A DNA stretch of 64,000 bases from positions 640,001 to 704,000 of the forward strand of contig OY843768.1 in the NCBI GenBank assembly GCA_963693095.2. Direction: 5' to 3'. The translations under genes and the position numbers were made by a program. Position 1 is the first letter of the stretch. Each line of letters opens with the position of its first letter. The notes under the pieces are model-generated. The model did not search any database. It was not told the origin of the DNA and saw only the letters and a list, made by a program, of their open reading frames with translations. The DNA is from Cenarchaeum sp. (lineage in GTDB: Archaea; Thermoproteota; Nitrososphaeria; Nitrososphaerales; Nitrosopumilaceae). This document shows, piece by piece, positions 1 through 64,000 of this stretch.

Positions 1-552
1 GCGTACACGCCCGAGTCGCGCACAATTGACACAGTCGCCACGCGTGACCCCTCGTACCCGTTTGGGCGTGGCCACTGGACGTGGCTTGTCGACGTCGAGC
101 TGCCTGCCATCTCGCACGTCGACCTTCCGCTCGCAGTCGACGCGGGACTCCCGCTAGATGTCGCCGTCGAGGTTGATGCCGCCTCCGAGGTCGCGTACCT
201 CGTCTCGGCCCACGGCGAGGCCCCTCTGCTGTCCGGGAGGCTTGATGCAAGGGACGGCTCGGCGACAGTCTCGCTCTCGGCCGAAGAGACTGCGAGCCTT
301 GGGCGCGGAGCGCACACGCTGCGCCTGTTTGCCGTTTCAGAAACCGTGCTGCGCCCTGACACGTACTCTACTGGATTTATGGTCGTCGAGCAGGGCTCGT
401 CGCTTCCGGACGTGGACATCTCCACCGCAACGGGCATTGCGCAGGCCGGAGACGAGGCGCCAACGCTGGCCGTGGCGCTTGCAGTTGCGGTGGGTGTGCT
501 CGCCGTGGCGGCATGGCGAGTTCGAGCCTCGCGCGCACAGGGACACGCGTGA
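1..552 (+). CDS. 5'-truncated membrane-anchored protein, probably the C-terminus of an ABC peptide/nickel substrate-binding protein
   Basis: Frame 1 is open from base 1 (AYTPESRTIDT...DPSYPFGRGHW...LRPDTYSTGF) and ends in a hydrophobic anchor plus basic tail. Confidence 0.6.
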   Translation, partial: AYTPESRTIDTVATRDPSYPFGRGHWTWLVDVELPAISHVDLPLAVDAGLPLDVAVEVDAASEVAYLVSAHGEAPLLSGRLDARDGSATVSLSAEETASLGRGAHTLRLFAVSETVLRPDTYSTGFMVVEQGSSLPDVDISTATGIAQAGDEAPTLAVALAVAVGVLAVAAWRVRASRAQGHA

Positions 553-558
553 CCTATA

Positions 559-1248
559 TCATGTGGGCATGACGCCTGTCACAAACAGCGTGCCGGCCTC
601 GCGGCGCCACCTCTTTGGGCTTGATGCGTCCTTTACCGTTCGTGTTCGCGTGCTCAGGCCGGCACGCCGAAATGCCGCAGCCCACTCTGGGCGTGACAGC
701 AGGTGCATCGTTATTCCCATCTCGCGTGCCCACCAGCGTGTTGCGTGGTTCTCGGCATAAAAGTCAGTTCCGCATATGAGCGTCGCGCCGGGCGCCATGA
801 GGCGCACAATTGCGCCGATCGCGTCCTCTACCGAGTCCGCATAGTATAGCGACTCCATGGAGAACACAATGTCAAACCTGCCGCGATACCTCCAGGACTC
901 GACGCCTGTGGCGACATAGCGTTCGGTGCGGCGCTCGGCGAGGCGCCTGGCCTCGCGGATCATGCCAGGGCTCTTGTCGATCCCGACTGCTGCCCTGCAG
1001 AGTGGGTTTTGGGCCATGCGCCTCACGAGCCAGCCGTTGCCGCACCCCACGTCAAGAAACCGAAACGGCCCTGTGGGGCGCAGCGTGGCAAGGCGCACCT
1101 TGACGGCCCTGCCGTGCTCGCGCTCCATCTTTTCGGCCCTGCCGTTGGTGGCCCACATGTCAAAGGTCTCCTTTACGCTGCCGGCGGCGACTGCGTGGCG
1201 TCCCCCCAGTCCCCTGCACTCCTCAGAGACGCCTCTCTCCATTGCCAT
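559..1248 (-). CDS. Class I SAM-dependent methyltransferase (start uncertain)
   Basis: FLDVGCGNG motif I, GIDKS, FDIVFSMESLYY. Confidence 0.9.
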   Translation of the reverse strand: MAMERGVSEECRGLGGRHAVAAGSVKETFDMWATNGRAEKMEREHGRAVKVRLATLRPTGPFRFLDVGCGNGWLVRRMAQNPLCRAAVGIDKSPGMIREARRLAERRTERYVATGVESWRYRGRFDIVFSMESLYYADSVEDAIGAIVRLMAPGATLICGTDFYAENHATRWWAREMGITMHLLSRPEWAAAFRRAGLSTRTRTVKDASSPKRWRREAGTLFVTGVMPT

Positions 1249-1289
1249 GCGCGGGTGTGGACTAGGGTTTTATACCCACTTTCTGGCAC

Positions 1290-2549
1290 TTGTGCGCGTT
1301 GGCTGCACGCGGGTACAGGGTTCGCAACATTGGGCTCGCCCCGCGCGGGCGCCTCTCCTACGAGTGGGCGCGCGACCACATGGTCATACTCAACAACACC
1401 ATGGCGCGCCTGCGGCGCACAAGGCCACTGCGCGGCGTGACTGTGGGATTCTGCCTTCACATCACAAAGGAGACTGCGGTTCTCCTTCTTGCCGCCCGCG
1501 AGCTTGGCGCCACCGTTGCCGCATGCGCAGGCAACCCAATGTCCACGCAGGATGACATTGCGGCGTTCCTGGCCAAGAGCGGCATCCACATGTACGCGTG
1601 GACAAACCAGACGCAAAAAGAGTATGACTCGTGCATAGCGAGCGTGCTGTCGCACAAGCCGTCGATTCTCGTCGATGACGGGGCTGACATGAACGTCATG
1701 GCCCACTTTGATCGCCGCTTTGCGGACCTTGGAATACTTGGCGCCACCGAGGAGACAACTGCCGGAGTGTCGCGCATCCGCGCAGTTGAAAAGGCAGGCC
1801 GCCTGCGCTATCCGGTGATAATAGTGAATGATGCGCACACAAAGCACCTGTTTGACAACAGGCACGGAACTGGCCAGTCAACAGTGGACGCGCTCCTCCG
1901 GTCGGCCAACCTCCTTGTGGCATCAAAGCTAGTTGTCGTGGCCGGATATGGGTGGGTCGGCCGCGGCGTTGCGGCGCGCTGCCGCGGCCTGGGCGCGCGC
2001 GTCATTGTCACCGAGACGGATCCCGTAAGGGCACTCGAGGCCCACATGGACGGCTACGAGGTGACGAAAATGGCAGATGCAGCCCGCAGGGGCGAGATCT
2101 TTGTCACGTGCACCGGACAGACTGGAATCATAACAAAAAAGCACATGGTGACTATGCGCGACGGTGCCATTCTAGCAAACGTTGGCCACTTTGACGTCGA
2201 GATCGACACAAAGTTCCTCCTTCGCCCACAGCACAAGGTCAGGGAGGTCAGGCCAAGCCTTGACGAGTGCACGATAGGCGCCAAACGCCGCATCTACCTT
2301 GTGGGCAAGGGCCGCCTCGCAAACCTCGTTGCCGCCGAGGGCCATCCGCCTGAGGTCATGGCCCAGTCGTTCTCAAACCAGCTCCTCTCGATACTTCACA
2401 TACTCAAAAACCACGAGTCAATGGAGCGCACTCTCCACCGCGTTCCCGAGGAGATTGACGTCCAAGTCGCGCGCGACGCGCTCGCGGCAATGGGCGTAAA
2501 GATAGACAACCTGACGCGCGAGCAGTCAAATTACGCAAACTCGTGGTGA
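1290..2549 (+). CDS. ahcY: Adenosylhomocysteinase, copy 1
   Basis: CLHITKET, DDGAD, TEETTAG, TKHLFDNRHGTGQS, GYGWVGRG, NVGHFD, EGHP motifs. Confidence 0.96.
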   Translation: MCALAARGYRVRNIGLAPRGRLSYEWARDHMVILNNTMARLRRTRPLRGVTVGFCLHITKETAVLLLAARELGATVAACAGNPMSTQDDIAAFLAKSGIHMYAWTNQTQKEYDSCIASVLSHKPSILVDDGADMNVMAHFDRRFADLGILGATEETTAGVSRIRAVEKAGRLRYPVIIVNDAHTKHLFDNRHGTGQSTVDALLRSANLLVASKLVVVAGYGWVGRGVAARCRGLGARVIVTETDPVRALEAHMDGYEVTKMADAARRGEIFVTCTGQTGIITKKHMVTMRDGAILANVGHFDVEIDTKFLLRPQHKVREVRPSLDECTIGAKRRIYLVGKGRLANLVAAEGHPPEVMAQSFSNQLLSILHILKNHESMERTLHRVPEEIDVQVARDALAAMGVKIDNLTREQSNYANSW

Positions 2550-3826
2550 CCGTGGCGCGTGCGGCCGCCTCGCACATTCGCGACGCCCGCATGGGGAAGC
2601 GTGGACGGGTTTTGCACGAGTGGGCAGCATCACGGATGGGCGCGCTGCGCTGCACGTCAGGCTCGTTTGCGCGATCCATGCCGCTTGACGGCCTGACAGT
2701 CGCATTCTGCCTGCAGCTGACCGCCGAGACGTCGGTTCTCGTGCGCGAGGCGATGCGCCTGGGCGCACACGCCGTGGCGTGCGCGGGCAACCCGCACACC
2801 ACAGATGACGCAATTGCCGCACACCTTGTCTCAGAGGGCGCGACTGTCCATGCGTGGGCGGGCCAGAGCGCGCGTGAATTTCGCGCGTGCATTGCGCGCG
2901 CCATGGCCTCGTCTCCGGACATTGTCGTCGATGACGGTGGCGAGCTCTCCGCCCTTGCGCACATGCCGGGGCGCGCCCCGCCGAAAATTCTCGGCGGGAC
3001 AGAGGAGACGACAACAGGCGTGCGAAGGATGCGCGCACTCGCGCGCAAGCGCCGTCTCCATTACCCGATAATCGCAGTCAATGACTCTCGCACAAAGTCC
3101 ACGTTTGACAACGCACATGGCACAGGACAGTCAGCCGTTGATGCGCTCATGCGCTCATGCGGCCTCCTCTTTGCGCAAAAAACTATAGTCGTTGCCGGAT
3201 ATGGCCATGTTGGCCGCGGCGTTGCGGCGCGCTGTTCCGGACTGGGCGCGCGCGTCATTGTCACGGAGACTGACGCGCTTCGCGCCCTAGAGGCGCACCT
3301 TGATGGACACGAGGTCACAAGGATGGCCGACGCGGCGCGCAGGGGGGACATGTTTGTCACGTGCACAGGACAGCGTGGGGTCATCACAGCACGGCACGCC
3401 TCGCTCATGCGAGACGGCGCAGTCCTCGCAAACGTTGGGCACTTTGACGTGGAGATTGACGTCGCGGCACTGCGTGCTGCTGCGCTGCGAGCCAGGCGAC
3501 CTAGGCCAAACGTCGAGGAGCTCACCATGCGCAACGGACGCCGCATCAACATTGTGGCAGGCGGATATGTCGCAAACCTCGTTGCCGCCGAGGGCCACCC
3601 GCCTGAGATAATGGACATCTCCTTTGCAAACCAGCTCCGCTGCATCGTGCACCTTGCCCTGCACTCGGGCTCCATGGAGCCCGGCCTGCATGTAGTCCCT
3701 GTCGAGATTGACTCTCGCGTGGCCATGGACGCACTCGTTGCCGCAGGCGTGCGCATGGACACCCGTGCGCACGGCGGGGCTGAAGCTTTTAAGCGCACTA
3801 CGCGATGGGGAGACCATGGCAGATAG
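2543..3826 (+). CDS. ahcY: Adenosylhomocysteinase paralog, copy 2 (divergent)
   Basis: Same motif set as copy 1, but CLQLTAET replaces CLHITKET. Confidence 0.9.
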   Translation: MVTVARAAASHIRDARMGKRGRVLHEWAASRMGALRCTSGSFARSMPLDGLTVAFCLQLTAETSVLVREAMRLGAHAVACAGNPHTTDDAIAAHLVSEGATVHAWAGQSAREFRACIARAMASSPDIVVDDGGELSALAHMPGRAPPKILGGTEETTTGVRRMRALARKRRLHYPIIAVNDSRTKSTFDNAHGTGQSAVDALMRSCGLLFAQKTIVVAGYGHVGRGVAARCSGLGARVIVTETDALRALEAHLDGHEVTRMADAARRGDMFVTCTGQRGVITARHASLMRDGAVLANVGHFDVEIDVAALRAAALRARRPRPNVEELTMRNGRRINIVAGGYVANLVAAEGHPPEIMDISFANQLRCIVHLALHSGSMEPGLHVVPVEIDSRVAMDALVAAGVRMDTRAHGGAEAFKRTTRWGDHGR

Positions 3827-5474
3827 GGCCATACTCACAAGCGCTCTGCCGTATGCCAACGGCGAGATACACCTTGGCCACATAGCCTCGACGTACCTGC
3901 CGGCTGACGTGACGACACGGCACCTGCGGCAGCGCGGCGTCGAGGCATACTATGTGTGCGCGACTGACGACTATGGCACCCCGATACTGATCCAGTCCGA
4001 GCGCGAGGGCAAGACGCCGGCTGACTATGTTGCCGGCTGGAACACGCGCGATGCGGCGGACTTTGCGTCCCTTGACATACGCTTTGATGCGTTCTCCTCG
4101 ACGAGCAACCCGTCATGTGCGGCGTTTGTGCGCGATGTCTACTCGAGGCTTCGCGAGGCCGGCCACATCTATGAAAAGGAGGTCGTGCAGCTCTACTGTG
4201 ACAAGGACTCGATGTTCCTGCCGGATCGCTATGTGCATGGAACGTGCCCACACTGCATGGCGCCAGACCAGTACTCTGACCTGTGCGAGTCGTGCGGCAA
4301 GGTTCCGGACAACATACTTGACCCAAAGTGCTTTATCTGCGGCGCGACTCCCCAAAAGCGCTCAACGACGCACCATTTCTTTGCGTTGGGCCACTTTTCT
4401 GACTCGCTGCGCGAATGGCTAGAGGGCGCTGACGGCCTGCAGCGCGATGTCAAAAAGTACGTCCTTGACTGGATATCGCAGGGCCTGTCTGACTGGGATA
4501 TCACGCGCGACATATCCTGGGGAGTGAGCATCCCTGGCGACGAAAAGCGCGTCTTTTACGGATGGTTTGACAACCACCTTGCGTACATATCGGCCACGCT
4601 CTCGGCCCTCGAGGAGCGCGGAATCGACGGCAAGGAGTTCTGGAACTCGGCTGACGTCTACCACTTTATCGGAAAGGACATCGTGTACCACCACTTTCTG
4701 TTCCTGCCGGCAGTCAGAATGGGCATTGGGGGCGAGTTCAAGCTTCCGGACCACATGCCCGTTCGTGGACACCTCACGCTCGGCGGAAAAAAGATATCAA
4801 AGAGCCGCGGATGGTACATATCAATTCGGGACTTTTTGTCGCACTATCCGGCAGACTATCTGCGGTTTTACCTCCTCCTTGCCGCCCCCTACTCGCAAGA
4901 CGACCTCAACTTTGACTGGGACGACTTTGCGCTACGCATAAACAAAGAGCTAGTCGGCAACATCGGCAACTTTGTCCACCGCACGCTCTCGTTCACGGGC
5001 AAGTCCTTTGACGGGCGCGTGCCGCAGCCTGGATCCGAGTCTGAGGCAGACGGGTCTGCGCGCGCCCAGATCGAGGGGTTGGCCGCCAGGGTCGGCGAGC
5101 TTGCCAGTGTCGGCCACCTTGATCGCGCGCTCAAGGAGATACTGGCATTCTCTGCGCACTTTAACCAGTACTTTCAGCACTGTGAGCCCTGGAAGGGCGG
5201 CCCCGGCGCGCCGACCTGCCTGTACCTGTCGGCAAATGCGGTTCGGAGCCTCGCCATTGCGCTGTGCGCGTTCGTGCCGTCCTCTGCGCAGCGTATGTGG
5301 GAGCAGCTTGGAGAGACGGGCAGCGTTTCAGGACAGAGATGGGAGTCGGCCTCCGAGATCTCCCTTGGTGTCGGACACGCGATAGGCACCCCTAGCGCGC
5401 TCTTTGCAAAGGTTGATGCCACCGAGATTGATGGCCTAAAGGCATCCCTTGTGGGCAACGCGCACCCTGCGTGA
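3816..5474 (+). CDS. metG: Methionine--tRNA ligase
   Basis: TSALPYANGEIHLGH (HIGH), Zn knuckle, KISKS (KMSKS), GKDIVYHH. Confidence 0.97.
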   Translation: MADRAILTSALPYANGEIHLGHIASTYLPADVTTRHLRQRGVEAYYVCATDDYGTPILIQSEREGKTPADYVAGWNTRDAADFASLDIRFDAFSSTSNPSCAAFVRDVYSRLREAGHIYEKEVVQLYCDKDSMFLPDRYVHGTCPHCMAPDQYSDLCESCGKVPDNILDPKCFICGATPQKRSTTHHFFALGHFSDSLREWLEGADGLQRDVKKYVLDWISQGLSDWDITRDISWGVSIPGDEKRVFYGWFDNHLAYISATLSALEERGIDGKEFWNSADVYHFIGKDIVYHHFLFLPAVRMGIGGEFKLPDHMPVRGHLTLGGKKISKSRGWYISIRDFLSHYPADYLRFYLLLAAPYSQDDLNFDWDDFALRINKELVGNIGNFVHRTLSFTGKSFDGRVPQPGSESEADGSARAQIEGLAARVGELASVGHLDRALKEILAFSAHFNQYFQHCEPWKGGPGAPTCLYLSANAVRSLAIALCAFVPSSAQRMWEQLGETGSVSGQRWESASEISLGVGHAIGTPSALFAKVDATEIDGLKASLVGNAHPA

Positions 5475-5628
5475 GGGGCGGCATATATGGTGGCCGTGCC
5501 TGCATACGTGCCTGAATTGCTGCTTGATCTGTACGGTGACGGAACACTATTTTACATAACCGTGCGATGATTACGTGCTGATCTCCACACTTCATTTATT
5601 ATCGGGCATCTCGCCATCATTGGACGCA

Positions 5629-6435
5629 ATGACAGCAAGGAGGAAGCGACAGAGTGCCGCACGCCAGACCAGGCGCGCCATCCCGCGTATATCCACCCGT
5701 GGAACGTATGACCTGAGGACAGGCGCTGACCTCAAGCGCGCATCACGCTACACCGTCTGGCCCAGGGCAAAATTTGGCGCAACTGCGGCCGTGTCGCCCG
5801 AGATCGCCATTGTTGTCCATGGCATGAGAAACAACCGTGCCGGAGCCGCCGAAAAGTTTGCAATCGCGCAGAGGCGCCTGCGCTCCCTGGGATACAAGTT
5901 TCCCATAGTGGGGTACACGTATGACGCTGACGTCCGTGGCGCACACTCGGCAGCCACGGAGGCCAGGGCACTTCGCACTGCCGAGGCAATAGCGGTGCGC
6001 AACGGCCGGCACCTCGCGGCGTTCATTGCCGACCACGTGGCGGCGCACCCCCATGTGCGCATCCGCCTCATTGGCCACTCGCTCGGATCGCTGGTAATAG
6101 ACAGCGCGCTGCGCCGCCTCGACTCCCTAAAGGCAGGAGCCAACGCAGTGGAGAGCGTTCACCTCTTTGGGGCATCACTCGGGGCAGCGCGCGCCGCCTC
6201 TGCACAGTCGAGACACGCAGTCAGGCGCGTCGTGCGCCGCCGTCTAGTCAACTGCTACTGCCCGACTGACGAGGTCCTGCGCCACTCTGCAGACGCCGGT
6301 GACATTGATGCGCCAGTTGGCCTTGCGGGACTGCCGACACCGCGCAGGCTGCCTGCACACTATGCGCAGCGGCGCCTACATCCGCGCAACCACAGGTTTG
6401 CAAGCTATGTGGCCGCATTGCGCTCGTTTCCATGA
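5629..6435 (+). CDS. Alpha/beta hydrolase (DUF726/DUF900-like)
   Basis: VHG oxyanion motif and LIGHSLG nucleophile elbow. Confidence 0.8.
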   Translation: MTARRKRQSAARQTRRAIPRISTRGTYDLRTGADLKRASRYTVWPRAKFGATAAVSPEIAIVVHGMRNNRAGAAEKFAIAQRRLRSLGYKFPIVGYTYDADVRGAHSAATEARALRTAEAIAVRNGRHLAAFIADHVAAHPHVRIRLIGHSLGSLVIDSALRRLDSLKAGANAVESVHLFGASLGAARAASAQSRHAVRRVVRRRLVNCYCPTDEVLRHSADAGDIDAPVGLAGLPTPRRLPAHYAQRRLHPRNHRFASYVAALRSFP

Positions 6436-6441
6436 TGCGCG

Positions 6442-7464
6442 CTAGAACCACTTGTCAAGGTTGTTCGCCTGCCTCTCCTTGGCCTTTTGCAGCCTCGAGA
6501 GCGATGCGGACACCCTATCCTCTGAAAAGCTCCGCTCGCCGGCAAGGTATGCGACTATGGCCTTGACGTCAACGTCACCGGGGCTCAGGTCAGCCTCGCA
6601 CGCCTCGGGCTCATCGAGGAATATCTTTCGTATTGCGCCATGGTCAATCCCCGCAAGCTCGTCGGCGATGCTTGGGATGTCCTCGAGGCGCCCGTGCTCC
6701 TTGATGAGCTTTATTGCCGTCTTTGGCCCAATTCTTGTAAACCCGTCAGGGTTAAAGTCAGTCCCAACGAGTATTCCGACGTCCACTAGCTGCTCGCGCG
6801 TTATTCCCAGCGAGTCAAGCGTCTTTTGTGAGCTTATCGTCTCTATCTCGACGTCAACGTACGTGTTCCGGTTTGGCAGCTTGCGCCTCCCGCTCAGGCT
6901 AAAGTTCCTCACGAGGCGTGTTGCGCCAAAGAGCACAGAGTCATAGTCCTGGCTTGCCGACGCGTGCGCCTGGCCTGTTCTTGTCAGGTGCGCGGCAAAT
7001 GCCTCGCCCTCTGAAGGCGCCTCCACGCACGGTATGCCAAACATTCCGAGCAGCTTTTTTGCGTCAACGACCATCTCGTCCCGCATGGCCGTCGTCTGCT
7101 GCGCGTACTTTTTGGCCGACTCCATGTCGCCCTCACGCACGGCCTTTTCGTACTTTATGGCCGCATCCTTTTTTGCGCTGCGCCTCCTCTCTATCTCGGC
7201 GGCCTTTAGAGACGGTGGCCTGCCGTCAAAGACGTACACGGGCTTGACCCCGTGGGAGAGGAACTTTACGTTTCGATAGAACAGGCCGGCGAGGTGGCTT
7301 GTCGTGCGTCCGCGCGCGTCTGCCAGCGGCGCGCCGTCGGCTCCGCGTATGGACGCCATGAACTGGTACATTGCATTGTATGCGTCAATGGCCACGGTCT
7401 TTGACATGAACGCCTCCATGCTCGACTTTTCCCTGACTATCAGGGGCTTTAGGTCAAGGCCCAT
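6442..7464 (-). CDS. fen: Flap endonuclease 1
   Basis: IDAYN, YVFDG, APSEGEA, SQDYDS, GTDFN, GPKTA, C-terminal PIP box QANNLDKWF. Confidence 0.97.
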
Positions 7465-7619
7465 GCGCGCGGCCCCGGCGCTGTCCTAATTTGTGTATGT
7501 CGGCGAGGCCGTGATTGGATCCCCCATGTGGGCCGCGTGCGCCCCCTGGCGCGCCCAGTCTGCACCCATGCGTAAGGCAGGCGCCTTTCTATATTAAGGA
7601 GTGCGCAGGCGTGCGGCAC

Positions 7620-7718
7620 GCCGGGTTAGCCAAGTGGTTACGGCGATCGCCTCGAGATCCAACAGGTGAGCGATTGCGCTTACGGCGCGCAAGGGTTCGA
7701 ATCCCTTACCCGGCGCCA
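7620..7718 (+). tRNA. tRNA-Ser(CGA) with a 12-nt intron at 37/38 (about 7657-7668)
   Basis: GCCGGGT/ACCCGGC acceptor, ATCGC/GCGAT anticodon stem with CT-CGA-G, long variable arm, GGTTCGAATCC, encoded CCA. Confidence 0.93.
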
Positions 7719-7746
7719 ACCAATTCTGGCCTGGGATCATGTGTTT

Positions 7747-7823
7747 TGGTGCCGGGGGCGGGACTTGAACGCGCGACAGCTCGGTCTTCAGCCGAGTGCT
7801 CTCCCGGGCTGAGCTACCCCGGC
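7747..7823 (-). tRNA. tRNA-Phe(GAA)
   Basis: Reverse complement GCCGGGGTAGCTCAG...CT-GAA-GA...GTTCAAGTC...CCCCGGCACCA. Confidence 0.95.
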
Positions 7824-7852
7824 ACGTGTCCACACACGCCAGGCAGGCGTGA

Positions 7853-8395
7853 TTAAAGTGTGTCTTTGGCGCTCCACGTGCGCTCGGCGCACCCATCGGC
7901 GGTGTTGGCCGCGCGCGCCATGACAAAGAGGAGGTCTGATGCCCTGTTGATGTATGCGAGGCACTCCTTGCGGGCGCCCCTGTGCTCTAGCCCAACGGTG
8001 AGCGTCTCGGCGCGACGCATGACCGTCCTTGCGAGGTGGAGGTGGGCGGCTGCAACACTGCCGCCGGGGAGGACAAAGTTGGAGAGCGGCTCGAGTCCCC
8101 CGTCGAGCTCGTCGATGAACTCTTCAAGCCGGCTCACCATTGCGCCACTGACGAACACCTTGCCCTCGCCCTTCTCGTCTGCCAGGTCTGCGCCGACTGT
8201 GAGCATGTCGGCCTGCATTATGGTGAGCATCTTGGCGAGCCTTTTGCCCACGCCGTGCGATATGGCCACGCCGATGGCAGCGCTGGCCTCATCTACTGCG
8301 CCATAGGCCATGACGAGCGGGTCTGACTTTGAGACGCGCGTGCCGCCTGACAGGGCCGTCTCGCCCGAGTCGCCCGTGCGTGTGTATATGCGCAT
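7853..8395 (-). CDS. Cob(I)yrinic acid a,c-diamide adenosyltransferase (PduO type)
   Basis: IYTRTGDSG, AYGAVDE, FVLPGG, ARTVMRRAE, NRASDLLF. Confidence 0.95.
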   Translation of the reverse strand: MRIYTRTGDSGETALSGGTRVSKSDPLVMAYGAVDEASAAIGVAISHGVGKRLAKMLTIMQADMLTVGADLADEKGEGKVFVSGAMVSRLEEFIDELDGGLEPLSNFVLPGGSVAAAHLHLARTVMRRAETLTVGLEHRGARKECLAYINRASDLLFVMARAANTADGCAERTWSAKDTL

Positions 8396-8469
8396 TGTCG
8401 CGCCTGCGCGCGTGCCCTGTATTATGGATTTTGAATCCTTTAATACGGGACCGTGCGCAAGGCGGCACG

Positions 8470-8595
8470 ATGGAGCCAAAGACCAAGTGTCCCTACTGTG
8501 ACTCGGAGTTTGATGACAAGGATGAGCTCTCGCGGCATATCGACAAGATACACCACGGAAGCGGTCTGCTTGAGGGAGACACGAGAAAGTACTGA
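8470..8595 (+). CDS. 41-aa C2H2 zinc-finger protein
   Basis: MEPKTKCPYCDSEFDDKDELSRHIDKIH; TTTAATA box about 30 bp upstream. Confidence 0.85.
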   Translation: MEPKTKCPYCDSEFDDKDELSRHIDKIHHGSGLLEGDTRKY

Positions 8596-9115
8596 GCCCC
8601 TGCGCGAGCTCTTTGAGCGCGCCGCGGGGCTAAAGGTGACGCGCCGTAGTGGCTGGGTCGAGAGGCTCGGCCTCGAGTCAGCCGAGTCAGTCGCCGACCA
8701 CACGTACGCGACTGCGTTCATGTCCATGGTCTATGCCGATATCATGGGACTTGACACGTGCAGGGTGGTGCGCATGGCGCTACTCCATGATCTCGCCGAG
8801 TCGATAACCGGGGACATCACTCCGGGCTCGGCTCCTGCAGGCAAAAAAGAGTCTGATGAGCGCGCCGCAATGGACTCGATACTCTTGCTGGTTCCGCAGG
8901 ACGTGCGCGCCTCCTACTCTGAGGCATGGGCAGAGTACCTTGCAGGCGAGTCGCGCGAGTCGCGCCTTGTGAGGCAGGCCGACAAGCTCGAGATGGCAAT
9001 GCAGGCGCGCCGCTATGCGCATACCGGCGACATTGGCCCGTTTATGAAAACGGCGCGCGAGCACGTGAATGACCCCGGCCTCACTCGTATGCTGGACGCC
9101 TGCGAGCGCGGCTAG
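8570..9115 (+). CDS. HD-domain phosphohydrolase (YfbR/HDDC2-like; start uncertain)
   Basis: LK..RSGW, ESVADH, LLHDLAESITGDI, QADKLE. Confidence 0.9.
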   Translation: MRETRESTEPLRELFERAAGLKVTRRSGWVERLGLESAESVADHTYATAFMSMVYADIMGLDTCRVVRMALLHDLAESITGDITPGSAPAGKKESDERAAMDSILLLVPQDVRASYSEAWAEYLAGESRESRLVRQADKLEMAMQARRYAHTGDIGPFMKTAREHVNDPGLTRMLDACERG

Positions 9116-9181
9116 GGGCGCGCGCATGTCCGCGCCGGGATAGGTTAATTACGCTAGCGCGTCGGCGCGTCTGCCAGAGAG

Positions 9182-9460
9182 TTGCCCGAATATGCAGTCA
9201 ACGTCACGATCGAGAACCGTCCCGGCATGGCCGATCCCGAGGGCGAGACGATACTGCGGGATCTCGTCCTGAGGGCGTCCTTTGACAGCGTGCGCGAGGT
9301 TCGCACGGCCCGCGTGCTGCGCTTTAGGGTCGATGCCACAGACGCCGGCGATGCCGAGGAGCGCATTGGGCGCATGTGCTCGGAGCTGCGCATATACAAC
9401 CCGCTCGTGAGCCGCGTGACAGTCAAGGCTGACGGTGCGGCCGAGTCCAAGGTTAATTAA
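9182..9460 (+). CDS. purS: FGAM synthase subunit PurS
   Basis: DPEG and YNP motifs; first gene of purS-Q-L-F. Confidence 0.93.
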   Translation: MPEYAVNVTIENRPGMADPEGETILRDLVLRASFDSVREVRTARVLRFRVDATDAGDAEERIGRMCSELRIYNPLVSRVTVKADGAAESKVN

Positions 9461-10164
9461 TGCGGGCACTCACGCGCTGCGGCGTGCGGGTGGCAATTCT
9501 GGTTTTTCCAGGGAGCAACTGTGATCGCGACGTGCACCATGTCCTCTCTGACGTGCTCGGCTTTGAGGTCGAGCGCGTGTGGCACGAGCGCAGGGTGCCG
9601 GAGCGAACCGACGCCGTCGTGCTGCCGGGGGGCTTTTCGTACGGGGATCGCCTCAGGGCAGGCGCCATAGCGGCACACAGCCCTGCTGTCAGGGATGTCG
9701 CCGAGCTGGCAGGCAGGGGCACCCCAGTCATCGGCATATGCAACGGGTTTCAGATACTCGTAGAGGCCGGACTCCTGCCCGGCGCGCTGCTCCACAACGA
9801 GCGCCTCTCCTTCATGTGCCGCTGGACAAGAATATCCGTCGAGAGCGCCGACACGCCATTCACGAGGCTCTTTTCGGGCGGCGACGAGATTGCGATCCCC
9901 GTGGCAAACGGGGAGGGGAGGTACTATGCCGACGAGGCGACGCTGCGTGAGCTGGAGCGCAACTCACAGGTCGTGTTTCGCTATGCCGAGCACGTCAACG
10001 GCTCGACTGCGAGGATAGCCGGTGTGTGCAGCAGGGAGCGCAACGTTGTTGGCATGATGCCGCACCCCGAGAGGGCGTCTGAGCCCGAGACTGACCGGCA
10101 CACCGGCGGGGCCGCCTCGGCAATATTTCGCTCTCTGCTCGAGCTTGCAGGGGCTGCCGCATGA
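9460..10164 (+). CDS. purQ: FGAM synthase subunit PurQ
   Basis: FPGSNCD, PGGFSYGD, GICNGFQ, MMPHPER. Confidence 0.97.
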   Translation: MRALTRCGVRVAILVFPGSNCDRDVHHVLSDVLGFEVERVWHERRVPERTDAVVLPGGFSYGDRLRAGAIAAHSPAVRDVAELAGRGTPVIGICNGFQILVEAGLLPGALLHNERLSFMCRWTRISVESADTPFTRLFSGGDEIAIPVANGEGRYYADEATLRELERNSQVVFRYAEHVNGSTARIAGVCSRERNVVGMMPHPERASEPETDRHTGGAASAIFRSLLELAGAAA

Positions 10165-12332
10165 CCGGACTCTCGGGCCAGGAGATGGCCACGCTGCGGC
10201 AGAGGATTGGGCGCGAGCCTAGCGTGACTGAGGCGAGCATTGTGGCGGCCGAATGGTCAGAGCACTGCTCGTACAAGTCCTCAAAGAACCACCTCTCGAT
10301 GCTTCCGCGCGAGGGTCCACACGCGCTAGCTGATGCGACATACGACTCGGGCGTGCTAGATGTCGGCGACGGGTATGTCGTGACGGTTCACATAGAGAGC
10401 CACAACCACCCGTCAGCCGTGGAGCCGTACGGCGGTGCTGCCACCGGCGTCGGCGGCGTCATACGCGACATACTCTCGGCCGGAACGCGGCCAATCGCGC
10501 TGCTAGACGGGCTGCGCTTTGGCGACATTGGGTCAGACGCGCACGCAAGATGGCTCTTTCGCGGGGCAGTATCGGGCATTGCCGACTATGGCAACTGCAT
10601 CGGCGTCCCGACTGTCGGCGGCGAGGTTGGCTTTGGCGCATGCTATGCCGGATATGCGATCGTCGACGTTGCCGCCGTTGGCTTTGGAAGGCGCGATCGG
10701 CTGATCAAAAACCACGCAGTGCAGGGTGATGCCGTCATGCTAGTCGGCGGCGCGACGGGACGTGATGGAATCGGCGGCTCGCAGTTTGCCTCTGACGCAC
10801 TAGATGGGGAGGATCGCTCGGCGGTCCAGATACCTGACCCGTTCATGGAAAAGCTCGTCATAGAGGCGACGCTTGAGGCGCGTGATGCCGGAATCATCCA
10901 CGCGCTAAAGGATCTCGGTGGCGGCGGACTCTCGTGCGCCACGTCTGAGACTGCCGACTCGCTTGGGGTGGGAATCTCGATCGACGCCAGCAGTGTCCAC
11001 GTGCGCGAGGCCGGACTAGGCGCGCACGAGATAATGACATCCGAGTCGCAGGAGAGGATGATGGTCATAGTCGCGCCAGGCTCCGTGGGGAGGCTAGGCG
11101 AGATATGCGCAAAGTACGGCGTTCCGTGCTCGCAGATTGGGACGGTGAGCAGCGGCGGCGAGCTGCGCGTTGCCCACGAGGGCTCTGAGATTGCGCGCCT
11201 TCCGGCCTCCTTTGTGGCCAACGCGCCACGGCTGGACCGTGAGGCCAGCAAGCCGCCGTACATTGAAGAGCTCGCCGGCCTGCGGGCGCCAGACGCCGGC
11301 GGCGAGCGCGAGCTCTCAGCCGCACTCCTCTCGCTTTTATCCTCGCCGAATATCGCCTCGCGCGAGTGGGTCTATGGCCAGTATGACCACGAGGTCGGCA
11401 TCCGAACCGTGGTGAGGCCTGGCGGGGATGCGGCCCTCCTGCGCCTTGACAACGGCAAGTACCTCTCGATAACGATCGACGGCAACCCCGCCCACTGCTA
11501 TGCGAGCCCGCGCGACGGGGCGACGGGGTGCTTTGAGGAGGCGTGCCGCAACACTGCGTGCGTTGGGGCAAGGCCCATAGGGATGGTTGACCACCTGCAG
11601 TTTGGCAATCCGGAGGATCCCTGCGTGTTCTGGACGTTCCTCGAGTCGCTGCGCGGGATATCAGGACATGCGCGGGACATGGGAATACCGTGCGTTGGGG
11701 GCAAGGTGAGCTTTTACAACGAGACGGCATCCGGCCCAATATGGCCAACGCCGGTAATCGGCGTCGTGGGCCTCGCCGAGCGCATGCCGCCTGCGCGCGG
11801 TGCGGCGGAGGGAGACGCGCTAGTTGCGATCGGACTCACGCGCGATGAGCTTGGCGCCTCCGAGTATGGCCTGCGCGTTCACGGGACGCTTGCGGGCAGC
11901 GTTGCGCGAGTTGACGCCGGCGAGTCGCGCGCCGCAATGGATGCCGTCCTTGCGCTCCACTCTGCGGGCCTGGTCCATGCCGCACACGACTGCTCGCGCG
12001 GGGGCCTTGCGGTGTGCGTTGCCGAGATGTGCATAATGGCCGGCGCAGGCGCTGACGTCTCACTCGATCGCCTGCCTGGTGGTGACGCGATTGGCGACTG
12101 TGCGGCCCTGTACTCGGAGAGCCACTCGAGGTATGTCGTGGCAGTCGATGCAGCAGACGTGCAGCGCACACTTGATGTCGCCTCGTCTGGTGGCGCCGCA
12201 TGTGCGCACGTCGGCTCACTTGGCGGGACGGCCGTTCGCTTTTCACGCCGCGCCTCGACGGCCGCAACAGCCAGTCTCGACGAGGCGGCTAGGGCGTGGA
12301 GGACATCGCTGGAGGTGGCAGCCAATGGTTAA
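10161..12332 (+). CDS. purL: FGAM synthase subunit PurL
   Basis: WSEHCSYKSS, ESHNHPS, GAATGVGG, DLGGGG, SESQERM. Confidence 0.97.
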   Translation: MTGLSGQEMATLRQRIGREPSVTEASIVAAEWSEHCSYKSSKNHLSMLPREGPHALADATYDSGVLDVGDGYVVTVHIESHNHPSAVEPYGGAATGVGGVIRDILSAGTRPIALLDGLRFGDIGSDAHARWLFRGAVSGIADYGNCIGVPTVGGEVGFGACYAGYAIVDVAAVGFGRRDRLIKNHAVQGDAVMLVGGATGRDGIGGSQFASDALDGEDRSAVQIPDPFMEKLVIEATLEARDAGIIHALKDLGGGGLSCATSETADSLGVGISIDASSVHVREAGLGAHEIMTSESQERMMVIVAPGSVGRLGEICAKYGVPCSQIGTVSSGGELRVAHEGSEIARLPASFVANAPRLDREASKPPYIEELAGLRAPDAGGERELSAALLSLLSSPNIASREWVYGQYDHEVGIRTVVRPGGDAALLRLDNGKYLSITIDGNPAHCYASPRDGATGCFEEACRNTACVGARPIGMVDHLQFGNPEDPCVFWTFLESLRGISGHARDMGIPCVGGKVSFYNETASGPIWPTPVIGVVGLAERMPPARGAAEGDALVAIGLTRDELGASEYGLRVHGTLAGSVARVDAGESRAAMDAVLALHSAGLVHAAHDCSRGGLAVCVAEMCIMAGAGADVSLDRLPGGDAIGDCAALYSESHSRYVVAVDAADVQRTLDVASSGGAACAHVGSLGGTAVRFSRRASTAATASLDEAARAWRTSLEVAANG

Positions 12333-13761
12333 GGAGAACTGTGGCGTTGTGGGGATATTCGCGCGCGGCGAGGACGACAATGTCGTGCCCATGGCCATAG
12401 ACGCGCTGCGTGCCCTGCAGCACAGGGGACAAGAGGCCTGGGGGATCGCAGTCCCCGGCAAGGCGCCCGTGAAGCGCCTTGGGCTAGTCTCTGCTGCGGC
12501 CGGCGAGTTCGCCGAGATATCCGAGCAGTTCGCCTCGCGCGCAGCCATTGGGCACGTGCGCTACTCGACAGTCGGGCGCAGCAGCCTGGAGAACGCGCAG
12601 CCGCTAAAGGTCGCCGACCTGTGCGTCGCGCACAATGGGACCATATCAAACGCCTCCGAGATGTCCGGCATGGTTGGGGGCTGCACGTTCACGCCGCAGA
12701 CGTCAAGTGACACGCTCGTCGTCGCACAGCGACTCGTCTCGCTAATGTCCGAAAAGTCAGGCCTTGGGCGAGCCCTCTCTGTCCTAAAGGACGAGATGGT
12801 CGGCTCGTACTGCTTTACGTTCCTTGCCGGCGATGACTCGGTGTACGCGGCGCGTGACCCGCGAGGATTTAGGCCGATGGTCATGGGGTCAAAGGATGAC
12901 GGCAGGGTGCGCATGGTCGCCTCCGAGTCAGCAGCGCTTGCGGCGATCGGCGCGTCCCTCGAGCGCGACGTGAGGCCCGGTGAGCTCGTGCACCTGGGTC
13001 CGCAGGGCCTAGAGTCCGAGATGTTCTCCACAGAGATAAAGAGCGCGCACTGCTCATTTGAGTTCACCTACTTTGCGCACCCGTCTAGCACCATGGAGGG
13101 CAAGAGCGTCTATCTTGCGCGCAAGAGCATCGGGGCACACCTCGCAAAAAAGTTCCCGCTCCGAGACGCGGACCTCGTCATACCGGTGCCCGACTCGGCT
13201 AGGCCCGCGGCGCTCGGGTACGCCCAAGAGCTCGGCATCTCCTTTGACGAGGGCCTCATAAAGGACCGCTATAGCAAAAAGGGCCCACTGCGCAGCTTTA
13301 TCGAGCCGCACCAGGACGACAGGATTGAGATAAACCGCTGGATAATCCCGATAAGGCAGATAGTCGAGGGCCGGCACGTCATAGTGATCGATGACAGCCT
13401 TGTTCGCGGGACGAGCTCGCGCGCCATCGTCGGTGCGCTTCGTGACGCCGGTGCGCGCAAAATCAGCATGCTCATCACATATCCGCCGATCATGCACCCG
13501 TGCTATGCGGGAATAGACTTTCCCTCAAGTGCCGAGCTTGCCGCGCACTCGGACGGCCCTGACCAGTCACTAGAGGCCGTGACCGAGAGGGTCAGGCGTG
13601 ACATTGGGGCCGACTTTTTGGGGTACAATGACGCAGAAAACCTCGCGCGCGCCGTGGGGATCGACACGTCATCAATGTGCTTTACGTGCCACACGGGCGA
13701 CTATGGGCCGCTTGGCGTCACGCCCGAGTTCAAGTCGCGCGAGGACCTAAAGGGCGAATAG
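12325..13761 (+). CDS. purF: Amidophosphoribosyltransferase
   Basis: ENCGVVG, LQHRGQE, GHVRYST, HNG, PVPDS, DDSLVRGT. Confidence 0.97.
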   Translation: MVKENCGVVGIFARGEDDNVVPMAIDALRALQHRGQEAWGIAVPGKAPVKRLGLVSAAAGEFAEISEQFASRAAIGHVRYSTVGRSSLENAQPLKVADLCVAHNGTISNASEMSGMVGGCTFTPQTSSDTLVVAQRLVSLMSEKSGLGRALSVLKDEMVGSYCFTFLAGDDSVYAARDPRGFRPMVMGSKDDGRVRMVASESAALAAIGASLERDVRPGELVHLGPQGLESEMFSTEIKSAHCSFEFTYFAHPSSTMEGKSVYLARKSIGAHLAKKFPLRDADLVIPVPDSARPAALGYAQELGISFDEGLIKDRYSKKGPLRSFIEPHQDDRIEINRWIIPIRQIVEGRHVIVIDDSLVRGTSSRAIVGALRDAGARKISMLITYPPIMHPCYAGIDFPSSAELAAHSDGPDQSLEAVTERVRRDIGADFLGYNDAENLARAVGIDTSSMCFTCHTGDYGPLGVTPEFKSREDLKGE

Positions 13762-13769
13762 CGCGCGCC

Positions 13770-14798
13770 TTAGGTCGTCACGTCATTTAGGCGTGATGAC
13801 GAGTCCGCAAGTCTGATCTCGCGCGCTATGCGCCTCCCCATGCTCATCGGCTCGTCATACAGGAGCGCCGTGTACGGCGAGCCGTTCATGTAGATGTTGG
13901 TCCCGGCCACAATCCTCGCCGAGAACTCAAACGCGGTGAACTTTGCCTCCGCATCATACACGCCCTCGATGCAGAACGGCCCGTTCATGCCGGGCTCGAC
14001 TAGGCGCGCTGACGCCTCCACAAACGACTCGCCCATCTCGTACACTCGCGGGAGGAGCGATTCGCGCAGGACCATTGCACTGTTGGCAATTACGTTAAAC
14101 GAGGGCGTCATCGTCGATGACATCTGTGCGCTGGCCGGAATGCGCGCAAGCCCGTCAATGTCTGACTCGTGCCTCGAGTCCACGCCAAAGAACTCGAGCT
14201 TTTTAGTTAGTGGAGAGTAAAAGTATTGCAGGTATGCGAGGACGCCGGGAATGTACTCTTGAATGTATAGCTCCTCGTCCTTCCCGATCACTCCGGCCTT
14301 TACGAGCTGGCTGCGTTTTTGCTCATAGTCCTGCGGACTCGACGAGATAAAGTATCCCTTGCCGCCTGCCGCACCATGCCTCTTTGCTATGGTCATGCGG
14401 TCAATGTCGCGCGCGTCATCCACTGCGTGCGGTGTCGGCAGCTTTGCCTCGCGCATCAGCTCCTCCTTGAGGCTGCGGTCTGACTCCCACTTTAGGATGT
14501 GGCGGTTGCCGAATATGGGCGCGCGTATGGACTCGATCTCATCCTGTGCCATCTGCGCGACGAGCGTGCCGTGGGGAACCAGGACCGCTTCGCTGGACTT
14601 TAGTGCCGAGGCCGCCGGGCCGTCGCCCAGTATGTCAGAGAACGAGTCGACTGCGATGATCTCGTCAATGAACGAAAAGCGCCGGTAGAGTGACTCGCGT
14701 GACCTCTCGCAGACGAGCACTGAGCGCAGCCCCTCGTCTCGCGCCCCCTTTAGAACCTGGAGCGCACAGTGGGATCCGAGCGTCGCAACTGCGGCCAA
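13770..14798 (-). CDS. purP: PurP-family ATP-grasp ligase (formate-dependent AICAR formyltransferase)
   Basis: TLGSHCALQ, GGKGYF, LRESLL, GPFCIE, EFSARIVAGTN. Confidence 0.94.
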   Translation of the reverse strand: MAAVATLGSHCALQVLKGARDEGLRSVLVCERSRESLYRRFSFIDEIIAVDSFSDILGDGPAASALKSSEAVLVPHGTLVAQMAQDEIESIRAPIFGNRHILKWESDRSLKEELMREAKLPTPHAVDDARDIDRMTIAKRHGAAGGKGYFISSSPQDYEQKRSQLVKAGVIGKDEELYIQEYIPGVLAYLQYFYSPLTKKLEFFGVDSRHESDIDGLARIPASAQMSSTMTPSFNVIANSAMVLRESLLPRVYEMGESFVEASARLVEPGMNGPFCIEGVYDAEAKFTAFEFSARIVAGTNIYMNGSPYTALLYDEPMSMGRRIAREIRLADSSSRLNDVTT

Positions 14799-15018
14799 CG
14801 CGCGTTGCGCGCCCCATGTTCATTTATGAACCATGGGCTGTGCGGCTCGCCTGCTGCCGTTCCCGAGACGCGTGGGCGGGGGGCACGCGCTGGACATGGG
14901 GACAGGTGCCCACATGCCTGCCCTGGCGCCCAGGGCGCCTGCGCCATGAGGCTCCCATGGAGCCTCCTGCCGTGCGTGGGCATGAAAAATTAATTACGGT
15001 CGCCCTGCGGGGCTCGCC

Positions 15019-16320
15019 ATGCCAGCTGACACCCTCGGCAAGGAGAGGCGCACGCACTATTCGTCGGATCTCCGGCCCGATATGGCCGGCACGCAGGTGA
15101 CGCTCATGGGGTGGGTCCTGGCCGTGAGGGCACATGGCGCGATATCGTTCCTGACGGTTCGCGACAAGCACGGCAGCGCCCAGGTGGTCGCAAAGTCCGG
15201 AGAGTGCGCAGACGATGTGCGCGAGACCATCTCGTCGCTAAAGCCGCACTCTGTGGTCGGCATAACGGGCACGCTAAAGGAGTCGCCAAAGGCGCCTTCC
15301 GGAGTCGAGCTTGTCCCCGGCGAGATTCGCGTGTATTCGCGGGTTGAAAAGACCGCACCATTTGACCCGATGGCCAAGACGGTAAAGAACATTGACACGC
15401 GCCTGGAGATTCGTGCCGTCGACCTTCGCCGTGGCGTGCTCCAGGATATTTTTAACGCGCGGAGCGCCGCGCTGGGCGCAGTCCGCAAGTATCTCACGGG
15501 AGAGGACTTTGTGGAGGTGAGCACACCAAAGCTCATCAGCACGGCAACGGAAGGCGGCGCGTCGCTGTTCTCGATATTCTACTATCACACGCGCGCGTTT
15601 CTTGCCCAGAGCCCGCAGCTTTACAAGGAACAGCTCACCATGGCGTTTGAAAAGGTGTTTGAGATTGCGCCGATATTCCGCGCAGAGGCATCGCGCACCC
15701 CGCGCCACCTGTCTGAGGCCATATCGATGGATATCGAGGAGGCGTTTGCAGACCAGGACGACATCATGGACAGAGTCGAGCAAATTGTGCGCAGTGCGGC
15801 CACTGCAGTCTCGTCGTATCGCGGAATCGAGGGCGCGATCAGCGTGCCTGACATTCCAGGCACGATTCCGCGCTACACGTACACGGAGATGGTCGAAAAG
15901 CTGCAGGCCGCCGGTGCGCGCACAAAGTGGGGCGAGGACCTCTATCCGGTCGAGCTTCGCAAGGCGGGCATGGAGGGGTTTTACTTTGTGCGTGACTGGC
16001 CACTGGGTCCCAAGCCGTTCTATGTCAAGGCGAGCAGCGACGGCAAGACATCAGAGTCATTTGACCTCATGTTCGGGGATCTCGAGGTCTCCTCGGGCAG
16101 CACGAGGATATCCGAGAGGGCAGAGCTTGAGGCGCGCATGTCGGCCAAGGGCATGGACACGCGCGCATTCGAGTATCACCTGCGCGTCTTTGACTATGGC
16201 ATGCCCCCTCATGCGGGGTGCGGAATTGGCCTCGAGAGGCTAATCATGGCGCTCACCGGAACTCCTGACATAAAGGACGCGACGTTCTACCCGCGCGACG
16301 TGGACAGGCTAACGCCATAG
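15019..16320 (+). CDS. aspS: Non-discriminating aspartate--tRNA ligase
   Basis: OB fold, ATEGGA, LAQSPQLYK, FRAE, GMPPHAG.GIGLER; directly upstream of gatCAB. Confidence 0.96.
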   Translation: MPADTLGKERRTHYSSDLRPDMAGTQVTLMGWVLAVRAHGAISFLTVRDKHGSAQVVAKSGECADDVRETISSLKPHSVVGITGTLKESPKAPSGVELVPGEIRVYSRVEKTAPFDPMAKTVKNIDTRLEIRAVDLRRGVLQDIFNARSAALGAVRKYLTGEDFVEVSTPKLISTATEGGASLFSIFYYHTRAFLAQSPQLYKEQLTMAFEKVFEIAPIFRAEASRTPRHLSEAISMDIEEAFADQDDIMDRVEQIVRSAATAVSSYRGIEGAISVPDIPGTIPRYTYTEMVEKLQAAGARTKWGEDLYPVELRKAGMEGFYFVRDWPLGPKPFYVKASSDGKTSESFDLMFGDLEVSSGSTRISERAELEARMSAKGMDTRAFEYHLRVFDYGMPPHAGCGIGLERLIMALTGTPDIKDATFYPRDVDRLTP

Positions 16321-16329
16321 GTGTGGGAG

Positions 16330-16602
16330 ATGGCCGAGATCACCGAGTCTGAAATTGTGCGCGTGGCGGCCCTCATGAAGATAGATGCCGGCGATGCGGC
16401 CTCGCACGTCCCAAAGATCCAAAAGATGATCGGGTACTTTGAGAGCCTTGACTCGGCCGACATGGGCGATGACGCGCCCAGGGCGCACGTCATCCCGCTT
16501 GACGCCCTTCGTGAGGACAGGCGCGTCGAGTGCCCCGAGGGGCTCATGGGACACCTAAAGGGGGAGGCCGGCGAGCACATTCGTTCGCCAGACCTGAAAT
16601 GA
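16330..16602 (+). CDS. gatC: Asp/Glu-tRNA amidotransferase subunit C
   Basis: VAALMKI and LRED motifs; position in operon. Confidence 0.85.
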   Translation: MAEITESEIVRVAALMKIDAGDAASHVPKIQKMIGYFESLDSADMGDDAPRAHVIPLDALREDRRVECPEGLMGHLKGEAGEHIRSPDLK

Positions 16603-18056
16603 CTGCGAGGCTGGCCATTGGACTGGCCGAGTATGCCCAGGGCGTGCGGGCCGGCGAGATATCGTGCGAGGAGCACATGGCCGCGACGCTTGAGCGCATT
16701 GAGTCACACGATGCGCTGCTCCACGCGTATGTGTCACTCGATCCGTCTGCCCTTGAGGCGGCCTCGCGCGTGGACAGGGACGTGCGCGCCGGAAGGGACG
16801 TCGGGGCGCTCGCCGGCGCACCCGTTGCCATAAAGGACAACATATGCACGGCCAGTGGGCGCACGACATGCTGCTCATGGATGCTCGAGGGATACAGCTC
16901 GCCGTACGAGGCCACAGTCGTCTCGCGCCTTCGCGGGGCCGGCGGCATCGTCGTGGGCAAGACAAACATGGACGAGTTTGCCATGGGAATCACCACAGAG
17001 TTTGGGGCCTTTGGGCCGAGCCGAAACCCGTGGGACACGGATCGCGTTCCGGGCGGCTCATCGGGGGGAAGCGCCGTGGCCGTGAGCGCACTGGAGTGCA
17101 TGGTTGCGCTCGGCTCTGACACCGGCGGCTCTGTAAGGAATCCCGCAAGCTTTTGCTCCATCGTGGGCTTCAAGCCGACGTACGGGCGCATAAGCCGCCA
17201 TGGGCTAGTCTCGTACGCCAACAGCATAGAGCAGGTCGGCCCCATGGCCCGAAGCGTGCGCGATGTCGCCATGGTGATGAACGCGATATCCGGCATTGAC
17301 GCAATGGATGACACGACACGCAAGACAGGGGACCCCGGAGACCACCTTGCGCACCTTGATGCCGGCGTCGAGGGCATGGCAGTCGGAATTGACACGAGGG
17401 CCGTGGACGAGTCGACTGACGTGGGCCGTGCGGCGCGCCGTGCAGCCGACGAGCTCGAGTCCCTTGGCGCAAGAATGGTCGACGTTCGCCTAGAGCACGA
17501 GAGCCTGTCAGTTGCGGCGTACTATGTGATCACTGCAGCCGAGGCGGGCAGCAACCTTGCGCGTTATGACAACATTCGCTACGGGTACGACATGCCAGTG
17601 GAGGGCTATGAGCATGGCGCGTATGTCACGCGCGCCCGCTCGCGCCTCGGGCCGGAAGTCGAGAGGCGCATGATACTGGGCGGGTTTGTCCCGTCAGCAG
17701 GCCACGCCGGCAAGTACTACCTAAAGGCGATGCGCGCGCGCGACACGCTAGTCGCAGAGGCCGACTCGTCATTCTCCTCGCTTGGAATCTCGTGCATGCT
17801 CTCGCCCACTGTCCCGGTTCCGCCGTTTCGACTGGGTGAAAAGATCGACGACCCCGTCGAGCTCTTTAGGATGGACTCAAACACGGTCATGGCAAACCTG
17901 ACTGGCAGGCCGGCGATATCGGTTCCCTTTGCCATGTGTGACGGGCTTCCGGTGGGGATGCAGCTGGTCGGCAGCATGGGCAATGACGCCGAGCTCTTGG
18001 GGATCGCCAACGCGCTGCACGGGCGCTCTGAGGTCGTGGGGGCGCCAATCCCATGA
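16599..18056 (+). CDS. gatA: Asp/Glu-tRNA amidotransferase subunit A
   Basis: IKDNI, GKTNMDEFAMG, PGGSSGGS, GSDTGGSVR. Confidence 0.97.
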   Translation: MTARLAIGLAEYAQGVRAGEISCEEHMAATLERIESHDALLHAYVSLDPSALEAASRVDRDVRAGRDVGALAGAPVAIKDNICTASGRTTCCSWMLEGYSSPYEATVVSRLRGAGGIVVGKTNMDEFAMGITTEFGAFGPSRNPWDTDRVPGGSSGGSAVAVSALECMVALGSDTGGSVRNPASFCSIVGFKPTYGRISRHGLVSYANSIEQVGPMARSVRDVAMVMNAISGIDAMDDTTRKTGDPGDHLAHLDAGVEGMAVGIDTRAVDESTDVGRAARRAADELESLGARMVDVRLEHESLSVAAYYVITAAEAGSNLARYDNIRYGYDMPVEGYEHGAYVTRARSRLGPEVERRMILGGFVPSAGHAGKYYLKAMRARDTLVAEADSSFSSLGISCMLSPTVPVPPFRLGEKIDDPVELFRMDSNTVMANLTGRPAISVPFAMCDGLPVGMQLVGSMGNDAELLGIANALHGRSEVVGAPIP

Positions 18057-19462
18057 TTGCCAAGATCGGCCTCGAGATACACTGCCAGCTGACCACGCTG
18101 GAGAGCAAGCTCTTTTGCGGCTGCAGGGCAGACTATCGCAAGATGGCCCCGAACACAAACGTGTGCGCGACGTGCATGGGCCTGCCCGGCACGCTGCCGC
18201 GCCTGAACGGCGAGGCCGTGAGGAGGGCCATGGCCATAGCCGTCTCGCTTGGATGCCGCGTGCCTGACACGCTGTCGTTCTTTCGCAAGAACTACTTTTA
18301 CCCCGACCTGCCAAAGAACTACCAGATAACGCAGCTCGACATACATGGGCCGGCAAGCGTGGGTCACGGCGGCTCGGTGGGCGTCGGATCGCGCACGGTC
18401 ACGATAACTCGCGTGCAGCTAGAGGAGGATCCCGGCAGGATCGTCTACAGTGGGGCCTCAGAGAGGACACAGTCCACGCTAGTCGACTATAACAGGGCCG
18501 GCACTCCACTAGTGGAGATTGTGACAGGTCCAGACCTGCAGAGTGCCCGCGAGGTTCGCGCATTTGTGAACCTGCTCCATGACATGCTCGAAAACCTTGG
18601 GGTGTCTGATGTCTCCCTTGATGGCGCAATGCGCGCGGACGCAAACGTGTCAATAGAGGGGGGCAACAAGGTGGAGATAAAGAATGTCAGCTCGTTCCAT
18701 GACCTCGAGCGCGCCGTCGAGTACGAGATAGCGCGCCAGACCGGAAATGTCGAGCACGGCCTTGAGACACGGCAAGAGACGCGCCAATGGGACGAGCGAA
18801 GGCGCACAACGGTGGCCGCGCGCTCAAAGGAGGCAGACCAGGACTATCGGTATCTCGCCGAGCATGACATACCGTCCATAGACGTCAGTGGCGCAGTTGA
18901 GGAGGTTCGCTCGTCACTGCCTGAGAGCATTGCGTCTAGGAGGCGCAGGTACGCCACAGAGTACGGAATGCAGGCGCAGGTGGCCGAGGTTCTCGCCTCA
19001 CAGCCATACTTTGCGCGCCTGTTCGATGACGCAAGGACGCCGGAGAACTTGCGCGAGCTGGCAAACATCGTGACGACAGACCTCATGGGCCTCCTCGAGA
19101 CGCGCGAAAAGCAGGCCGCCTCGAGGCTCACGCCTGCCGGCCTTGGGGCGCTGGCGCTTGCCATATCGCGCAAGGAGATAACGCGAACCTCGGCAAAGAC
19201 TGCGCTCCAGTCCATGGTTAGCACCGGCGCCACGCTAGGGGAGACTGTCGGCGCCCTTGGCCTTGGCGCAGTCGATGATGCAGGCGAGATTGAGCGTGCG
19301 GTCATCGAGGTGATGGACTCAGAACCCGGTGCCGTGGCCGATGCGCGCAAGTCGCCCAATGCCATCAACTATGTCATGGGCCTCGTCATGAAGAGGTGCG
19401 GCGGCAGGGCGGATCCGGCCGCCGTCAGGGCGCTCATAGAGGCGCGCCTGCGCGACGCCTGA
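18053..19462 (+). CDS. gatB: Asp/Glu-tRNA amidotransferase subunit B
   Basis: IGLEIHCQL, RKNYFYPDLPK, DYNRAGTPLVEIV, VEIKN. Confidence 0.97.
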   Translation: MIAKIGLEIHCQLTTLESKLFCGCRADYRKMAPNTNVCATCMGLPGTLPRLNGEAVRRAMAIAVSLGCRVPDTLSFFRKNYFYPDLPKNYQITQLDIHGPASVGHGGSVGVGSRTVTITRVQLEEDPGRIVYSGASERTQSTLVDYNRAGTPLVEIVTGPDLQSAREVRAFVNLLHDMLENLGVSDVSLDGAMRADANVSIEGGNKVEIKNVSSFHDLERAVEYEIARQTGNVEHGLETRQETRQWDERRRTTVAARSKEADQDYRYLAEHDIPSIDVSGAVEEVRSSLPESIASRRRRYATEYGMQAQVAEVLASQPYFARLFDDARTPENLRELANIVTTDLMGLLETREKQAASRLTPAGLGALALAISRKEITRTSAKTALQSMVSTGATLGETVGALGLGAVDDAGEIERAVIEVMDSEPGAVADARKSPNAINYVMGLVMKRCGGRADPAAVRALIEARLRDA

Positions 19463-19530
19463 GCGCACGCGAATGGCCATGCCGCGCCGCTTGATGTGGG
19501 TTAATTAAAGAGGGGCACGGCGAATGCGCA

Positions 19531-20820
19531 TTGAGCGCCGTGATGCCCGCAATCGCCGGAGCAGTCTGCCTTGCGGCCGGACTCGCCATAGGGCTTTGGG
19601 CCGCGGGTCTCTCTTTTGTTGACACGGCGGCCCCCGCAGACGGCATGGGTGCCGCCGACGAGGGCCTCTCGGGCACAGTCGAGATTGGCTTTCTCCTCCC
19701 GCTGACGGGCGGGCAGTCCACGCACGGCGAGGAGAATGCGGCCGGTGCCATGCTTGCGATCGAAGACCTCAACGACTACCTCACCGAGGTGGGCGCTAAC
19801 TGGCAGGCACGTGGCGTTGTAGAGGACACTGCGACTAGCCCCGTCGTTGCCACCGAAAAGCTGACCACGCTCAACGCGCGCGGGATAGAGATCATAGTCG
19901 GCCCGCAGACAAGCGGCGAGGTTCGCGCGGCAAAGGGATATGCCGACTCTAATGGAATGCTGCTCTTTAGCCACGCGTCGACTGCGCCGTCACTTGCAAT
20001 CCCAAATGACAGCGTGTACCGCATGATCGTCGATGACACAAAGCAGGGACCGGCCATCGCAGCCCTCGCAAAGCGCTCTGGGGCAGATGTCCTGATACCG
20101 GTCTGGAGAGGCGACACATGGGGTGATGGCCTCGTCGAGTCCGCGTCTGCATCGTTTGTGTCGCGAGGCGGCACAGTCGATGAGGGCATACGCTACAACC
20201 CGGAATCAGTAGAGTTCTCGGCCACGGTGTCGATTCTCGCCGAAAGGGTTGCGGCCCATGTGGAAAGCTCTGGCACCGATAACGTGATCGTCCTCCTGGT
20301 GGCGTTTGCCGAGGCTCTCCCAATAATGCAGACTGCAGCCATTCATGACATGCTTGATGACGTGCGCTGGATTGGCAGTGACGGAAGCGCACTCGAGCAC
20401 AAGATCACGACAGACCCAGTGGCCTCGGCGTTCTCTGACTCTGTCGAGTTTACGACTGTCCAGATATCGGCATCGCACAACGAGATATACGAGAGTGTGC
20501 GCACGCGGCTTGCCGAGCAGTTTGCCGGACGCGACGTGAACGGGTATGCGTACACGGCATATGATGCGACATGGGTCATGGGCCTCTCGGTCCTGCATGC
20601 CGGCTCGTCTGATGCGCAGCTCGTCGAGCGCGCCATCCCGACTGTCGCCGCAAGCCACTTTGGCGCCATAGGCAACACACGGCTCAATGACGCCGGTGAC
20701 CTGGCCGGCGCCAACTATGACCTCTGGGCCACCGTTGGGGGCGAGTGGGTGAACACTGGAATGTACATGCTGTCAACGGACACCATCATGCCTGTCACCG
20801 GCATGGCGGAGGGATCATGA
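19531..20820 (+). CDS. Branched-chain amino acid ABC substrate-binding protein 1 (LivK-like)
   Basis: N-terminal anchor, IGFLLPLTG, EDT, STAPSL, YDA, DAGD. Confidence 0.9.
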   Translation: MSAVMPAIAGAVCLAAGLAIGLWAAGLSFVDTAAPADGMGAADEGLSGTVEIGFLLPLTGGQSTHGEENAAGAMLAIEDLNDYLTEVGANWQARGVVEDTATSPVVATEKLTTLNARGIEIIVGPQTSGEVRAAKGYADSNGMLLFSHASTAPSLAIPNDSVYRMIVDDTKQGPAIAALAKRSGADVLIPVWRGDTWGDGLVESASASFVSRGGTVDEGIRYNPESVEFSATVSILAERVAAHVESSGTDNVIVLLVAFAEALPIMQTAAIHDMLDDVRWIGSDGSALEHKITTDPVASAFSDSVEFTTVQISASHNEIYESVRTRLAEQFAGRDVNGYAYTAYDATWVMGLSVLHAGSSDAQLVERAIPTVAASHFGAIGNTRLNDAGDLAGANYDLWATVGGEWVNTGMYMLSTDTIMPVTGMAEGS

Positions 20821-22085
20821 TGGCAGTAGGGGGCAAGACGGCAGCAGTGGGCATAGTGGCCCTCATCGTCGGCATCACGATCGGCTTTTTTGCTACCGGC
20901 GGCAACACGATCGCCGACACGCCTGCTGCGCTCCCGCCCGGAGAGATGGGCATGGGGACCCAGGACACATACACGCTGGGCCACATTGCGCCACTGACAG
21001 GCGATCTCTCCCAGTATGGGCAGGACGGCATTGCCGCAGCGCGCCTGGCCGAGGCTGACTTTAACGAGTATCTCGAAAAGGTGGGCGCGACATGGCGGCT
21101 TGCGCTAGCGCACGAGGACAGCCAGACAAACCCCGTGCTCGCGCTAGAAAAGATCACTGCGCTCAAGGCCAGGGGCATTGACACGTCGATCATATACTCA
21201 AGCGCGGCGGTCAACTCGGTAAAGGGATATGTCGACGCAAACGGCATGGTCGTCATTAGCGCAACGTCGACTGCACCGCAGCTTGCGGTGTCCGGCGATG
21301 GCGTCTTTCGCCTTGTCCCGGATGACACAAGGCAGGGGCCGGCCCTCGCAGAGCTTGTGAGTGGCTCGGGAGTCGAGATCATGGTGCCGATCTGGCGTGG
21401 CGACACGTGGGGAGATGGCCTGCACAGGACAGCAGTGGACGCATTTGTGGCCATGGGAGGAACCGCTGATGAGGGAATTCGCTACAACCCCGAGTCACCC
21501 GCGCTCTCCGTGTCAGCATCGGTTCTTGCCGAGAGGGTCGGCGCACTAGTCGACGAGCATGGCGCGGATCGCGTTGGTGTCCTCACGATAGGGTTTGCCG
21601 AGACGCTCGAGCTCATGCAGGAGGCCTCTGTCCATGACATACTCGATGATGTCTTGTGGTTTTGCACGGACGGCATAACCAACAACAGCGCACTCATTGA
21701 TGACCCGATAGGGCTGGCGTTCGTCGAGTCAACGCGCCTGCGCGGCACACAGCCTGCGGCAGCCGAGACTCCACAGCGCACCGACGTTGAGGCGCGACTT
21801 GTGGACGAGCTTGGCCGTGTGCCAAACACGTACTCTTTTGGCGTGTATGACGCAGTCTGGCTCTTTGGCAAGTCTGTGCTAGAGTCAGGCAGCACGGACG
21901 CCGAGGCCATTCGCGCTGCGCTCCCGGCTGTTGCCGGCGCGCACAGCGGGGCCATAGGGCACACTGCGCTCAATGACGCTGGCGATCTCGACTCGGGAGA
22001 CTTTGCCATATGGGGAGTCATTGATGGCGAGTGGGAGGTCGTGGGGACATACATGTCACAGGCCGGCACGATAGCGCCCGCCTAG
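20817..22085 (+). CDS. Branched-chain amino acid ABC substrate-binding protein 2 (LivK-like)
   Basis: Paralog of the previous gene (APLTGD, STAPQL, WRGDTWGDGL, NDAGDL). Confidence 0.9.
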   Translation: MMAVGGKTAAVGIVALIVGITIGFFATGGNTIADTPAALPPGEMGMGTQDTYTLGHIAPLTGDLSQYGQDGIAAARLAEADFNEYLEKVGATWRLALAHEDSQTNPVLALEKITALKARGIDTSIIYSSAAVNSVKGYVDANGMVVISATSTAPQLAVSGDGVFRLVPDDTRQGPALAELVSGSGVEIMVPIWRGDTWGDGLHRTAVDAFVAMGGTADEGIRYNPESPALSVSASVLAERVGALVDEHGADRVGVLTIGFAETLELMQEASVHDILDDVLWFCTDGITNNSALIDDPIGLAFVESTRLRGTQPAAAETPQRTDVEARLVDELGRVPNTYSFGVYDAVWLFGKSVLESGSTDAEAIRAALPAVAGAHSGAIGHTALNDAGDLDSGDFAIWGVIDGEWEVVGTYMSQAGTIAPA

Positions 22086-22834
22086 CCAATTCCAAGGTAT
22101 AGCTTGCTCAGGTCGTCCCTGGCGAGGAGCTCGTCAGGGCTGCCGGCAAAGACCGCACCCCCGTTTGCGAGAACCGTCACCGCATCGCCAACCTCAAGGG
22201 CGCGCCTGACGTTCTGCTCCACGAGGACGATCGTGATGCCAAACTCCTCGCGCATCTTGCGGATCTCGTCGAGAACCTCGCCGGCAAGCTTGGGCGAGAG
22301 GTTTGCGGTGGGCTCGTCAAAGAGCATGACATCAGGCTTTCTGACAAGGGCCATGCCCATGGCGAGCATCTGGCGCTCACCGCCGCTGAGGGCCTCTGCG
22401 CGCTCGTCAGCATGCCTGACTAGCGCGGGAAATGTCTCCATGACTCCCTCGGCGCGAGAGCGCGCCTCCTCGTCGCCTAGCGTGTATCCGGCCATGACGA
22501 GGTTTTCGCGCACGCTGAGGTTGGTGAACACGTTCTTTACCTGCGGGAGGTACGCAATGCCCTCGCGCGCAATGCTGTGGGGCGCCATGCCAGTTATGTC
22601 GCGCTCTGCGTATGACACGCTGCCAGAGTGGACCGAGCACAGGCCAAACATGCTCTTTAGGAGCGTCGACTTGCCGCTGCCGTTGGGCCCGACAATCACG
22701 GTGATCTCGTTCTTTTTGGCATCAAAGTTCACGTCAGATATGACCGTGCTGCTGCCATATCCGGCCACGAGGCTGCGCGTCCTGATGAGTGGGGTATCAG
22801 CGGCCAAGGTATGACTCTGCGACTCGCTCGTCAT
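22082..22834 (-). CDS. livF: ABC ATP-binding protein, LivF-like
   Basis: GPNGSGKST, LSGGERQML, FDEPT, VEQN. Confidence 0.9.
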   Translation of the reverse strand: MTSESQSHTLAADTPLIRTRSLVAGYGSSTVISDVNFDAKKNEITVIVGPNGSGKSTLLKSMFGLCSVHSGSVSYAERDITGMAPHSIAREGIAYLPQVKNVFTNLSVRENLVMAGYTLGDEEARSRAEGVMETFPALVRHADERAEALSGGERQMLAMGMALVRKPDVMLFDEPTANLSPKLAGEVLDEIRKMREEFGITIVLVEQNVRRALEVGDAVTVLANGGAVFAGSPDELLARDDLSKLYLGIG

Positions 22835-23552
22835 TGACGATCTCGTCTGCGCTCCCACTTGCTATTATGCGACCGTGATCCATGGCAAAGACGTGGTCTG
22901 CGTACTTTAGCGATATGTCAAGGCGATGCTCTATGATGAGAAACGTGATTCCCGACTCTGAGGCCATGTCCTGTATGCCCTTGAATATGTCGTGGGCAAG
23001 CGTGGGGTTTACGCCCGCTATGGGCTCGTCCATGAGCAAGACGCGGGCATTGCCGACCTTTGCCTTTGCGAGCTCGAGGAGCTTGCGCTGGCCACCGCTA
23101 AGGCTGTCACTCCTTGTCACGAGCTTTTCATGCAGGCCTGATGATGAAAGCGCGCCTATGGCCATGCCCATCGCGCGCTTTTCGTCCTCCTTCCACACGT
23201 GGTGCAGCGGCGCGTTGCGGTACGACTCGCCCACATTGTCGCCTGTGGCGACGAGGACGTTCTCGAGCGCAGTCAGCATCGAGAATGACTGGGGTATCTG
23301 GAATGTGCGCACGAGGCCAAGGCGGTGCGTCTGGAGCATTGGGCTGTTTGTGATGTCCTCCTCGCCAAGCCTTACGCTTCCGGCATCGGCACGAAGCGCA
23401 CCAGAGATGACGTTTATGAGCGTCGTCTTGCCGCTGCCGTTGGGCCCGATAAGCTGGTGAATCCTGCCCTCCTCTAGGTCCATGTCCACGCCGTCGAGGA
23501 CGACTAGGCCGCCGAAGAGCTTGCGCACGCCCCTGACCTGCAGTATTGCCAT
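22797..23552 (-). CDS. livG: ABC ATP-binding protein, LivG-like
   Basis: GPNGSGKTT, RTFQ, LSGGQRK, DEPIAGVNP, IEH. Confidence 0.9.
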   Translation of the reverse strand: MAILQVRGVRKLFGGLVVLDGVDMDLEEGRIHQLIGPNGSGKTTLINVISGALRADAGSVRLGEEDITNSPMLQTHRLGLVRTFQIPQSFSMLTALENVLVATGDNVGESYRNAPLHHVWKEDEKRAMGMAIGALSSSGLHEKLVTRSDSLSGGQRKLLELAKAKVGNARVLLMDEPIAGVNPTLAHDIFKGIQDMASESGITFLIIEHRLDISLKYADHVFAMDHGRIIASGSADEIVNDERVAESYLGR

Positions 23553-23820
23553 TGCAGCAAGCGCCTCGACTGGGCAGAATTAAGGGTTTTGAGGCGCCTG
23601 CGCCAACTGGCAGCTCGTGCCCCCTGCCCGCCTCCACACCGCAGAAGCATTGCCGCGACGCGAGACCGGCAGATGCCCACGGCACTCTTAAATCCGCGCG
23701 TCAGGGCACATCGCGCATGACGCGAGGTGCAAGAGCCCATGCGCAGCCGTGCGCTGAACCCACACCCTGGCCAGCCGACCAGTCGCGCCGCGCACACCCG
23801 TTGGGGCGGAAACGGGCACC

Positions 23821-24834
23821 ATGATCAGGCTCAGGCTCTGGCATGTGCCGGTGATCGGCACTGTCGTGGCAGCAGCGGCAGTCCTTCTCGTCTCGCCGGA
23901 TCTGTCGCCAGACCCGATATTCTCTGCGGCCATCATATACTCTAGCCTTCTTGTGCTCCTTGCGCTGGGACTCACGATGACATACATGACAACACGCGTG
24001 CCAAACTTTGCGCACGCGTCGGCTGCGACGATCGGCGTGTATGCCGCCCTCGTGGTGTCGCGCGTGTGGGAGCTCTCGCCATACCTGTCAATACCCATAG
24101 CCTTTGGAATTGCGGGAGCCTCGTCAATTGCGCTATACACGTTCATACTAAAGCCGCTCATACGCAAGAACGCCTCGCAGGCAATACAGATGATATCGAC
24201 GCTGGCATTTGACCTTGTGCTCATTGCGGCCCTGAACATAACGGCAGACTATATTGTGCGCACGTACCATGTCACGGCCCGCGAGTTTACGCTTCGCAGC
24301 TATGATGCGCAGGTTGGCGATCTTCCGGCGGTTCTCTTTGTGGCACCTGTGGTCATTGCCGGAATCGTGATTGCCCTGCACATTATGCTAAAGCACACGC
24401 GCTTTGGAATTGCAATGCGCGCGACGATTGAAAACCCCGACCTGTCTAGCGTTGTGGGCATTAATGTTCGAAACGTGTATGCCGTGTCGTGGTTTATTGG
24501 CGGTGGTCTAGCAGGCGTGGCCGGAGCGCTAATGTCATTGTGGTTTCAGGGCGATCCCGGACTCGGCGCACTCTTGATACCGAGCATATTTGCGGCTAGC
24601 ATAGTCGGGGGATTTATGAGCATATATGGCGCGATCGCAGGCGGGATTCTCGTTGGGCTCACGGAGATACTTGGCACGCGCTGGCTTGCCGGCGAGCTGG
24701 GCCCATGGGTCATTGCGTACAGGCCGCTAGTCCCGCTCATATTCATCGTAATCACGCTGATGATCGTGCCGCGCGGTCTGGCAAGCGTCGACTGGCGCGC
24801 ACTGGGGAGGAGGTTGCATGTCATTAGGGCCTGA
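23821..24834 (+). CDS. livH: Branched-chain amino acid ABC permease, LivH-like
   Basis: ALGLT, NFAH, TRFGIAMRA, ASIVGG. Confidence 0.9.
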   Translation: MIRLRLWHVPVIGTVVAAAAVLLVSPDLSPDPIFSAAIIYSSLLVLLALGLTMTYMTTRVPNFAHASAATIGVYAALVVSRVWELSPYLSIPIAFGIAGASSIALYTFILKPLIRKNASQAIQMISTLAFDLVLIAALNITADYIVRTYHVTAREFTLRSYDAQVGDLPAVLFVAPVVIAGIVIALHIMLKHTRFGIAMRATIENPDLSSVVGINVRNVYAVSWFIGGGLAGVAGALMSLWFQGDPGLGALLIPSIFAASIVGGFMSIYGAIAGGILVGLTEILGTRWLAGELGPWVIAYRPLVPLIFIVITLMIVPRGLASVDWRALGRRLHVIRA

Positions 24835-25900
24835 GGTGACGTTCTTTGTCGACCTCCTTGCGATATACTCGATATACCTGATAATCAACACGAGCCTAAA
24901 CCTCGAGTTTGGCTACGCGGGAATCCCGAACTTTGGAAAGGTTCTCGCAGTGGGCGCCGGCGCGTTTGTCGCAGCGGCCATACCGGGGCGCATACTGGCA
25001 AACATGGCGGGCATCGAGGGCGACTATATCACCGAGAACATATCCATAATGTCGCAGGTCAACACATGGCTCGTTGACAATACGGGAGTCGGGTTTATCG
25101 TCTTCTTTGTCACGCTGGCGATCGCCGGAGTCGTGGGAGCTGTCCTTGGCCTCCTCACGGCATATCCGGCCATACGGCTGCGCGGGGACTATCTCGCGAT
25201 AACGCTTCTTGCGTTTGGCGAGGGAATGCGCGTAATCGGGATCAACTATACAGAGATCGCCGGAGGCACACTCGGCGTGCAGCTTCCGGATCCGCTCGTG
25301 TGGCTGCCGCAGGACTTGAGGTTTCCAATAGCCACCGTTGGCCTCGTAGCGATGGCAGCCGTGGCCATGATCTACAGCGACAGGCTCGTGCGCTCCCCGC
25401 TAGGGCGCCTCTTGCGCGCCGTGCGGGACAACGAGGTCGCCGCCGAGTCTGTCGGCAAGGACGTCATGCGCGCACGCGTAAAGACGATAATGATAGCAGC
25501 CGCGATGGCCGGAATCGCCGGCGCAATGTACGCGTTTTATGTCGGCGGCGCAATATCGTTTGCGTATGACCGCCTCAACTGGACGTTCTGGCCGTTCATG
25601 ATGATACTCATCGGCGGACTTGCCAATAGCCGCGGGGTCCTGCTCGGCACGCTTCTCTTTGTGCTTGTGCGCAAGCTCATCACGTTCTACAAGGACTCGC
25701 TGCAGGGCTTTGTCCCCTTTGACGTCGTCTGGCTCGACTATCTCCTTCTTGGGGCAGTCCTCCTTGCGGTCCTCCTCTACAGGCCACAGGGCCTGCTCTC
25801 AGAAAAGGCGACTCCGACAATTCGCGTGCCCGGCCTGCCGCGCGAGGAGTCAATCCTCTCGCGCCTTGGCGGCATTGCGCGCCGGCTTGCCGGCGCCTAG
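24818..25900 (+). CDS. livM: Branched-chain amino acid ABC permease, LivM-like
   Basis: GYAGIPNFG, LRGDYLAI, SPLGR.LRAVRDNE, YRPQGL. Confidence 0.9.
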   Translation: MSLGPEVTFFVDLLAIYSIYLIINTSLNLEFGYAGIPNFGKVLAVGAGAFVAAAIPGRILANMAGIEGDYITENISIMSQVNTWLVDNTGVGFIVFFVTLAIAGVVGAVLGLLTAYPAIRLRGDYLAITLLAFGEGMRVIGINYTEIAGGTLGVQLPDPLVWLPQDLRFPIATVGLVAMAAVAMIYSDRLVRSPLGRLLRAVRDNEVAAESVGKDVMRARVKTIMIAAAMAGIAGAMYAFYVGGAISFAYDRLNWTFWPFMMILIGGLANSRGVLLGTLLFVLVRKLITFYKDSLQGFVPFDVVWLDYLLLGAVLLAVLLYRPQGLLSEKATPTIRVPGLPREESILSRLGGIARRLAGA

Positions 25901-27129
25901 CGCGACTTTTTCAGCCGTGATATCTCGGCGGCCACTAGGGGCAGGAATGCCCCAACGTCAGTCACCACGCCTAGTGCTTGCCACGTGCCGCGATCCATCA
26001 GCTTTGTGACTGTCGGCTGGCTAATGTCCACGACGACGACCTTTACGTCTGCAGGGAGCATATTTCCAGTCGCTATCGAGTGGAGCATCGTTGAGACCAT
26101 CATGACCATGTCGGCGTCCTTTAGGACCTTGCGGTACTCGCGCTGGGCCTCGACCATGTCGGTGATGACGCCAGGCAGCGGCCCGTCATCGCGTATAGAG
26201 GCGGCGAGAACCAGGGGCACATGCCCCTTTATGCACTCGTACACTATGCCGCGCCGGAGCTTGCGCGTGGAGACCATTCTCGAAAACGTGCCGGCCTTGA
26301 AGACAGAGTTTATCGCGTCCATGTGGTTGCGATGGCCGCGCACGGCAAGTGTCCCGTCGCGCACGTTCATTCCAAGGGACGTGCCCATCGTGGCGTACTC
26401 TATGTCGTGGACGGCTAGCGCGTTTCCGGCCAGGACGGCATCAATGAGCCCCGCTCGTATCATTCCGGCCACGGCGTCAGCTGCGCCCGTGTGCACTATT
26501 GCCGGACCGCCGACTAGGACTATGCGCCCGCCGCGCGCCTTTGTGCGAACAATGTCCTCGGCGACGCGCCTTGCTATGTGCTGCGTTGGCCTCTCACTAG
26601 AGCTGCTGCTTCCCATGAACTCAAAGACGTTGACGCCCTCGCGTGGCCTCTGCGGCGGCGTGACGCGGACTCCGGACTCCCCAGTGACGATCTTGTCACC
26701 GCGCTTTACGTGGCGTACGGGCATGCACGAGGCGCGCCCTCCCTTGATCACGATGCACTTGTCCATCATCATGTTGTCCACCTCGACCCACTTGCCATCG
26801 ACGCGCACGTGCGTGCGGTTGTTCGTCGTGCTGTAAAAGTTCGCAGGCATCACCATGTCTCGCTGTGCGACGCGCACCACCGCATTCTTTGGCTCACTCG
26901 AGGTTGCGCCGTGGCGATACACGTGCTCTAGTATGCTCTCAAGGCCACCTTCCGTGTCTGCGCGAACGAGGAGACGGGCGCTGCTCTTGTCCTTTTTGCG
27001 CTTTCCGATCTCCATGTTTAGGACCTCAAACTCGCCGTCCATGTCCATGATGGAGTCAAAGACCCTTGACAGGGTCATAGAGTCGACAATGTGCCCCTTT
27101 ACCTCGATCTCTTGCTCGTGCCGCGCCAT
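25897..27129 (-). CDS. TIGR00300/LOR-SDH-related family protein (ornithine cyclodeaminase-like)
   Basis: GHIVDS, FYSTTN, FEFMGSSSSSER, GNALAVHDIE, SIRDDGPLP, LHSIATGN. Confidence 0.9.
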   Translation of the reverse strand: MARHEQEIEVKGHIVDSMTLSRVFDSIMDMDGEFEVLNMEIGKRKKDKSSARLLVRADTEGGLESILEHVYRHGATSSEPKNAVVRVAQRDMVMPANFYSTTNNRTHVRVDGKWVEVDNMMMDKCIVIKGGRASCMPVRHVKRGDKIVTGESGVRVTPPQRPREGVNVFEFMGSSSSSERPTQHIARRVAEDIVRTKARGGRIVLVGGPAIVHTGAADAVAGMIRAGLIDAVLAGNALAVHDIEYATMGTSLGMNVRDGTLAVRGHRNHMDAINSVFKAGTFSRMVSTRKLRRGIVYECIKGHVPLVLAASIRDDGPLPGVITDMVEAQREYRKVLKDADMVMMVSTMLHSIATGNMLPADVKVVVVDISQPTVTKLMDRGTWQALGVVTDVGAFLPLVAAEISRLKKSR

Positions 27130-27219
27130 CGCGCAGCACAATTGTGTGCGATAACTAAAACCTTGCCTTGCGCTGGGCGTGGGGGCTGCCCGCATGAAGG
27201 GGCAGGTCCGCGCGCAGGC

Positions 27220-27570
27220 CTAGACTGGCAGGGTCACCTCTCCCTTGAACTCGTGCAGGCCGTCAATGTCCAGGTCGCCGAGGAGGCGCTTTTTTTGCTC
27301 CTCGGTGACGTTTTGCACAATTGCCTTTGCCATGCCTTCAGAGTCAACTAGTGCGAGAAGGTACCCGCTTCCGTCAGCGAGGACAAACCCCGGCGCGTTT
27401 GACACAAAGGCGTACATCGTCTCCTCGCCGACAGGCTCCCATGACGCGCTGCTAGTCGTGTTGCGCAGCGCGAGTGCCGGAAGCGCGCCATCGCCGGCGA
27501 TTGCGCCAAGATACTCGCGTGCCTTGGCCACCCTCTTCTGTCCCACCTTTAGGGCCGCAAAATAGCGCAT
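27220..27570 (-). CDS. Hypothetical protein
   Basis: Clean ORF with host-like codon usage in a minus-strand gene run. Confidence 0.75.
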   Translation of the reverse strand: MRYFAALKVGQKRVAKAREYLGAIAGDGALPALALRNTTSSASWEPVGEETMYAFVSNAPGFVLADGSGYLLALVDSEGMAKAIVQNVTEEQKKRLLGDLDIDGLHEFKGEVTLPV

Positions 27571-27621
27571 TCTGGCACGCTCACGCGCCGTCGCCGATAT
27601 AATTGTGTGGGAGAACCGCAC

Positions 27622-27936
27622 TCACTTGTCGCCGCGGGGCGCGCCGACCATGTCGCCCTCGGGGACGTCCTGGTCCCATGTCCCCCTTGCGCCCTTTACC
27701 AGGGCAAATCCGGCAGCGCCGACTAGCGCAATCGGCAGCGCGATGGCCCATGTGCTCTCTGCGAGAACCTCGTCGCAGTCACGCGCCATACTGCCCGAGT
27801 CATCAAAGTTGCGGCACTTTTCAAACGTCTCGGCCTGCATGGCCGCATTGACATACACGGATCCAAACACGCCAAAGGTGACTAGTGCGGCAAACGCAAG
27901 CGCAACGCCGGCAACAACAAATCTCATGTCACTCAT
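27622..27936 (-). CDS. Small two-TM membrane protein
   Basis: Two hydrophobic segments with a Cys pair between them; 4-bp overlap with the upstream gene. Confidence 0.8.
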   Translation of the reverse strand: MSDMRFVVAGVALAFAALVTFGVFGSVYVNAAMQAETFEKCRNFDDSGSMARDCDEVLAESTWAIALPIALVGAAGFALVKGARGTWDQDVPEGDMVGAPRGDK

Positions 27937-28400
27937 CGCGCCGCGCCCTCGACAAGCCTCTTTAGGCTCCCTAGTGATGCCGTGTAGAGCGTGCCTAGCG
28001 ACGCGGCGACACGGCCAAACTCGCCGCTAGTGGCCTCTGCGTCAAAATAGGATCTCCACGTGACACGCGCGGCCCCGCGCCCCACCGGCACTATCCCGAT
28101 TGTCGCGTGGTACGAGTCCAGTGGAAGCCCGTCTAGCATGATGTACGATATGTACTTGCCCTCGACCCATCCGACGATCCTCTCGCTTACGACTGCCCCG
28201 TCATCAAACTTTATTGTCCGCCCCGCGCCGATCCCGCTGCGCACAGAAGAGTGCGCCTTGACGCCCTTTACCCCGCTGACCCACCGGCCCATATCCATCA
28301 CCTTGCTGACCCTTGCCCACACCGCCCGTGACTCTGCCCTGATGAGCACGCTGCGGCTAACGGTGCCGCTCCGGTGGGCCTTTGCCGAGCTTTTGGCCAT
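27933..28400 (-). CDS. SRPBCC/polyketide cyclase-family protein
   Basis: VSRSVLIRA..AVW, GIGAGR, ERI, ISY, VTW pattern. Confidence 0.85.
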   Translation of the reverse strand: MAKSSAKAHRSGTVSRSVLIRAESRAVWARVSKVMDMGRWVSGVKGVKAHSSVRSGIGAGRTIKFDDGAVVSERIVGWVEGKYISYIMLDGLPLDSYHATIGIVPVGRGAARVTWRSYFDAEATSGEFGRVAASLGTLYTASLGSLKRLVEGAAR

Positions 28401-28476
28401 GTGCCCCCTTTGCAGGCGCGCCGCGTATTAAATCTTGAAAAAACGCATAAAACTCCCCACTGCACGAGGCGCGCCA

Positions 28477-29763
28477 ATGGTGTTTGGATGGAAAAAAAAG
28501 GCCCCGCCTGCCGAGCCGCAGCGCATGGAGGCCCCGCGCGAGATAGAGATCTCTAGCATCGGCGCCGAGCTCGACCGCCTGTCCTCGGCTCGGCGCGAGC
28601 GCCTCGTCAGTGACGCAAAGTCGATCGTCGGGAGCATCGGCGGCGGCCTCGGCGAGATGCTCGGGATGGTCGAGCAGCTCGAGCGCGAGGAGCTCATAGA
28701 GGAGGAGACTGACAGGCACATCCGCGCGATCGTGAATCGCGGCAAGAAGCAGGTTATCGCGATAATAAGGAGGGAGGCAAAGGCCGGAATCCCGGACGTG
28801 CGCGAGTACCAGGACGTCATCGAGGCCAACCGCGAGGCCCATCGCATACTAAAGATCATAGGGGATGTCCTTGGACGGCAGACGCGCGTCATCCACATAT
28901 TTGCCAAAAAATACGCAACGCGACTAAAGTCCACACTGTCAACACTCAACACAAAAAAGGACGAGCTCGCGCGCGCTGTGCGTGACCACGAGTCATTCGA
29001 GTCATCTGTCAAGGACATACGTGAACGCATAGTTGCATTCGACGCGCTGCGTGAACGCGCGCGCAGCTCGTCAGGACGAGTGGCGGCCATCGTCGAGGAG
29101 CTGGGCAAACAACGCGAGGTACAGCAGGCAGCATCAGAAAAAATATCGACGATCATGTCGACGCCCGAGTTCGCCGAACGCTCTAAACATCTTGAGGCGC
29201 TTGAAAAGTTAGGTGCCGAGCGAACCGCACTTGATCGGGAGATAGGCGGATCATTTGCAAGGATAAGCCGTCCACTCTCAAAGTACGTCTATGTCACCTC
29301 GCTTGACAAGGAGAAAAAAACCGTAATGGCCAGGATGCTTGCCGAGCCGGCAGCCGCCCTGCGCGAGTCCGGCCCTGACATTGTGCTTGACATACTTGTT
29401 CACGTCAGAAAGGCAGTCTCATCGGCATCTGTCTCCGTAAAGGACATATCGAAATCCGAGGAGCAGATTGACGCAGTGTCTGAGGGTCTTGGGGAGTTTG
29501 TCTCGCGCATGGCCTCACTGGAGGAGCGCAAGGGTGAGATTGCCGAGCGCGTTCGCTCCTTTGACTCCTCGCAGCTTGACTCTGCGCGCGCAACGCTCGA
29601 GCGGGCCACGTCTGACATTGCGGCACTGGAGTCGCGCGAGCGCGAGATTCGGGCCGATGCCGTGGCCGCCGAGGCCGAGATTCCCTCGGCCCTCAGTGCC
29701 CTCGAGTCGCGCATGCGCGCCGTGACGTCAGTCGCGTATACGGTCCGGATGCCAGACGCCTAG
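28477..29763 (+). CDS. Coiled-coil protein
   Basis: MVFGWKKK start and long heptad E/R/K-rich helices; no Walker A motif. Confidence 0.8.
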   Translation: MVFGWKKKAPPAEPQRMEAPREIEISSIGAELDRLSSARRERLVSDAKSIVGSIGGGLGEMLGMVEQLEREELIEEETDRHIRAIVNRGKKQVIAIIRREAKAGIPDVREYQDVIEANREAHRILKIIGDVLGRQTRVIHIFAKKYATRLKSTLSTLNTKKDELARAVRDHESFESSVKDIRERIVAFDALRERARSSSGRVAAIVEELGKQREVQQAASEKISTIMSTPEFAERSKHLEALEKLGAERTALDREIGGSFARISRPLSKYVYVTSLDKEKKTVMARMLAEPAAALRESGPDIVLDILVHVRKAVSSASVSVKDISKSEEQIDAVSEGLGEFVSRMASLEERKGEIAERVRSFDSSQLDSARATLERATSDIAALESREREIRADAVAAEAEIPSALSALESRMRAVTSVAYTVRMPDA

Positions 29764-30054
29764 CAATCGGGTTCTGCAGGCTGGTCAGATCTAGTAGTGT
29801 CACACTTTGCCGTGCGGGCGCTGCCGTGACGGCATTGGCAGGCGTCATGGCGGTAGCCGACAACACCAGATCTAAATATCTCATACCATGATCATGTTTT
29901 GTCATTATACCCCCTAACTTTTTGTGATTTTGGGCATTTTTCACACTTTTTCAAGGGGTATTTGATCACTGTTCAAAAACCAAATGATTTTTACTTTTCT
30001 TTATATACTCATTTGGCATTTCTTTATAAAGAGATAGTGGCCTGACTGGCACGG

Positions 30055-31908
30055 TTGACCCAGCACAAGATTGACGTAACACCGGACAAGAGCCTCATCA
30101 AGAAGCTGGGGAGTGTAGGGTACCGAACCGAGCAGGCCATAGCAGAACTGATTGACAACTCTATCGACGCCCGCCTAGACGGTGCGTTAGAGACGATCGG
30201 GATAGTCTTGGACTTTGCGAAACGAACGATTTCTGTCCGTGACGACGGCGCCGGAATGGATCTGGATGCGCTTAGGAACTCGTGGGTGCTTGGAGCACAC
30301 TCAAAGTCATCAAACTCGAGCCTTGGCATGTTTGGAATTGGCATGAAGAGCGCATGCTCGGCCCTGGGCAAGTCGTTTTCGGTCAGGACAACAACTGCGG
30401 GTTCCAAGGCTGAACTTTACGCAAAATATGATGAAGATGAGTGGCTTGGAAGTTCAGGAGGGTGGGATGACTTTGAGGTTACTGAAACCCCAACTGATGC
30501 AGACACGCACGGAACAGAAGTCGTCGTGTCAAAGATCAATGTTGCGCTTTATCGTGCACAGGCTGCACAATTTCGAAAGCGCTTTGGAATACGCTATGCC
30601 CAGCATATGTTGGATCAACAAATAAAGATCACTGTCAACAGCAAGCCATGCAAACCAATTGAGCCAAATATTGACTATAAAACTCAAGAAAACCTTAACA
30701 TTTCCCTACCTGATGGTAATCGTATCCATGGGTGGATTGCGCTTTTACGTCAATATTCAGTCAAGGGAGATTATGGGTTTAACCTGTATCAAAACAATAG
30801 ACTAATCAGCTCTCACGCCAAATTCGGAATTCGTTACCATCCGGCAGTATCTCGTGTGGTGGGAAATCTGCATTTGGATCATGTTCCAGTAAATGTTCTT
30901 AAAACAGGGTTTTTGCCGGACACAGACGAATATGCGCAATCTCTTAAGGCAATTGAGAACGATCCGACTGTCAAAAAACTCATCAATGAGTCCGAACCTC
31001 ATGAAAAATTTAGTAGTGACTATGCCTCTGTTTTCAGAAATGATGTGCCACCAACAAAAATTCCGCGTATTGGAGATGTGAACGCCTCTCGTTTGCTTCG
31101 CAATATGATCTCTGTGGATGTGCTTGACACTGCGTCTCCTCGTATGGCGCTGGAGGATTGCGACTCTGGAGTGTACCGCATTGAAGGTAGTGGCGACGAA
31201 ACAAAAGTCATTGTTAATCGACAAAGTGCCGTGTTTCGAGCCTTTAAAAATCCGCTGTTTTTGCTGGGAATGCTGCGTCTTGAAGCTCAAACTCTATCCG
31301 GTCATTCTGAAGCACAGCGTCTAATCGCAAAAAGAAACAAAACATGGGAACAGTTTGTGGATTCACACTCTATTAATCGTGATATCAAACGTATAGGATC
31401 CAATGACACATTGCCCAATAATCTTGTGATGCTACGTAGTTCAATTATGAGAGAGCTTTCAAAACGGTTCCAGTTTACGGCTCTCTCGATCTTGTCGCCA
31501 CATCTCATTAACGCATATCGTATATTGCCCTACACAGTATATGTTGCGCGAGGTTACGGCCAACTGTTAAAACATGTTATATCGCAACAGAGTGGTTATC
31601 ACGCAATTTTAAATCCTGGCCCTGGACAGGCACATCCAATACTGGAAGCACTAGATGGCGGGGCACTCATGATAATACGTGAGCGATCTGATGTGCCCAA
31701 GTCAACTGCTGCATCGTATGCCAAAGCTTGGGTTGATCTATTTGTCGAGATACGACACGAGCGTATTGGAGTTTATGAAGAAGAGCTTGAGATGCTGTGG
31801 GATCTTGAAGACCAAAGCTTGCTTACTATGAACCAAGTGCAGTCATATGCGAAACGCCGCAGTGTTGCACAAGAGGTGGCTAAATATACTGGGGATGGCA
31901 CCACGTGA
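30055..31908 (+). CDS. GHKL/MORC-type ATPase (HATPase_c_3-like) with a putative AbiEi-like C-terminal domain
   Basis: AIAELIDNSIDA, DDGAGM, GMFGIGMKSA, HGT motifs; C-terminal SYAKAWVDLF; low GC. Confidence 0.85.
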   Translation: MTQHKIDVTPDKSLIKKLGSVGYRTEQAIAELIDNSIDARLDGALETIGIVLDFAKRTISVRDDGAGMDLDALRNSWVLGAHSKSSNSSLGMFGIGMKSACSALGKSFSVRTTTAGSKAELYAKYDEDEWLGSSGGWDDFEVTETPTDADTHGTEVVVSKINVALYRAQAAQFRKRFGIRYAQHMLDQQIKITVNSKPCKPIEPNIDYKTQENLNISLPDGNRIHGWIALLRQYSVKGDYGFNLYQNNRLISSHAKFGIRYHPAVSRVVGNLHLDHVPVNVLKTGFLPDTDEYAQSLKAIENDPTVKKLINESEPHEKFSSDYASVFRNDVPPTKIPRIGDVNASRLLRNMISVDVLDTASPRMALEDCDSGVYRIEGSGDETKVIVNRQSAVFRAFKNPLFLLGMLRLEAQTLSGHSEAQRLIAKRNKTWEQFVDSHSINRDIKRIGSNDTLPNNLVMLRSSIMRELSKRFQFTALSILSPHLINAYRILPYTVYVARGYGQLLKHVISQQSGYHAILNPGPGQAHPILEALDGGALMIIRERSDVPKSTAASYAKAWVDLFVEIRHERIGVYEEELEMLWDLEDQSLLTMNQVQSYAKRRSVAQEVAKYTGDGTT

Positions 31909-32993
31909 TTGTTGATGGTCTGACTAGACGTGATCTCAAGTCAAGAGCTAGTAAATTTGGTTTTTCTAATTCAGGCTATCTTGAAAAGTTTATGATGGAT
32001 TTTGATGCCTACATTGCATTATCTAATGTGAGAAAATGTTATGTTCGTGGGGGCATGTGTGTGCCTTTTTATGTTGATTCTAAACATCGCCGTCTCAGTA
32101 AAGATCTAGATGTATATGTGACTTGTTCAGTTGACGAGATCACTGATAAAGTTTCTGCTGCATTGAAGGATGTGGGGTTTGTACATGCTAAACGCGATAA
32201 ATCTCGCGGCAATCAGTCTCTGATTAATAACTGGGTTCGTTTTAAGGCTTTCTATGTTCCCGTGGGCTCTTCGGATCATCCATCAGCACCTAGTCAGTTA
32301 GATTCAATATCTGTTGATATCACCTGTGGGATTGATGCTGCTCAGCTTGACACTACTCTCCTAGAACAGGAACAAAATTTATTTGACTTTCCAATACCGC
32401 CTCCAATCCACACACTTTCTAGAGGAGCACTTATCGCAGACAAGATTCATTCACTGGGGTGTGGGTCTGTGGAATATCCTAAGCCTGTGGGACGTTCTAA
32501 GCCTGTGGGATATTCTAATCTTGAGTCTACACCAAAGCAGATATACGATATTGGCATGCTGCTGCGAAAAACAACAACCGATGATCTTATTATTTTGATA
32601 CAGATGTACAATTATTTAACAAATTTTAAATTAAAAAACGGAAATCGCGATTTTGGACCAGTGGGGGTAATTCAAAGCGTTAAATCATATATTTCTTCTA
32701 TTTTAACAAATCACACCTTGCCTCGGCTGACTAGCGCACATAGCGATCATTTTTCCACTTTTTCTCAAAGTATGCTCTCAAAACCCTATATTAACGAAGT
32801 CGAACATTCAAAAAATATCATGTTGACTTTTCTCTGTGCTGACTTTCTTGAGCGCTCTCTTGCTGCCCCTGACTCAAATGAACAATTGGCTGAACATATG
32901 CAACATACACTCGATGCTGCATTCAAACTTGAAACACTTGAAGACCAGATATCATTTTTAAAGCGACATGTTGAAGATGTTGGCTCACCTTGA
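31905..32993 (+). CDS. AbiEii/AbiGii-family nucleotidyltransferase toxin
   Basis: VRGGMC, RLSKDLD, IADKI, KQIYD motifs; GTGA overlap with the upstream gene. Confidence 0.85.
   Translation: MIVDGLTRRDLKSRASKFGFSNSGYLEKFMMDFDAYIALSNVRKCYVRGGMCVPFYVDSKHRRLSKDLDVYVTCSVDEITDKVSAALKDVGFVHAKRDKSRGNQSLINNWVRFKAFYVPVGSSDHPSAPSQLDSISVDITCGIDAAQLDTTLLEQEQNLFDFPIPPPIHTLSRGALIADKIHSLGCGSVEYPKPVGRSKPVGYSNLESTPKQIYDIGMLLRKTTTDDLIILIQMYNYLTNFKLKNGNRDFGPVGVIQSVKSYISSILTNHTLPRLTSAHSDHFSTFSQSMLSKPYINEVEHSKNIMLTFLCADFLERSLAAPDSNEQLAEHMQHTLDAAFKLETLEDQISFLKRHVEDVGSP
32466..32519 (+). repeat. Three degenerate 18-bp in-frame tandem repeats in the AbiEii gene
   Basis: tctgtggaatatcctaag / cctgtgggacgttctaag / cctgtgggatattctaat. 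Confidence 0.85.
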
Positions 32994-33216
32994 CAATCTT
33001 GCCACGTCGGATATCTTGACCGCTGTGGTGGGTGTGTCCTACCTTGAACATTTTCCTGTATGCCGTTTCTTGCAAACGTGTGGAGTCGGGCGGTCATGTT
33101 TTCTGGATCCTGCTAGATTGACATGGTGTCCTGTCGCCTGCTGACTCCAATATTGACGCATGGTCATGGCGTATTCCATGAGTGCAGTTAAATCCGGCCA
33201 CGTGTGCATGCTGCGC

Positions 33217-34044
33217 ATGAGCCTCGTGGCCTCTGGCAAGGTAAAGGACGTCTACGACGCCGGTGATGGCCTCTTGCGATTTCACTTTAGCGACCGTGTC
33301 TCGGCATATGACGTAAAGTTTGCCGAGCCGATCCCAAAAAAGGGTGAAATCCTCTGCAAGTTTGCCGAGTTTTGGTTTGGCGAGCTTGGGATGCCTAGCC
33401 ACTTTGTTCGGCGGGTCTCGTACACTGACATGCTCGTCAGGCGAATGAAGATGCTGCCGATCGAGTGTGTCGCTCGGGGATACCTGTATGGCAGCCTCTA
33501 TGACCGCCATCTGCGTGGCGAGTCAGGCCTCCGGCTTGATGACGAACGCCACGCGGCCAGGCTGCCTGAGGCAATATTTGACCCAACCACAAAGGCCGAG
33601 CACGACGAGCCGGTGACGCGCGACTCGGCAATCCGCATGGGCCTTGTGAGCGCCGCTCAATATGACTCCCTAGAGTCAATGACGCTAAAGATATACGGCC
33701 AGATGGCATCAGTGGCAGAGCGCGCAGGATTTGTCATGGCTGACCTAAAGCTGGAGTTTGGCATGCTTGATGGCGAGATTGTCCTAGGTGACTCTATTGG
33801 CCCGGACGAGTTTCGGATGTGGCCATCAGAGACATACGAGCCTGGACGCGTGCAGGACGCATATGACAAGCAGATACTGCGCGACTGGCTAGCCGCCGCC
33901 GGCCACAAGGATCGATTTGAGCGCGAACGTGCCGCCGGAGAGGCGCCACGGCCGCCGATGATACCATCAGAGATTATCGTCACAATGACGGGGCGCTATG
34001 TTGACGCCTATGAGCGCATAACGGGCAGACCGCTAGACGCATAG
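33217..34044 (+). CDS. purC: SAICAR synthase
   Basis: [47 protein letters not shown]. Confidence 0.97.
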
Positions 34045-34299
34045 CCTGGCGCCATGTGCCATTGTTGGGTTCTCAGAATGCCCGTCTGCCGCGATGCTTC
34101 CATGCGGGGGCCTGATTGCGTGCCTTTCTTGCCTATGTTCACGCGTGCATGGGGAGATCCTGGCAGTTCGTGACCTCATATTGGCTGTGTGAGCAAGCCG
34201 ACTAGGCGTAAAGACTCTAATCGTATGCCTCGGCGCGTCGGCGCTGATGCCCATTGTGCCTCAACGTGCCGCCGAGGTGCCGCCACAGCGGCGATCCGG

Positions 34300-34508
34300 T
34301 AATTTCCAATACTTATTGTATCATTTCATAACAAATCATATTATTATGATATATATCATTAGTATTAATTCTAATGTTAGCATTACAAGATATTTCCTAT
34401 TACAACTATACATATCATATGATAGGGATATTATTCAGTTTCCTGTTATCAATATCATTCAAATGAATAATAGTGCTCTAATTCTAATAAGTGTAAACTA
34501 GAATCTAT
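34300..34508. other. Sharply bounded AT-rich tract containing short palindromes
   Basis: Roughly three-quarters or more A+T by eye; contains ATGATATATATCAT and TATCATATGATA. Confidence 0.85.
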
Positions 34509-34570
34509 GCGAGCGGTCAAAAAATGCTGATCTTTCCCACTTTTGGCCTGGTGGGGCGCACGGGAGGCCG

Positions 34571-35092
34571 ATGGAGACACTGGTAGACCGCCCTGTCAGC
34601 GTGACGAGGACTATAGCGTCGAGTCCTGACGAGGCAAGCGCGATAGCGGATCCCGTGAGGGCGGCCATACTCGCGCTCCTCTATCGCCGGACGCTGACGG
34701 CCGAGCAGATATTCGAGCGTCTAGGCAGGCGCGGCAAGAAAAAGGCGCTCACGACGGTGCGCCACCATATCGACGTCCTCCGCTCCGCTGGCCTAGTGGA
34801 CATTGTGAAGGTCGTAGAGTCCCGAGGGGGAGTGACAAAGCACTATGGGACGTCCACGAGGCTCCTCATGCAGAACCCCCAGGATGATTTTGACGAGCAG
34901 CACTCGGATGCCATTGCGGCTGCAGCCGTTGGCCTTGCGGCCATCATAGAGTCAGCAGGCGCAAAGATTGCGCCAAAGGATGGAAAAAAACGCGTTGATC
35001 CGGCGCACAGACACTATGTCGTCGCCGAGATACTAAACCGCGCAATGACTGCGGCCATGGAGCGTGGCTCGCGCGCACCGTCAGGGTCATAG
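34571..35092 (+). CDS. ArsR-family winged-helix regulator
   Basis: ADPVRAAILALL, TVRHHIDVLRSAGLV, RGGVTKHY. Confidence 0.9.
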   Translation: METLVDRPVSVTRTIASSPDEASAIADPVRAAILALLYRRTLTAEQIFERLGRRGKKKALTTVRHHIDVLRSAGLVDIVKVVESRGGVTKHYGTSTRLLMQNPQDDFDEQHSDAIAAAAVGLAAIIESAGAKIAPKDGKKRVDPAHRHYVVAEILNRAMTAAMERGSRAPSGS

Positions 35093-35197
35093 CCTGCAGG
35101 CGTGTTCGTGGGCGTGCCCAGTCGGCGATTATGGGCACAAGACCCCCTCTTGCGCCTGTCTGGTGGGCGCATGTGCCGCATGGGGCGCATTTGGCAT

Positions 35198-35221
35198 ATT
35201 TCTAAACTCGAGTTTAGAAAT
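35198..35221. promoter_or_regulatory. Perfect 24-bp palindrome, copy 1
   Basis: ATTTCTAAACTCGAGTTTAGAAAT. Confidence 0.75.
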
Positions 35222-35520
35222 GCGTAATTTGTGACCATGCGCGCCTCGCAGACTCGTGCATGTGCCCACTGTGCCAATGTTAGGCACAAGAGCTAAACCC
35301 CCCTGTGGGGGGAGCCTGTTCACGAGGGAGGCCCTTTTTCTGAAAATGGCCGATCTGGAGGGGGGTTGAACACCCACGCCTAGATTAGACCGGCAACGCC
35401 CCAACCATGGGGCTAGCTGGCCCGAGGGTGCCCCGACGCACAATGTCGTGCCTAGAAGCTAAACCCCATGATTTTCGCCGTTCAGGGCATGGCTTGGCCC
35501 ATGGATCCCCGTGCATGGCC

Positions 35521-35673
35521 TGCTGCGCGTGCGCCTGGCGCGTCATGGGAGGGGCACAAATTGTGCGCATTGGCCGGTGCGACGTGCCATGTGTGCTGCT
35601 GCGCGTGCGCCAGGCGCGTTCCGCGGAGGGGCACAAATTGTGCGCATGAGCCCGTACGGCACGCGATGCATGT
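35521..35673. repeat. Degenerate tandem duplication of about 76 bp
   Basis: tgctgcgcgtgcgcc(t/a)ggcgcgt...ggaggggcacaaattgtgcgcat starts at 35521 and 35597. Confidence 0.85.
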
Positions 35674-35743
35674 CGCCGCACGCCACCGTGGAACATGTGG
35701 GCAGGTGCCATCCGGCGTTGGGCTGCCATGTGCGATATTGTGT

Positions 35744-35767
35744 ATTTCTAAACTCGAGTTTTGAAAA
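35744..35767. promoter_or_regulatory. 24-bp palindrome, copy 2 (two mismatches)
   Basis: ATTTCTAAACTCGAGTTTTGAAAA. Confidence 0.75.
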
Positions 35768-35769
35768 CC

Positions 35770-36015
35770 CTATGTGGCCGCACTGCGAGCCCTCTCTTGC
35801 GTTATGGCAATCTCGACGGCCTCTAGCGGACTGGCCTCCTCGTTGCGTCGAATGGAGAACATCTTTGGCCGCTCAAAGTCGCGCGTGCAGTCGGGGCACG
35901 CGTAGACTAGGACGCGATGCTCGTTTGGCGCCTTTGGGTTTGAGAGGCGTGGATAGTACACGAGGCGCGCACCACAGTCCACACAGTACCTGTTAACCCT
36001 GCGCGTCCTGGCCAT
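35770..36015 (-). CDS. Small zinc-ribbon protein (81 aa)
   Basis: MARTRRVNRYCVDCG...YACPDC: two CxxC motifs. Confidence 0.8.
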   Translation of the reverse strand: MARTRRVNRYCVDCGARLVYYPRLSNPKAPNEHRVLVYACPDCTRDFERPKMFSIRRNEEASPLEAVEIAITQERARSAAT

Positions 36016-36131
36016 GCAAACCTCCTGCACGGGGTCTTGGCGGTGGAGCATATTAGATCGGCATGGTCTAACAGAGTCAACCAAATGGTTCCCTCCGGGG
36101 CATGCGGGAACGCGCACCGAACACTGTGTGG

Positions 36132-36208
36132 TGGCGCCGCCCGACAGACTTGAACTGTCGACCAACGGATTAACAGTCCGTTGCTCTACCACGCTGAGCT
36201 AGGGCGGC
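36132..36208 (-). tRNA. tRNA-Asn(GTT)
   Basis: Reverse complement GCCGCCCTAGCTCAG...CT-GTT-AA...GTTCAAGTC...GGGCGGCGCCA. Confidence 0.96.
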
Positions 36209-36400
36209 AGCGCGCCGCCTTTGGAATGTTGCGATTTAATCCTTGCGTGCCCCCGTGGGCGTGGGGCGCAGGCGCGCCTGCCCTGTGCCTCAGGGCCGCC
36301 ATGGCCATGGCAGCCGTGTCTGGTGCCTCTAGGTATGCGCTATGCAGGCCACCAGGGTCACCCCGTGCCCTTGCTGGCGGGGTGGGACATGGGCCTGCTG

Positions 36401-36955
36401 CTAGGACTCTATGCCGCGCTTTTTGTCGTACGTATAGATGCCGTCAAGAAAGACCCTGTGGTCCTTTTTCTTTATGCGGGTGTTTTGCTGTATGTTGGCC
36501 GCCGTCTGCGTCACGTCGGTGAGCACGGCGCCTGTGAGGATCACATCGTCATCCTTTACGGTGACCTTTGTGTCCCCGATGATGCGCGCGCGGCGCGGCG
36601 CGTGCTCGCCCTGAAAGTTCTCCACCAGGACCATTCCGGCGTCAACCTTTACGGAGACCGGAAAGTGCGCATAGACGACCTTCATCTTTAGGGTGTAGCC
36701 CTCCCTGATCCCATCAACGAGGTTTCGCACCAGGGAGCGTGACGTGTTTAGTATGGCATAGTCGCGCTTTTTGGAGTCGCGTGCGCTCAGGCTTATGGCT
36801 CCCTCGCCGATCTCAATGTCCACTGGTATCTTTCTAAAGTTCTTGAACGTGTGGCCAAGTGGTCCCTCGACACGCATGACGCCGCGCCTCATGCTGATCG
36901 TGACGCCCTCTGGCACGTCAACTGTTGTCTTTAGGCGGTCAGGACTAGTACGCAT
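36401..36955 (-). CDS. rpl6: Ribosomal protein uL6
   Basis: VEGPLG, YAHFP, ENFQGE, RVFLDGIY. Confidence 0.96.
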   Translation of the reverse strand: MRTSPDRLKTTVDVPEGVTISMRRGVMRVEGPLGHTFKNFRKIPVDIEIGEGAISLSARDSKKRDYAILNTSRSLVRNLVDGIREGYTLKMKVVYAHFPVSVKVDAGMVLVENFQGEHAPRRARIIGDTKVTVKDDDVILTGAVLTDVTQTAANIQQNTRIKKKDHRVFLDGIYTYDKKRGIES

Positions 36956-37337
36956 AGCCTACCAAAAACCCCCCAATCCCCATCTTTGTCGCGTCATGGT
37001 GCGACATGACACCATGGTTTGTCGTCACGACTAGTATACCGCGGTCATATGAGGGCAGATAGCGCTGCTCCCAGAACGCATACTCGTCCTTTTTGACCTT
37101 AAAGCGCGGCGATATCGCGCCACACTTTGTTATCTTTGCGACAAGGCCAACGCGGAACTTGCCCCCGCGGCCGTCCTCGATCCTCTCATACTCGCCGATA
37201 TAGCCGTCCTTTTTGAGCGTCTTGAGAACCTCCGCACACAGGCCAGACGTGGGAAACACGGTGCACTCGGCCTTGCGCCTCGCCTCCGTGTTGTATAGTG
37301 TTACGAACATGTTTGCTAGTACGTTAGTGGCCGGCAT
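36945..37337 (-). CDS. rps8: Ribosomal protein uS8
   Basis: GYIGEYE.IEDGRGG, CGAISPRF, TTNHGVMSH. Confidence 0.96.
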   Translation of the reverse strand: MPATNVLANMFVTLYNTEARRKAECTVFPTSGLCAEVLKTLKKDGYIGEYERIEDGRGGKFRVGLVAKITKCGAISPRFKVKKDEYAFWEQRYLPSYDRGILVVTTNHGVMSHHDATKMGIGGFLVGYAY

Positions 37338-37343
37338 CATCAA

Positions 37344-37520
37344 TCACATGTATTTCCTGAATCCCAGCGAACCGGCGACCTCCCTAAAGCACCTGCGGCA
37401 TATCATGAGATCGTACTTTTGAATGACTGCAGTATAGTCGCCGCACCTCTTGCACCAGCGCGAGCCACGCCCAAAAGAGTGCTCCTTGCGGCCGGTAAAC
37501 TCGTACGAGCGGTCCTTCAT
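37344..37520 (-). CDS. rps14: Ribosomal protein uS14 (absent from ORF track)
   Basis: Hand-translated MKDRSYEFTGRKEHSFGRGSRWCKRCG...ICRRCFRE...GFRKYM. Confidence 0.95.
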   Translation of the reverse strand: MKDRSYEFTGRKEHSFGRGSRWCKRCGDYTAVIQKYDLMICRRCFREVAGSLGFRKYM

Positions 37521-38035
37521 GCGACAGCCACCCCAAACTTGCCAGTCACAAACGAGCGCGCCTCATCAGCCGTTATGATGTGCCCGCCCCCAACGCTGGC
37601 CTTGTGCTTGCTCCTGCGGCTGATCGAGTTGCCTGGACGCGCAAGCGAGACGCAGACGTCAAGGCCTAGTATGCCCACCTTTGGGTCATATTTCACGCCG
37701 GGCACGTCAATGTGCTCCTTTATGCCGAACGAAAAGTTGCCGTGGCCGTCAAATGCCCTGCTGCGCACGCTGTTGTCGCGCGCCTCAAGGAGGCGCTTTA
37801 GGAGGGTTGCGGCATCCTCGCCGCGCACGGTCACTGCCACCCCGATGGGCTCGCCCTTGCGCACACCAAAGTCACGGTATGTCTTTTTTGCGTCGCGCGC
37901 GCACGGCCTCTTGCCAGATATGTGCGCAAGGGCCGCCTTTGCGGCCTCGATTGCGTCGCCTGACTTGCCGATTCCCATGTTGAGGACGACCTTTTCGAGG
38001 TATATCACCTTCATTGGGTTGTCGACTTTGCTCAT
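37517..38035 (-). CDS. rpl5: Ribosomal protein uL5
   Basis: NPM...EKVVLNMG, FGVRKGEPIG, GNFSFGIKEH. Confidence 0.96.
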   Translation of the reverse strand: MSKVDNPMKVIYLEKVVLNMGIGKSGDAIEAAKAALAHISGKRPCARDAKKTYRDFGVRKGEPIGVAVTVRGEDAATLLKRLLEARDNSVRSRAFDGHGNFSFGIKEHIDVPGVKYDPKVGILGLDVCVSLARPGNSISRRSKHKASVGGGHIITADEARSFVTGKFGVAVA

Positions 38036-38754
38036 TCCACCTTCACCGCCGGCTCGTTGCCCTGCCCTATGGCCATCACAATCTCTGCGGGCACGTCGAC
38101 CTTCCTGTCGCCTAGGGCCATAGTCGCCATGGCCGGAAGGACAAACGTCCCCTTTTTTATAGCATCGACGGTTCCCGTGCCTCCTGCGTTTGCCCCGCGC
38201 GTGACCATTGCGAGGCATCCGGCATCAAGGCGTATGACCTTTTCGATCTTTTGGTCCGGCACGCCTAGGACGCAAGAGTCGCCCACGCCCACGGCCTCGT
38301 CAGTTATGAGCGAGCGGCCGTCGTGGAAGCCCACCTGCGTCTTGCCTCCGCGGATCGTCACCTTTGATGTGACCTTGCATATCTTTTTGCCCATCTCGGT
38401 GGGGTCGTCGACCTTTATGGGGCGCAGTATCTGGCCGTCCCTTGGGATCATGCGATACATTGCGCCACTGCCTCCGAGCTCGACTGTGTCCATCAGGCCA
38501 ATTCCGTGATGGAGTGACTTGCGAACGACGCCGTCGACCTTTACCTTGCCGGCATATATTGCGGACTTTGCCTCGCGCAGCGTGCGAACCACGCCGAGGA
38601 TGTCCCTGAGCAGGACTGCAGTGGGCACTGACAGGCTACGCGCATGCTGGCCGGGCTTGACTGTCACGACAAAGCGCTTGTTCTTGCGCGATATTCCCCA
38701 AAAGCCCGGCGCCATCTGGCGCTTTAGCTTTTTGCTGCCAGCAATGCTGACCAT
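38032..38754 (-). CDS. rps4e: Ribosomal protein eS4
   Basis: LKRQMAP, VKVDGVVR, GLMD, HDGR. Confidence 0.95.
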   Translation of the reverse strand: MVSIAGSKKLKRQMAPGFWGISRKNKRFVVTVKPGQHARSLSVPTAVLLRDILGVVRTLREAKSAIYAGKVKVDGVVRKSLHHGIGLMDTVELGGSGAMYRMIPRDGQILRPIKVDDPTEMGKKICKVTSKVTIRGGKTQVGFHDGRSLITDEAVGVGDSCVLGVPDQKIEKVIRLDAGCLAMVTRGANAGGTGTVDAIKKGTFVLPAMATMALGDRKVDVPAEIVMAIGQGNEPAVKVE

Positions 38755-39311
38755 TAGGCGCTCGCCTCCGTTGTGCGCTTGGCCGCCTTGTTAGCGCCGG
38801 CCTTTGCGGCATCGGCCTTCTTTGGTGCGGGCGCAACATCGCTTGCTGCTGCCTCGACCTTTTCGCCCTTGGCAGCAGAGTCCGCTGTGCCCTTGGCAGC
38901 AGAGTCCGCTGTGCCCTTGGCACTGTGCCCTGCCGCCTCGCTCGAACCGCTGTGCCCGCGCGTGGACTCGCCGCGTATGCGCTTCATTCTCCTAGAGTCA
39001 TCAGAGTTTAGCGTCGTGACGACGACATTTGAGGAGTGTATCTCGACGTCAAACTTTTCGCCCTTGCCCTTTTCCTTCTTTACGCCCTCGATTGCGATTC
39101 TGCCCCCGATCGCAAAGACCGAGGAGACCTTGCCCTCGACATCCTTGTACTCGCCGCGAACCACCTTTACCGTGTCGCCCATGACGACCCTTACGCTGCG
39201 CCGCGAGTGTTTTTGGCGCAGGTCTGATGAGAGCGCGGCTCCGAGTTGCCTCGAGCGCACATTGTGCGTTGCCTGCCATATCTGCTTGTTGCGCATCTTT
39301 GAGGGCTTCAT
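38754..39311 (-). CDS. rpl24: Ribosomal protein uL24 with an Ala/Lys-rich tail
   Basis: [23 protein letters not shown]. Confidence 0.95.
38865..38922. repeat. Perfect 24-bp in-frame tandem repeat (about 2.4 copies) in the rpl24 tail
   Basis: gcccttggcagcagagtccgctgt twice plus gcccttggca, encoding AKGTADSA. Confidence 0.9.
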
Positions 39312-39312
39312 G

Positions 39313-39747
39313 TCATGCCACCATCGATGCCAGGTTTGCCAACCTTGGCCACTTTTCTGACGCCTCTGATGCTACCGGCCCCTTTATCTCGGTGCCCTTT
39401 ACCTCGCCCTCCTTTGTCGTGAGGACAGCCGCGTTGTCCTCAAAGGTCACGCGCACGCCATGGAGCCTGCGCACAGGGTACTTTTGCCTGATGATGACGG
39501 CCCCATAGACCTGCTTGCGGAGCTCGGCCGGGCCCTTTTTGACCACAACGTTGACAAAGTCGCCGACGGCCGCAGCCGGCAGCCTCGAGACGCGCGTCTT
39601 TGTCTTTTGGACCATGACTATCTCGAGTATCTTGGCGCCGGTATTGTCGGCACAGACGACCTGTGCGCCTATGGGCAGCGCCCTGGTGACATATGGCCTA
39701 AACTCCTCGACACCGCGCGTCTTGCCGCGGCTGCGACCCTGCGACAA
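39313..39747 (-). CDS. rpl14: Ribosomal protein uL14
   Basis: [25 protein letters not shown]. Confidence 0.97.
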
Positions 39748-40077
39748 CTAGGGTTTCGCCTCCACTACCACGAACGAGACGGACTTTGAGACCGGCCTGC
39801 ACTCGGCTGCCATGACCTTCATTCCCACGCTGACGTCAATGTTGGATGGCACGTGCGCGTGTATTCGGCTGCGGCTGCGCGCGTACCTCTTGAACTTTGA
39901 TATGTATGCAGGCGTGTCCTTTTCGACCACGACTGTGTTCTTTGCGCTAGATGACACCACAATTCCCTCAAAGAGCCTTCCGCGGATCGGCAGCGTGCCG
40001 TTGAACGGATTCTTCATGTCACCCTCAGTCGGCTCGCGTGGCGGCGCCGATATGTCGAGGCCAATATTGCGCGTCAT
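39748..40077 (-). CDS. rps17: Ribosomal protein uS17
   Basis: RNIGL, PFNG, KFKRY, ECRPVSKSVSF. Confidence 0.96.
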   Translation of the reverse strand: MTRNIGLDISAPPREPTEGDMKNPFNGTLPIRGRLFEGIVVSSSAKNTVVVEKDTPAYISKFKRYARSRSRIHAHVPSNIDVSVGMKVMAAECRPVSKSVSFVVVEAKP

Positions 40078-40337
40078 CTGCGCGCGCCCCTCCTGTCATG
40101 TGGCCTGCCGACGAGAAGTGCCCCGTCAACCTCGACGGCACCTGAGCCGCCCACGTCTATGCTGAGTGAGGATCCCGCCTTTGGAATCCAGCGCGTGCGG
40201 CCGCCGTCACGCAGCGCAATCATTGACATCGTCTCGTCCATTGCGGTTCCGGCAATGCCGACCAACTGCGCATTGGTCGAACGCATTACGCGCATGTTTG
40301 CCCCGATGAGCTCGCGTGCGGCAATGGCAGTAATCAT
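40074..40337 (-). CDS. rnp1: Ribonuclease P protein component 1 (Rpp29/Pop4)
   Basis: ELIG, STN...GIAG..DET, IPK, GRPHDR; canonical position between rpl29 and rps17. Confidence 0.85.
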   Translation of the reverse strand: MITAIAARELIGANMRVMRSTNAQLVGIAGTAMDETMSMIALRDGGRTRWIPKAGSSLSIDVGGSGAVEVDGALLVGRPHDRRGARR

Positions 40338-40537
40338 TGCGATTCCTCCTCGCGGATGCGCGTGAGCATACGCGCTATTGCCCTCCTCATTGGGCGAATC
40401 TTGCCGCTGTCCTTGCGAAGCGTTCCCTTTGAGGAGTCCGTTCGCATCTTTGTCAGCTCGGAGCGCATCTCTAGTATCTTGTGGCGCATGTCCGCCGTGC
40501 TGAGCTTGCGAATCTCCCTCATCTTTGGGCTTCCCAT
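40334..40537 (-). CDS. rpl29: Ribosomal protein uL29
   Basis: EIRKLS, GKIRPMRRAIARMLT. Confidence 0.93.
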   Translation of the reverse strand: MGSPKMREIRKLSTADMRHKILEMRSELTKMRTDSSKGTLRKDSGKIRPMRRAIARMLTRIREEESQ

Positions 40538-41340
40538 CAGGACTCGGCCTCCTTGGCGCCATCCGCACTATGGCCGGAGCTCTTTGCCACCTTGGCATCA
40601 CCGGCGCTCTTTGCCGCCTTGCCGTCACCAGCACCCCTTGCCACCTTGGCATCGCCGGCACCCGAGCCGGCGCTCCTTGCCTCCTTGGGATCAACGCGCG
40701 CCTCCTCGGCCTTTTCGATGCGAATCTTTGGCCTCTTTGCCCCGGCGGACTTCATCTCAAAGCTCTCCCTTGCGCGGTACTCTTCCTCCTTTGCTATGCG
40801 GATGCGAATGCCGATGAGGCCCATGGGCGTCTCGACATGGACAATGTCCTCCTCCACGACGGCATCGGCAAAGGCGCCTGCCCTGGGCAGGACGCCTATT
40901 GTGCGCTTTTCAAAGGCTGACCTGTCCCCGCGAAGCTTGCCAGAGGCCGTTATCTGCACGCCCTTTGCCCCGCCGGCCATGACCTGGCGCATCGTCCACA
41001 TCACGGCCCTGCGAAATGCCGTGCCGCGCTTTATGTGCGAGGCCACCCTGTTGCACATGACTGTCGGCGAGAGCTCTGGCTTTGTGTTCTCCTTTACGGA
41101 GATGCGAGGATCCTTGTAACCAAAGCGCGTGGCAATGTTGTCGGTGAGCCTACGTATGCCCTCGCCCTTGCGGCCAATGACAAGTCCCGGCCTGGTCACG
41201 TGAACAGTTATCGTTGTGCCCGTTGGGCGCGCTTCCACGTCGGCGCCAGAAAATCCGGCATCGCCAATCTCCTCGCGCAAGTATGCCATAAGCTGCAGCG
41301 TGTTATAGTTGTCACGTATGGCGTTCTTTGTGGATGACAT
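40537..41340 (-). CDS. rps3: Ribosomal protein uS3 with a repetitive tail
   Basis: [20 protein letters not shown]. Confidence 0.96.
40580..40660. repeat. Three degenerate 27-bp in-frame repeats in the rps3 tail
   Basis: Encodes AGDAKVARG / AGDGKAAKS / AGDAKVAKS. Confidence 0.85.
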
Positions 41341-41342
41341 GA

Positions 41343-41798
41343 CTATATCTCCTGGGCCACCAGCTCGACATGCGTGAGCGTATTGTTCTTTGGCGATGCC
41401 CTTCCAAAAGCGCGTGGGGTAAAGCGCTCTATTACCATTCCCTTGTGGACAGTCGCGCCGACTATGCGGAGCCTGTCAAGGTCCATCCCCTTGTACTCGG
41501 CGTTTGCCTCGAGGTTGTCAAGGAGGCGGATAAACTCCGCTGCTGCCTTTACGGGATAGCGTCCGGCCATGACTCCGGGATCTGACTTGTGGCCCACCTG
41601 CCTCTTGTAGCGGCGCATCGGCACTGCACGCTCTAGCCTTGTGACTGCCTGCAGGTAGTCGCGCGCGGCCTCTAGTGTGAGCTTTTTGATGCTGACTGCT
41701 ATCTCGCGCGCATGCTTGTGCGATATCTGCCTCTCGCGCATTGCGGCGCGCACGTGGCGCGTCTCGTCATAGCCCTGGAATGAGTAACCGTACGCCAT
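41343..41798 (-). CDS. rpl22: Ribosomal protein uL22
   Basis: [30 protein letters not shown]. Confidence 0.96.
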
Positions 41799-41803
41799 GT
41801 CAA

Positions 41804-42199
41804 TCACTTTAGAGGCACATAGAGGCTTGACCTCGACGCCCCCACGCCCGGCGCTCCGTGGTTTACGCGCTTGTTTGTAACAACGAACTCGCCAAGATAG
41901 CGGCCTATCATCTCGGGCACAATGGTGACCTCGCGAAACTCCTTGCCAGAAAAGACGCTCACCTTTGCGCCGACCATGTATGGCAGGACGATGAGATCCC
42001 TGACATGGGTCCGGATCGAGCCACGCGCCTCCCCTGCGCGGGCGGCCTTTATCTCCTGGGTCAGCTTGCGCTTGCCGTCTGTGAGGCCCCGCGAGAGGGA
42101 TCTTCGCTGCCTAGCCGTAAACAGGCCAAACCAGCTCTCCGAGGGCATTGCCTCTAGCTCCTGCAGCGGAATTCCCCTATAGTCGAACTTTTTTACCAT
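41804..42199 (-). CDS. rps19: Ribosomal protein uS19
   Basis: FDYRG, RTHVRD, PEMIGRYLGEF, HGAPGVGA. Confidence 0.96.
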   Translation of the reverse strand: MVKKFDYRGIPLQELEAMPSESWFGLFTARQRRSLSRGLTDGKRKLTQEIKAARAGEARGSIRTHVRDLIVLPYMVGAKVSVFSGKEFREVTIVPEMIGRYLGEFVVTNKRVNHGAPGVGASRSSLYVPLK

Positions 42200-42238
42200 T
42201 GCTGGCTGCCTCTGAGGGGGGTTTCACGCGTGGCCATA

Positions 42239-42505
42239 TTAGAGCATTCCTATTTTTGTGGCCAGATCGCGCGCTTTATCGGCCGTCTCGAACTTTACGA
42301 ACGCCTTTTTGCCGTATATCGTGCGAGTCGTGTTGACGCCCACGGCCTTTTGGCCATAGAGCTCGCCTATGGCCTCGACGACTTGCGCCTTGGTCGCGGA
42401 CCTCTCCACGATAAAGCAGACCTTTGCCTCCTTTTCGACCATCGCAAAGGTCTTCTCGGTGATGTACGGGCGAATGACCGTGGCTGCTGCCTCCTCGGCG
42501 TTCAA
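42239..42505 (-). CDS. rpl23: Ribosomal protein uL23
   Basis: PYITEKT, ATKAQV, VNT, GKKAFVK. Confidence 0.94.
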   Translation of the reverse strand: MNAEEAAATVIRPYITEKTFAMVEKEAKVCFIVERSATKAQVVEAIGELYGQKAVGVNTTRTIYGKKAFVKFETADKARDLATKIGML

Positions 42506-43317
42506 CGCTGAACCTCCATGGCCTCTAGGTGCGGCGTGGCGATCTTTGATATCTCGCCTATCGCCGACTCGGTATAGACGGTGAGCCTTATCGGTGAGGC
42601 GCCTGGTGCGAGATCCAGCACGCTGAGGTCGCGTGCGCGGCAGACATCCACGCCCGGAACCGATCCGCATGCCCTGGAGAGCGCGTCGTCGTTTCCGGTC
42701 ACAAAGAGGACACTCTTGCCGACCTTTTTTGTTCGTCCGCGCAGGGCCGGCTTGCCGCTACGTCGTCCCCTTGCGAGGAGGCGCTCGACGTCCGGATAGA
42801 GGCCGAGTGCGCCAAGGAGCGCAGTGACGCCCTTTGCAGTCGACGTCTTTTCAACGTCGTCGCTGACAACAATTGGCAGGTTGGCCCCCTCTGGAACGCG
42901 GTGCCCGCGCGCCACGACTAGCGCCCTGTCCGCAGTTGCCGCAATCGCCGAGCATAGGGCGAGCCTGCGCTCCTTGCGGTTTATCCTCTTGTGTATGCGC
43001 CGCTCGGCCTTTGGCGGGTGTGCCTGCCTTCCGCCGCGAACCGACGCGACGCCGGCGGCCTCGCCCTGGCGCCTCCCGCCACTGGTGCGGATTCGCGCAA
43101 TCCTTGCCTGCCCGTGGCCAGTTGGCGGGTCAGCCGACCTTGCCACGACGTCCATGCCCGCAGTCGGGTGGGTCCCCTTTGGCTGAAAGTGGTGCGTGTT
43201 CATTATCGTGTATGCGCGCATTATGATGTCGTTGCGCACGGGCGTCTCAAAGACGCGCGGGAGCTCGACCTTTCCGCCGCCAGACCCGTCAGGCTTTACA
43301 ACTGCAACGCTTGTCAT
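42502..43317 (-). CDS. rpl4: Ribosomal protein uL4
   Basis: LPRVF, GHGQARIAR, GGRQAHPPK, LAPG. Confidence 0.96.
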   Translation of the reverse strand: MTSVAVVKPDGSGGGKVELPRVFETPVRNDIIMRAYTIMNTHHFQPKGTHPTAGMDVVARSADPPTGHGQARIARIRTSGGRRQGEAAGVASVRGGRQAHPPKAERRIHKRINRKERRLALCSAIAATADRALVVARGHRVPEGANLPIVVSDDVEKTSTAKGVTALLGALGLYPDVERLLARGRRSGKPALRGRTKKVGKSVLFVTGNDDALSRACGSVPGVDVCRARDLSVLDLAPGASPIRLTVYTESAIGEISKIATPHLEAMEVQR

Positions 43318-44300
43318 GTGATTACCTCCAGGACGTTTGGCTTGGCGACCTTTGCTGCCGCGGCGCGCAACGGCGCCCTGAGCTTTATGAGCCTGCGCGG
43401 CGTTCCGGGAACAGAGCCCATCAGCACGACATAGTCTCCCTTTACGTTGCCGAAGCGAAGGTGGCCGCCTGCGGGGTTTATCGGATCATCGTCTCCTGCG
43501 CTGCCCATGATCATTATGCGCTTGTTGTACTCTACACGCTGGTGCGAGCCCATCTGGCCGGGGCGCGGGACGGTATACATGACATACTGGGGAGATATTG
43601 GCCCGAGCGAGCCGAGCTCCCTGACGCTCTTTCTTGACTTGTGCTGCTTTCGCTTTGCGCCGTATCGCTTTATGACGCTCTGCCATCCCTTGCCGCGCGT
43701 TATGGCCGCAACGTCGACGGTGGCACCGGTCTCAAAGACCCTGTCGACGCCGACCTCCTTGCCGAGGAGCCCGGAGACATACTCGAACTGTGCTGGCACG
43801 TCACCTCCGCCTATTGCGGCCTCAAAGATGTATGGCGTCTTTTGTCCGGTGCCCACGTCCTCCGGGGTCACTGCGAGTATCGCAAACATCTTGCTTATTT
43901 TGCCAAGCGACGACTTTGCCGCCTCTAGTGCGCCCTCGGCGCTCTTGAACGCAGCATGCTTGGAGATTTTTTTGGGAATGTCCTTTGCGTAAACGTCAAA
44001 CTCGGCATGATGGCCATCATGGTCCTGCGAGTAGCCCCTCACGCCAATGACTGTTGCCGGTGGCGTCACGATGACGGTTCCAACGCTGACTAGCTGCTTG
44101 CCGTGGTTTGGCGTGTGCTCGCGATCATCAATGCTGACGACTCGCACGCATCCGGCCTTGAATCCGGCATGGGCCAGCATGCGCGGCTCGCCGTTAACGG
44201 TGGGCCATGTGCGAATCCTGGCCTCCATAGTCCCGGCGCGCTTTCGCGGCAGGTATGCGAGGCTGCCCCTGCGCGGCTGACTGTGCTTTCTGTGGCCCAT
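43314..44300 (-). CDS. rpl3: Ribosomal protein uL3
   Basis: PRRGSLAYLPRKR, GFKAG, TRGKG, GQMG, GSVPG. Confidence 0.97.
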   Translation of the reverse strand: MGHRKHSQPRRGSLAYLPRKRAGTMEARIRTWPTVNGEPRMLAHAGFKAGCVRVVSIDDREHTPNHGKQLVSVGTVIVTPPATVIGVRGYSQDHDGHHAEFDVYAKDIPKKISKHAAFKSAEGALEAAKSSLGKISKMFAILAVTPEDVGTGQKTPYIFEAAIGGGDVPAQFEYVSGLLGKEVGVDRVFETGATVDVAAITRGKGWQSVIKRYGAKRKQHKSRKSVRELGSLGPISPQYVMYTVPRPGQMGSHQRVEYNKRIMIMGSAGDDDPINPAGGHLRFGNVKGDYVVLMGSVPGTPRRLIKLRAPLRAAAAKVAKPNVLEVIT

Positions 44301-44603
44301 TTGGGCAGGACCCACATTCTGCCCCTTTTAACTATTATTGGCTAGCCGGTGTATGGGGCCAGCAGACGCCTGCCATTTTGGCCAAATGGGCGCGATCTTG
44401 CCAATCCGCTTGGCCGCAGGGGCGCCGCGCTGTGCGCACTGCCATGCGGCACATGTGCTGCCATTAACCTCGAGTCGCACGCACAATGGCCACAAAGCCC
44501 GGGTCATTCCACAAGTGCGGCGATGGCAATCCACAAAAATGCCCCGCCGGCGGCAATGCCCGCACCGCCTGCGGCCATGGCGAGCACGAGGCGCCTGCGT
44601 GCC

Positions 44604-45422
44604 CTATGCACTGTCACCACCGCCGGGTGCCGCATCAAGTATGGCCAGCGTGCCGAGGATCGCCTCCTCGAGCCTGACGGTGGCCGTGCGCTGGTTTGGA
44701 AAAAAGTTGACCATTTTCGCGTTTTGCACCCGTGCGGCCTGTGAGCCAAGAATCTGTGGAAGGCCCCTGTCAGCGGATCCAAAGACGACTAGCGTATTGC
44801 CGTTGCGTGCCCTGCGCGCCGCTCCCGCACCGCCGGGCTTGCCGCGCCGCGACGTGAGTATGACCGGACCGTTCCATGAGCGCAGCAGATCAATGAGGCT
44901 AGAGCGCGCAAGCACGCCATATCCCCAGTAGCCCGGCGCCTCTTCGGCGCTTACCTCCTTTGATGCGAGCTCGGGCGGGCCGGACTTTAGGCGAACCGTG
45001 ACGCGCGAGCCGGCGCGCTTGTCCCCGCGATACGCAAGGGACCGGCCGAGTCCAACGTCGACGACCTTTGATCCGCGCACGACGGCCACGACACCCTCGC
45101 GAACGTCACCTGCCCTGACGTCGCGCACATGGCGCGCGACTGTGTGGCTTGGAATCTGCAGTGGGTGCATGACGCCGACGTGGCGGAGTGCGTCGATCCT
45201 CGGATAGAGGACGCGGCGCAGGTACTGCGGGGTCTCGGCATAGCGCAACAGGCTCACAAGAAACGACGCGTCCTCGCGCGATGCGCGATCGCCATACACG
45301 TACACCTCCATGACCCCAAATATCGCGCACGCGCGGGCGATCGAGGATGCCTTTCTGGTCTTGGACTCGCGTGTCGGCTCATCGGATATGGCCGAGTCCG
45401 GTATGGCCACTGAAAGTGTCAT
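44604..45422 (-). CDS. SPOUT RNA methyltransferase (C9orf114/MTH1-like)
   Basis: SVAIPDS, IARACAIF, ETPQYLR, LQIPSH, YWGY, PNQRTATVRLEEA. Confidence 0.92.
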   Translation of the reverse strand: MTLSVAIPDSAISDEPTRESKTRKASSIARACAIFGVMEVYVYGDRASREDASFLVSLLRYAETPQYLRRVLYPRIDALRHVGVMHPLQIPSHTVARHVRDVRAGDVREGVVAVVRGSKVVDVGLGRSLAYRGDKRAGSRVTVRLKSGPPELASKEVSAEEAPGYWGYGVLARSSLIDLLRSWNGPVILTSRRGKPGGAGAARRARNGNTLVVFGSADRGLPQILGSQAARVQNAKMVNFFPNQRTATVRLEEAILGTLAILDAAPGGGDSA

Positions 45423-45464
45423 GTCGCACGTGCTCCACGCGCCGCAATAAAAGGAATGTGGGCA

Positions 45465-46208
45465 CTATGTGCCGGCACTGTCGACATATGCGGTCTTTGC
45501 CGCCTTTGTGATGGACTCCACGTCCGCATCCGAGACTATCTCAAAGGTGCGCGTGCTCGCAGACACGCGGGCCATCCTGATGCGGCTGCCCTTGTCGGCG
45601 TCGCTGCGCGACATCTGTATTGCCGCCGCTGCGAGCTTTGTGGCATCATCGAGCCCCATGTCAGCACTGTAGGCCTTTTCGAGGAATTTTGTGACGTCGT
45701 CAGTTCCTGCGCCGATGGCCACGGCGTCATACGATATGTACGTCCCGCTCGGGTCAGTCAGGAACAGCCTGCCTGCCCCGTCGCCGTCGACTCCGGCGAG
45801 TATGAGCGCGACTCCAAACGGCCTCACGCCGGCAAACTGCGTAAACTGCTGCGCCTGGTCGGCGATGTGCCTGGCGACTGTCTCGACGTCGACGTCCTCG
45901 TCGTATATGAGGCGGTTGCTCTGCGAAAAGAACCTTGCATTGTCAACCTGGCTCCTGGCGTCAGGAATGTATCCGGCTGCGGCAACGCCGATATGGCCGT
46001 CGACCTGGAATATCTTTTGGAGCCTGTCTGATATCTGGAGCTTGCGCGAGCTCTCCTCGACTCCGATCACGATTCCCTCACGCGACTTTACGCCCACTGC
46101 GATCGTGCCACGCCTGACTGTCTCGATGGCGTACTCGACCTGGTATAGGCGCCCGTCAGGCGAGAATACGGTTATGGCCCTGTCATAGCCCTGCTGCGCT
46201 GGAAGCAA
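45465..46208 (-). CDS. psmA: Proteasome subunit alpha
   Basis: GYDRAITVFSPDGRLYQVEYA, RPFGV, TDPSG. Confidence 0.97.
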   Translation of the reverse strand: MLPAQQGYDRAITVFSPDGRLYQVEYAIETVRRGTIAVGVKSREGIVIGVEESSRKLQISDRLQKIFQVDGHIGVAAAGYIPDARSQVDNARFFSQSNRLIYDEDVDVETVARHIADQAQQFTQFAGVRPFGVALILAGVDGDGAGRLFLTDPSGTYISYDAVAIGAGTDDVTKFLEKAYSADMGLDDATKLAAAAIQMSRSDADKGSRIRMARVSASTRTFEIVSDADVESITKAAKTAYVDSAGT

Positions 46209-46260
46209 TGCGGCACGCCCGATTAACGTTTAATTTAAGTCATGCCGCACTCGTGGGCCA

Positions 46261-46677
46261 TTGAGGTTTGAGATCGAGTTTTTTGGGCACGAGAACGTGC
46301 GTGCGCTGCATGAAAAGACCATAGAGGTCACGCGCGATGGAGCGCTCACGCCCGCGGGGGACTGCGTCGTCGGCGTGGGGGCATCGTGCGCGTGCTCTGG
46401 CCTGCCTGATGCGCTAAAGGCGCGCCTGCGCGACGCCTCAGCCGAGGTGAGAGTCGAGATCGCAGTGGACAGCATGGCCTTTGCCGTGCGGGGCAGGGGT
46501 GACCCCTCCCTGGCCCTGAGTGACACGCGCGACATTGTCGTGCGAAAGAGCTCGTACGCATGCCCGCGCACGCTTGCAGTCAGGTGCGATGCGGCCTCTG
46601 ACTCGATGCCCCGCGAGATGGTCCGCGCGCTGCGCGAGGCCGGCACGCGAGCGACGCTCTCAATCGAGGTTTGCTAG
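46261..46677 (+). CDS. DUF371-family protein
   Basis: GHENVRALHEKTIEVTRD..LTPAGDCVVG, VVRKS. Confidence 0.9.
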   Translation: MRFEIEFFGHENVRALHEKTIEVTRDGALTPAGDCVVGVGASCACSGLPDALKARLRDASAEVRVEIAVDSMAFAVRGRGDPSLALSDTRDIVVRKSSYACPRTLAVRCDAASDSMPREMVRALREAGTRATLSIEVC

Positions 46678-46715
46678 GTCAGACTTATAGCCCACATGGG
46701 CGCCTATGGGGCACG

Positions 46716-46838
46716 ATGAGCCCGTTTCTCTCAAAGGTTCTAGTCATAGTGCCCCTGGCAATAATGGCCGGCGTCATATTCGGGTTTGGCATATACAACA
46801 CGCTCTGCAAAAACTCCAACATCGAGCTGGGCTGCTAG
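46716..46838 (+). CDS. 40-aa single-TM protein (absent from ORF track)
   Basis: MSPFLSKVLVIVPLAIMAGVIFGFGIYNTLCKNSNIELGC; TTATA box about 30 bp upstream. Confidence 0.7.
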   Translation: MSPFLSKVLVIVPLAIMAGVIFGFGIYNTLCKNSNIELGC

Positions 46839-46862
46839 GGCGCCCTGTCCTGCTTTTGGGCC

Positions 46863-47240
46863 GTGGCGCACCGCGATCCTAATAAGCGCCGACGGCATGG
46901 CCGGGGCATGAGGCCGCGAATAGACGCCGAGCTTGGCGGGGAGGCGACTGACGAGCAGCTCGCCGAGATGCGCGAGTGTCTGCGCGAGATGCCAGTCTCT
47001 GAGGCCCTCGCGGGCCTGCGATTTGCCCGGCGTAGGTGGGAGTCAAAGGACTCGGGCACGCTTCGCGTGGGCCGCAAGAGCATCGTGCAAAGGGAAGTTC
47101 ACTCTGTCACCGCCGAGCAGGCAAGGTGGCGCCTGGACAACTGGAGGCTCATGGTGACCAACTATCGAAGGCGCGGATACAGCTATCCTACGATCAGCCG
47201 CATAAAAAAAGAGCTTGCGGTACGTGCCGACAAACCCTAG
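46863..47240 (+). CDS. Hypothetical protein
   Basis: Clean ORF ending NYRRRGYSYPTISRIKK (HTH-like). Confidence 0.75.
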   Translation: MAHRDPNKRRRHGRGMRPRIDAELGGEATDEQLAEMRECLREMPVSEALAGLRFARRRWESKDSGTLRVGRKSIVQREVHSVTAEQARWRLDNWRLMVTNYRRRGYSYPTISRIKKELAVRADKP

Positions 47241-47743
47241 GGCTTGCGGCCGCCGGTTATGCCCGATGCGTGATCCCACGTTGAATAGTATGTCGGCTCT
47301 ATCTCTATGAGCACGGACTGGCCGCCCTTTACGCCATCTAGCAGTGCGGCCGCAATGTCATTGTCAAGGCTTCCTGTGTACTTTAGCATGATTCTCTCGG
47401 CTATGGGCAGTGCCATGCCAATGTCCTCATGCAGCGTCGCGATGCCCTTGCCGCGAACTCCCCTGTACGGGACGCGCTCGTCATCGACGCAAAAGTACAC
47501 GCGTGGCCTCCTCCTGATGTTGGCCACCTTTTTGGACGCCCTTGCGGCATCGATGTAGAGCCTTTCGCGCTCATAGACATACCACACGGGATGGACGTTG
47601 GCATCACCGTCAGCATCAATGGTGCCAAGCTGCAAGTTTAGCTTGCTCTTTTCCAAAAATTCAATGGCCTGCCCCTCCTGGAGGGCATCGCCGAATCCGG
47701 GGCTTGCGTGATATATCCTCAAGTCTGCGCGCGTTGCGCACAA
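47237..47743 (-). CDS. Pyridoxamine 5'-phosphate oxidase-like (FMN/F420 split-barrel) protein
   Basis: LGTIDADG...HPVWY, SKKVANIRRRPRV, GVRGKG, STWD. Confidence 0.88.
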   Translation of the reverse strand: MCATRADLRIYHASPGFGDALQEGQAIEFLEKSKLNLQLGTIDADGDANVHPVWYVYERERLYIDAARASKKVANIRRRPRVYFCVDDERVPYRGVRGKGIATLHEDIGMALPIAERIMLKYTGSLDNDIAAALLDGVKGGQSVLIEIEPTYYSTWDHASGITGGRKP

Positions 47744-47989
47744 CGGGTTTTAAAACACTTTGTGGGCATGTCGGCCACCACGGATGCGCTATGGCGGGAT
47801 TGACCCCATGGGGTGCCTTGGCCACGGCAGGCTCCCGTGGGCCGGCAGTGTGGCCATGTTGGAAGGGGCAGCGCATTGCCCATGTGCTGGTCTTGTGCCG
47901 TGCAGGAGGTGGGGGTGAGCGCCTGTGCCCATGCGCGCAATGGATCGGCACATTGTTCAGAACCCGCACACGCACCGCACGGAAAGATC

Positions 47990-48676
47990 CTATGTGTAGA
48001 CCTGTTTGTCAGAGATTACGTCCTGCTTTAGGTCCACAGGAGGCGTCGGCAACCTCTCTGCCTGCGTGGGCACAATGTCTAGCCCCGGCGGCGTCGGCAG
48101 CCTTGCAACCGTGTCCCGCTCTAGTGCGGCGCGCGCCTCGTCAAGTATTGCGTTGGCCTCGGGGTTTGACTGCGCACTCTCCGGCACAAGGCCGGTTCCC
48201 ACAGAGGCACCCTCCAGTATGTCCCTCATGGACTGCTCAAAGTCGCCAAGTGACTCACTGACGTTTGGCATCATGCTCCCTATGCCCGGCGCGATATCCT
48301 TGATGAGTGCCATGCACGGGCTAAGCGTGACTACAATGTCGCCATACTCGGCCACCGTGCCCAGGCGCGTTCGCACGCCTTCGACTGCATTTTGCGCATT
48401 TCTTATCACATTGCGCATCCTCCTGATCTCGGCGAGCTCTTGCGCATATCCCCTGGCGTATCCGATGTTGCCGGCACGCTGCGCCTCGGCTATCTTTAGC
48501 AGCATGGCCGCATCCCTCTTTTTTAGCGTGTCCTGTATCCCGTCAAGGCGCGCTATCTGCGTCTCGAGCCTTTTTTGGGCAGTGTCGATCCGCGTCTTTA
48601 GCGGAACCTCTGGGCGAATGCCCCTGAGTATCCTTTGTGAGAGGTTTGCACCACCGTTTGACCAGCCCGGGATCAA
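47990..48676 (-). CDS. ESCRT-III/Snf7 (CdvB-family) paralog
   Basis: PLKTRI, YAQELAEIR, RLGTVAEYGDIVVTLSP, AILDEA, LPTPP. Confidence 0.9.
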   Translation of the reverse strand: MIPGWSNGGANLSQRILRGIRPEVPLKTRIDTAQKRLETQIARLDGIQDTLKKRDAAMLLKIAEAQRAGNIGYARGYAQELAEIRRMRNVIRNAQNAVEGVRTRLGTVAEYGDIVVTLSPCMALIKDIAPGIGSMMPNVSESLGDFEQSMRDILEGASVGTGLVPESAQSNPEANAILDEARAALERDTVARLPTPPGLDIVPTQAERLPTPPVDLKQDVISDKQVYT

Positions 48677-48757
48677 TATACATGAATGCGCAAAACCCGC
48701 CTTTAAAGAGCCATGTCACCGCGCATCGCGTCACCGTGGTGACATGGGCGGCGGATA

Positions 48758-49861
48758 CTAGCCAAAGGTGAACGTGTATATCGCAAATCCGGGCTCGCTC
48801 GTGCGCAGCTCGAGGAGGCGCGGCGAGGAGGACTCGCTATTGACAATGTTGTACAGGCCATGCCCTGATATGGCCGCAACGCCGTCACTGACTGCCGAGC
48901 CGGCGTCGCCTGCGCCTATGGGCTCGCCGTCAAGGAGGACTTCGAGGGACGCCATGCCCTCACTGCCGGCCACGATATTGACCTCCTTTGCATAGTATGG
49001 GAGGTGCACCCTGCCGGACTCGGAGACGAGGATCATGCCGTCAGGCGTGTTTGTCCACGTGCCCTCGGGGTAAAAGTGGTTTGCCTCCAGCTCTGCAGGA
49101 ACCGTGTACGTCACGTCCTGCATGGGTTCAAAGCCCTCGGGGCTGCCGAGCTGGTTTCGCCCGTACGCAAACGCATACCCAAAGTAGAGCTCGCGCGTGC
49201 GACCCTCGTTCTCGTACTCGGCAATGTCCACGGTGCCCATGTCGGCCATGGGGGACATGCCGCGCGCCTCGGCACGCTCGGCGAGGAGTGCCTGGATCAC
49301 GCGCTCGGTGTTCTCATAGTCGCCCTCGCCGATGTGGTCATACCTGATATTGCCCTCATGGTCTGCGATGTACTTGCGTGGCCAGTACCTGTTCTCAAAG
49401 GCCTTCCATGTCTCCATGTCGTTGTCCATTACCACGGGGTATGCGATCTCGTGCTTTTGCACGGCGCGCTCGACATTTGCGATCTCTTTTTCAAACTCAA
49501 ACTCTGGTGAGTGGACGCCGATGATGAGGAGGCCGTCATCGGCATACCTCTCGTCCCATGACGTGATGTACGGGAGCGTGCGTATGCAGTTTATGCAAGA
49601 GTATGTCCAGATGTCATAAAGGACGACGCTGTCCTCAATCTCCTCGGCGAGGGCCTCAGGTGTCGTGTTTATATAGTGCGCAATGCCGACTAGGTCTGGT
49701 GCGGGGTTGTCCGGCCTTGCCGGAACCGATGCGGGCGCCTCGCCGTCGAGTTGCTGAGGTACAACGGCCTCATCTAGCGTCGAGAGCGCAATGCCGAGAA
49801 CCGCGACGCCAACGACAATTATGGCGCCATATACTATTGCGGTCTTTATGTTTGCATCCAT
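48758..49861 (-). CDS. Membrane-anchored redoxin (DipZ-like)
   Basis: WTYSCINCIRTLP, GVHSPEFEFEK, NRYWP, YTFTFG. Confidence 0.93.
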   Translation of the reverse strand: MDANIKTAIVYGAIIVVGVAVLGIALSTLDEAVVPQQLDGEAPASVPARPDNPAPDLVGIAHYINTTPEALAEEIEDSVVLYDIWTYSCINCIRTLPYITSWDERYADDGLLIIGVHSPEFEFEKEIANVERAVQKHEIAYPVVMDNDMETWKAFENRYWPRKYIADHEGNIRYDHIGEGDYENTERVIQALLAERAEARGMSPMADMGTVDIAEYENEGRTRELYFGYAFAYGRNQLGSPEGFEPMQDVTYTVPAELEANHFYPEGTWTNTPDGMILVSESGRVHLPYYAKEVNIVAGSEGMASLEVLLDGEPIGAGDAGSAVSDGVAAISGHGLYNIVNSESSSPRLLELRTSEPGFAIYTFTFG

Positions 49862-49868
49862 CCTTCAT

Positions 49869-50600
49869 TCACCCGAGTAGCACCAGCTCGTTTAGGAGCG
49901 GAAAGTTTGCAATGTATGCGAGCTGGCCGGTCAGGACAAGGACGCCGAGCGCAATGATCATGACGCCGAGGGCAACTGAATAGTAGCGCAGGTGGCGGCT
50001 CATTGCGCGCACTAGTGGCGTCGCGCGCGAAAAGAACGCACCCATTAGGAGAAACGGTATGCCCAGGCCCAGCGAGTACGCCAAGAGCAGGCTAAATGAC
50101 GCAGACGGCGTCGTTGCCGCAAGTGTCAGGATCGTTCCCAGAACGGGGCCAACGCACGGCGTCCAGCCGGCGGCAAACGCGAGGCCAAAGACAAACGACA
50201 TTGGAAGGCTTGCGCGACCCCCCTTTGGCAGGAACTTTTTCTCGAGGTTTAGCGATGCGCACTTTGTCGAGATGAGCATGAATGCGCCAAAGCCGATTAT
50301 GATGATTCCGCCGACATAGTTTAGCGTGCCGGCGAGCTCGGCGGCCGACTCGGAGAGGACGCTGTTTATGAGGACGCCGAGTGACGAGAAGACGACTGAA
50401 AAGCCGAGCACAAAGAAGACCGTGTTGAGCATGACGCCTGTCCTGTTTATGGTCTGCGTGGACGATCCCCTCTGCGCGAGCTCCGTTACTGTCGTGCCCG
50501 ATATGTATGCCAGGAATGCCGGTATCATGGGCAGTATGCACGGGGCGACAAAGGAGCCCACGCCGGCGAGGGCCGCTATGGCGATGCTAATCTCGGCCAA
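49869..50600 (-). CDS. ccdA: CcdA/DsbD-like membrane electron transporter
   Basis: SFVAPCILP, GWTPCVGPVLG, YSLGLGIPF. Confidence 0.93.
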   Translation of the reverse strand: MAEISIAIAALAGVGSFVAPCILPMIPAFLAYISGTTVTELAQRGSSTQTINRTGVMLNTVFFVLGFSVVFSSLGVLINSVLSESAAELAGTLNYVGGIIIIGFGAFMLISTKCASLNLEKKFLPKGGRASLPMSFVFGLAFAAGWTPCVGPVLGTILTLAATTPSASFSLLLAYSLGLGIPFLLMGAFFSRATPLVRAMSRHLRYYSVALGVMIIALGVLVLTGQLAYIANFPLLNELVLLG

Positions 50601-50698
50601 TGCCCATGCGTGGACGCCCGGCGCTTTAAAGCGTTATTCCAGATTTGTTCCACCTCTGCGCGCTTGACTTTTAAGCGCACGCGTGACGCGCCCGGACC

Positions 50699-50806
50699 AT
50701 GAACGTGCGCTTTGCCATAGTCGCCGCCGTGCTCGGCACTGCGATCATGGCGGCATTTCTCATGGGCTCGCCGATGTTTGGCGGCTATGACATGGCGGCC
50801 CGCTAG
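50699..50806 (+). CDS. 35-aa single-TM protein (absent from ORF track)
   Basis: MNVRFAIVAAVLGTAIMAAFLMGSPMFGGYDMAAR; TTTTAA box about 28 bp upstream. Confidence 0.6.
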   Translation: MNVRFAIVAAVLGTAIMAAFLMGSPMFGGYDMAAR

Positions 50807-51939
50807 GAGACTCTCATCGCGTGGCATGCCCTGCGGACCTCGTCGAGGGCATCGCCGAGCTCGTCCGCATCAGGCCATGCCGTCACGGAGAGGCGGATTC
50901 TAGCCGAGCCTAGGGCAACGGTGGGATGGCGAACCGCGTGCGCAAAGATGCCGCGCTCATCAAGCCGTTCCCCGAGGCGAACCGCCTTGCGCTCATCGCC
51001 AACTATGATAGGCGCAATGTGCGTGCGTACGCCTTCCCTGCCGAGTCCCATCGAGTCAATGCACGAGTGCAGGAGGCGCGTGTTGCGCGCTAGCCTCTGG
51101 CGCCTTGCGGCCTTTGGCTCGGCGACCCTGGCACGGGCGTGCGCGATGACCTGCGGCGGGAGCGCTGATGTGTAGATAAGCGGCCTTGCGCGGTTTGCGC
51201 ACAGCTCCACCGTGCGAGGACCGGCAGCGACATATCCGCCAAGTGAGCCGATGGCCTTGCTGAGGCTGCCCGTGTGCACGTCGATGCGGCCCTGAACCCC
51301 TAGCATGCTTGCCGTCCCGCCACCGCGACTGCCCAGGACAAAGTCGCCATGCGCGTCATCTAGGACGCTTATTGCGCCGTGCTGTGCCGCAACTTTTGCA
51401 ATGCCCCGAATGTCAGCAACGTCGCCGTCCATGCTAAAGACGCCTTCAGTCACGATGATCCTTGCCCCTGCGGGCCGCCGAAGCTCCCTCTCCAGGGCGC
51501 CGACGTCATTGTGCGTATAGACTGCCGTGCGCGCACCGGAGAGCCTGCACGCGTCTATGACGCTTGCGTGGTTTAGCTCGTCAGAGACTACGACATCGCC
51601 CTTTTTTGCAAGCGCGCACACGGCGCCAATGTTGGCCATGTATCCTGTCGGAAAGACGAGCGAGGCGGCCTGCGAGCGGTGCGAGGCCAGCGACCTCTCC
51701 AGTGGCGCGTATCCGGCGGCGTTTCCGGAGAGGAGCCTTGATGAGGATGCGGCCTGCTCCCAGCGCGCCGCGCCGCCAGACGAGAGGCCCAGATAGTCAT
51801 TGGAGGAGAGGTTTAGGAGGCGCCTTTTGCCGATGAGCACGTGCGACCCGTCGGCCCTTGCCGTGCGAAGCCTGCGCAGCAGGCCCTGGGAGCGAATGCG
51901 GGACAGCTCGCCGGAGGCGAGGGACTCACTTGGCCTCAA
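50803..51939 (-). CDS. bioF: 8-amino-7-oxononanoate synthase
   Basis: SSNDYLGL, TGYMAN, SDELNHAS, EGVFSMDGD, DDAH, GSLSKA. Confidence 0.93.
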   Translation of the reverse strand: MRPSESLASGELSRIRSQGLLRRLRTARADGSHVLIGKRRLLNLSSNDYLGLSSGGAARWEQAASSSRLLSGNAAGYAPLERSLASHRSQAASLVFPTGYMANIGAVCALAKKGDVVVSDELNHASVIDACRLSGARTAVYTHNDVGALERELRRPAGARIIVTEGVFSMDGDVADIRGIAKVAAQHGAISVLDDAHGDFVLGSRGGGTASMLGVQGRIDVHTGSLSKAIGSLGGYVAAGPRTVELCANRARPLIYTSALPPQVIAHARARVAEPKAARRQRLARNTRLLHSCIDSMGLGREGVRTHIAPIIVGDERKAVRLGERLDERGIFAHAVRHPTVALGSARIRLSVTAWPDADELGDALDEVRRACHAMRVS

Positions 51940-52897
51940 GGCCGATGCGCCTGATCATCGCTGCGTCCTCCTCGGCACGCCGTCCGCCAGTGGTCAGGTA
52001 TCCGGCAGTTATTATCGCGTTGGCGCCCCCGCGCAATATGGACTCACCGGCGTCATCCAGCGCCTTTTCGCGTCCGCCTGAAACCCTCACTGTCGCGTGG
52101 GGGACGAGAAAGCGCATTAGCGCAAAGGTGCGCTCGGCCTCGCCGTCCGGAAGCGGCTCCTGGAGCTCAAGCGGGGTGCCGGGCATGGGCGTGAGGATGT
52201 TTATCGTGACCTCCTCGGGTGCCACTGATGCGATATCCAGGGCGAGCTCTAGCCTCTGGGCGCGCGTCTCGCCCATTCCTATTATCCCGCCCGTGCACAC
52301 GCCGAGGCCTGCCTCGCGCGCGACGTGCAGCGTGTCCATGCGGTCATCATACGTGTGCGTGGTGCATATCTCGGGAAACTTTGAGCGCGCCGTCTCGAGG
52401 TTGTGGTTGTACTTTGCGACGCCAAGTGACTTTAGGCGGCGTGCCCTGGCCGGAGTCAGGAACCCCAGGCTGCAGTCGACGTCGATTCCGACGGTTTGGT
52501 TGATCTCCTCGATGATCCTGCAGACGCGTTCAAAGTCACCAGGCGGCGGCTCGCGCCAGGCCGCAACAAGGCAGTACGATGACGCCCCGTCATCGCGTGC
52601 GCGACGCGCCTGTGCGACAATCTCCTCGCTAGGCGCCAGCGTGTGCGTGCCAATTCCCGTGTCGTACAATGCCGACTGGGCGCAGAACGTGCAGTCCTCC
52701 GAGCACGCGTTTTTCTTGATGTTGGCAAGCTCTTCGACCTCGACTTGGGGGCCGTGGAGTTCACGCGTTATCCGATCGGCCTCGCGCATGAGGCCTGCAA
52801 TGTCGCCATAGGCTGCCAGCATGCCCGCCTCGTCAGCCGTGATCGGATCGCCGCACACGACCCTGGTGGCCATCGCGCGCAGCCAGTTGCCGTCCAT
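51926..52897 (-). CDS. bioB: Biotin synthase (radical SAM)
   Basis: CSEDCTFCAQS, CSLG, YNHNLET, CTGGIIGMGE, SGGRE, YLTT. Confidence 0.96.
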   Translation of the reverse strand: MDGNWLRAMATRVVCGDPITADEAGMLAAYGDIAGLMREADRITRELHGPQVEVEELANIKKNACSEDCTFCAQSALYDTGIGTHTLAPSEEIVAQARRARDDGASSYCLVAAWREPPPGDFERVCRIIEEINQTVGIDVDCSLGFLTPARARRLKSLGVAKYNHNLETARSKFPEICTTHTYDDRMDTLHVAREAGLGVCTGGIIGMGETRAQRLELALDIASVAPEEVTINILTPMPGTPLELQEPLPDGEAERTFALMRFLVPHATVRVSGGREKALDDAGESILRGGANAIITAGYLTTGGRRAEEDAAMIRRIGLEAK

Positions 52898-53059
52898 CAC
52901 CGGCCACTCCACATGGCGCATTAATAAAACTGGCGAGGCGTGCTGCCGACATGGCGTTTGTGGACACCTTGGCAGCTTGCTGGCTGGGGACATGTTGGCA
53001 GCAGACGGGGTCACATTGTGCCTTCATGTGGCTCAACCGCACATGTTCTAGGGATGGTG

Positions 53060-53551
53060 TTATGTGAACGACAAAATGCCCGCATTCGGGAGTTCCATAA
53101 ACTTGACCACTGCCGTCATGGTCATTATGTAGCCGAACAGCAGCATTGATGTGATGATGAGGTTTTTGTTCTCCCGGTGTTTTTTCTTTAGCACTATGGT
53201 GTTGTGGCGTATTGCTCCTTTGTATGCTTGTTCGCGATAACTATGTACGTGATATTCCGCGTCTGATTTCATACTGCCAATATCATGAACCGTGAGATCT
53301 GCACCTCCGAGCTTTACAGGCTTGTCTGCTAGCATTTTTACGCCTATTCTCATTGGGTATGCAACAGCAAACGCCAATGCCAAAACAAAGATGTATGGGC
53401 TGCCTATGTTGTTAAACGCATAGGCAAACAGCATCACTGCCACAAACGAGAGGAATATTGACGCCTTTATGTCTAAATGCTGGCACAGAATTGCCAAAAG
53501 CACGTTGTGCTGTTGCATGATCGATATGCGGCCAATCCTGTCACTCGTCAT
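53060..53551 (-). CDS. Low-GC 3-TM membrane protein resembling Pycsar TM effectors (start 53551 or 53518)
   Basis: LDIKASIFL before TM1-TM2; NTIVLKKK before TM3. Confidence 0.65.
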   Translation of the reverse strand: MTSDRIGRISIMQQHNVLLAILCQHLDIKASIFLSFVAVMLFAYAFNNIGSPYIFVLALAFAVAYPMRIGVKMLADKPVKLGGADLTVHDIGSMKSDAEYHVHSYREQAYKGAIRHNTIVLKKKHRENKNLIITSMLLFGYIMTMTAVVKFMELPNAGILSFT

Positions 53552-53789
53552 CCTTGTCCACGTCCTTCTTATGGCAGTCGCACCCTTCAAACTTACACCG
53601 CTCGGGCTCAATATTGTCAAAGTCCACCCGGCCGCCAAACTCCATGACGCCATGAACTATGCCGACGCGGCCTCCGAGTATCCACTGGGTGTTCGCCTCC
53701 CTGTCCTCCCTGTTTATCCTGTCCGCCTCCTCTTCGGTCGGGCCTAGCAAGGCAATCTTCCTGAACAGGCGGTATAGCCGATCGCGCAT
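53541..53789 (-). CDS. 82-aa protein, copy A
   Basis: Paralog of 53907-54155; only synonymous differences in codons 1-50; TATA-like TTTTAATATATA upstream. Confidence 0.85.
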   Translation of the reverse strand: MRDRLYRLFRKIALLGPTEEEADRINREDREANTQWILGGRVGIVHGVMEFGGRVDFDNIEPERCKFEGCDCHKKDVDKDDE

Positions 53790-53906
53790 GGGGCAGGCCG
53801 GACGCGTCGCCCTATATATTAAAATCGTCGATATGGCGCACTTTTTGCGCATGGCGCAGCGTCACGCGCGCCGTGCTGCTGCATGACAGGCACGTGGCCA
53901 ATCCTG

Positions 53907-54155
53907 TCACTCGTCAACCTCTTTCACGTCCATTTTCCGGCAGCCGCACCCCTCAAAAGTACACACAAAGGGCTTCACCCTGCTAAAGTCCACCCGGTAG
54001 CCATACTCCATGACGCCATGAACTATACCGACGCGGCCTCCGAGTATCCACTGGGTGTTGGCCTCCCTGTCCTCCCTGTTTATCCTGTCCGCCTCCTCCT
54101 CGGTCGGGCCCAACAGGGCAATCTTCCTGAACAGGCGGTATAGCCGATCGCGCAT
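53907..54155 (-). CDS. 82-aa protein, copy B
   Basis: Paralog of copy A with the same length and shared CxFEGCxC motif. Confidence 0.85.
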   Translation of the reverse strand: MRDRLYRLFRKIALLGPTEEEADRINREDREANTQWILGGRVGIVHGVMEYGYRVDFSRVKPFVCTFEGCGCRKMDVKEVDE

Positions 54156-54203
54156 GGGGCAGGCCGGACGTGTTGCCCCATATATGCAAATCGCCGTTCT
54201 GAT

Positions 54204-55613
54204 CTATTTCTTGCGCACGGTGTGCCCTTGTGGGCGTCGGCGCGCGCCATGGTCCGGCGATGCCGAAGAGCCGGCCATCCTGCGTGCGGCGGCGACTATG
54301 GTCTCGGCGGCGGCCTCGCAGAGAGTGTCGAGCTGTGCGGCCGGCATTGCCAGTGGCGGGACGATCATGACAATGTTGCCAAGCGTGCGCAGGTATATGC
54401 CGCGCCTCCTTCCCTCCTCGTAGACGATGCGGTTTATCGAGCGGTTTGGCGTGGGCGCCCTTTTCGTGCGCTCGTCCCGGACCAGCTCGACTCCCATTAC
54501 CATGCCGCGATGCCTGACGTCACCGACCATTGGCAGCGTGGCCATCCTGTCGGCAAACGAGCCCAGTACGCGTGATGTCTTGCGTATGCGATCAAGCAGG
54601 CGGTGCCGCCTGTACAGGCGAATGTTTTCGAGCGCAACGGCGGCGGCAATGGGGTTTCCGGTGTACGTGTGGCCATGAAACAGGTGGCGTCCCTCGGCAT
54701 ACTCGCCGAGAAACGAGTCGTGGACCCTGCGTGTCGCAAGCGTTGCGCCAAGCGTCACATATCCGCCGGTGAGCATCTTGCCAAATGACACAATGTCAGG
54801 CCTAGAGCCCTGCGCGGTGTACTCGGCCATCGATCCAAGGCGGCCAAACCCCGTGGCAACCTCGTCGAGCACTAGGAGCGCGCCATGCCTGCGGCATGCC
54901 CTTGCGATCCCGCGCTGGTATCCGCGCGGGTATATGCGCACGCCTCCGGCCATCTGCGCGCCGCTCTCCATGACTAGCGCGGCGACATCCCCGCGCGCGA
55001 GCCGGCGCTCGGCGGCCTCGACGCACTGTGATGCGTCATCGTCCGGATCGCATGAGCGGTGGTACGCGTCAGGTGCCGCAACGCGCGAGACGCCAAAGAG
55101 GTGTCCCTTGAAGCGTGAAAAGAACTGTGCCGAGTACCCGATCGACATTGCGCCAAACGTGTCCCCGTGGTATCCGCCCTCGAGTGCCACGATCGCCGAC
55201 CTGGCGCGCTCGCCGGCGTTCTGCCAGTGCTGAAGGGCAATCTTTGTGGCGACCTCCATCGCCGTCGAGCCATTGTCCGAATAGAACACGTGGGACATTC
55301 CTGGCGCGATGCTGACAAGCTCCTCGGCGAGTCGTTCGGCCGGCCCGTGCGTCAGGTTGAAGAGCGGCGAGTGGGCAAGCGTGGCGGCCTGGCGCGACAT
55401 TGCGCGCACTAGCTCGCGGCGCGAGTGGCCCCACACATTGCACCACATTGACGCTACCCCGTCAAGCAGGCGCGTCCCGTCAGCGCAGACGAGGCTCATC
55501 CCGTCCCCGCGGACTATCTCATCAAAGGCGGCCCACTCGCGCATCTGCGTGTTTGGGTGCCACACGCGGCTGCGCGCCGCTCTTCCCTGGGCAGGCCTGC
55601 CGGTGTTCGCCAC
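54204..55613 (-). CDS. bioA: Adenosylmethionine--8-amino-7-oxononanoate transaminase
   Basis: VWHPNTQM, SMWCNVWGH, SDNGSTAMEVA, YHGDT, DEVATGFGR, GKMLTGG, HGHTYTGNP. Confidence 0.95.
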   Translation of the reverse strand: MANTGRPAQGRAARSRVWHPNTQMREWAAFDEIVRGDGMSLVCADGTRLLDGVASMWCNVWGHSRRELVRAMSRQAATLAHSPLFNLTHGPAERLAEELVSIAPGMSHVFYSDNGSTAMEVATKIALQHWQNAGERARSAIVALEGGYHGDTFGAMSIGYSAQFFSRFKGHLFGVSRVAAPDAYHRSCDPDDDASQCVEAAERRLARGDVAALVMESGAQMAGGVRIYPRGYQRGIARACRRHGALLVLDEVATGFGRLGSMAEYTAQGSRPDIVSFGKMLTGGYVTLGATLATRRVHDSFLGEYAEGRHLFHGHTYTGNPIAAAVALENIRLYRRHRLLDRIRKTSRVLGSFADRMATLPMVGDVRHRGMVMGVELVRDERTKRAPTPNRSINRIVYEEGRRRGIYLRTLGNIVMIVPPLAMPAAQLDTLCEAAAETIVAAARRMAGSSASPDHGARRRPQGHTVRKK

Positions 55614-55736
55614 GGCAGTGCGCGCCCGCACATAGGACGTATAAAGCAATGGTGAGCATGTGAATTTTCGGTGCACATTTGGTCAGCACTGTGCGCATTG
55701 CTACCTCTATATGGCGAGCGCGCCTGCGCTTCGGGC

Positions 55737-56306
55737 ATGCCGACCAGGACAGTCGATGGCGCCGTGCGCCCGAGGCGCGCATCCCCTGGGCAGGTTCACG
55801 CGGCATCGAGGGCGCGCCGGCAGCGCGGCTATAGCTGGGAGGGCACGATATCGCGCCGCTTTAATGCGCTAGAGGACTGGAGCGCATACCGCCTCGGCTC
55901 GCCTAGCACGTCGCTGCCTGACGTTCTGGCCCTAAACCCGTCTGAGAGCTCGGCATATATCATGGAGGCAAAGTCCGGCACGACCAACCGCCTGGTCGTG
56001 CCTGTCGACCAGGTCGAGCGCTGCGTCGATTGGGCACACGTTCTCGGACCATACCAGAAGCGGAGGGTGGTCCTGGCATTCAAGTTCCTCTCAAAGAAGC
56101 GCATTGCGCGCGGCGAGTACGGCGGAAGGGAGCTGCGCGAGTACTATAAGGAGTGGGATTCTGCTGCCAGGCCAGTCGAGTGCGTGTGCCATTATGACGG
56201 CTCGACGTACGGCCGCGATGGCGGCGTGCGCGTGGATCTTGACCTGCCTGACTGTGACGTGCCCATAGCGCGCAAGAGGCGCAGGCGTGCCCCACAAGGT
56301 ATTTAG
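55737..56306 (+). CDS. PD-(D/E)XK nuclease, Holliday junction resolvase (Hjc)-like
   Basis: RGYSWE, LPDVLA, IMEAKS, LAFKF. Confidence 0.8.
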   Translation: MPTRTVDGAVRPRRASPGQVHAASRARRQRGYSWEGTISRRFNALEDWSAYRLGSPSTSLPDVLALNPSESSAYIMEAKSGTTNRLVVPVDQVERCVDWAHVLGPYQKRRVVLAFKFLSKKRIARGEYGGRELREYYKEWDSAARPVECVCHYDGSTYGRDGGVRVDLDLPDCDVPIARKRRRRAPQGI

Positions 56307-56315
56307 CAAACGCGC

Positions 56316-56894
56316 ATGAGCGCGCGAACCATGGGAGACGGGAAGAGCACTGGAAGCCTGGGCAGGCTGCGCTCAATTCTGGGTCGCAGTAACGCAAAGT
56401 CACCGCCTGCCGAGGAGACCCTGCAGGCCAGCGAGCCGGCCGCACCGCATGATGATGAGAGTGCTGCCGAGCCTGCCGTCGACAGCGCGGTCCGGTCCAT
56501 CCTTGATGATGGCACGTCGCACGCCGAGCGCAATGCCGAGTTTGAGGAGTTTCTTGACGAGCGTGTGCTAGTTAGCCGCGATGCGCTAGGAAAAAAGGAG
56601 ATGAAGGTAAAGGTCATCGAGGTGACTGACGAGCACCCGCCCTCAAAGTGGAAGCTCGGCGATCGCGTAAAGGCCCGCCGCATACTAGTCACAATAAAGC
56701 ACCTAGAGTCCATGAAGGTCGAGGAGGCAGAGTTTGACATCGAGGCCATCGAGGCCGAGCTTGCCGAAAAGCGCCACTATACGTCATCGAACCGCTGGAT
56801 ACCGACATCTGACATCAAGAACGGCTATGTCCTAAAGACAAGGCACATGGCCCTGATCAGTGACGCCCTGGCCCTAGACTATATCGCCTTCTAG
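56316..56894 (+). CDS. Hypothetical protein
   Basis: Clean ORF with host codon usage and a globular-looking C-terminus. Confidence 0.75.
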   Translation: MSARTMGDGKSTGSLGRLRSILGRSNAKSPPAEETLQASEPAAPHDDESAAEPAVDSAVRSILDDGTSHAERNAEFEEFLDERVLVSRDALGKKEMKVKVIEVTDEHPPSKWKLGDRVKARRILVTIKHLESMKVEEAEFDIEAIEAELAEKRHYTSSNRWIPTSDIKNGYVLKTRHMALISDALALDYIAF

Positions 56895-56997
56895 GGGAGA
56901 CGCCGATCCTGCGATCACCGGCGCAACGCGGCACGTCAGGCACACGCCGGGCCACGCATGAAAAGGGTTTTAAGGCAAGATTTTTGCGCGTGGGCCG

Positions 56998-57297
56998 TTG
57001 ATCACAAAGCAGATCATAGTCAATGGAAACACCTACAAGGTCATCCTGACTGACCAGGTCATAAGCTATGTCAACTCGCTCAAAAAGCTCTACGAGAACA
57101 CCGTGTACGAGGATCCCGAGACGTTTGAGCAGATGAGCTCCGAGATCTCGGCGACGGTCGGCGAGATAGCCACGGCGATCGACCCGCCGGCCGACGAGGG
57201 CGACCTCGACGGAATAATCCAGGAGATAATCAGGTCAGTTGACAGCAGGGCCGCCGAGATGGAGCAGCAGCTCTCAAAGAGCAAGTCCTCGCGCTAG
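56998..57297 (+). CDS. Hypothetical protein
   Basis: Clean ORF; TTTTAA box about 28 bp upstream. Confidence 0.8.
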   Translation: MITKQIIVNGNTYKVILTDQVISYVNSLKKLYENTVYEDPETFEQMSSEISATVGEIATAIDPPADEGDLDGIIQEIIRSVDSRAAEMEQQLSKSKSSR

Positions 57298-57352
57298 GAC
57301 ACGCGTGCGCCGCGGCAACAAGTTATAACCCTCTGCGACTGCCATTCGCACG

Positions 57353-57481
57353 ATGAGCAGGGGATGTGAGTGCGGGATATGCGGGCACTTTTCAGAGGAC
57401 GAGTGCCTCGAAAAGGAGTGCAAGTGCTGCTCCAACTTTCACGTGAGGTCAGGACCGCGCCAGGTTGCGCCACCGGCCTAG
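57353..57481 (+). CDS. 42-aa Cys-rich, metallothionein-like protein (absent from ORF track)
   Basis: MSRGCECGICGHFSEDECLEKECKCCSNFHVRSGPRQVAPPA; TTATAA at 57323. Confidence 0.75.
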   Translation: MSRGCECGICGHFSEDECLEKECKCCSNFHVRSGPRQVAPPA

Positions 57482-57568
57482 TCCCTGTGGGCACAGCCGC
57501 ACCGCCTTGCCGCATGGCGATGGCACCCAATGATCCAGTGATCGGCGCATCCGCACAGGATGCATCTT

Positions 57569-57940
57569 TTAGCCATCGGCAACATCCCTCAGCATCTCCA
57601 TAAATCCCTTGTCCTCAAGTGACTCGGCAATCTTTAGCGCAATGGCGCGCGTGCGCGCAGGATCGCCGGCATACGTCTCGGCGATGAGGCCCAGCTCCCT
57701 AGAGAACGAGTATCCCGAGGTGTACCTGCCCGCGTGCGCACGAAGCGAGCTCGCCGTGTCCCCAGTGCTCTTGTCTGCTGCAAGCGTGTCGAGCAATGCG
57801 GCCATTGCCGCACAGATGCGATCCCACTCTGCGGCCACGCCGCGCACGCCTGCCTTTGCATAGTTCATGCCAAGGAGCGCGTCGTGCGCCCGCACGGCGT
57901 CGGCGGCTGCGGCAACTGTGCCCTCGCCAATGACAGACAT
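57569..57940 (-). CDS. Hypothetical protein
   Basis: ORF from MSVIGEG; TTTATA box about 27 bp upstream. Confidence 0.65.
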   Translation of the reverse strand: MSVIGEGTVAAAADAVRAHDALLGMNYAKAGVRGVAAEWDRICAAMAALLDTLAADKSTGDTASSLRAHAGRYTSGYSFSRELGLIAETYAGDPARTRAIALKIAESLEDKGFMEMLRDVADG

Positions 57941-58021
57941 CGCCGCAACGTCATCCTGATGCCCTATAAAGTCTGGTGCCCACGAACTCTTTAAATTGTC
58001 GTCCCTGGAGCGTGCGCCTCG

Positions 58022-59359
58022 ATGTCGCAAGGCGCACGGTTAAGGTGCATTGACGGCGCCTGTGCGCTCGAGTATCCGATCAACACAGTGGGCGTGAGCT
58101 GCGAGAACGGTCACCTCCTTGATGTCGTGTATGACAGCACGCCCCCAAAGTCCCTAAAGGAGTCGTTTCTGCACCGGCGCGATCATGGGGGGAGCATATT
58201 CAACGAGAGCGGCGTGTGGAGGTTTCGCGAGCTGATCAACTTTTGCCAGATAGACACCGAGGACGATGCGGCGTGCGCGCACGCGCTCGTCTCCCTTGAC
58301 GGGGCCGAGGGCAGGCAGTCGCGCCCGTACCGCATGTCCAGGGCAGCCGAGTTTGCGCGCATGGATTCTGAACGCCTACTCCTGCAGCCAGAGGGGTACA
58401 ACCCGAGCGGCTCATTCAAGGACAACGGCATGGCCACGGCCGTCACGCACGCAAGGATGGTCGGCGCATCAAAGATCGTCTGCGCGTCGACTGGAAACAC
58501 GTCTGCATCGGCAGGCATGTTTGCGGCCAATGAGGGGATGGAGTGTGACGTGTACATACCCCGCGGCAAGATCGCGCCGGGCAAGCTCGGGCAGGCATAC
58601 CAGTTTGGCGCGCAGATTGTTGAGGTCGACGGCAACTTTGATGATGCGCTGCGCGGCTCACTAGAGGCTGTGAGTGACGGCAGTGGATACACCGTAAACT
58701 CGATCAACCCGTTTCGCATAGAGGGCCAAAAGACAATACCGTACAGGGTACTTGAGCATCTGGGGTGGGAGGCACCCGACTGGATCGTCTATCCCGGAGG
58801 CGCACTTGGCAACACGTCAAGCTGCGGCAAGGCGCTCCATGAGCTTCGCTCGTGGGGATGGATAAAAAAGATGCCGCGAATTGCCGTGATCAACGCAGAG
58901 GGCGCTAGCACGCTGTCTGACATGTATAACGGGGCAAACGGCGAGGAGGAGCTACGATGGAACTCTGGCAGGCCAAACATGGGAATCATAGAGCGGCACT
59001 ATGCCGCACTCGACGCGTCCGGCAGTGTGCCGAAAACCCGCGCCACTGCAATACAGATAGGGCGTCCGGCAAACCTGCTAAAGGCCCTGAGGGCACTTGA
59101 GCTTAGCGACGGGCACGTCACCACGGTCAGCGACGCCGAGATGCTCGATGGCATGTCAGTAGTCGGCCTTAACGGGTTTGACTGTGAGATGGCATCTGGC
59201 GCGTCGATCGCCGGAATTCGCAAGCTTGTCAACGAGGGCATAATGCGCCGCGATGACACCGTCATAGGCATACTCACCGGAAGGCAAAAGGATCCAACCA
59301 TGCCAGTAGAGTACCACGCAGACCCCGCAAACCGGTTTGCGCGGCCACCGCGCGCATGA
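58022..59359 (+). CDS. thrC: Threonine synthase
   Basis: GVWRFREL, EGYNPSGSFKDNG, CASTGNTSAS, NSINPFRIEGQKT, ATAIQIG. Confidence 0.93.
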   Translation: MSQGARLRCIDGACALEYPINTVGVSCENGHLLDVVYDSTPPKSLKESFLHRRDHGGSIFNESGVWRFRELINFCQIDTEDDAACAHALVSLDGAEGRQSRPYRMSRAAEFARMDSERLLLQPEGYNPSGSFKDNGMATAVTHARMVGASKIVCASTGNTSASAGMFAANEGMECDVYIPRGKIAPGKLGQAYQFGAQIVEVDGNFDDALRGSLEAVSDGSGYTVNSINPFRIEGQKTIPYRVLEHLGWEAPDWIVYPGGALGNTSSCGKALHELRSWGWIKKMPRIAVINAEGASTLSDMYNGANGEEELRWNSGRPNMGIIERHYAALDASGSVPKTRATAIQIGRPANLLKALRALELSDGHVTTVSDAEMLDGMSVVGLNGFDCEMASGASIAGIRKLVNEGIMRRDDTVIGILTGRQKDPTMPVEYHADPANRFARPPRA

Positions 59360-59415
59360 TGCCGCAGACGGGCCGCTCGCCAACGCTAAATAGCGGCAAT
59401 ATGCGCAAATCTCGC

Positions 59416-60384
59416 ATGGCCAAGCCCACCGTAGTCGAGCTCTTTGCCGGCGCAGGCGGCATGGCCCTGGGCCTCCACAGGGCCGGCTTTGAGACCGTCT
59501 CGCTAGTCGAGAACGACAAGGACTGCGTGGCGACGCTAAGGATGAACCGCCCACGCTGGAACGTCATCGGAGACGACATTGCAGATGTGAAGTTTAGGGG
59601 GGTGCGCGCTGACGTCGTGACAGGCGGGTTTCCGTGCCAGCCGTTCAGCCATGCGGGAAACAAGCTCGGGTTTGGGGACGTTCGCGGGACGCTGTTCTAC
59701 GAGTTTGCCAGGGCAGTAAAGCAGATCAGGCCGCGCGCATTTCTTGCCGAGAACGTCGAGGCGATCACGCGCAATGACGGCGGCAGGACGCTTGAGACCA
59801 TACTGCGCATCCTAGACTCCCTCGGGTATGACGTCAGGTACCAGACGCTCAACGCGCTGGACTATCGCGTGCCGCAAAAGCGCAAGAGGGTCATATTTGT
59901 CGGCGTGCGGCGCGGGATGGCCTTTGAGTTCCCGCGTCCGCATGGCGGGGTAATCACGCTTCGCGAGGCGCTTCGCAAAACCCCGCGATCGGCGGGAACG
60001 ACCTACTCGGAGAGGCGCAAAAAGATACTCGACAGGGTTCCGCCCGGCGGCTCATGGGTTAACCTGCCCAAAAGGCTCCAAAGGGTGTACCTTGGCAAGA
60101 GCATAAACTCCGAGGGCGGAAAGCGCGGGATGGCCAGGCGCCTGTCCTGGGACGAGCCGTGCCTGACACTCACGTGCTCGCCGTGCCAAAAGATGACGGA
60201 CAGGATTCATCCTGATGAGACGCGCCCGTTCACCATCAGGGAGTATGCGCGCATCCAGACATTTCCGGACACATGGAAGTTTGAGGGCAGCGTGTCATCA
60301 CAGTACCGGCAGATAGGCAACGCGGTTCCGGTAAAGCTCGCCGTTGCGCTTGGCCGCTCCATGCGCAAGGCACTTGAGCTGTAG
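59416..60384 (+). CDS. C5-cytosine DNA methyltransferase (M.Eco47II/M.Sau96I-like, probably GGNCC)
   Basis: ELFAGAGG, GGFPCQPFS, ENV, PQKRKR, GGKRGMARRLSWDEP, QIGNAV. Confidence 0.93.
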   Translation: MAKPTVVELFAGAGGMALGLHRAGFETVSLVENDKDCVATLRMNRPRWNVIGDDIADVKFRGVRADVVTGGFPCQPFSHAGNKLGFGDVRGTLFYEFARAVKQIRPRAFLAENVEAITRNDGGRTLETILRILDSLGYDVRYQTLNALDYRVPQKRKRVIFVGVRRGMAFEFPRPHGGVITLREALRKTPRSAGTTYSERRKKILDRVPPGGSWVNLPKRLQRVYLGKSINSEGGKRGMARRLSWDEPCLTLTCSPCQKMTDRIHPDETRPFTIREYARIQTFPDTWKFEGSVSSQYRQIGNAVPVKLAVALGRSMRKALEL

Positions 60385-60399
60385 GGCAGGAACACAACA

Positions 60400-61095
60400 C
60401 TAGTGCCCAAATGCCCTCTTGAACCATTCATAAACGCGAGTATATTCCGTCTCATCAAACGTCCTGGATTTTCCAACACAATTCGCAATTGCCTTTGGGA
60501 CCGCTCTCCACGTCTCTTCAAGGGCATTATCATCTCCGGTCACAAGGCCATAGACTTTTTTGCCCCAAACTTTTCTGATGTTTGGGTTTGAGTTACTGTT
60601 GTAAACCCACATCACATCTCCGGAGGTTCCATCGTTTGGAATTATGTATGCCCAATAGCATTTGGCGGATTTGTGCTGTTTTGATATGTTGCAAAGCCTG
60701 TCGTGCAGCTTTTCTTCGCTGTCAGAATTAAGCGTATTGTGCTTGTTCTTTAGCTCGACGAACACGCTATTGTCATTTTTTGCCAGGTCAATCTTGACAT
60801 GTGTGTCAGAGACGGCCTGATGCCACCCTTCCACCCCGCCGAGCAACTCTTGGTGAAAAAGGCCCACTGCGTTGTTTATTGCCTTGTCCTTGATTCGCAT
60901 AATGTCATTTCTCTCCCACGTGTCTAGTGCCATGCCGGCGTTTAGCGTGTCAAACACCAGCTTGAACGGGTCAACGACATTTTTGCGCTGTGTGGTAATT
61001 CTCGTCTTTACCGGGTTCGCGTATTTGTCACATAGCTTTTCGACGCACTCTCTGAAATGCCGGTCACTGACAAACCCCACATACTCGTTTTCCAA
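60400..61095 (-). CDS. Type II restriction endonuclease, Eco47II-like
   Basis: KNVVDPFKLVFD, NAVGLFHQ, ID...FVELKNKHNTLNS, YGLVTG; converges on the MTase. Confidence 0.85.
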   Translation of the reverse strand: MENEYVGFVSDRHFRECVEKLCDKYANPVKTRITTQRKNVVDPFKLVFDTLNAGMALDTWERNDIMRIKDKAINNAVGLFHQELLGGVEGWHQAVSDTHVKIDLAKNDNSVFVELKNKHNTLNSDSEEKLHDRLCNISKQHKSAKCYWAYIIPNDGTSGDVMWVYNSNSNPNIRKVWGKKVYGLVTGDDNALEETWRAVPKAIANCVGKSRTFDETEYTRVYEWFKRAFGH

Positions 61096-61374
61096 CGCTA
61101 GCGATGGGGCAAGTCACGTATTAAAATCTTGTTTTGGCGCACAGCATTGGCGCAACGTGTGATCCTGAACCTGCAATGCATGGCCCTCCCGCAAGATGGC
61201 CGTCAGGTTGCGCGGGCCGATTCCGGGGTTTTTGGACTGTCCGCTGATACGCACGCGTGCGCCAACCTGAAGCCTTAAAGCCGGGACCGGCATTGCCTCT
61301 GCCATCAAGATATGCACGGTGACTTGTCACAGGCATGAGTGCGGCATTGCGCCGAGAGGCAGCGTGAGGGACAC

Positions 61375-62628
61375 ATGGTAAACCTCTGGTTGGACATACC
61401 ACTGCTCGCCACGCTCATTGCCCTATCGGGGTTTTTCAGCGGCCTCGAAGTTGCCCTTGTGGGCACGCGACACTCCAAGACGCTCCAGTTTGTCAAGGAG
61501 GCCCGAAAGGGCTCCAGGGCGCTCCACAAGCTAAAGTCAAACCCCGGCTGGATGATGGCCAGCGTAAACCTCGGCAACAATGTCGTCAATGTTGGCGCGT
61601 CAGCCCTGGCCACAAGCGTTGCCATAGAGATGTTTGGCGACAGCGGCCTCGGGATAGCCATTGGCATGATGACGTTTCTCATACTGGTGTTCGGCGAGAT
61701 CACCCCAAAGACGTACTGTAACGCAAACGCAGACAAGATTGCGCTCCGCTTTGCCCCGATACTCCTTGCGTTCAGCTATGCGACATGGCCGATTGTCAAG
61801 ATATTCGAGGTGATCACGCGCAGCGTCGTAAAGTTGACCGGAAGCAGCTATCTTCCGCCGCCGATAACCGAAAAGGAGATAGAGCATGTCATAGACCAGG
61901 GCATGGCAGAAAAGGCCCTCGAGCGCGAGGAGCACGCGCTGGTTCGCGGTGCGCTGAGCTTTGATGACATTGACGTCCATAGCGTCATGACTCCGCGCAC
62001 AAAGATGTTTGCGCTGCCCGGCCGCATGTTGCTCTTTGATGCGCTTCCGCGCATAAACGAGTCCGGGCACTCGCGCATACCCATATACGGCAAGGACATT
62101 GACGACATTACGGGCTTTGTCCACGTAAAGGACATCCTGCGCGAGCTAGAGCACGACAGGCGCGAGAGCAGCCTTGAGATGATCGCCAGAAATCCCGTCT
62201 TTGCGTCGCGCGAAAAGACCGTGAGGTCCCTGCTTGACGAGATGAAGGGCCGCAAGGTCCACCTCTCGATGGTCATAGACGAGCATGGCGGCGTTGAGGG
62301 CCTAGTCACGTTCGAGGACCTCATAGAGGAGATAGTCGGCGAGGTCGAGGACGAGGGCGACAGGGGAGAGCAGCCACGCTACACGTCCGTTGATCGCGAC
62401 ACGATAATTGTCGACGGCGACATCGAGATGGGCCGCGTCTGCAAGATACTCAGGGTCAGCATGGCCGGCATCGACACGCACTCCACTCTCAACGGCCTTT
62501 TACACGAGCGCCTAAAGGACATACCGCGCGAGGGCGACAAGGTCGAGCTCGACGGCGTGCGCATCGTCGTCGAAAAGGTCACAAGCAACCGCTCGGAGCG
62601 CGTCAGGATCGAGAGGCTTCGCGGCTAA
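61375..62628 (+). CDS. CNNM/hemolysin-family CBS-domain protein (CorB/CorC-like)
   Basis: LSGFFSGLEVAL, GNN.VN, FGEITPK, MTPR, HSRIP, DEHGG, EDLIEEIVGE. Confidence 0.93.
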   Translation: MVNLWLDIPLLATLIALSGFFSGLEVALVGTRHSKTLQFVKEARKGSRALHKLKSNPGWMMASVNLGNNVVNVGASALATSVAIEMFGDSGLGIAIGMMTFLILVFGEITPKTYCNANADKIALRFAPILLAFSYATWPIVKIFEVITRSVVKLTGSSYLPPPITEKEIEHVIDQGMAEKALEREEHALVRGALSFDDIDVHSVMTPRTKMFALPGRMLLFDALPRINESGHSRIPIYGKDIDDITGFVHVKDILRELEHDRRESSLEMIARNPVFASREKTVRSLLDEMKGRKVHLSMVIDEHGGVEGLVTFEDLIEEIVGEVEDEGDRGEQPRYTSVDRDTIIVDGDIEMGRVCKILRVSMAGIDTHSTLNGLLHERLKDIPREGDKVELDGVRIVVEKVTSNRSERVRIERLRG

Positions 62629-63655
62629 AGTGCGCCTCGAGTGCGGCCTTTTTTTGCGCTAGGCCAAAGAGCGACTCTGTGCGGGCCTGCGCCTCGGCAT
62701 ATGGCCTGGCAAAGAGCATCGCCTGCATGAGCATGTGGTTCTCTGGTATGACAATGCCGGTCTGGTCATCCGAGTAGACGAGCTGCACGGTGTCGCCGCG
62801 GCTGGCCGTCATCTCGGCGTGCACGTGAACCATGTTTGTGTCAGCTAGCGCGTCTGAAGAGCCGGCAAACTCGCGAATCTCGCGCGTGCCACGCGCGCCC
62901 CAGAGCGTGGCCACTGCGGCCTCGTCGGCTAGCGCGGCGTGGACCTCCTCGACTGTCGGGGCGTCCCCGGAGAATCGCGCATCAAGTATGTGAACGTGCA
63001 TCTGGCGCGTCGGAACCTTGATGGCCCTGACGTGTATTGGAATGGCATCGCCCATGTGCGCCCTGACGTCCTCGCCGTGGTGCGGCGAGGATGTCATCTC
63101 TATCGTGTCCGGAATGTCAGCATGCTGCTCCATGTCCGCCCAGCGCCGGATAAGCGCAATGTCGACGCGCACGAGCCTGTCCCCAAACGCCTCGCCTAGC
63201 GGCCGCGTTATCTTGCCGATGCCCGTGACGTTGCAGCTACCCTGCATCACGTGCTTCTTTCCAATGGCGGCCGCATAGTTTGTGCGCGAGCTAAACAGCG
63301 TGTCTGACACTGCATCCTTGCCGTATATCGTCTCGCCCCCCTGGTATATCGCCATTATGCCGCGCGGCCCATACAGCGCCATCTTGTTCGTGTGCCCCAC
63401 TCCCCCCGGCGTGCAGTCAATGACAAGGTCGCACGAGTCCAGGGCCGACTCTATGCTTCCGCCTATTGCGGCCTCGCCAAACTCGCCCATCCTTGCCTCG
63501 GGGACATGCACTGTGTGGCCGTCGGCGATGGCCGCCTCGATGCCTCGCGGCGTCGCCTTGCCGACCCCGACAAGCTCTATCTCGTCATCACGGGCCACAA
63601 AGGCCGCAATCCTGCGCCCGATTGAGCCATACCCGTTGACAAAGACGCGCTTCAT
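62603..63655 (-). CDS. gap: Archaeal type II glyceraldehyde-3-phosphate dehydrogenase
   Basis: VFVNGYGSIGRR, IYQGGE, SCNVTG, RRWAD, HHGEDV, VIPEN. Confidence 0.92.
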   Translation of the reverse strand: MKRVFVNGYGSIGRRIAAFVARDDEIELVGVGKATPRGIEAAIADGHTVHVPEARMGEFGEAAIGGSIESALDSCDLVIDCTPGGVGHTNKMALYGPRGIMAIYQGGETIYGKDAVSDTLFSSRTNYAAAIGKKHVMQGSCNVTGIGKITRPLGEAFGDRLVRVDIALIRRWADMEQHADIPDTIEMTSSPHHGEDVRAHMGDAIPIHVRAIKVPTRQMHVHILDARFSGDAPTVEEVHAALADEAAVATLWGARGTREIREFAGSSDALADTNMVHVHAEMTASRGDTVQLVYSDDQTGIVIPENHMLMQAMLFARPYAEAQARTESLFGLAQKKAALEAHFSREASRS

Positions 63656-63728
63656 CGGCGCATGGCCCGCATCACGCACAATATTAGTGGTGCAGGTTAA
63701 AATAGCGCCGCCGTGGGCCTTTCGCGCG

Positions 63729-64000
63729 TTGAAAGTCGAGATCAGCCTGCCGTCGATGGGAATCGGCGCCGCAATCGCCATTGCCGCCGTCCTCGCGCCG
63801 CTCTATGCGCTAGAGGTCATGACGCCCGAGCCGGCCGTTCAGGCGCCCCTTGGCATACCCACGACCAATGTCCTCGAGCCCCCACCGGCCGAGCCGACGC
63901 CAGAGCTCCTCCTCGCAAACGCATCACCATTTCTTGGCGACGAGGGCGCCCCCGTCACGCTAATCGAGTTTGGCGACTATCAGTGCGCGTTCTGCCACAG
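63729..64000 (+). CDS. DsbA-family oxidoreductase (3'-truncated)
   Basis: Hand-translated N-terminal anchor followed by LGDEGAPVTLIEFGDYQCAFCH. Confidence 0.9.
   Translation, partial: MKVEISLPSMGIGAAIAIAAVLAPLYALEVMTPEPAVQAPLGIPTTNVLEPPPAEPTPELLLANASPFLGDEGAPVTLIEFGDYQCAFCH

Follow-up and report, generated by a model that had tools for sequence, protein, structure and literature searches.

A low-GC operon of two genes in an archaeon of the Nitrosopumilaceae (Cenarchaeum sp.) was found to encode an AbiEii/DUF1814-family nucleotidyltransferase (G2, the predicted toxin) and, directly upstream of it, a protein (G1) whose AbiEi-type C-terminal domain is joined to a MORC-like ATPase. Both genes lie in a stretch of 64,000 nucleotides, hereafter called the window. 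We consider it probable (about 0.6) that the pair constitutes an AbiE-family toxin-antitoxin or abortive-infection module with a remodelled antitoxin, in which the ATPase would act as a switch or sensor. A description of the G1-G2 architecture could not be found among the PADLOC models or in the literature, part of the literature search being uninformative, and the suggestion of the original prediction that the pair is not an already catalogued system stands to that extent. As the PADLOC models give full-length G1 no AbiEi match, current annotation would probably miss the pair.

Few toxin-antitoxin or abortive-infection families are as widespread as AbiE/MenAT. An antitoxicity domain wired to a conserved ATPase would offer a direct handle on toxin control, through the ATP state, nucleic-acid binding or dimerisation. 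The pair also points to the use of a MORC-type ATPase outside restriction systems. The Nitrosopumilaceae are key marine nitrifiers, and to our knowledge their immune repertoire is little characterised; the pair would be a further module of theirs, serving defence or addiction.

Genomic context of the operon

G1 (30055..31908, forward strand, 617 aa, TTG start) and G2 (31905..32993, forward strand, 362 aa, GTG start) overlap by the 4 bases GTGA at 31905-31908, as read in the sequence. The sliding GC content is 0.37-0.51 over 29750-32999 versus 0.55-0.64 on either side; by part, it amounts to 0.46 in G1, 0.394 in G2 and 0.338 in the leader, compared with 0.603 in the upstream flank, 0.574 in purC and 0.60 in the whole window. 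Near 30000 and 30021, the leader (29860..30054, forward strand) contains two TATA-box-like elements (TTTATA), 23 nt apart, the second of which is covered by a 12-nt palindrome detected in the repeat search. Judged by the archaeal TATA consensus, this region is a candidate promoter. The picture first drawn of this locus, with two translationally coupled genes, much poorer in GC than their neighbours and preceded by an AT-rich leader, was thus borne out by the ORF calls, the overlap and the base composition.

The gene on the 3' side of the pair encodes SAICAR synthetase (purC; PF01259, E 1.2e-64) and is present in 19 of 21 related genomes, while the 442-aa protein encoded upstream gave no Pfam match. 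In only two of the 19 genomes with purC, this one and its nearest relative, does the pair lie upstream of that gene; the upstream gene is not common to the other purC genomes, which prevented the delimitation of a clean empty site at purC. No convincing integrase, tRNA target or att-like flanking repeat was detected around the pair. Matches were found in 17 of the 151 Nitrosopumilaceae genomes sampled, in 8 of 27 genera, with 1-3 per genome. By its low GC, patchy distribution and copy number, the pair is of accessory character. The sequencing runs on record for nine of its holders, from five studies, include none of RNA.

G2 is an AbiEii-family nucleotidyltransferase

G2 scores 38.6 bits against Pfam AbiEii (PF08843, cut-off 22.5), and the AbiEii motifs attributed to it earlier (GG, RxSxDLD, ADK and KxxYD) were all found. 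Nine residues, G49, G50, R63, S65, D67, D69, K180, K211 and D215, are invariant in 37 members of the family. Among them are the residues of motif I (G49/G50) and motif II (D67/D69), and the GG of motif I and the DxD of motif II are required for toxicity according to Dy et al. 2014 (PMC3985639). For the S. agalactiae AbiEii, a recent preprint (10.64898/2026.01.19.700257) names R63 as an essential residue and T65 as the phospho-acceptor; R63 and S65 of G2 share these residue numbers. No solved DUF1814 toxin was matched when the G2 profile was compared with PDB sequences, so that S65 and T65 are equated here by numbering and motif spacing, not by an alignment. On sequence grounds, G2 is an AbiEii/DUF1814-family nucleotidyltransferase and a predicted toxin.

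The locus resembles in several respects the AbiE systems of Lactococcus and S. agalactiae and the MenA-MenT system of M. tuberculosis. These are likewise bicistronic and overlapping, with the antidote gene first, their antidote carries the AbiEi C-terminal domain, and their nucleotidyltransferase toxin belongs, like G2, to DUF1814 and has the GG and DxD motifs. It also carries an essential Arg and, two residues before DxD, a Ser/Thr, to which R63 and Ser65 of G2 would correspond by residue number. Unlike those systems, the present one belongs to an archaeon.

The repeat search also revealed three tandem 18-nt units within G2 (32467..32520, forward strand), which encode a 6-residue repeat in a loop just ahead of KxxYD. 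The same repeat, diverged, occurs in the 85%-identical G2 of another locus.

G1 ends in an AbiEi-type domain

Residues 445-617 of G1 (about 173 residues; 31387..31905, forward strand) form a well-folded domain in the AlphaFold model, with a pLDDT of 91.4. When this domain was compared by hhalign with free-standing wHTH-DUF6577 proteins, a probability of 99.5% was obtained (E 2.8e-23). Furthermore, its best structural match by VIA among 48,161 chains was the C-terminal domain of the S. agalactiae AbiEi (6y8q_A, residues 57-193), with a Z of 8.9 and an rmsd of 3.1 over 121 aligned residues, the runner-up reaching a Z of 5.9 or 6.4 in two runs. With Foldseek alone, AbiEi was again ranked first, weakly (E 0.1, TM 0.42), and no match was obtained at E<=0.001. 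Pfam DUF6577 is passed by homologues of G1 and by one paralogue in the same genome, and the G1 of the window gives no match to it at E<=1; similarly, the PADLOC AbiEi model matches residues 470-636 of one homologue at E 7.4e-7 and residues 445-617 of G1 alone at E 0.011. The assignment is therefore based on profile-profile comparison, structure and homologues, and not on a Pfam match of G1 itself. A profile of the domain gave a chance-level match only (E 0.64) against PDB sequences, and a protein-atlas search with residues 445-617 returned unnamed clusters only (best score 0.88) and no lead. Taken together, the data support the earlier reading of the last 180 or so residues as reminiscent of AbiEi: the tail is an AbiEi-type C-terminal (antitoxicity) domain of the DUF6577 subfamily, not an unrelated fold. 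A predicted complex of this domain with G2 scored 0.00 in two runs made without controls, a value that has no bearing either way.

According to the preprint (10.64898/2026.01.19.700257), antitoxic activity resides in the AbiEi C-terminal domain and the wHTH touches the toxin little, so that a swap of the head would be compatible with retained antitoxicity. The same source holds that an acidic loop, D85-E86-I87, is needed for full AbiEi activity. This loop is not evidently conserved in G1, where no obvious acidic counterpart was seen and N486-A-Y488 occupies the place by positional estimate.

In other Thermoproteota, free-standing DUF6577 proteins carrying an AbiEi_4 wHTH are sited ahead of AbiEii genes, and PADLOC assigns them to AbiEi (7e-30). 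This family was found only through a Pfam scan of genomes and an exhaustive profile search; a search by words yielded just one short protein with the domain, a 262-aa fragment. Against PDB sequences, the profile of the family gave weak wHTH matches alone. The pairs described by PADLOC PDLC02235 (AbiEi) and PDLC02299 (AbiEii) share the C-terminal domain family and the gene order of G1-G2, and G2 itself matches PDLC02299 best among the PADLOC AbiEii models. However, the free-standing proteins are about 235-310 aa long, with an AbiEi_4 or TrmB-like wHTH, whereas G1, with its ATPase head, has 617 aa. In a tree from a quick search, rooted at the midpoint, the fused C-terminal domains form one branch (SH-aLRT 83) beside 12 short wHTH forms, the sequences having been fetched with a profile built from the fused forms. 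This tree suggests a single origin of the fusion.

A MORC-like ATPase replaces the winged helix

The first residues of G1 (~1-165; 30055..30549, forward strand) form a GHKL (Bergerat-fold) ATP-binding domain, recognised by Pfam, by its conserved columns and by Foldseek. HATPase_c_3 matches residues 23-121 with an E of 1.4e-17, and the GHKL motifs are all present: the N-box (E31/N35), DxGxG (D63-G67), the glycine lid (G91-G96) and G153-T154. It is followed by an S5-fold transducer-like domain (~166-300; 30550..30954, forward strand). Pfam Morc6_S5 matches G1 weakly (17.4 bits, under the cut-off of 26.2) and its homologues at or near the cut-off, with 26.6 bits in one of them. The best structural matches of the head were the ATPase modules of MORC4, MORC2 and MORC3 (E 1e-15 to 4e-14), in Foldseek alignments spanning 368-393 columns; for MORC4 (7k7t_B), an E of 1.1e-15 and a TM of 0.58 on the target were obtained over 368 columns. 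The middle region (~301-444; 30955..31386, forward strand) matched no Pfam family and is helical with a small beta-sheet by predicted secondary structure. Its pLDDT is 50-60 for residues 311-360 and drops below 50 in a disordered linker (440-449), against 83.1 for the whole G1 model.

More than 120 full-length homologues of G1 were collected, with identities of 37-94%. E31, N35, D63, G65, G67, G91, G94, G96, G153 and K283 are invariant or at least 90% conserved in 121 of them, the lysine of the S5-like domain being invariant. This conservation of catalytic residues suggests that ATP turnover is under selection. By sequence and model, the head of G1 is a MORC-like ATPase with intact catalytic residues. 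Thus, both of the earlier claims on this half of the protein agree with the data: G1 has all the GHKL motifs, and an ATPase (~1-300) stands in place of the AbiEi wHTH, no HTH family being matched in G1 at E<=1 in Pfam. Whereas the N-terminal wHTH of AbiEi autoregulates the abiE promoter, G1 carries there some 440 residues comprising the GHKL+S5 ATPase and the middle region.

The succession of a GHKL and an S5-fold domain with a conserved lysine is shared with eukaryotic MORC2/3/4 and with the restriction-linked MORCs of prokaryotes (Iyer et al. 2008), with Pfam Morc6_S5 at or under cut-off as the measure of likeness in sequence. Unlike MORC and paraMORC proteins, G1 has no CW domain, coiled coil or nuclease partner; it is fused to a toxin-antitoxin domain and adjoins a nucleotidyltransferase gene, not a restriction-modification gene.

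Two other assignments of the head were considered and rejected. MzaB of the Mza defence system was its best match in the defence libraries (PADLOC PDLC02204, E 2.8e-8; NCBIfam NF041932, E 4.3e-12). The alignment is limited to the general GHKL core in the N-terminal ~105-150 residues (14-118 and 15-157, respectively), the NF041932 score of 45.1 bits is far under the cut-off of 850, and no other Mza gene was seen among the ORFs flanking the pair. As for an Hsp90/HtpG-like chaperone, the E-values of Hsp90 and TRAP1 are near those of MORC, but with an rmsd of 18-25 A and a TM of about 0.32; the NCBIfam HtpG model gave an E of 0.072.

Conservation of the pairing and decay of G2

The neighbourhoods of both genes were examined in other genomes. 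Seen from G1, an intact G2 lies directly 3' in 34 of 50 full-length loci, and in most of these the two genes are -8 to +7 nt apart; a further 5 have G2 fragments and 11 have no G2. Seen from G2, the G1 C-terminal domain is encoded directly upstream on the same strand in all 24 loci with room for it. The host genome itself contains three pairs, its three AbiEii matches all adjoining one of three G1 paralogues. The pairing is therefore kept elsewhere, as a neighbourhood check was expected to reveal. Next to one orphan G1 lies an AAA_13 ATPase gene, a hint of a defence neighbourhood.

Since 11 full-length G1 genes have no G2, G1 may also function independently of it. It might then be mainly a MORC-type DNA enzyme, G2 being a regulated accessory or a housekeeping modifier of tRNA or nucleotides and not a toxin. 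A link with restriction-modification has been described for the MORC and paraMORC proteins of prokaryotes (PMC2292703), and G1 weakly matches the NCBIfam model of the BbrUII/HgiDII restriction enzymes (E 3.6e-7). We find this explanation highly improbable, since neither the domains nor the neighbouring genes include a nuclease or methylase, the G1 tail is of the AbiEi antitoxicity type, and G2 of this subtype never occurs without an upstream G1 in the 24 loci with room. Moreover, G2 is repeatedly inactivated, unlike a housekeeping gene: in 7 of 26 loci it carries stops, is truncated or has been interrupted by an IS, the inserted elements being TnpB-like and a DDE transposase element. In 5 of these 7 loci (L117, L119, L121, L128 and L130), the upstream frame with the G1 domain is still open over more than 1,300 nt. 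Frequent breakage or loss of G2 behind an open G1 frame is the pattern expected of a toxin.

The same decay, together with the low GC, the patchy distribution and the several copies per genome, would also suit a purely selfish addiction module without a part in virus defence, one that is retained because cells die when they lose G1. In that case, the ATPase head would serve the upkeep or regulation of the element, for instance as a DNA-binding repressor of the operon replacing the wHTH; MORC ATPases bind and clamp DNA, and a palindrome lies over the second TATA element. In addition, AbiE stabilises plasmids (PMC3985639). However, canonical AbiE is reported in the same paper to protect against phage, nothing marks a mobile element here (integrase, tRNA target or flanking repeats), and the orphan G1 beside the AAA_13 gene hints at defence. 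Overall, pure addiction appears unlikely.

Possible control of the toxin by the ATPase

For the module with a remodelled antitoxin, which we favour, the following scheme can be proposed. By analogy with AbiEii and MenT, G2 would be the toxin, adding nucleotides to tRNA acceptor ends and so stopping translation. G1 would be the antidote: its C-terminal 173 residues may bind G2 and occlude the active site, and/or induce an inhibitory auto-phosphorylation of G2 at Ser65. The latter possibility follows the preprint cited above (10.64898/2026.01.19.700257), which argues that AbiE is a type VII and not a type IV system and recasts neutralisation as antitoxin-induced auto-phosphorylation of the toxin. 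The MORC-like head could be a switch that is driven by ATP to dimerise, possibly as a clamp on nucleic acid, and that would thereby make the C-terminal domain either retain or free the toxin. Toxin activation would in this way respond to a cue, for example the entry of foreign DNA or declining ATP, and not to antitoxin turnover alone. Most likely, the ATPase switch or sensor stands in for transcriptional autoregulation by the wHTH.

A more specific version is possible, and we put it forward tentatively: an energy- or invader-sensing toxin-antitoxin system, in which the ATPase would dimerise on ATP, possibly around nucleic acid of foreign origin, and set toxin phosphorylation and binding through the AbiEi domain. 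If this were true, the antidote would be neither a labile protein nor a repressor but a molecular switch that hydrolyses ATP, and the globally abundant ammonia-oxidising archaea would possess a class of defence not represented among the PADLOC models scanned.

The Bergerat fold is also that of kinases such as the histidine kinases and SpoIIAB. The GHKL domain might thus be a kinase or ATP-presenter that phosphorylates G2 at Ser65 while the C-terminal domain docks the toxin, a type VII system with a built-in phospho-donor; neutralisation would accordingly require cellular ATP, and the toxin would be freed when ATP drops upon infection or starvation. S65 is invariant in the 37 G2 sequences, the ATP-binding residues of G1 are nearly or fully so, and AbiEii and MenT3 are neutralised through a phosphorylated Ser/Thr beside the catalytic DxD, as reported in 10.64898/2026.01.19.700257 and PMC7205606. 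Nevertheless, an S5 domain with an invariant K283 marks GHL/MORC ATPases and not Bergerat-fold kinases, and the characterised toxins self-phosphorylate with no kinase required, as described in the former source. We consequently regard a kinase role of the head as decidedly unlikely.

Apart from its function, the AbiEi C-terminal domain looks like a degenerate nucleotidyltransferase, in which GxG is kept and DxD is absent. Should this hold, a duplicated toxin may be the ancestor of the antidote domain.

Organization of the locus

The pair is formed by two ORFs of the same strand (+), G1 (30055-31908, 617 aa, TTG start) and G2 (31905-32993, 362 aa, GTG start). A GTGA sequence is common to the stop of the former and the start of the latter, the overlap described in the original prediction. 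The low GC content that had been claimed for the pair and its AT-rich leader was also found: sliding GC was 0.37-0.51 over 29750-32999 versus 0.55-0.64 on both flanks, with values of 0.46 for G1, 0.394 for G2 and 0.338 for the leader (29860-30054), against 0.60 for the whole window. The leader contains two TTTATA elements spaced by 23 nt. At 30018-30035, a palindrome with the core TCTTTATAAAGA overlaps the second of these TATA-like elements and may be either an operator or a chance product of AT-rich DNA.

The pair is preceded by a gene whose 442-aa product matches no Pfam family and followed by the SAICAR synthetase gene (purC); no tRNA, integrase or flanking repeat was found in a search around its boundaries. 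A second AT-rich stretch (34050-34570, GC about 0.45), in which the sole ORF is of low complexity (84 aa), separates purC from an ArsR-type HTH gene (34571-35092; HTH_20, E 2.2e-10). Elsewhere, ARAGORN called a 99-nt tRNA-Asp with the unusual anticodon ATC beside a tRNA-Phe on the opposite strand (7620-7718 and 7747-7823); the tRNA-Asp call is possibly a mis-typed intron-containing tRNA.

G2 is an AbiEii-type nucleotidyltransferase

The assignment of gene 2 to the AbiEii nucleotidyltransferases was borne out by Pfam AbiEii (38.6 bits, cut-off 22.5); matches to the PADLOC AbiEii models were weak (top, PDLC02299, E 7.4e-6). Residues E27, G49, G50, R63, S65, D67, D69, K180, K211 and D215 were invariant across 37 family members. 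In the parts consulted of two studies of S. agalactiae AbiEii, GTP binding and toxicity are reported to require G49/G50 and D67/D69 (Dy et al. 2014, PMC3985639), and T65 is given as the phospho-acceptor and R63 as essential (10.64898/2026.01.19.700257). The same residues occur in G2 under the same numbers, with Ser instead of Thr at position 65, a likeness by numbering and not by alignment. When the G2 profile was compared by sequence with solved structures, no solved toxin was found. Three tandem 18-nt units in G2 (32467-32520) encode a 6-residue repeat directly before the KxxYD motif, and the G2 of the nearest relative has this repeat in diverged form.

G1 combines an AbiEi-type domain with a MORC-like ATPase

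The C-terminal part of G1 had been described as reminiscent of the AbiEi C-domain, and five lines of evidence (Pfam, wHTH relatives, PADLOC, hhalign and structure) tie residues 445-617 to it. First, Pfam DUF6577 (cut-off 27.8) is passed over the tail region by full-length G1 homologues (P0015, 30.4 bits; P0081, 34.8 bits), and a G1 paralogue of the host genome also passes it (29 bits). Second, free-standing DUF6577 proteins of about 275 aa occur in other Thermoproteota; an N-terminal AbiEi_4 wHTH was detected in one of them above the cut-off and in two below, and a Pfam AbiEii gene comes next in five of the eight recovered loci, none being found at L068, L069 and L083. Third, PADLOC assigned the free-standing proteins to AbiEi (PDLC02235, E 7e-30), and residues 470-636 of the fused homologue P0081 matched its AbiEi models (E 7.4e-7); the tail of the window's own G1 reached only E 0.011. 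Fourth, hhalign of 50 fused tails against seven free-standing proteins gave a probability of 99.5% (E 2.8e-23, 165 columns), the match starting directly past the wHTH of the latter. Fifth, the tail was predicted with confidence to fold alone (pLDDT 91.4), and in a structural search against representatives its top match among 48,161 chains was S. agalactiae AbiEi (residues 57-193; Z 8.9, rmsd 3.1 Å, 121 residues), three Z units over the next row. A second search agreed; Foldseek alone was weak (E 0.1).

After AbiEi, the structural matches were mostly nucleotidyltransferase folds, namely MenT1 (Z 5.9-6.4), ANT(2'')-Ia, MenT4, TglT, LnuA, TM1012 and MNT, Z values of 5-6 being within the range of common fold arrangements. 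The tail also has a conserved GxG (G500, G502) past a strand, with LNP at the would-be DxD position. Since such matches accompany a GxG lacking the DxD, the antidote domain of the AbiEi type may be akin to the toxin fold, as a nucleotidyltransferase that has degenerated.

In line with the GHKL motifs claimed for gene 1, HATPase_c_3 matched residues 23-121 (E 1.4e-17). Among homologues, the residues that bind and hydrolyse ATP, as well as lysine K283 of the S5 domain, show complete or at least 90% conservation, and the ATPase is therefore under selection. For Morc6_S5, the window's G1 was under the cut-off and the homologue P0092 at it. With an AlphaFold model of G1 built from 121 sequences (mean pLDDT 83.1), the MORC4, MORC2 and MORC3 ATPase modules occupied the top Foldseek ranks (E 1.1e-15 to 4e-14, 368-393 columns, rmsd about 6 Å). 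Hsp90/TRAP1 gave similar E-values but rmsd of 18-25 Å, and was rejected as the relative of the head.

The pair is an AbiE-type operon with an antidote in which a conserved ATPase has taken the place of the lost DNA-binding head. For G1, PADLOC-DB 2.0 offers no model except a generic GHKL match to MzaB. A full-text literature search returned no account of DUF6577 or of AbiEii with GHKL, and nothing relevant on DUF1814 with a MORC ATPase, AbiEi with HATPase, or AbiEii in Thaumarchaeota. The parts consulted of Makarova 2013, Iyer 2008 and Dy 2014 (PMC3985639) name only HTH-type partners; their supplements could hold a listing. Within the database and literature searched, the combination of a MORC-like ATPase with an AbiEi tail is a variant of AbiE for which no description was found, in keeping with the original prediction of a possibly undescribed system.

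Proposed mechanism

AbiEii and MenT toxins are reported to block translation through tRNA-end modification (PMC13064643, consulted in part), and by likeness to them G2 would modify tRNA ends and block translation. According to the part consulted of the S. agalactiae AbiE preprint (10.64898/2026.01.19.700257), the antitoxic activity resides in the AbiEi C-terminal domain, the wHTH barely contacting the toxin. The G1 tail would bind G2, after which the active site would be occluded and/or Ser65 auto-phosphorylated, and the ATPase would be a nucleotide-dependent dimerising switch controlling toxin release. However, the acidic loop D85-E86-I87 of AbiEi has no clear acidic counterpart in G1, its equivalent by positional estimate being the conserved N486-A-Y488, which counts against a simple carry-over of the AbiEi mechanism. 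E543, E556 and D561 of the G1 tail are conserved as well; for the AbiEi:AbiEii complex, the preprint cites PDB 9HLO.

Conservation and origin of the pair

Sixty loci were recovered from species-representative genomes, nearly all in Nitrosopumilaceae (Cenarchaeum, Nitrosopumilus); the exceptions by label were one Dehalococcoidia contig and one partial Woesearchaeota match. The Dehalococcoidia-labelled locus (L013, CBDCTF010000004.1, 46 kb) carries a complete pair with a G1 40% identical, and reflects transfer between domains or, alternatively, mis-binning of a thaumarchaeal contig.

In the 50 loci where G1 has at least 590 aa, an intact G2 lies directly downstream in 34, fragments in 5 and none in 11. 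Insertion elements interrupt two of the fragmentary copies, two others have decayed, and the fifth runs off the end of its contig. The insertions, in two Nitrosopumilaceae genomes (L003:8257-9594, minus strand; L046:8513-9757, plus strand), encode a TnpB/IS605 OrfB-like protein (Cas12f1-like TNB domain) in one and a DDE transposase in the other. Conversely, G2 was present in 17 of 151 sampled Nitrosopumilaceae genomes and 8 of 27 genera (26 loci); the G1 tail was upstream on the same strand at all 24 loci with enough contig, and the G2 copy was broken at 7 of the 26. G2 has been lost repeatedly while G1 persists, a pattern that fits a toxin and its antidote.

G1 occurs as three paralogues in the host genome (2.0 Mb). 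Each adjoins an AbiEii match, and the genome has no fourth such match. The two other pairs (G1 and G2 at G000:C1:510081-511919 and 508990-510057, minus strand; 891180-892994 and 893011-894084, plus strand) have G1 proteins 40-41% identical to the window copy. One is low in GC (G1/G2 0.464/0.35) and the other near the genome value (0.589/0.534), a contrast that points to pairs of different age or source.

The family to which the C-terminal domain belongs is small: of 1.84 billion representatives, 221 matched at E<=0.001. Classification of 151 proteins (150 listed among these matches, plus the window's own G1) gave 27 full fused, 11 truncated fused, 74 short and 39 fragmentary or other forms, the short forms having the length and layout of wHTH proteins (eight examined with Pfam). 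When 111 domains were placed in a quick tree, the fused forms fell, along with 2 likely fragments, in one group (SH-aLRT 83) beside 12 short forms, a grouping of domain sequences that agrees with a single fusion event.

The G1 genes lacking G2 suggest that G1 may have an independent role. Another Nitrosopumilaceae MAG has a G1 that is truncated and without G2 (L023:5983-7545, 520 aa), directly upstream of an ORF (8523-9347) whose start, the only part read, is SAICAR synthetase-like, a hint of a recurrent or old location. At L024, an orphan G1 is followed by a gene for a 781-aa AAA_13/SMC_N-type ATPase (L024:8500-10842, plus strand), which hints at a defence-island neighbourhood.

Follow-up and report, generated by a model that had tools for sequence, protein, structure and literature searches.

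Effectors of the PycTM and 2TM type permeabilise the membrane and kill or arrest infected cells. Type II-like toxin-antitoxin pairs consist of two short, co-oriented, closely spaced or overlapping genes, the first of which encodes a small soluble protein with a disordered, fast-evolving part, and they occur patchily, at variable positions and in several copies per genome. Precursors of double-glycine-leader RiPPs and bacteriocins combine a conserved N-terminal part, a GG dipeptide and a variable, cysteine-containing C-terminal part. Pycsar, as described in two publications (PMC11224242, PMC13069673), is composed of a PycC cyclase and a PycTM membrane effector. The locus described here shares traits with each of these systems. 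It is situated in a window of 64,000 nucleotides, i.e., the whole stretch of DNA that was analysed, and comprises two tandem small genes and a gene encoding a small membrane protein, enclosed by biotin genes:

50803 to 51939, minus strand: bioF-type 8-amino-7-oxononanoate synthase gene (Pfam Aminotran_1_2), syntenic with bioB in relatives
51926 to 53014, minus strand: bioB (biotin synthase), flanking the insertion on its downstream side (Pfam Radical_SAM and BATS)
53060 to 53518, minus strand: partner gene encoding a membrane protein of 152 aa, for which three long helices are predicted, PycTM/2TM-effector-like (ORF list, homologs, PADLOC, Atlas, AF2)
53541 to 53789 (stop included), minus strand: small gene copy B, 82 aa, followed directly by the membrane gene (ORF list)
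53812 to 53824, minus strand: TATA-like box of copy B, TTTTAATATATAG, 23 nt between box end and ATG (sequence read), conserved in G004
53873 to 53884, minus strand: remnant of the first four codons (12 nt) of the membrane gene, ATGCAGCAGCAC, downstream of copy A (four-way DNA alignment)
53907 to 54155 (stop included), minus strand: small gene copy A, 82 aa, bioA-proximal (ORF list)
54178 to 54190, minus strand: TATA-like box of copy A, TTTGCATATATGG, 23 nt between box end and ATG (sequence read)
54204 to 55676, minus strand: bioA-type aminotransferase gene, upstream flank, start codon not settled (Pfam Aminotran_3, E 4.6e-82)

Here and below, G000 denotes the window's own genome, and G001, G002 and G004 are genomes of the same genus. 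The Pfam assignments of the flanking genes agree with the initial annotation, which had placed the small genes between bioA and bioB. The 366-bp tandem duplication that it reported is present as well, with the starts of copies A and B 366 bp apart and both on the minus strand; a gapless alignment of both 381-nt units has a mean column identity of 90%. Each copy retains its own TATA-like region, as had been stated, and typical archaeal promoter geometry suggests a leaderless transcript for copy A. In case of copy B, whose ortholog in G004 is 83% identical, the start at MRDRLY was chosen because an alternative 103-aa reading passes through the TATA-like box. The duplicated unit extends into the next gene and includes the first 12 nt of the membrane gene. 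Since such a remnant also trails the upstream copy of G004 in the four-way DNA alignment, the duplication junction is common to both genomes. Two copies are supported by assembled reads: a contig of a public run covers positions 53776-54057 with a single other letter and connects the 3' part of copy A with the promoter of copy B. The locus occurs in six public runs from three studies, in all cases as contigs and with no RNA run listed, and these runs may include the source sample of the window assembly. Both tandem small genes are hereby confirmed as real. A search of positions 52800-54500 against Rfam gave no family near the gathering score.

Divergence between the copies is unevenly distributed. 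Codons 1-50 encode an identical protein, with six nucleotide differences across five codons, all of them synonymous (Sd=6, Nd=0), whereas codons 51-82 contain 27 nucleotide differences, with 15 amino-acid-changing and two synonymous-only codons, in accordance with the earlier hand alignment. All 15 amino-acid differences are situated in residues 51-80 (hypergeometric P = 5.7e-8 for chance placement), and the synonymous and non-synonymous counts are unequal between codons 1-50 and the tail (Fisher p=1.9e-4); the constant-plus-variable build is genuine. RVDF, P and CxFEGCxC are retained in both copies, and ILGG is present at residues 37-40, as had been noted. The synonymous divergence is near-uniform, with a dS of about 0.20 (0.197) for codons 1-50 vs. 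about 0.24 (0.241) for the tail. Because it is even along the gene, the N-terminal identity is assigned to purifying selection on codons 1-50 of real coding genes, and not to one younger gene-conversion tract, which the initial annotation had named as the competing explanation. Its proposal of a diversifying tail was not substantiated: a dN/dS of 1.58 is indistinguishable from neutral drift, with 86% of the tail changes being non-synonymous vs. 81% expected under neutrality (p=0.40), and another tandem pair, present in a relative, displays the opposite pattern, a varied core and an identical tail.

The membrane gene starts 22 nt past the stop codon of copy B. It had not been noticed in the earlier reading of the window. 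Altogether 33 homologs were found, two of which carry a precomputed PF18967 hit. The PADLOC PycTM models PDLC02364 and PDLC02365 match 18 (best E 1.5e-4) and 7 of 29 members, respectively, and the hits are colinear, one of them spanning the whole protein (residues 24-149 of P0011 aligned to profile positions 21-152 of 160, E 2.9e-4). The top matches in the Atlas (0.93 and 0.92) are clusters in which 13% and 11% of the members, respectively, carry PF18967. Three helices are also predicted by the AF2 model, which is of low confidence (pLDDT 62.4), and both this build and the protein size agree with a bona fide 165-aa PycTM of a family relative. At the curated cut-off of Pfam PF18967 none of the 29 members was matched, a single one appearing at E=3.7, and a PF18967 search of the own genome gave no match at the membrane-gene locus. 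A comparison of the family profile with one bona fide PycTM by hhalign reached a probability of 0.3%, only the N-terminal HN..D.K motif being aligned. No solved relative or fold match was obtained in the PDB by sequence search or by Foldseek at E<=0.001. The own genome contains a third, distant membrane paralog, L015, without a small partner; L015 and one family member match a 2TM effector model (E 0.0018). The complex prediction from the membrane and small protein alignments scored 0.00 and carries no weight either way. Considering these weak, colinear similarities, the membrane protein may be akin to the PycTM/2TM anti-phage effectors.

For the small protein, no known housekeeping family was matched, an outcome that the initial annotation had listed as a possible refutation when positive: Pfam gave no hit and NCBIfam one meaningless hit (E 0.19). 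Likewise, no match was observed in PADLOC for the eight alignment members and three further members, nothing meaningful among PDB sequences (best E 0.86), no usable match in the Atlas, and nothing in the PDB at E<=0.001 by Foldseek with the AF2 model, which is of low confidence (pLDDT 58.5). The family has only 13 cluster representatives among 1.84 billion. Its core of approximately 55 residues is predicted to form a helix, a GP turn, a second helix and a short hairpin with FGxR at its end; conserved residues extend to position 54 and are followed by a freely varying C-terminal tail. In the lineage of the window this tail comprises 28 residues and keeps a C-x4-C-x-C skeleton. The 3-Cys tail is found in 6 of 17 aligned members and is confined to the bio-locus copies of G000, G004 and close strains. 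Among the 11 members that lack it, seven have only 3-17 residues beyond the conserved core, four of these short tails being acid-rich and ten residues long. Two members, P0038 and P0040, contain two cores. As shown by these proteins, by the bio locus with its junction in G000 and G004, and by the thi locus of G004, the small gene alone was tandem-duplicated repeatedly. A further weak hit at G000:C1:1846793 lies inside a TPR-like gene and is regarded as chance, and an origin of the small gene as the leftover C-terminus of a cyclase was rejected (hhalign probability 0.1-0.15%). A tblastn search of the small and membrane proteins against 50,697 phage records revealed no match, and no description of this family was met in the literature searched on PycTM/Pycsar and on Cenarchaeum, sponges and biotin.

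Wherever upstream DNA of the bio- and thi-type membrane genes was readable, a small-family gene is situated immediately upstream in the same orientation (seven out of seven loci: bio and thi of G000, bio and thi of G004, and three contigs of G002), with a spacing of 22 nt or an overlap. Such pairs of adjacent short genes occupy at least five different neighbourhoods. Gene contexts were drawn from four genus genomes plus named records only; the sites, which differ among genomes, are bioA/bioB, thiC/thiD, a deoxyhypusine-synthase-like gene and a cyclase gene. Both genes occur together in four of five genomes of the genus, the fifth having neither, and members of the membrane family were detected in 4 of the 401 genomes sampled from the taxonomic family (own included), all of one genus. 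Two scans of metagenome contigs gave no confirmed cassette loci. Judged from this distribution, the small and membrane genes represent a lineage-restricted mobile insertion of approximately 1.2 kb between bioA and bioB. A mobile cassette would then split essential vitamin operons in an uncultured sponge symbiont archaeon.

With something close to an even chance, if slightly below it, the small protein is a cytoplasmic inhibitor or regulator of the membrane effector, and the soluble component of the cassette is encoded twice in tandem, by the two 82-aa genes. The small protein would bind cytoplasmic parts of the membrane protein, namely the N-terminal helix and the basic stretch preceding helix 3, and would thereby keep it inactive or gated in an antitoxin- or sensor-like manner; additional tandem copies might increase or diversify the supply of the safe component. 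What we infer here is that the small protein binds and inhibits the membrane protein, and that the latter is toxic. The toxin/immunity or sensor module suggested in the initial annotation is compatible with the newly found membrane partner. If true, an unannotated small-protein family would join the known controllers of membrane-disrupting effectors, the cassette would be an archaeal instance of a Pycsar-like effector uncoupled from its cyclase, and it would offer a natural example of tandem duplication, gene conversion and tail turnover shaping an effector partner.

As to the uneven divergence, a non-adaptive explanation is quite conceivable, if somewhat less than probable, in which a disordered tail of low constraint drifts neutrally and the copies are shuffled by gene conversion. 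The non-synonymous share of the tail changes is in line with drift, as are a pLDDT below 50 in the tail (AF2) and the family tails of 3 to 61 residues, whose sequences are unrelated and include one GLDGETGA repeat. Furthermore, the flanks of copy A resemble the upstream copy of G004 and its coding sequence resembles the downstream type, a mixed affinity that indicates whole-gene conversion. Against drift, even the upstream copy of G004, at a dS of 0.6 or more, retains all three Cys and the Gly of C-x3-G-C-x-C, and part of the tail is thus constrained. On the branch of copy A, moreover, 12.2 non-synonymous vs. 1.8 synonymous changes are clustered within 25 codons, several of which carry two to three nucleotide changes each.

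Rather unlikely is a non-lethal signalling or regulatory pair, in which a membrane sensor or anchor would cooperate with a small cytoplasmic adaptor, comparable to anti-sigma factors or adaptors, and toxin activity would be lacking. Such a pair draws on the strict pairing and co-orientation, as an inhibited effector does, it accords with the weakness of the effector homology, and the predicted two-helix core of the small protein could serve in contacts with proteins or DNA; no DNA-binding family was matched, however, and PycTM/2TM effectors are indicated by PADLOC as well as by the Atlas. In addition, the cassette positions are not conserved among close relatives, and a patchy, position-variable cassette restricted to one genus is what one usually sees with selfish or defence elements, and less so with core regulation.

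Inhibition of a membrane effector by the small protein, the reading preferred above, can be taken further to an archaeal abortive-infection or addiction system, which as a whole we consider unlikely. Here a PycTM-type pore former would be gated by tandem-amplified small proteins in place of a neighbouring cyclase, and their fast-changing tails (the 3-Cys knuckle, acidic runs, Gly-rich repeats) would act as specificity sensors for viral or host factors, and the family-wide PycC-like cyclase might cooperate in trans. The repeated landing in vitamin operons (bio, thi, beside folP) would then link such a system to host-relevant metabolism.

A cofactor-linked function in the vitamin metabolism of the symbiont, e.g., biotin- or thiamine-related export or sensing with the Cys tail as a metal or Fe-S accessory near BioB, is decidedly improbable. 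All three membrane paralogs of the own genome adjoin cofactor genes, i.e., bioA/bioB, thiD, and folP with an MptE-like gene (the latter two assigned from our own reading of the translations), which a purely selfish cassette would not predict; the thi copy of G004 is likewise located between thiC and thiD, and the restriction of the 3-Cys tail to bio-locus copies also fits. This is opposed by two of the three G002 cassettes, which lie away from cofactor genes, by the G001 copy adjoining a cyclase gene, and by the bioB-adjacent copy of G002, which has no Cys at all. Moreover, bioA, bioB and bioF are contiguous without the cassette in three out of three genomes of other genera examined, 397 of the 401 family genomes lack the membrane family, and the membrane protein matched no transporter family. 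Any role of the cassette in biotin synthesis is putative; if the link were true, it would point to a hitherto unknown accessory in the supply of vitamins within sponge symbioses.

A RiPP or bacteriocin precursor with a double-glycine leader and a variable Cys core peptide destined for modification and export, as considered in the initial annotation on the basis of the conserved N-terminus, the variable Cys-containing C-terminus and ILGG, is barely credible and largely refuted, since the GG lies inside a core whose conservation continues to position 54, the Cys tail is missing in 11 of 17 members, seven of which have no core peptide in view of their short tails, the constant neighbour gene encodes a small membrane protein and neither an enzyme nor an ABC exporter, the window holds no dedicated modifying enzyme, as had been recognised, its neighbours by Pfam being unrelated (bio genes, Hjc, DsbD_TM, a thioredoxin-like protein, a PALP enzyme and a DNA methylase), and the 99.55%-complete genome gave no match to Peptidase_C39 (PF03412, E<=1; control positive in 7 of 14 known genomes), YcaO (PF02624), LanC-like (PF05147) or SPASM (PF13186) models. 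In annotation, the 82-aa ORFs should not be labelled RiPP precursors.

Compared with the known systems, double-glycine precursors share with the small gene a conserved N-terminus, a variable C-terminus that contains Cys, and a GG dipeptide, and differ from it by their processing and modifying enzymes, their core peptides and a GG that is not intradomain. The likeness to CBASS-type 2TM effectors is given by the matches of L015 and one family member to the PADLOC 2TM model, the same models being matched by the bona fide PycTM of L055; unlike in CBASS, no CD-NTase or other signal-making enzyme is encoded beside the cassette, and the matches are far below family level. With the PycTM of Pycsar the membrane protein shares a length of approximately 150-165 aa, an N-terminal helix with HN..D.K[AS] and, behind it, two hydrophobic helices that a loop separates from a third one, in addition to the colinear weak matches to the PADLOC PycTM models, and in both cases the membrane-protein gene directly follows its partner gene, closely spaced or overlapping. 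A canonical PycC and PycTM operon is found in the family relative L055, whereas the upstream partner in the cassette has 64-82 aa and is not cyclase-like, and the membrane family stays below the PF18967 cut-off. The only class III cyclase of the own genome (PF00211 above cut-off; G000:C1:720666-721451) is located 27 kb from the cassette, matches PADLOC PycC with an E of 2.1e-33 and belongs to the core genes of the family, occurring in 35 of 36 family genomes; a membrane-family gene beside the cyclase was observed only in G001. Finally, type II-like toxin-antitoxin pairs differ in that the putative toxin of the cassette is an integral membrane protein and that the small protein gave no match to an antitoxin family, and they agree with it in two short co-oriented genes, close or overlapping, in a small soluble gene that comes first and carries a disordered, fast-evolving part, and in patchy spread, variable positions and several copies per genome.

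The two tandem 82-aa ORFs with a 366-bp period (start to start) between bioA and bioB, described in the initial annotation, are present as claimed. They are followed by a membrane partner gene overlooked there, the three genes forming a cassette:

53907-54155, minus strand: ORF, small gene copy A
53541-53789, minus strand: ORF, small gene copy B
53060-53518, minus strand: ORF, membrane gene (152 aa, three hydrophobic helices), 22 nt past the copy B stop codon
flank of the cassette, same strand as bioB and bioF: bioA (Aminotran_3)
flank of the cassette, same strand as bioA and bioF: bioB (Radical_SAM+BATS)
flank of the cassette, same strand as bioA and bioB: bioF (Aminotran_1_2)

Taken as 381-nt units, both copies can be aligned gap-free, with a mean column identity of 90%. 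Codons 1-50 differ by exactly 6 nt over 5 codons, all synonymous, and codons 51-82 by 27 nt, with 15 codons amino-acid-changing and 2 synonymous-only, in agreement with the counts of the initial annotation. All 15 amino-acid differences fall within residues 51-80 (P=5.7e-8 under random placement), and the balance of synonymous and non-synonymous counts is not the same in codons 1-50 as in codons 51-82 (Fisher p=1.9e-4). A separate TATA-like box precedes each copy, as was claimed, ending 23 nt upstream of the ATG; given general archaeal promoter geometry, this distance suggests leaderless transcripts. Sequencing data show the two-copy arrangement: contigs of public runs, which may include the source sample of the window, bridge the A/B junction, one covering 53776-54057 with 1 other letter. 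An Rfam scan of the locus gave no family near its threshold. Elsewhere in the window a C-5 cytosine DNA methylase (59356-60384, plus strand, E 8.6e-79) and an Hjc-like resolvase carrying a long extension at its N-terminus (55671-56306, plus strand) are encoded.

A small-family gene is located directly upstream of the membrane gene, on the same strand, in all seven bio- and thi-type membrane-gene loci with readable upstream DNA (G000 being the genome of the window, G001-G004 of the same genus):

locus 1: G000, bio locus
locus 2: G000, L013 (second locus), with thiD and a transposase-like ORF as neighbours
locus 3: G004, bio locus
locus 4: G004, L021 (second locus), flanked by thiC and thiD
loci 5-7: three G002 contigs

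An exception is given by the distant third membrane paralog of G000 (L015, G000:C1:125476-128871, 1453-1917, minus strand; 27% identity to the protein P0035, PADLOC 2TM effector E 0.0018), which is situated beside folP and has no small partner; reading of translations identified its neighbours as folP-like and MptE-like genes. In case of the G001 loci, the membrane gene is truncated by the contig end and the small gene is also truncated at its 3' end. The membrane family comprises 33 database homologs and occurs in 4 of 401 sampled genomes of the taxonomic family, own genome included, all belonging to the genus of the window.

The small protein matches no Pfam family, and its sole NCBIfam match is meaningless. 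In G000 (2.0 Mb, 99.55% complete) a single-protein search returned copies A and B only, plus one chance match. G000 has a divergent third member at the thi locus (L013), and further members occur within the genus: among 61 related genomes, credible matches are confined to G000, G004 and G002, and a profile search of four genus genomes gave 4 matches in G004, 3 in G002, 1 in G001 and 0 in G003. A word-indexed search among 5.8 billion proteins found 4 proteins, and an exhaustive HMM search covering 1.84 billion cluster representatives found 13 at E<=1e-3, the weakest of which is a 622-aa repeat protein and probably unrelated. Database records with the same loci are labelled 'MAG: Cenarchaeum sp.' and 'MAG: Thaumarchaeota archaeon S13', S13 and Cenarchaeum being described as specialised sponge symbionts in PMC7848895. 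The small family is unannotated, and no paper describing it was found in the literature searched.

Due to the contiguity of bioA, bioB and bioF in three other genera (G005, G007, G016), the ~1.2-kb cassette is an insertion between bioA and bioB. It is mobile, with sites varying among close relatives: beside thiC/thiD, beside a gene labelled deoxyhypusine-synthase-like from its translation, and beside a cyclase gene (G001). Between G000 and G004 the cassette evolves faster than its bio flanks, with a dN of 0.07-0.13 for small copy B.

Divergence between G000 and G004
bioB: dN 0.014, dS 0.039
bioA: dN 0.024, dS 0.105
membrane gene: dN 0.089, dS 0.149

Directly upstream of the second G000 cassette lies a 399-aa transposase-like ORF (L013, G000:C1:1072574-1076065, 2226-3425, minus strand), which occupies the site of thiC in G004 and may mark a rearranged thi cluster.

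The flanks of copy A match those of the upstream copy of G004, including a 12-nt remnant of the membrane-gene start at 53873-53884, and thus the duplication is older than the split of the two species. By its coding sequence copy A is near copy B and the G004 downstream copy (dS 0.17-0.24) and distant from the upstream one of G004 (dS 0.6 to saturation); the simplest account is that in the G000 line the downstream type converted its coding region in full. Contigs in three runs from three studies (X1, X5, X6) carry the matching intergenic region followed by a G004-upstream-type tail from 53909; two highly divergent alleles of the upstream gene co-occur in nature with the same intergenic flank (window 53761-53909). 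Since dS of A versus B is similar in codons 1-50 and 51-82 (0.197 vs 0.241), the identical N-termini reflect purifying selection on the core and not a younger tract, which argues against the single gene-conversion tract considered initially. Tandem duplication of the small gene is recurrent, observed at the bio locus, the G004 thi locus and in the two-core proteins P0038 and P0040, although in GC-rich DNA the latter two may result from separate ORFs called as one.

With the G004 downstream copy as reference for polarisation, the tail shows 12.2 non-synonymous and 1.8 synonymous changes on the copy A branch and 7.5 and 1.5, respectively, on the copy B branch. The A/B tail dN/dS of 1.58 is indistinguishable from neutrality (non-synonymous share 86% against 81% expected, p=0.40); of the diversifying module proposed initially, the conserved-plus-variable build stands but diversifying selection is unsupported, and plain drift is a serious candidate for the tail divergence, if somewhat short of an even chance. 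Nor is the constant-core, varied-tail pattern general in the family, since in the tandem pair of the G004 thi locus the core differs (Sd 8.5, Nd 14.5) and the tail is identical. The 28-residue tail with three Cys occurs in 6 of 17 aligned members, all of which belong to the G000/G004 bio locus or to strains that are nearly identical, the remaining tails ranging from 3 to 61 residues; seven measure just 3-17 residues, and four of these short ones are acid-rich runs of ten residues, e.g., the D-rich tail end of the bioB-adjacent G002 copy. The G001 member (L050, G001:C104, 1519-1839, plus strand) has the family core followed by GLDGETGA repeats up to the contig end. The C-x3-G-C-x-C skeleton is under constraint, as the G004 upstream copy retains it despite its great divergence, and the tail is possibly a small metal-binding knuckle. 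The AF2 model of the small protein (pLDDT 58.5) has helices 2-14 and 19-32, a hairpin 34-45 and an unmodelled tail.

Remote kinship of the membrane protein to PycTM/2TM effectors is likely but unproven. PADLOC PycTM models match 18 (PDLC02364, best E 1.5e-4) and 7 (PDLC02365) of 29 family members colinearly, N-terminal parts on profile positions ~19-55 and C-terminal parts on 118-151, and P0011 matches in full length (24-149 on profile 21-152 of 160, E 2.9e-4). Its nearest language-model Atlas entries (0.93, 0.92) are bacterial clusters of ~150 aa with PF18967 PycTM on 13% and 11% of members, and 2 of the 33 homologs have a precomputed PF18967 match. Pfam PF18967 matches 0 of 29 members at cut-off and 1 of 29 at E=3.7, its search of the G000 genome did not match the cassette locus, and no solved relative or fold match was found. 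The AF2 model (low confidence, pLDDT 62.4) has helices 2-34, 41-64 and 88-145. Basic stretches of membrane proteins face the cytoplasm (positive-inside rule); because KKKHRENKN precedes helix 3, both the helix at the N-terminus and loop 65-118 are predicted to be cytoplasmic.

In the favoured reading, which has nearly even prospects, the soluble small protein would reach these cytoplasmic parts and inhibit, gate or sense for an effector that permeabilises the membrane, the cassette being selfish or defensive. This reading builds on the observed pairing, the mobility and narrow range of the cassette, the recurrent duplication and the selection on the core, while binding, inhibition and toxicity are presumed. 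Amplification of the small gene alone would fit a component safe in excess. Rather improbable is a non-toxic regulatory pair formed by the same two proteins. A cofactor-linked role, for which the location of all three G000 membrane paralogs beside bio, thi or fol genes speaks, is still less probable given the contexts in G002 and G001 and the absence of the cassette from 397 of the 401 sampled family genomes. RiPP precursors, as suggested initially, are dismissed almost entirely: the double glycine is part of the conserved core (conservation extends to residue 54), the majority of homologs lack any core peptide, Peptidase_C39, YcaO, LanC-like and SPASM have no match in the G000 genome (99.55% complete), and, as claimed, no candidate RiPP enzyme neighbours the cassette.

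In Pycsar as defined, PycC adjoins the effector, whereas no cyclase adjoins the membrane gene in the cassette. The only class III cyclase of G000 is located outside the window:

G000:C1:720666-721451 (L034/L036): class III cyclase, 262 aa, 27 kb from the cassette

It matches PADLOC PycC (E 2.1e-33) better than Pfam Guanylate_cyc (E 7.4e-16); 35 of 36 family genomes have this core gene, a stand-alone PycC-like gene without adjacent effector. A cyclase remnant as origin of the small protein was ruled out by profile comparison. Directly downstream of the cyclase, in two genomes, lies an unannotated conserved ORF of 50-54 aa (CxxC...H..H..C; L034 2073-2237 and L038 2259-2411, both minus strand), which looks like a zinc ribbon. 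In G001 (L038, G001:C45, 1345-3014) a membrane-family gene, cut by the contig end, is convergent with the core cyclase, the 50-aa Cys/His-rich ORF between them; this single case could be chance. The only above-cut-off PF18967 match among 401 sampled genomes of the phylum belongs to a bona fide Pycsar operon in one genome of the taxonomic family:

L055 (G185:C1:891956-895240), 626-1848: PycC (242 aa) overlapping PycTM (165 aa)

This PycTM shares size and helix order with the membrane protein, while hhalign of the membrane-family profile against it was not significant (probability 0.3%). With no adjacent cyclase and the one cyclase of the genome 27 kb off and a core gene, the cassette falls outside the definition of a Pycsar system. 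Nor is it the RiPP-like system first proposed; it is best regarded as a module that pairs a membrane effector with an unusual small protein.
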